A DNA stretch of 8,934 nucleotides from the IMG/VR virus record IMGVR_UViG_2700989168_000005; one strand, written 5' to 3'. Origin of the DNA: a virus (Duplodnaviria > Heunggongvirae > Uroviricota > Caudoviricetes). The notes under the pieces are model-generated. The model saw nothing but the letters and a program-made list of their open reading frames with translations, made no database searches and was not told the DNA's origin. The position numbers and the translations under genes are program-made. Shown here piece after piece: positions 1 through 8,934 of the stretch; positions within the stretch are counted from its first letter, which is position 1; each line of letters opens with the position of its first letter.

Positions 1-12
1 ATTACCACCTCC
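1..12 (-). promoter_or_regulatory. Shine-Dalgarno (GGAGG) for the next downstream gene, expected to be major tail protein V starting just beyond the window
   Basis: Reverse complement of 1-12 is GGAGGTGGTAAT, immediately 3' of the U stop codon (TAA at 13-15, minus strand). In lambda, V follows U after a few nucleotides. The start codon itself is not in the window. Confidence 0.4.
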
Positions 13-414
13 TTAATTCGTGTACGTGATCTGGTACGTGATTTCCGCCATCGCCCAGGTGGCCATCTCATTATCACGTTGATAGTTAAAACCGAGTGGG
101 ATCATGGTGTCGATGAGTCCGGAAAGCACCGGAATATCCTTCATGGCCGGAAATATGGTGTTCTCCATCCACGTATCCAGCTCAGAATCCGGCGCCTGTG
201 CACGGACGAAAACGGCAATATGCAGAACAGCCTGCCAGTCGTCCTCATCCGTCATTTTTCCGGTGTACTGCGCATCACTCAGCCACACCGCCACGGCGGG
301 CAGTTCCTGCGCATCAATAAATGCCGGAAGCCCGTCAAAAAACGTGGCGCTGTCTCCACACTGTTCCCGAAGGCGTGCCAGCACGCTCTGACGGATTTGT
401 GTGTGTCGGTTCAT
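13..414 (-). CDS. U: tail terminator protein gpU
   Basis: 133-aa ORF; translation (MNRHTQIRQSVLARL...ATFFDGLPA...PAVAVWL...YTG...DSELDTWME...ITYQITY) is colinear with lambda gpU (131 aa) as I recall it. Start ATG overlaps the Z stop (ATGA at 411-414). Confidence 0.9.
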   Translation of the reverse strand: MNRHTQIRQSVLARLREQCGDSATFFDGLPAFIDAQELPAVAVWLSDAQYTGKMTDEDDWQAVLHIAVFVRAQAPDSELDTWMENTIFPAMKDIPVLSGLIDTMIPLGFNYQRDNEMATWAMAEITYQITYTN

Positions 415-998
415 TTACTCAGATGTAACCTCAGTTGTTGTTTCAGGGCATACCCCAGCTGTTTCGGCATTTCCGCAGCAATGATGCGGTCGCGGGCATC
501 TTCAAATGCCTGTGTCAGCGGTCCGGACATCGGGATTTTCACCACATCAATGGGGTAACGATTTTTGCCGTCAATACGCCGCATCACATGCCAGCGACCA
601 TTCGCCAGTTGCTGAATAAACGCATCCCGGAAAAGGTATTTCCCCACTTTCAGTACGCTGCCACGATGACGTGAGTTGCTGCCATGCCGGGAGCGGGCCA
701 GTCTGACCTGTGCGGTACCCAGCTTAATGGCGGGCAGGTTACCCCGGTTAACACGCATGCGGGCATACATTTTTCCTGAGGGGCTGGCTTTAAGCAGCCT
801 GACACGCTCCCTGACCGTTTTCAGGGGAATACCTTTCACCTGGTTATCCCCGGCAACGGTATTCTGCGCAACCTGCCGTGTGGCGACAGAAACAATCTTT
901 GCCGCCACACGGTTTACCGCCCATGCGCTGGTCTGTGGCACCATGCGGGTATCGAGGCTGTTCAGATTGCGGATGGCATTCTCAAGTCCCTTCATCAT
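411..998 (-). CDS. Z: tail completion protein gpZ
   Basis: 195-aa ORF; shared motifs with lambda gpZ (KGLE, VNRGDLP/VNRGNLP, IKLG, FIQQL-NGRWHVM-R--GKNRYPIDVVKIPM, LGYAL). Two adjacent ATGs at 998/995; GAGG Shine-Dalgarno about 7 nt upstream. Overlaps the 3' end of FII by ~14-17 nt. Confidence 0.9.
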   Translation of the reverse strand: MMKGLENAIRNLNSLDTRMVPQTSAWAVNRVAAKIVSVATRQVAQNTVAGDNQVKGIPLKTVRERVRLLKASPSGKMYARMRVNRGNLPAIKLGTAQVRLARSRHGSNSRHRGSVLKVGKYLFRDAFIQQLANGRWHVMRRIDGKNRYPIDVVKIPMSGPLTQAFEDARDRIIAAEMPKQLGYALKQQLRLHLSK

Positions 999-1359
999 AT
1001 CGCCTCATTCTGGCATTATTCTGTGGGGCAGGACTGCCCCGCCTTAACCGGATATAACAGCATCCCCCGTCATCCGGAGTAATACGATCCACAAAGAAAG
1101 AATCATCCCCGATAGTTAACGTATCCTGACGGCGTAACTGCGATATATCTGCCGTTTTCACAAACAGGCACGGTGAGGAATCCTCAAGCCGGATCCCCCC
1201 GGCAACAAAAGAAATACTTTCGGGATCATCAAAAACCCCTGTCAGGTGTGTCCCCTCAAGTTCTCCGGACGTAATGACGGCGCTGATCCCCATATCACGG
1301 AGAATGACTTCATTGACACCGGCAAGCGCAGCATCAAACAGATTATCGAAACCGTCCAC
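982..1359 (-). CDS. FII: head-tail joining (tail attachment) protein gpFII
   Basis: 125-aa ORF; N-terminus M-DGFDNLFDAA, GVFDDPE, SSP-LFV, QLRR-DTLTIG and SPDDGG match lambda gpFII (117 aa). C-terminus slightly longer than in lambda. Confidence 0.9.
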   Translation of the reverse strand: MDGFDNLFDAALAGVNEVILRDMGISAVITSGELEGTHLTGVFDDPESISFVAGGIRLEDSSPCLFVKTADISQLRRQDTLTIGDDSFFVDRITPDDGGCCYIRLRRGSPAPQNNARMRRYDEGT

Positions 1360-1370
1360 GACATCTCCTG

Positions 1371-1757
1371 TTACTGCCTTTTTGCCAGACCACCTGCCGC
1401 CATGCTGGCAGCCACCTCAGCAGAAACACGAAACGACGTTCCCGGTGAAACAAATATCACTGAACCATTACATTTTGTATGCAGTGTCGCCAGTGCCACC
1501 ACCGTAACCTGCCCCGTTTCGTCTCCGGTAACAATGCCTGGCTGTTCAGGAACTGACTCGCCTTTATGCGCGGTCGGATCATCTTTCGATGGTGAGTACG
1601 TATCCGGCTCTGCGACCTCCCCCGCATCTCCAAGCTCTTCCTCCAGTTCCGCCACTCGCTGCGCAATATCTGCCGCACTACCGGAGACATCCGGTTCACG
1701 CCCCAGCCTCTCAGCCAGCTCACAAAGACGTTTCAGGTTTTCTTCTTTCGTAGCCAT
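1371..1757 (-). CDS. FI: DNA-packaging protein gpFI
   Basis: ORF track gives 1371-1790, but homology to lambda gpFI begins at the internal ATG at 1757 (MATKEENLKRL... vs lambda MTKDELIARL...). That ATG has an AGGAG Shine-Dalgarno ~7 nt upstream. The longer reading would overlap the intergenic hairpin. Conserved C-terminal block VTVVAL--LHT...PGT-FRVSA-VAA-M---GLA. Confidence 0.85.
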   Translation of the reverse strand: MATKEENLKRLCELAERLGREPDVSGSAADIAQRVAELEEELGDAGEVAEPDTYSPSKDDPTAHKGESVPEQPGIVTGDETGQVTVVALATLHTKCNGSVIFVSPGTSFRVSAEVAASMAAGGLAKRQ

Positions 1758-1771
1758 ACCCGCTCCTGATT

Positions 1772-1800
1772 GAATGAAAAACGGGAGCATTTAGCTCCCG
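1772..1800 (-). terminator. Intrinsic-terminator-like stem-loop with U-tract between E and FI (coding strand)
   Basis: Plus strand 1782-1800 is CGGGAGC-ATTTA-GCTCCCG, a perfect 7-bp GC-rich inverted repeat with a 5-nt loop. On the minus-strand transcript it is followed directly by UUUUUCAUUC (plus 1772-1781). It starts 8 nt after the E stop codon and ends ~15 nt before the FI Shine-Dalgarno. No U-tract follows it in the plus orientation. Confidence 0.5.
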
Positions 1801-1808
1801 CTCACGGA

Positions 1809-2837
1809 TTATTTCACCTGCACCACCACAAACTCATCCGGATCCGGCAGCACCATCAGCGGCGCGGACTGCGTCATGGTGAATTCACGCGCCGGATCAC
1901 CCACGGTCAGCCAGTGTTTCGGATAACGGGAAGACGCCACCACGCCTTCAGACAATGCCTGCGCATCCTGAATGGCACCGTAGCAACGAATACCCTCTGC
2001 GGCCGTATTTCCCAGTACCAGTGTGCCGTCCGGCAGATAACGTTTTTCGGTACCGTCCTCTGCCACATAGGACGTTTTTGCCACCACGATTGCCAGATCA
2101 CCATAATACCCTTTGAAGGACACCACCGCCCCCAGGTCTTTCACTGCCGTTTCCAGCTGTGAATTTGAGCCACGACGGGTATCCAGTTTTTCGCGGAACA
2201 GCTTAAAGCCATTCAGCAGACGCCAGACCTTACCATCCATAATGGCAATATTGATGGTGCCGGAAGCAAAATCACAGTACGCATCCAGATCATGCGTCGG
2301 ATCAAAGGTATCGCGGTCCTGAGCGCTCCACTCCGTCCCTCCTGCCTGCGTAATGTTATTTCCCACCGACCGGCCAAAATCGACCTCAACAGTTTCAAAC
2401 TGCTCTCCTTCCATGGTGTATTTGCCATACAGCACGGCATTCACCGCCTGCATCTCTTCCACCTGGACAATGGCGTGCTCTTCCTGTTTGAGGTTATCGG
2501 TGATGATACGCAGGCGACGGTAAGCCGGGCCGTTCAGCTGGGCCGGATCTTCACCGGGAAGACGCTCCACCGCCTGCTGGTAATTAAATTCGTGTTTCGG
2601 CTTAACGTAGCCCGGGCGCAGTACACGAGTTTCACCGCCACGGTGACGCAACACCTTTCCTTCAACAACCGGGGAGACATAGGCCGCCACCGGCGTTTTT
2701 CCGGTAATTTTGTCCAGCATTACCTCTTCGGTATGGAAATTCACCGTACGGCGGAAAAACAGCTCCAGAAACAGCGCACGAAATTTAACTTTTTGTTCGG
2801 TATAACCGAGTAACTGGCGGGTCGTAAACAATCCCAT
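1809..2837 (-). CDS. E: major capsid protein gpE
   Basis: 342-aa ORF (lambda gpE is 341 aa). Long colinear matches: FLELFF, PGYVKPKHE, AIVQVEEMQAV-AVL-GKYTM-GE, NNITQ-GGTEWS, KLDTRRGSNS-LETAVKDLG, GDPAREFTM-QSAPLM-L-DPDEFV. AAGGA Shine-Dalgarno ~8 nt upstream of the ATG. Confidence 0.95.
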   Translation of the reverse strand: MGLFTTRQLLGYTEQKVKFRALFLELFFRRTVNFHTEEVMLDKITGKTPVAAYVSPVVEGKVLRHRGGETRVLRPGYVKPKHEFNYQQAVERLPGEDPAQLNGPAYRRLRIITDNLKQEEHAIVQVEEMQAVNAVLYGKYTMEGEQFETVEVDFGRSVGNNITQAGGTEWSAQDRDTFDPTHDLDAYCDFASGTINIAIMDGKVWRLLNGFKLFREKLDTRRGSNSQLETAVKDLGAVVSFKGYYGDLAIVVAKTSYVAEDGTEKRYLPDGTLVLGNTAAEGIRCYGAIQDAQALSEGVVASSRYPKHWLTVGDPAREFTMTQSAPLMVLPDPDEFVVVQVK

Positions 2838-2894
2838 AAATCAGTTCCTTTCATTCAGAAATCAGTCAGGCTACCGCAGTGACCTGATAAAATG

Positions 2895-3242
2895 TTACGG
2901 CAGCGCTGCGTGACTCAGGGCACTGCCGGCAAAGGCATTCGCCTTTTTGTGTGTATCCACTCTCTCAGGCCAGTGGATGGCCTCCGTCGCAAAGGTCCCC
3001 GACTTGTAATACGTCAGCACCGTCTCTGTACCTTCAAGCGGCAGTACCAGTATGCCAACCACATGGCCTGCCTTCTGTCCGTCCCAGACCACCAGTTTCC
3101 CGGTATCCTCATCCAGCATCAGGGGCGTCAGAGCCGGTGTTGCCGAGGAAATCCCGCTGCAGCCTGTGGCGGTATGGGCCGGATCATTACCGGCAAAAAT
3201 ACGTACTTCCGCACGCTGTTCAGTGATGGTTTTCGTTACCAT
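2895..3242 (-). CDS. D: head decoration protein gpD
   Basis: 115-aa ORF with DPAHTAT, TPLMLD, KLV-WDG, VGIL, YKSGTF and AFAG motifs matching lambda gpD (110 aa). GAGG Shine-Dalgarno upstream of the ATG at 3242. Confidence 0.9.
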   Translation of the reverse strand: MVTKTITEQRAEVRIFAGNDPAHTATGCSGISSATPALTPLMLDEDTGKLVVWDGQKAGHVVGILVLPLEGTETVLTYYKSGTFATEAIHWPERVDTHKKANAFAGSALSHAALP

Positions 3243-3278
3243 ATTGTAAAAACCTCATATTGATGGTCAGCACTGACT

Positions 3279-4149
3279 TCATGGCATGGCCATGAGCATT
3301 TTCACGTCCGCATCACCGTCTGCTGACGTCTGTGGCACGCCACCCTGTACCGCTGCCGGTGAATGGTTCGCCATGAAATGTTCAAACATGGCGGTTGTGG
3401 ATGCAGAAANNNNNNNNNNNNNNNNNNNNNNNNNNNNNNNNNNNNNNNNNNNNNNNNNNNNNNNNNNNNNNNNNNNNNNNNNNNNNNNNNNNNNNNNNNN
3501 NNNNNNNNNNNNNNNNNNTCATCCCCGGACAGGCCGCCAGTTTTTCAGCCTGCGCCTCTGCCCCTTTTGCCTCATCCAGGGCCATAATCTGATCACGAAG
3601 TGAGGGTCCGGCATTCGCCTGCGGTGAAGCAGCCAGAATCGGACGGGCTTTTTCCACCGTCATCTCCGGCATCGCCGCCAGCGTTGCCGCCAGTTGTTCA
3701 CGTCCTTTCGCCTCTTCACATGCCATAATGCGATCGGCTTCACTCTGCGCAGATACACCAGATTGTTGCGGTGCCGCCACGGCCAGAATCGCCCGGGCCT
3801 GCTCAACGCTCATACCCTGTTGCCCTGCCAGCATCGTGGCCAGTTGTTCACGTCCTTTCGCTTCCTGACACGTCAGGATCCCCATCACTCGCTGGTTCTC
3901 CTGCGCGGCAGCCTCCGTTGCAGTTAATTGCGGCATAGTGCCTCCTGTATCGTGTGTGTTCAGCGTCGCAGCCATCACGCTGATGGCGTCCGACGCATTG
4001 ATTAATTCATCCGCCAGTTCGGCCTCAATACCGGACTGACCTTCAAAAACGGCGGCCTCTGTTCCCATAACCGCATCCACAGATAAACCGGTATACATCG
4101 CCACTTTTTCAGCAAACATCCGGCGCGCCGCATCAATGCGCTGCTGCAT
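3279..4149 (-). CDS. Nu3: scaffolding protein Nu3, putative in-frame nested product of C
   Basis: In lambda, Nu3 is translated from an internal in-frame start within C and shares its stop. A candidate internal ATG (Met231 of the C ORF, 4147-4149) lies at the equivalent position, with only a weak AAAGG upstream. Start site is inferred, not demonstrated. Confidence 0.3.
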
Positions 4150-4839
4150 GTCCTGGCGAACCTTTGCTGGCAGGGATTCAAACTGATTGCCATCCACCTT
4201 GTGCGATCCGGCGTAAATCAGCGTGATATCCACACCGGCCTGTGCCAGATGACCGGCATAGCTGACATGGCCCATCATCACCCCAATGGAGCCGATACGG
4301 GATGTCTGGGTAACCAGCCGTCGGGAGCAGGCCGATGCCAGTAACATGGCGGCTGAACAGGCCGTGTCATTGCACAGTGCCCAGACAGGCTTCAGCTGCC
4401 GGAGACGGTAAATCATGTCAGCGCAGTCAAACGCGCCGGTGGCCTGCCCGCCAGAACTGTCAATGTCCAGCAGTACGCCCCGTACCTGAGTGTCCGCCAT
4501 TGCCTGCTGAAGACAGGCGACAATGCCGTCATAGCCAGTCATTCCGGAAAATGGCCGCATGCCACCCAGCCGGTGTACCAGCGTGCCGGTCACCGGCAGT
4601 ACAGCAATACCGTTCACCACCCGGTAAACACGGGCAGGTCGTTTGCCTCCGGCCATGTACTCGTCCGTTTCAGCCAGCATCCCGGGAGCGTCAAGCTGTA
4701 CCTGCTGTTGCGGTACCGAAAGGCTTGCTGCGCCCATCTCACGCCCGAGCGCGCAAAAGAAAACCCGCGCATAGGCGGGCTCCAGAAGCAGCGGCTCATT
4801 GAATGCCGCAGCGATAATATGTGAAAGATTACGTCTCAC
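3279..4839 (-). CDS. C: capsid assembly protease / scaffold gpC (S49-family prohead protease), interrupted by an N-gap
   Basis: GTG start at 4839 with AGAGGAGA Shine-Dalgarno, overlapping the B 3' end. N-terminal and protease core are colinear with lambda gpC (AFNEPL-LEPAYARVFFCAL, NGIAVLPV-GTLV, SGMTGY-GI, KPVWAL-ND--CSA--LLASA-SRRLVTQT-R-GSIGVMM-H, ITLIY-GSHKVDGN, YTGLSV). The ORF track ends at 3382 because the N-run (3410-3518) is not frame-preserving. A lambda-like C-terminal tail (...HFMANHSPAAVQGGVPQTSADGDADVKMLMAMP*) is readable in another frame after the gap, with TGA at 3279-3281, so I place the true 3' end there. Confidence 0.8.
3410..3518. other. Run of 109 N (assembly gap or masked sequence) inside the C/Nu3 3' region
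   Basis: Directly visible. The gap abuts the tandem-repeat region and its length does not preserve the C reading frame. Confidence 1.
3519..3900 (-). repeat. Diverged tandem direct repeat (about 2.7 visible copies, period ~141-150 bp) encoding a repeated ~47-50 aa module in the C/Nu3 C-terminal scaffold region
   Basis: Protein copies: QRVMGILTCQEAKGREQLATMLAGQQGMSVEQARAILAVAAPQQ / DRIMACEEAKGREQLAATLAAMPEMTVEKARPILAASPQAN / DQIMALDEAKGAEAQAEKLAACPGM[gap]. At DNA level a 23-nt core GCCAGTTGTTCACGTCCTTTCGC is identical at 3689-3711 and 3839-3861 inside otherwise diverged copies. The third copy runs into the N-gap. Confidence 0.8.
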
Positions 4840-6422
4840 GTGATGTTGTCTCCTCTTCCGGCCTGCGACTCTCCGCTATCTGCTGCTGATACGCCTGGGC
4901 TATCCACACCGGACGTGAGAGTCCGGCTTTTTCGCGCTCTGCGGATTCCCTGACCTGCTGGCGGAAAATGTCCTGATAATCTTCGCCCATCAGTGCCAGT
5001 TCTTTCTCATACGTGCTCAGTCCGGCCTCAATGCGCATCACCGATTCCTGGACCTCCTTGAGCCCGTCAATGGCCATTCTTCCGGAGCTAATCCACTCTG
5101 CCCGTGACCAGGCTGAACGCGCCTGGTAAAAATCAAAACGCGCCCGTGGCGGACGAATAATCCCCCGAAGAAGCGCCTCTTCCAGCCAGCAGGAAAACAT
5201 CTGCGTGGCCAGCCGGGCCGCAATAAATTTTCGCCGCCCCATAAAATAGCGCCACGACTCATTGGCGGAGGCGCGGGCACTTGAGTAACTGACCTTCGAG
5301 TAATCACGGGACAACTGTTCGTAGGAAACGCCAAGACCGGCTGCAATATACCGCAGCAGCGCCTGTTCAAGCGCCGAAAATCCATTGTCTGAATCCTGCG
5401 CTGTCTGCAGGTTCAGCGCATCGCCAGGAAAAAAGGTGCGGAATTTTAACACCGCCCAGCGTCACGTTATTCGTGTCATACCAGCGGGTGAACTTCTCCA
5501 GAATATTAATAAGCGGATTATCCTGCTGACCTTGCGGTGCCCCCGCGATATATTCAAATGCCTTTTCGGTATCAAGTTCACTTTCGATTGTGGCTGCATA
5601 CATCGCCTTCACAATGGCCGACTGAAGCTGCGTGGCCTGCAGGGAGTCCAGCATCTTCATCCGCTCCATTACGCTGTAAAACTGATTAGCCCCACGGGTC
5701 TGCCCGTCCTCCACCGGCTCAAAAATATGCAGCATGGCCGGACGCCCGGTGGGAAGCTCACGCGGGATCCGCTCCCAGCGTCCGGCACCAGAGAACGGAA
5801 AATCATCCTCACAGATATGGTACGCAATCGCCCGCCCATACCGATCGACCTCAACCCCGGCCCGCAGAAAGTGGTTCCCCATACCGTGTCCTGGCGTGTC
5901 CACCCGTTTCGGACTCACGGCTTTAAAACGCGTACGGAATAACTGCGTGGTTTCCGTATCCCAGACCGGCTGCACAAAGATTTCGCCGTTAAAGGCATGC
6001 ACGCCCACCCCTTCACGGATAAATTCCGTAAACGTGCGTTTCCCTTCCACGTCGATCTCGCCAAACATTCCTTCTGCGTATTCCGACCAGGCTGCTTCCA
6101 CCTCCCCGACAAAACTTTTTGCCGTGGTCTCCCGCATCCCCAGCCAACGCCAGTTCAGACGGTAGCTGATAAGAAACATGTGCCCGACGATATGATCCTT
6201 ATGCAGGGCCACCGCATTAGCCGCGATACCGTTATTGCGCACCAGATCATCTGCCCGGGCATTCCCCAGACGCAATGCAGGCAACAGGGCCGCATCGGCA
6301 CTCTGCGCCGGTGGTAACCACTCTGCCATTTGCCCGCCAAATCCTGCGCCGCCTCCGTTGTAGCTGAGACTCTCACGAAGCGGAACGCCGTTCACATCAA
6401 TCAGGACAGGCGTTCGTTTCAT
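4829..6422 (-). CDS. B: portal protein gpB, reading frame interrupted by a 1-nt frameshift (extra A/T in homopolymer at 5429-5434)
   Basis: Two overlapping minus ORFs (5367-6422, 351 aa; 4829-5452, 207 aa) together span 1594 nt, about the size of lambda gpB (533 aa), and read as N- and C-terminal parts of one portal protein. Frames switch at coding-strand CTTTTTTCC; removing one T gives ...GVKIPHLF-PGDALNLQTAQDSDNG... continuously. Start ATG overlaps the W stop (ATGA). Confidence 0.85.
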
Positions 6423-6622
6423 AACCTCACTCCCAGCGGTCGGCGGCGTCGGGTCGTACCCAGAACCGACTCCGCATCGTTGATCGCACGGTTAAGCTCA
6501 TTCAGGGACGCTGCCGTATATTCGATCCTGCGACCGTCTTTCTGTACCGACACAACCCGTTTACCGGTTAATAAATCAAGGCGCGCCTGACGCAGCGCCT
6601 GCAGTTCAGCGACTGTAACCAT
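6419..6622 (-). CDS. W: head-tail joining / head completion protein gpW
   Basis: 67-aa ORF (lambda gpW is 68 aa) with L-TGKRV--VQKDGRR-E-TA-S and a C-terminal RRRR motif. Overlaps the A 3' end by 17 nt and the B start by 4 nt. Confidence 0.9.
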   Translation of the reverse strand: MVTVAELQALRQARLDLLTGKRVVSVQKDGRRIEYTAASLNELNRAINDAESVLGTTRRRRPLGVRL

Positions 6623-8597
6623 TCACTCCTCCGGACAGCTTCGCTGCCAGTTCTTCAAGGGTCGGTTGTGCAGTTGCATCCTTGCGGGATNNNNNNNNNN
6701 NNNNNNNNNNNNNNNNNNNNNNNNNNNNNNNNNNNNNNNNNNNNNNNNNNNNNNNNNNNNNNNNNNNNNNNNNNNNNNNNNNNNNNNGCACGGACACACG
6801 TAATGCCGCATAGGCATACACCAGGCAGTCCAGCGCTTCGTTACGCCGCTTTTTGTTATCCCACAACAGACGCATCTTTCCTTTTTCCCACTTTTCCACC
6901 AGTTCCTCCGCCACCAGTTGTTGTGCCTCTGTCTGCGAAAAAATCTCCGGATTATCAGGAAAGCGGATGGCATACGATGTGGCCTCATTCACAGGGGTGG
7001 GATCGGCCTTCATTCGGGCATAGAGAATTTCTTTTGCGGTATCCGTCCCCACCTCACACAGATACACACCCCGCTGATTGCGGGTTTTCGGCATGGTGAT
7101 CACCGGCTTGCCATAGACAGAGGCACCTTTTACCGGCAGTACCCGGAAAATACCGTGTTTTTTTGACCTCTGATACACGATTTCGCCATCGATCCCCCCG
7201 ATATCCCAGCAGACACGGGAAATGGTCATTTCGGTACCGTCTGCATGGCGGTATTTTTTATTGATCGCCGCATCCACACGTAACAGCGTCTCTTCCTCAT
7301 CAGGACGTCCCATGATGATGATTTTATCCACCAGAAAGGCTTCCTCTCCCGGAGCCCACCCCCAGACATACATCTCAAAACGGTTTCGCTGCGAGTCAAT
7401 GCCCGCCGTCAGATAAACCACCCGGACAGGCACCGTTGCCGTGTAAGGCACAACCTTATCCATCAGTACCTGGTGATCGAGTTTTTCGCCCACGGCCTCT
7501 TCCCAGGTCTCGCCCAGCGTGGTGTTCACAAAAGTTTTCACGCCGTTGGGATCTTTCAGTGCATCCAGCCAGTCACAGACTATCTGTACCCTGGTGGTGA
7601 ACGGACTGTACGCCGTCCATATATGGAAAGTGATGGAGCGCGGCGGCGGAATTTCATTACCCGAAGCACTGAAAAACGTCAGACCGTCACACGTCCACAT
7701 CCCGGTATTGTCACAAATCCAGCGCCCCCCGGTCTGATCAAGTTCAGACTGACGGATCACGCAGCCATTATGTTCACACAGGTAATACACCGTTTCCGGT
7801 TTACCCTTCTCCCATTTCAGGCCAAACGACGTCGCATCATCGCCAAACTTCAGATACTGCTCCTCCCCGCAATGAGGGCAAGGGACATAAAACCGCATGA
7901 AATGCGCAGATTCATTCGCAGCTTTTTCAATCTGACAGGAGCCTTTAATTTTTGGCGTTGAACCGCGTATGGATTTTGGCCATACCGAACCTTCAATACG
8001 TTTATCGCCAAGCAGTGTTGGCGAACCTTCTTTTTCCACATCCGGTTCAAACGAGGAGAGTTCGTCATAGCAGACCACATCGACAGATTTTTCACGGTAG
8101 TTTTTGGCAGCAGCACCACCCAAACACCAGAACCCCACACCAGAGGAAAAACGCTTCAGTGTGAGCGTATTATCCCGGTGTTTCCGGCCCAGCCAGGGAG
8201 AAAGTTTTTTCAGGCAAGGAACATCACGAATTGTTGCTTCCACGTGAGACTTCATAAAATCTTCAGCAGCTGAGTCCGTCGGCTGAAAAAGAAGAGTGTT
8301 GCGGGATTTGTGCTCAATAAAATACCCGATCACACCAAGCACCATTTTTGTATAACCAACACGGGCAGATTTAATCAGGTTAACTGTACGAATCTCGTCA
8401 TTGCCCATGCAGTTCATGATGGCGACCTGAAACTGCAGCGTTTTCCATTCCCCCTCACCGTATGACGATTCTTTAGGCAGGTAATAATTTTGATCGGCCC
8501 ATTCTACAGCCGTCACCGGCAATACCCTGACCAGTGGCTGCAGTGCGATAGTGACTGCCACCATCATATTACTCAGTTGTTGTTCTGATATATTCAT
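6606..8597 (-). CDS. A: terminase large subunit gpA (contains an N-gap near the 3' end)
   Basis: Strong colinear similarity to lambda gpA across the ORF (MNIS..., TAVEWAD-NYYLPKES, KSARVGY-KM-LGV, FIEHK-RNTL, NTLT-KRF--G-GFWCLGG-AAKNYREKSVDV, EGSPT-LGDKRIEGSVWPKSIRGSTPK, C-IE-AA-ES-HFMRF-V-CPHCGEEQYLKFGD, YLCEHN-CVIRQ, HIWTAYSPFTT, KTFVNTTLGETWE, YLTAGIDSQ, WGW-PGEE, IIMGR-D-E-TLLRVD-AINK, SKKHG-FRV-P-KGASVYGKPV, EQVEKW, LWD-KKRRNEALDC-VYA-AALR). ORF track starts at 8654, but homology begins at the ATG at 8597 (MNIS), which gives a ~29-nt overlap with the Nu1 3' end as in lambda. The N-run 6691-6787 lies near the C-terminus; the lambda-like tail resumes in frame after it. Confidence 0.95.
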   Translation of the reverse strand: MNISEQQLSNMMVAVTIALQPLVRVLPVTAVEWADQNYYLPKESSYGEGEWKTLQFQVAIMNCMGNDEIRTVNLIKSARVGYTKMVLGVIGYFIEHKSRNTLLFQPTDSAAEDFMKSHVEATIRDVPCLKKLSPWLGRKHRDNTLTLKRFSSGVGFWCLGGAAAKNYREKSVDVVCYDELSSFEPDVEKEGSPTLLGDKRIEGSVWPKSIRGSTPKIKGSCQIEKAANESAHFMRFYVPCPHCGEEQYLKFGDDATSFGLKWEKGKPETVYYLCEHNGCVIRQSELDQTGGRWICDNTGMWTCDGLTFFSASGNEIPPPRSITFHIWTAYSPFTTRVQIVCDWLDALKDPNGVKTFVNTTLGETWEEAVGEKLDHQVLMDKVVPYTATVPVRVVYLTAGIDSQRNRFEMYVWGWAPGEEAFLVDKIIIMGRPDEEETLLRVDAAINKKYRHADGTEMTISRVCWDIGGIDGEIVYQRSKKHGIFRVLPVKGASVYGKPVITMPKTRNQRGVYLCEVGTDTAKEILYARMKADPTPVNEATSYAIRFPDNPEIFSQTEAQQLVAEELVEKWEKGKMRLLWDNKKRRNEALDCLVYAYAALRVSVXXXXXXXXXXXXXXXXXXXXXXXXXXXXXXXXXSRKDATAQPTLEELAAKLSGGVNGYSR
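6691..6787. other. Run of 97 N (assembly gap or masked sequence) inside the 3' end of terminase large subunit gene A
   Basis: Directly visible. Confidence 1.
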
Positions 8598-8892
8598 CGA
8601 GTAAATCCGGTAATTTATCCCCCGCACGCGCGCACTGATTCGCTCCCTTAGCAATAAGGATTTTCAGATGATCAATATGACGCGGCGTTAAATCCGGGAA
8701 CTGTCGTTGCATGGACAAAGGAATGGAGTCAAGCGTACTGGATAAAGCCATCGCCAGCTTACTAAGGGCAAAAATACAAAATCCGGTATCGATAAGATTT
8801 CCTTTTGACACCTGATTTTTTAACTGCTGTGCGACAGCCTGTTCTGCGGTCAGTTCCCATCTGGCAATGAGTAGTTTGAGGTGTACTGGCAA
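8569..8892 (-). CDS. Nu1: terminase small subunit (Nu1-like), C-terminal two-thirds only; N-terminal DNA-binding domain absent (possible pseudogene or remnant)
   Basis: Translation from ~ARWELTAEQAVAQQLKN to the end aligns with lambda Nu1 from about residue 83 onward (ETAFCTFVLSRIAGEIASILDGLPLSVQRRFPELENRHVDFLK...LSEYIEQSG vs DTGFCIFALSKLAMALSSTLDSIPLSMQRQFPDLTPRHIDHLK...LDEYIRTTTE). The ORF track's start is a TTG at 8892 with no convincing Shine-Dalgarno. In-frame stops lie just upstream (TAG 8902-8904 and a TAA further upstream), and no other frame of 8893-8934 shows Nu1 similarity. Confidence 0.75.
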   Translation of the reverse strand: MPVHLKLLIARWELTAEQAVAQQLKNQVSKGNLIDTGFCIFALSKLAMALSSTLDSIPLSMQRQFPDLTPRHIDHLKILIAKGANQCARAGDKLPDLLDEYIRTTTE

Positions 8893-8934
8893 TAGCGGAC
8901 ACTACCATTTGTTCTTTTTTTAAGCAGCCATCTG

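Follow-up and report, generated by a model that had tools for sequence, protein, structure and literature searches.

Three questions are raised by the head gene region analysed here: whether a short module repeated in tandem at the C-terminal end of a phage protease/scaffold gene is anything out of the ordinary, whether the run of N that cuts into the repeats conceals further copies, and why 23 nucleotides should be identical in two copies that have otherwise diverged. The window, by which we mean the whole stretch of 8,934 nucleotides, had received an initial annotation that drew attention to all three. Taken as a whole, the reading that we consider very probable is that of an E. coli-type lambdoid prophage whose gp5/gp6 gene is of the phage 21 type, with three modules equivalent to the Tri boxes of phage 21, a gap standing for 54 nt, a core homogenised by conversion, and modules that would act as interaction units.

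Gene content and genomic setting

The window consists of a block of lambdoid head genes on the minus strand, collinear with that of phage 21 at about 90% nucleotide identity:

6422-4829, minus strand: lambda-family portal gene (Phage_portal_2, Pfam), upstream of the C/gp5 gene
3279-4839, minus strand: C/gp5-type gene, S49 prohead protease fused to a scaffold domain (translation and phage 21 identity)
3941-3946, minus strand: putative ribosome-binding site AGGAGG for the internal scaffold start (from the sequence; an equivalent site is annotated in phage 21)
3279-3936, minus strand: nested Nu3/gp6-type scaffold ORF (in-frame internal ATG at 3936-3934; 200 aa after gap closure)
3242-2895, minus strand: D-type decoration protein gene (HDPD, Pfam), downstream of the C/gp5 gene
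2837-1809, minus strand: E-type major capsid protein gene (Phage_cap_E, Pfam), downstream of the C/gp5 gene

The C/gp5-type gene, about 93% identical to phage 21 gene 5 at the nucleotide level, extends from a GTG at 4839 to a TGA at 3281-3279, with the N run breaking it. It matches Peptidase_S49 strongly (Pfam E=1.3e-33, 116.6 bits against a cut-off of 24.9; residues 147-292, window 3937-4839, minus strand), and this domain, along with the portal gene upstream and the decoration and major capsid protein genes downstream, bears out the C/Nu3-type assignment made initially. The internal scaffold start falls at the position of the annotated gene 6 start in phage 21 (M81255, OL657228), which is also that of nu3 in lambda. 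An in-frame internal start with its own ribosome-binding site predicts a separate scaffold protein having its C-terminus in common with the protease, and the triplicated region occupies the C-terminal third of the S49 gene, that is, the part common to both.

A single additional T at 5434-5439 (minus strand), where the window has six T in a row and phage 21 five, breaks the portal gene into separate ORFs, 5367-6422 and 4829-5452; this is either a homopolymer sequencing error or the mark of a truly defective prophage. Some short part of the window is also found at 99% identity or more in 86 records of Stx2a-converting phages, and the matching segment lies outside the scaffold region, as a protein search with that region gave no Stx2a phages.

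Three diverged modules in tandem

Translation of the minus strand between 3900 and 3519 gives three successive modules of about 45 residues, the third of which runs into the gap:

3745-3900, minus strand: module 1 (ENQRVMGILTCQEAKGREQLATMLAGQQGMSVEQARAILAVAAPQ plus linker), with the Tri1 box equivalent at about 3869-3766 (translation)
3604-3744, minus strand: module 2 (SEADRIMACEEAKGREQLAATLAAMPEMTVEKARPILAASPQ plus linker), with the Tri box equivalent at about 3729-3619 (translation)
3519-3603, minus strand: module 3 (SLRDQIMALDEAKGAEAQAEKLAACPGM...), first 28 codons only, with the Tri3 box equivalent from 3588 (translation)
3410-3518, no strand: assembly gap of 109 N, length inexact, standing for 54 nt in identical relatives
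3279-3409, minus strand: C-terminal tail after the modules (SASTTAMFEHFMANHSPAAVQGGVPQTSADGDADVKMLMAMP, then stop; translation), conserved in phage 21

The remainder of module 3 falls within the N run. Successive cores are 150 nt apart for copies 1 and 2 and 141 nt apart for copies 2 and 3, copy 1 having three additional codons (VMG). The array put forward in the initial annotation is confirmed by this translation and by pairwise BLASTP comparisons, in which copies 1 and 2 are 63% identical (E=2e-14), copies 2 and 3 62% (E=4e-13) and copies 1 and 3 53% (E=1e-9), with 65%, 60% and 49% nucleotide identity, respectively. Tandem Repeats Finder did not detect the array in this region because the copies are too diverged (49-65% nucleotide identity).

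Could the repeats be an artefact, produced by reads collapsed or duplicated around a gap in a draft genome? The window is indeed a draft with two N runs, one of them inside module 3, and many E. coli genomes carry multiple related prophages (up to five matching places per genome) of a kind that mislead assemblers. Copies sharing no more than 49-65% of their nucleotides are nevertheless not what a duplicated assembly would give, as had been argued at the outset, and the same arrangement occurs in complete genomes as well as in independently sequenced phages, phage 21 (M81255) included. The finished genomes and the divergence between copies refute an artefact, which we regard as practically out of the question.

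Copy 3 stands apart in one respect. In the E. coli phage 21 lineage (window 3603-3519 and relatives) its otherwise nearly invariant GRE.LA motif is gone (EAKGAEAQA), while Gifsy-1 and other three-module lineages retain it (EAKGREELA). This suggests that the constraint on the third module has been relaxed or altered.

What the gap stands for

The non-N part of 3243-3960 is matched at 100% identity by three complete E. coli chromosomes. In L003, one of these (E. coli O121, NZ_CP119441.1), the flanks of the gap lie 54 nt apart, as they do in the two other 100% identical genomes, and the 54-nt fill encodes (T)VENARAVLAAASGRAEP(V), the end of module 3. So filled, the gene measures 1506 nt, stays in frame and specifies a protein of 501 aa, in which three modules and no more are followed by a 39-residue tail. 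The 109-N run, on the other hand, breaks the reading frame; the 501-codon frame holds only with a 54-nt gap, as in the genomes with identical flanks. The sequence comparison thus makes it most likely that nothing but the last 54 nt of module 3 lies in the gap.

The suggestion that more copies are hidden in the gap, which would require a recent further expansion in the lineage of the window adding at least one module, does draw some support from the occurrence of four-module (551 aa) and larger (657 aa) variants in E. coli and from the N run exceeding the 54 nt of the relatives (109 as against 54). It fails on the three chromosomes, which are 100% identical on both flanks and have exactly 54 nt there, and on arithmetic, one more module adding 141-150 nt, which is incompatible with 109, at which length the frame is broken in any case. 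The lengths of the N runs are, moreover, best seen as estimates, since the second run (6691-6787, 97 N), which falls in the gene for the large terminase subunit, likewise exceeds its homologous sequence: the 125 nt of window 6663-6787 correspond to about 62 nt in phage 21. Hidden modules are therefore very improbable, and the N run, which most likely stands for the end of module 3, should not be taken for hidden biology.

The L003 prophage (NZ_CP119441.1 2616121-2627783), while 100% identical to the window over the Nu3 region, is degraded, with an IS1 insertion in its FII-type head-tail joining gene and a truncated portal gene. Outside the Nu3 region it is just 93-98% identical to the window, a pattern of identity that, to judge from the sequences, indicates a mosaic prophage.

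Prior annotation, spread and age of the Tri boxes

The triplication is already known. In M81255, the 1990s GenBank entry for the head operon of phage 21, gene 6 bears three repeat_region features named 'Tri1 box', 'Tri box' and 'Tri3 box', with the note 'function unknown; putative'. Translated, these features give exactly the three modules, and in the window they fall at 3869-3766, at 3729-3619 and from 3588 onwards. No text on the Tri boxes or their function was found in the open-access literature.

The triplication is also frequent among E. coli prophages. Phage 21 gp5/gp6 and PhiR12_2* both have these three modules in a protein of 501 aa, and at least 1,813 of the 5,426 complete E. coli genomes have a match over all non-N bases of 3243-3960, a count from which a deletion of 57 nt is already enough to exclude a locus, by placing it under the coverage cut-off. 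Counting modules per phage across the C proteins, as the initial annotation had proposed, we found the full three-module scaffold in 20 phage records (including phage 21, 4A7, 1W, 3W, D2, ev017, PhiR5/12/57/63 and Gifsy-1) and a single module in about 103, among them lambda, 434, N15, phi80 and HK225. Lambda gpC does have the motif only once, as stated initially, but the three-copy arrangement is not unusual: since phage 21, Gifsy-1 and many prophages share it, with the Tri boxes annotated in M81255, it amounts to ordinary family variation. The gene is an ordinary phage 21-type C/Nu3 homologue and has small value as a discovery. What the present analysis adds is the closure of the gap by homology, the recognition of the core as a probable lineage-specific conversion patch, a series of two- to four-module alleles with their junctions, and a three-helix prediction for the module.

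How old the triplication is can be read from signatures that are specific to each position in the array (QENQRVMGIL.C in copy 1, S.ADRI in copy 2 and SL.D.IMAL in copy 3). They are common to Gifsy-1, at a nucleotide distance of 39%, and to P0121, P0122 and P0123, which belong to other clusters at 50% identity. Since each copy keeps its own signature, the triplication must predate the phage 21, Gifsy-1 and P0121-P0123 lineages. The signatures thus show the triplication to be old and the copies, as judged by their sequences, to be orthologous by position, including in relatives less than 50% identical.

Origin of the 23-nt core

The two identical cores, which encode AKGREQLA, are as follows:

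3839-3861, minus strand: core, copy 1 (GCGAAAGGACGTGAACAACTGGC on the coding strand; exact match)
3689-3711, minus strand: core, copy 2 (exact match to the copy 1 core)

The identity claimed for these two stretches holds, and no exact run longer than 23 nt is shared by copies 1 and 2. Were the mismatches between the two copies evenly spread, a run of this length would have P=0.0066 in the 94-nt repeat and P=0.0003 in the 126-nt module. Relatives (phage 21, PhiR12_2*, the three E. coli prophages L005-L007 and the P0056/P0005 loci L009 and L011) have a different pattern, with copy 1 reading GCG AAA GGA CGT GAA CA(G/C) CTT GC and copy 2 reading GC(G/T) AA(A/C) GGT CGT GAA CAA CTG GC. The copy-specific codons (GGA..CAG/CAC CTT as opposed to GGT..CAA CTG) are kept in L001, L002, L005-L007, L009 and L011, and also, its own conversion apart, in L010, making eight relatives in total. 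In the relatives for which the two readings are given above, the copies differ at 3-4 synonymous sites of the core and share no identical stretch longer than 8-11 nt. The window and L003 alone read GCG AAA GGA CGT GAA CAA CTG GC in both copies.

Polarity is provided by a neighbour-joining tree of the flanking sequence without modules 1-2, in which L009 and L010 fall outside the window clade and its sister clade. As these two are outgroups, the copy-specific codons are ancestral and the identity of the cores is derived on the branch of the window. (Gifsy-1 was rejected as an outgroup for this purpose, being too diverged, and L009 and L010 were used.) All of the core changes are directed to the state of the paralogue, the rough chance of three such directed substitutions being about 4e-6. 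We infer from this pattern that the cores were made identical in the lineage of the window by gene conversion over a short tract, or by patchy repair of a heteroduplex, acting between copies 1 and 2: copy 1 would have taken the CAA CTG of copy 2, and copy 2 the GGA of copy 1. L010 is a second, independent case of concerted change: both of its copies read CGC at a codon that is CGT in all others, and its copy 2 has the copy-1-like GGA and CAG.

Two other accounts of the core have to be weighed. One is that the identity is ancestral, or a coincidence under purifying selection or codon bias, which is not unreasonable on its face: in the protein no part of the module is better conserved than EAKGREQLA, so that non-synonymous changes are excluded and agreement is needed at just 3-4 synonymous sites. 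The copy-specific codons shared by L009, L010 and the sister clade make the identity derived, though, and neither the direction of all changes toward the paralogue (rough chance 4e-6) nor the independent change to CGC in both copies of L010 fits well with retention or coincidence, leaving this account improbable. The other, raised initially alongside gene conversion, is that a function of the nucleic acid itself keeps the core identical, be it a CII-dependent antisense promoter, a site bound by protein or an element acting in RNA. OL657228 does carry a 'CII binding site' (TTGYN6TTGY), called by pattern, that overlaps the copy 2 core, and the same pattern matches the window at 3684-3697. Copy 1 does not have it, however, and the pattern occurs 2 times as against 1.82 expected by chance, a count at chance level for which an antisense CII-dependent promoter was rejected. 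An Rfam search gave no match, nor were promoter- or terminator-like sites found in the repeats. It is the relatives that refute nucleic-acid constraint, as they differ between copies at 3-4 synonymous positions inside the 23 nt and have identical runs of just 8-11 nt; we hold such a function to be exceedingly improbable. Of the two explanations offered initially for the core, gene conversion is thus favoured by the polarity and the directed changes, and nucleic-acid constraint falls away.

The two pattern matches in question, at 3684-3697 and 3918-3931 (plus strand), are antisense to the scaffold gene, and OL657228 annotates 'transcription factor CII' sites there.

Gain and loss of modules

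Survey of the 120 closest protein clusters revealed the following length variants:

551 aa: 4 modules, 2 clusters
501 aa and near-full-length (460-500 aa): 3 modules, 16 clusters
482 aa: 3 HMM matches, the second truncated (about 2.5 modules), 66 clusters
451/452 aa: 2 modules, 25 clusters

The junctions lie at different points of the repeat. In P0085 copy 1 is joined to copy 2 exactly inside EAKGREQLA, and the corresponding two-module locus (L012), whose flanks are 1% from phage 21, has the hybrid core GCG AAA GGA CGT GAA CAA CTG. As this hybrid core is the chimeric 23-mer of the window, the crossover in L012 took place inside CGTGAACA. The junction is at VE.AR in P0102 and at APQ in P0114; P0030 (more than 1,000 contigs) has lost 19 residues between two LAA repeats, P0002 has 50 residues duplicated between PEMTVE and PGMTVE, and P0016 is a further variant with a junction in the array. 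These alleles show the array to be a hot spot for in-frame gain and loss of modules, with about 2-4 of them among E. coli prophages, and the L012 junction shows that the 23-nt core also serves as a crossover point for in-frame module loss. Assemblers and annotators will face real in-frame length variants, from 451 to 551 aa, at this array.

Longer products are found as well. In the E. coli S49 clusters P0084 (721 aa) and P0087 (577 aa) the frame enters unrelated sequence after module 3 (...AAGSG), the extension resembling a tail fibre (His/Gly repeats); these appear to be chimeric ORFs that arose where the array ends, through recombination or deletion. The singleton P0001 (657 aa, E. coli) has a 156-residue duplication comprising the end of the protease domain and modules 1-2, with six module matches, one of them truncated, and could be either a real large duplication or an assembly artefact.

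What the module is and what it may do

A profile of the window modules retrieved 490 clusters (50% identity) among 1.84 billion representative proteins. Among the best 150 of these 490, the module occurs once in 133, twice in 11 and three times in 6, and in full-length proteins it ends about 50 residues before the C-terminus. No Pfam family covers the module, none being matched at E<=0.001 on window 3519-3936 (minus strand), and PHROGs places it in head maturation protease and scaffold families. By these comparisons the module is a widespread putative domain that lies outside Pfam and is usually present in single copy.

AlphaFold2 modelled a single module, from 59 diverse sequences, with a pLDDT of 89.8 as three short helices with a conserved EAKGRE turn. 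No significant neighbour came out of fold searches with this model and no relative out of a PDB sequence search, so no function can be assigned by fold. The full-length 501-aa protein gave an unusable model (pLDDT 39), in line with the intrinsic disorder reported for lambda gpNu3 in a title cited in PMC9295703. A helix-hairpin-helix (PF00633/PF14520) was considered and rejected, phage 21 gp6 scoring 15.2 bits against a cut-off of 24. Among the 59 modules HHH_5 matches five (best E=0.014) and HHH one (E=0.0017), all below threshold; with matches in just 5-6 of 59 modules under the curated thresholds, comparison with HHH, HHH_5 and RuvA yielded no evidence for DNA binding.

C-terminal helical or helix-turn-helix motifs bind the coat protein in the scaffolds of P22, phi29, SPP1 and 80alpha (PMC11565965). 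Two-hybrid assays detect contacts of lambda Nu3 with E, with C and with itself (PMC3224144), and the Nu3-E contact lends indirect support to binding of the major capsid protein. By analogy, we infer the module to be an interaction unit in the common C-terminal region of protease and scaffold. Each copy would, according to the structural model, form an autonomous domain of about 42 residues with three predicted short helices and the EAKGRE turn; the modules would probably contact the major capsid protein, self-associate, or both, bringing protease and scaffold into the procapsid, and three of them would make a phage 21-type scaffold multivalent as compared to lambda, with its single module. The more specific proposal, that the Tri module is an autonomous mini-domain for capsid-protein binding or self-association and that its copy number sets the valency of scaffold and protease, is a possible but rather doubtful extension of the same analogy. 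If it were true, the natural alleles with 1, 2, about 2.5, 3 and 4 modules products of recombination within the array, would constitute a natural experiment on the effect of scaffold valency on procapsid nucleation, fidelity or size; the copy-number series can be used for studies of scaffold valency. As for the idea that expansion of the repeats could alter capsid size, the genome records of viable three-module phages, at 43-54 kb in the size class of lambda, speak weakly against such an effect.

Comparison with known systems

As is the case for the module, the helix-turn-helix of P22 (along with the phi29, SPP1 and 80alpha motifs) is a small helical motif near the scaffold C-terminus with conserved charged turn residues (PMC11565965), a likeness that we propose as a functional analogy. 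The P22 scaffold has a single helix-turn-helix, with no detectable sequence or fold relationship to the Tri module, and membership of the module in the P22-type coat-binding class was rejected for want of similarity in sequence or fold to the solved motif.

Much closer is lambda gpC/Nu3 (NC_001416, 4418-5737 and 5132-5737), likewise an S49 protease with an in-frame nested scaffold gene, in the same gene order (B-C/Nu3-D-E) and with the same module (AENSRIMGILNCEEAHGREEQARVLAETPGMTVKTARRILAAAPQ) followed by a short tail. Lambda has one module, however, a long Ala/Thr/Gln-rich spacer replacing modules 2 and 3, and its gpC is 439 aa long as against 501 aa for the phage 21-type gene. The gpC homologue of the Salmonella phage Gifsy-1 (STM2605, 498 aa) has three modules with the same position-specific signatures, while differing from the window by about 39% at the nucleotide level and in copy 3 (EAKGREELA, as opposed to EAKGAEAQA in the E. 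coli lineage).

The closest of the known systems is phage 21 gp5/gp6 (M81255, OL657228), head-tail preconnector/protease and scaffold, in which the gene, the nested start and the positions of the modules are as in the window, with total lengths (501/200 aa) and flanking genes equal to those of the window. The two differ by about 6-8% of their nucleotides, and in the core, where phage 21 has 4 differences between copies 1 and 2, including a change of K to N in copy 2, and the cores of the window are identical.

What the first reader, a model, noticed from the sequence alone, without database searches (positions are those of the whole stretch)
8860..8934. Small terminase lacks its N-terminal DNA-binding domain; abrupt change of sequence character at the window edge
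Similarity to lambda Nu1 starts only at about residue 83, covering the self-assembly and gpA-interaction regions. Upstream there are in-frame stops within 42 nt, no ATG or Shine-Dalgarno, and AT-rich sequence with no Nu1 similarity in any frame. The cosB-binding winged-helix domain would normally be encoded here. Possible explanations are a deletion or recombination junction marking the prophage end (a defective prophage), a mosaic exchange where the DNA-binding domain is now a separate upstream gene, or an insertion.
Basis: partly seen in the sequence, partly recalled or inferred. Interest (0 to 1): 0.6.

Follow-up and report, generated by a model that had tools for sequence, protein, structure and literature searches.

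The report
IS600 insertion truncating a prophage terminase gene
The small-terminase gene of this lambda-like prophage is cut off because a common Shigella jumping gene (IS600) sits in it; this is ordinary decay of a defective prophage, not a new kind of terminase.

Summary
On the minus strand, the Nu1-like small-terminase reading frame loses all similarity to intact relatives at window 8876/8877. It has no usable start and has in-frame stops just upstream.

The cause is plain. Window 8877-8934 is the last 58 nt of insertion sequence IS600 (IS3 family): the end of transposase orfB, then the right inverted repeat ending in CA.

Intact E. coli relatives (99.8% identical downstream) encode a 169-aa protein. 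The window keeps only codons 68-169.

In Shigella flexneri 5b 8401 the same IS600 insertion is flanked by a 3-bp AAC duplication. The 67-codon N-terminal fragment and the cos site are still present upstream, so the ancestral event was a simple transposition.

The window is 100% identical to S. flexneri genomes that carry a second step. There, the left end of IS600 abuts a truncated Rz lysis gene, and about 3.2 kb has been deleted (cos, three small ORFs and the nu1 5' part).

The portal gene (+1 T at 5434) and, in the identical genomes, the 3' end of terL are also frameshifted.

Verdict: an IS-disrupted gene in a defective prophage, a well-known process in Shigella. It is not the prophage end and not a split or mosaic terminase. 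Interest is low.

The parts
8877..8934 (-). Last 58 nt of insertion sequence IS600 (nt 1207-1264 of 1264). It holds the last four codons and stop of transposase orfB (Q-M-A-A-*, 8934-8920) and the right terminal inverted repeat ...GGTAGTGTCCGCTATTGCCAGTACACCTCA, ending in CA at 8878-8877.
   Evidence: It is 100% identical to the end of a complete 1264-bp element (L001 1295-2558) with TG...CA ends and a 3-bp AAT duplication. RefSeq annotates that element as 'IS3-like element IS600 family transposase'. The sequence is multi-copy, with up to 43 places per E. coli genome.
8874..8876 (-). AAC, the right-hand copy of the 3-bp target-site duplication made when IS600 entered nu1 (bases 2-3 of codon 68 and base 1 of codon 69).
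   Evidence: In S. flexneri 5b 8401 (L012) the left junction reads ...GAAGAGAAAC|TGAGGTAGCC and the right junction ...CACCTCA|AACTACTC.
8569..8876 (-). Remnant of the Nu1-type small terminase gene: codons 68-169 of 169 plus the TAA stop. It encodes the self-assembly and TerL-binding part. The 67 N-terminal codons, the start codon and the ribosome-binding site are missing.
   Evidence: The 308 nt are 100% identical to L002 3002-3309, within the intact 169-aa 'terminase small subunit' WP_074132335.1. Pfam PF07471 E=5.6e-19, profile positions 85-163. 45% identity to lambda Nu1 residues 86-180.
6606..8597 (-). Large terminase gene (gpA-like). Its ATG at 8597 overlaps the end of the nu1 remnant. 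It contains the N-masked run 6691-6787.
   Evidence: Called genes carry PF05876 GpA_ATPase and PF20454 GpA_nuclease. The start is as annotated in L002. In genomes otherwise identical to the window, the masked stretch holds a 1-bp deletion that changes the last ~30 residues (636 aa against 642 aa).
4829..6422 (-). Portal gene split into 351-aa and 207-aa ORFs by a +1 frameshift (extra T in a T-run at 5434). This is a second lesion of the same defective prophage.
   Evidence: T6 in the window against T5 in the intact relative L002. Both pieces are called as PF05136 Phage_portal_2.

Best explanation
The window ends 58 nt inside a copy of IS600 (IS3 family) that transposed into codon 68 of the Nu1-type small-terminase gene of a lambda-like prophage of Shigella flexneri. 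That transposition made a 3-bp AAC duplication.

In the lineage the window belongs to, a second IS600-associated event fused the left end of the IS to codon ~134 of the Rz lysis gene. This deleted about 3.2 kb relative to 8401-type strains (about 1.95 kb of phage DNA plus another IS600 copy). The deleted DNA held the Rz 3' end, three small ORFs, the cos site with its repeated AACCGGACAT elements, and the first 67 codons of nu1.

What remains at 8569-8876 is a promoterless, startless pseudogene for the C-terminal (assembly and TerL-binding) part of the protein. Without the DNA-recognition domain and without cos, the prophage cannot recognise or cut its own DNA for packaging. Frameshifts in the portal gene and at the terL 3' end confirm that it is a decaying, defective prophage.

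Shown directly: the identity of the IS, the junction position, the target duplication in relatives, and the absence of cos and the nu1 5' part next to the junction in identical genomes.

Inferred: that the window's own source genome has the deletion form; that the remnant is not expressed; and whether the deletion was one-step or arose by recombination between two IS600 copies.
For: - **IS end.** The first 58-60 bases on the gene strand match a multi-copy element at 100%. That element is a 1264-bp IS with TG...CA ends, orfA (HTH_Tnp_1) and orfB (rve). RefSeq annotates it as IS600.
- **Intact reference.** E. coli FDAARGOS_943 has a 169-aa terminase small subunit. Its DNA is 99.8% identical to the window from codon 68 onward and unrelated before it.
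- **Simple insertion form.** S. flexneri 5b 8401 (CP000266; identity of the record) shows nu1 codons 1-68 | IS600 | AAC-duplicated codons 68-169, with the cos region 99.2% identical to the intact relative.
- **Deletion form.** All nine loci in which the left end was readable show the identical left junction ...ATCCGGGACGGG|TGAGGTAGCC in Rz. They have no matching duplication, and no cos or nu1 5' DNA within the 4-10 kb of upstream DNA held for each locus.
- **Window assignment.** The window is 100% identical over all unmasked bases to four deletion-form genomes (L006, L008, L011, L013). It differs at 31-34 substituted positions, plus gaps in L012, from the two insertion-form genomes.
- **Missing part is the Nu1 DNA-binding domain.** The 70-aa fragment and lambda Nu1 residues 1-66 hit the same N-terminal columns of phrog_57 'terminase small subunit' (E=1.5e-11 and 8.6e-26).
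- **Other lesions.** Portal +1 frameshift and terL 3' frameshift.
- **Background.** IS600 is one of five IS expanded in all Shigella species and a major source of pseudogenes (PMC7373316).
Against: - The window stops 58 nt into the IS, so what lies beyond it in its own source genome is not seen directly. The deletion form is assigned by sequence identity only.
- One base at the left junction (G where 8401-type Rz has A) is unexplained.
- Pairwise comparison does not detect similarity between the missing N-terminal 70 aa and lambda Nu1 1-85, nor to any solved structure. Its DNA-binding role rests on the profile match and position, not on a structure.
- Non-expression of the remnant is inferred: no promoter-like site was found in a simple scan, there is no SD, and the only start is TTG.
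Confidence: 0.93

Rival explanations
1. Simple-insertion form: in the window's own genome IS600 merely interrupts nu1, as in S. flexneri 5b 8401. The 67-codon N-terminal fragment and cos would still be present on the far side of the IS, with no deletion.
For: The right junction is identical in both forms, and the window cannot see the left side.
Against: The window is 100% identical to four deletion-form genomes. It differs at 31-34 substituted positions (plus gaps in L012) from both insertion-form genomes.
Confidence: 0.06
2. Functional split or mosaic small terminase: the DNA-binding domain is made from a separate upstream gene and works together with a separately translated C-terminal protein.
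For: In 8401-type strains a 70-aa ORF with the N-terminal domain and a cos site exist upstream. PHROGs holds separate families for the two halves.
Against: - The two pieces are separated by IS600 carrying a nested second IS (about 2.6 kb), with a perfect 3-bp target duplication. That is the signature of gene disruption.
- The remnant has no ATG or SD.
- In the window's lineage the N-terminal piece and cos are deleted.
- The portal and terL genes are also frameshifted.
Confidence: 0.01
3. Prophage end: the break marks the boundary between the prophage and host chromosome.
For: Abrupt loss of phage homology at the window edge.
Against: Beyond the IS, the same prophage continues in lambda order and orientation with Rz, lysozyme, holin, Q, NinH and DnaB-like genes.
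Confidence: 0.005

Closest known systems
IS600 (IS3 family) insertions that create pseudogenes in Shigella genomes
   Same: The terminal 58 nt are identical to IS600. Related loci show TG...CA ends, orfA/orfB with HTH_Tnp_1 and rve domains, and a 3-bp target duplication. There are many copies per genome. The element disrupts a gene and is associated with an adjacent deletion, as described generally for Shigella IS (PMC7373316, PMC1550401).
   Different: Nothing of substance. Only the last 58 nt lie in the window. In some strains this copy itself carries a nested IS629-like element.
Lambda gpNu1 (small terminase; N-terminal winged-helix cosB-binding domain, central self-assembly region, C-terminal gpA-binding region)
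   Same: The remnant is 45% identical to Nu1 residues 86-180. It overlaps the start of a gpA-like terL, in lambda gene order (Nu1, A, W, B, C, D, E, FI, FII, Z, U).
   Different: The N-terminal domain is absent from the window. Even in the intact 169-aa relative that domain is too diverged from lambda's to be found by BLASTP or Pfam. It is recognised only through the phrog_57 profile, which is consistent with a different cosB specificity (AACCGGACAT repeats).
Nu1-homologue remnants in cryptic E. coli K-12 prophages (nohA/nohD in Qin and DLP12; cited from my own knowledge, not tested here)
   Same: Leftover small-terminase genes in defective lambdoid prophages.
   Different: Those are full-length nu1 homologues left without the downstream head genes. 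Here the head genes remain and nu1 itself is truncated at its 5' end by an IS.

Membership tests
IS600 (IS3 family insertion sequence) | Near-identity of DNA to the IS600 reference element | tested here: met
   Window 8877-8934 is 100% identical to nt 1207-1264 of a 1264-bp element that RefSeq annotates as 'IS3-like element IS600 family transposase'. In genomes identical to the window, the complete copy at this locus is 99.4% identical to it.
IS600 (IS3 family insertion sequence) | Terminal inverted repeats starting 5'-TG and ending CA-3' | tested here: met
   IRL is TGAGGTAGCC... and IRR is ...CAGTACACCTCA. The window holds the IRR only.
IS600 (IS3 family insertion sequence) | Two overlapping ORFs (orfA with HTH, orfB with a DDE/rve catalytic core) | tested here: met
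   L006 orfA hits PF01527 (E=8.5e-21) and orfB hits PF00665 rve (E=8.6e-26). This was seen in related loci. The window holds only the last four orfB codons.
IS600 (IS3 family insertion sequence) | 3-bp direct target duplication at a simple insertion | tested here: met
   AAC/AAC around the nu1 insertion in L012 and L014; AAT/AAT in L001. It is absent in the deletion form (GGG/AAC), as expected after a rearrangement.
Lambda Nu1-type small terminase (Pfam PF07471 Phage_Nu1 / phrog_57) | C-terminal assembly and TerL-interaction region | tested here: met
   PF07471 E=5.6e-19, profile positions 85-163 of 164. phrog_57 columns 87-189. 45% identity to lambda Nu1 residues 86-180.
Lambda Nu1-type small terminase (Pfam PF07471 Phage_Nu1 / phrog_57) | N-terminal HTH / winged-helix DNA-binding domain | tested here: not met
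   It is absent from the window; the frame is closed by stops at 8904-8902 and 8922-8920 and runs into IS600. It is present in the intact relative and in the 8401 fragment (phrog_57 columns 12-89, E=1.5e-11).
Lambda Nu1-type small terminase (Pfam PF07471 Phage_Nu1 / phrog_57) | Complete ORF with start codon and ribosome-binding site, preceded by a cos site | tested here: not met
   There is no in-frame ATG or SD, only a TTG at 8892 inside the IS end. No cos-region DNA lies next to the junction in identical genomes.
Functional split (two-gene) small terminase | A separate, adjacent, translatable gene for the DNA-binding domain plus a cos site, with no disruption signature | tested here: not met
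   In the window's lineage both are deleted. In 8401-type strains they are separated from the remnant by IS600 plus a nested IS, flanked by a target duplication.

The most novel reading that the evidence does not exclude
The remnant might still be translated, from the TTG at 8892 inside the IS600 right end or by read-through from IS600 transcription. This would give a 102-107-aa Nu1 C-terminal protein that lacks DNA binding but can still bind a gpA-type large terminase. Such a protein could poison the terminase of superinfecting lambdoid phages, so a domesticated prophage fragment would act as a decoy-type phage defence. Nothing here supports expression. The perfect conservation of the ORF across S. 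flexneri genomes is explained by clonal descent.
Probability: 0.03. Interest if true: 0.5.

Novelty: already known. Interest (0 to 1): 0.08.

Why it matters
It matters little beyond correct annotation.

- The locus should be annotated as a nu1 pseudogene truncated by IS600 within a defective lambdoid prophage of S. flexneri.
- It should not be flagged as an unusual terminase architecture or as a prophage boundary.
- It is a tidy worked example of two-step IS-driven prophage decay (insertion, then loss of cos by deletion next to the IS). Both stages are preserved in different S. flexneri lineages.
- It also shows that 'similarity to the model phage protein begins late' can simply reflect a diverged domain.

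Tried and rejected
- **Composition.** The last 58 nt are not more AT-rich than the nu1 remnant (43% against 44% GC), so there is no compositional junction.
- **E. coli genomes.** Among 5,426 complete E. coli genomes the best places cover only query bases 58-535. No genome in that set carries the IS600|nu1 junction.
- **Intermediate for the deletion.** I scanned metagenome contigs for an IS600 right end joined to the Rz 3' part, looking for a second IS600 in Rz. It gave 0 hits.
- **IS600 SNPs.** I tried to use them to tell a recombinant IS from a one-step deletion. The orthologous copy differs between strains in a patchwork shared with other copies, so it is uninformative.
- **Missing N-terminal domain.** Direct similarity to lambda Nu1 1-85 was not above shuffles. 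No solved structure matched and no NCBIfam model matched. Only the PHROG profile links them.
- **Promoter and terminator scan** of 8400-8934 found nothing.
- **Lambda cosN.** The 12-mer GGGCGGCGACCT is absent from all related loci. The relatives' cos is recognised instead through the shared CTATTTATGAAAATTTT motif.
- **Literature.** Searches found general accounts of IS600 expansion and IS-mediated rearrangement in Shigella, but no paper describing this particular junction.

Full report
**1. The observation**

The genes of this window lie on the minus strand in lambda order: U, Z, FII, FI, E, D, C, B, W, A, Nu1. 'Upstream' of the small-terminase gene therefore means toward coordinate 8934.

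Translating the Nu1 frame back from its TAA (8571-8569) gives ...QMAA*KKNKW*CPLLPVHLKLLIARWELTAEQAVAQQLKN....

- In-frame stops lie at 8922-8920 and 8904-8902.
- There is no in-frame ATG. The only start-like codon is a TTG at 8892, with no Shine-Dalgarno.
- BLASTP to lambda Nu1 begins at Nu1 residue 86.
- Pfam Phage_Nu1 covers only profile positions 85-163 of 164.

So the described feature is real and lies within the reported coordinates. However, the base composition does not change at the break: 43% GC in 8877-8934 against 44% in the remnant.

**2. What the edge sequence is**

A megablast of the last 535 bases gave a two-part result.

- Bases 58-535 on the gene strand match intact 'terminase small subunit / large subunit' loci in E. 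coli at up to 99.8%.
- Bases 1-60 match a multi-copy element, with up to 43 places per genome and also present in Stx phages.

In one Stx2a phage that element is a complete 1264-bp insertion sequence. It starts TGAGGTAGCC... and ends ...GGTAGTGTCCGCTATTGCCAGTACACCTCA. It is flanked by a 3-bp AAT duplication. It has a 100-aa orfA and a 272-aa orfB ending ...REKYHQMAA*.

- RefSeq annotates the same sequence as 'IS3-like element IS600 family transposase'.
- The ORFs carry HTH_Tnp_1 and rve domains.

Window 8877-8934 is therefore the last 58 nt of IS600. The QMAA* at the very edge is the end of its transposase, and the CA at 8878-8877 is the IS terminus.

**3. What is missing**

The intact relative in E. 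coli FDAARGOS_943 (L002 2800-3309, WP_074132335.1) is 169 aa. The window matches it from L002 base 3002 onward, which is the second base of codon 68. The 308 nt of the remnant are 100% identical. The window thus lacks 202 nt, that is 67 codons plus the start and ribosome-binding site.

The intact protein also aligns to lambda Nu1 only from its residue 73, and to Pfam only from residue 71. Late onset of lambda similarity is therefore a property of this terminase lineage and is not the evidence for truncation.

The missing part nevertheless corresponds to the Nu1 DNA-binding domain.

- The 70-aa fragment and lambda Nu1 residues 1-66 both match the N-terminal columns of phrog_57 'terminase small subunit' (E=1.5e-11 and 8.6e-26).
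- Direct pairwise similarity is nil.
- No solved structure or NCBIfam model is hit.

**4. What lies beyond the window**

The exact junction occurs in Shigella flexneri SFBU1023 and in a record labelled E. coli ECMA0423. The 107-aa ORF (TTG 8892 to the stop) is on record in 362 blocks of the public assembly collection.

The ten loci fetched with 10-kb flanks, plus L004 from the junction scan, show two architectures.

*Form B* (L012 = CP000266, S. flexneri 5b 8401; and L014). The order is:

- full-length Rz,
- an inverted IS600,
- three small ORFs,
- the cos region (99.2% identical to the intact relative),
- nu1 codons 1-68,
- IS600 carrying a nested second IS,
- the remnant.

The junctions read ...GAAGAGAAAC|TGAGGTAGCC and ...CACCTCA|AACTACTC. 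This is a perfect 3-bp AAC target duplication, the signature of a simple IS600 transposition into nu1.

*Form A* (L004-L011 and L013). The same right junction is present, but the IS600 left end abuts Rz codon ~134 (...ATCCGGGACGGG|TGAGGTAGCC). There is no matching duplication. Neither the cos region nor the nu1 5' part occurs in the 4-10 kb of upstream DNA held for these loci. Relative to form B, 3,218 bp are missing, or 1,954 bp excluding the inverted IS600.

The window is 100% identical over all unmasked bases to four form-A genomes. It differs from the two form-B genomes at 31-34 substituted positions, plus gaps in L012. It therefore almost certainly comes from a form-A genome.

**5. Mechanism**

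*Step 1 (shown).* IS600 transposed into nu1 codon 68 in an ancestor of both forms.

*Step 2 (shown as an outcome; the mechanism is inferred).* A deletion anchored on the IS600 left end removed everything between Rz codon ~134 and the IS. Two routes would leave one IS600 with non-matching flanks:

- an IS600-mediated adjacent deletion, or
- homologous recombination between this copy and a second, directly oriented IS600 inserted in Rz.

I could not separate them.

- No intermediate was found in the metagenome scan.
- IS600 SNPs are scrambled among copies.
- One base at the left breakpoint (G against A) remains unexplained.

*Consequence (inference from the established lambda packaging pathway).* In lambda, gpNu1's N-terminal domain binds the cosB R elements and positions gpA at cosN. 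This prophage has lost both the DNA-recognition domain and the cos site. In the intact relative the cos region contains a lambda-like CTATTTATGAAAATTTT motif and three AACCGGACAT repeats. The prophage therefore cannot package itself.

Other lesions agree with this.

- The portal gene has a +1 T frameshift at 5434.
- In the identical genomes, terL has a 1-bp deletion that replaces its last ~30 residues. That site is hidden under the window's N mask at 6691-6787.

The remnant has no promoter-like site in a simple scan, no SD and no ATG. It is best regarded as a pseudogene.

**6. Comparison with what is known**

This is a standard case of IS-driven gene inactivation in Shigella.

- IS600 is one of five IS expanded in all Shigella species and a major source of pseudogenes (PMC7373316).
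- IS-mediated deletions and inversions distinguish S. flexneri 5b 8401 from 2a strains (PMC1550401).

No paper describing this particular junction was found, but it is present and annotated in many public genomes.

The locus is not a member of any 'split terminase' class. The defining feature, a translatable adjacent DNA-binding gene without a disruption signature, was tested and not met. It is also not the prophage end, because lysis, Q and replication genes of the same prophage lie beyond the IS.

**7. Verdict**

Novelty: already known. Interest: low (0.08).

The only non-trivial reading left open is that the C-terminal remnant is expressed and interferes with the terminases of incoming lambdoid phages. 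I give that about 3%.

Noticed in passing
window 3410-3518 and 6691-6787: Two runs of N (109 and 97 bases). In genomes otherwise 100% identical to the window, the real DNA there is 54 and 33 nt, so the masks do not preserve length. ORF lengths across them (gpC-like and terL) are therefore unreliable.
   Followed up: yes
window 6691-6787 (masked); L006 12106-12138: Under the mask, form-A genomes carry a 1-bp deletion relative to the intact E. coli relative. It shifts the frame of the last ~30 codons of terL (636 aa against 642 aa). In lambda gpA that region contacts the prohead (from my own knowledge).
   Followed up: partly
window 5434 (portal gene, 4829-6422, minus strand): An extra T in a T-run (T6 against T5 in the intact relative) splits the portal gene into 351-aa and 207-aa ORFs. 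The 351-aa N-terminal portal ORF is also called in the 8401-type strains, which suggests the frameshift predates the cos deletion.
   Followed up: partly
L002 2560-2800 (intact E. coli relative); L012 6975-7234: A lambda-like cos region upstream of intact nu1. It shares the CTATTTATGAAAATTTT motif with lambda cos and has three copies of AACCGGACAT (one inverted), arranged like lambda cosB R sites but with a different sequence.
   Followed up: partly
L012 7624-8932; L014 6344-8932; L003/L004/L010 inside IS600: The IS600 copy in nu1 has itself been hit by other IS. An IS629-like element (TGAACCGCCCCGGG...) sits after IS600 nt 184 in 8401-type strains and after nt 377 in SFBU1023/ECMA0423. L014 also carries an extra complete IS600. 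These are independent nested insertions at one locus.
   Followed up: partly
L004/L010 (CP178302.1): The record is titled Escherichia coli ECMA0423, but it carries the S. flexneri-type Rz|IS600|nu1 junctions and the same nested IS as S. flexneri SFBU1023. It is probably a Shigella or EIEC genome labelled as E. coli.
   Followed up: no
IS600 copies at L005-L014 (e.g. L006 8753-10016): The orthologous IS600 copy differs between strains by a patchwork of SNPs (positions 242, 497, 604, 621, 816, 1026, 1182). These are shared with other IS600 copies, which suggests gene conversion among copies or repeat-collapse artefacts in the assemblies. L005 has a dense cluster of changes at positions 781-799.
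   Followed up: partly
PHROGs hits to L002 2800-3309: PHROGs holds separate families for the N-terminal half (phrog_7289, 91 columns, 'unknown function') and the C-terminal half (phrog_1790, 114 columns) of this small terminase. Truncated or split copies like this one have therefore been deposited often enough to seed their own families.
   Followed up: no
L006 8752 / L014 2959: At the Rz|IS600 breakpoint of the deletion form there is a G where the undeleted Rz has an A. This single base is not explained by either flank.
   Followed up: partly
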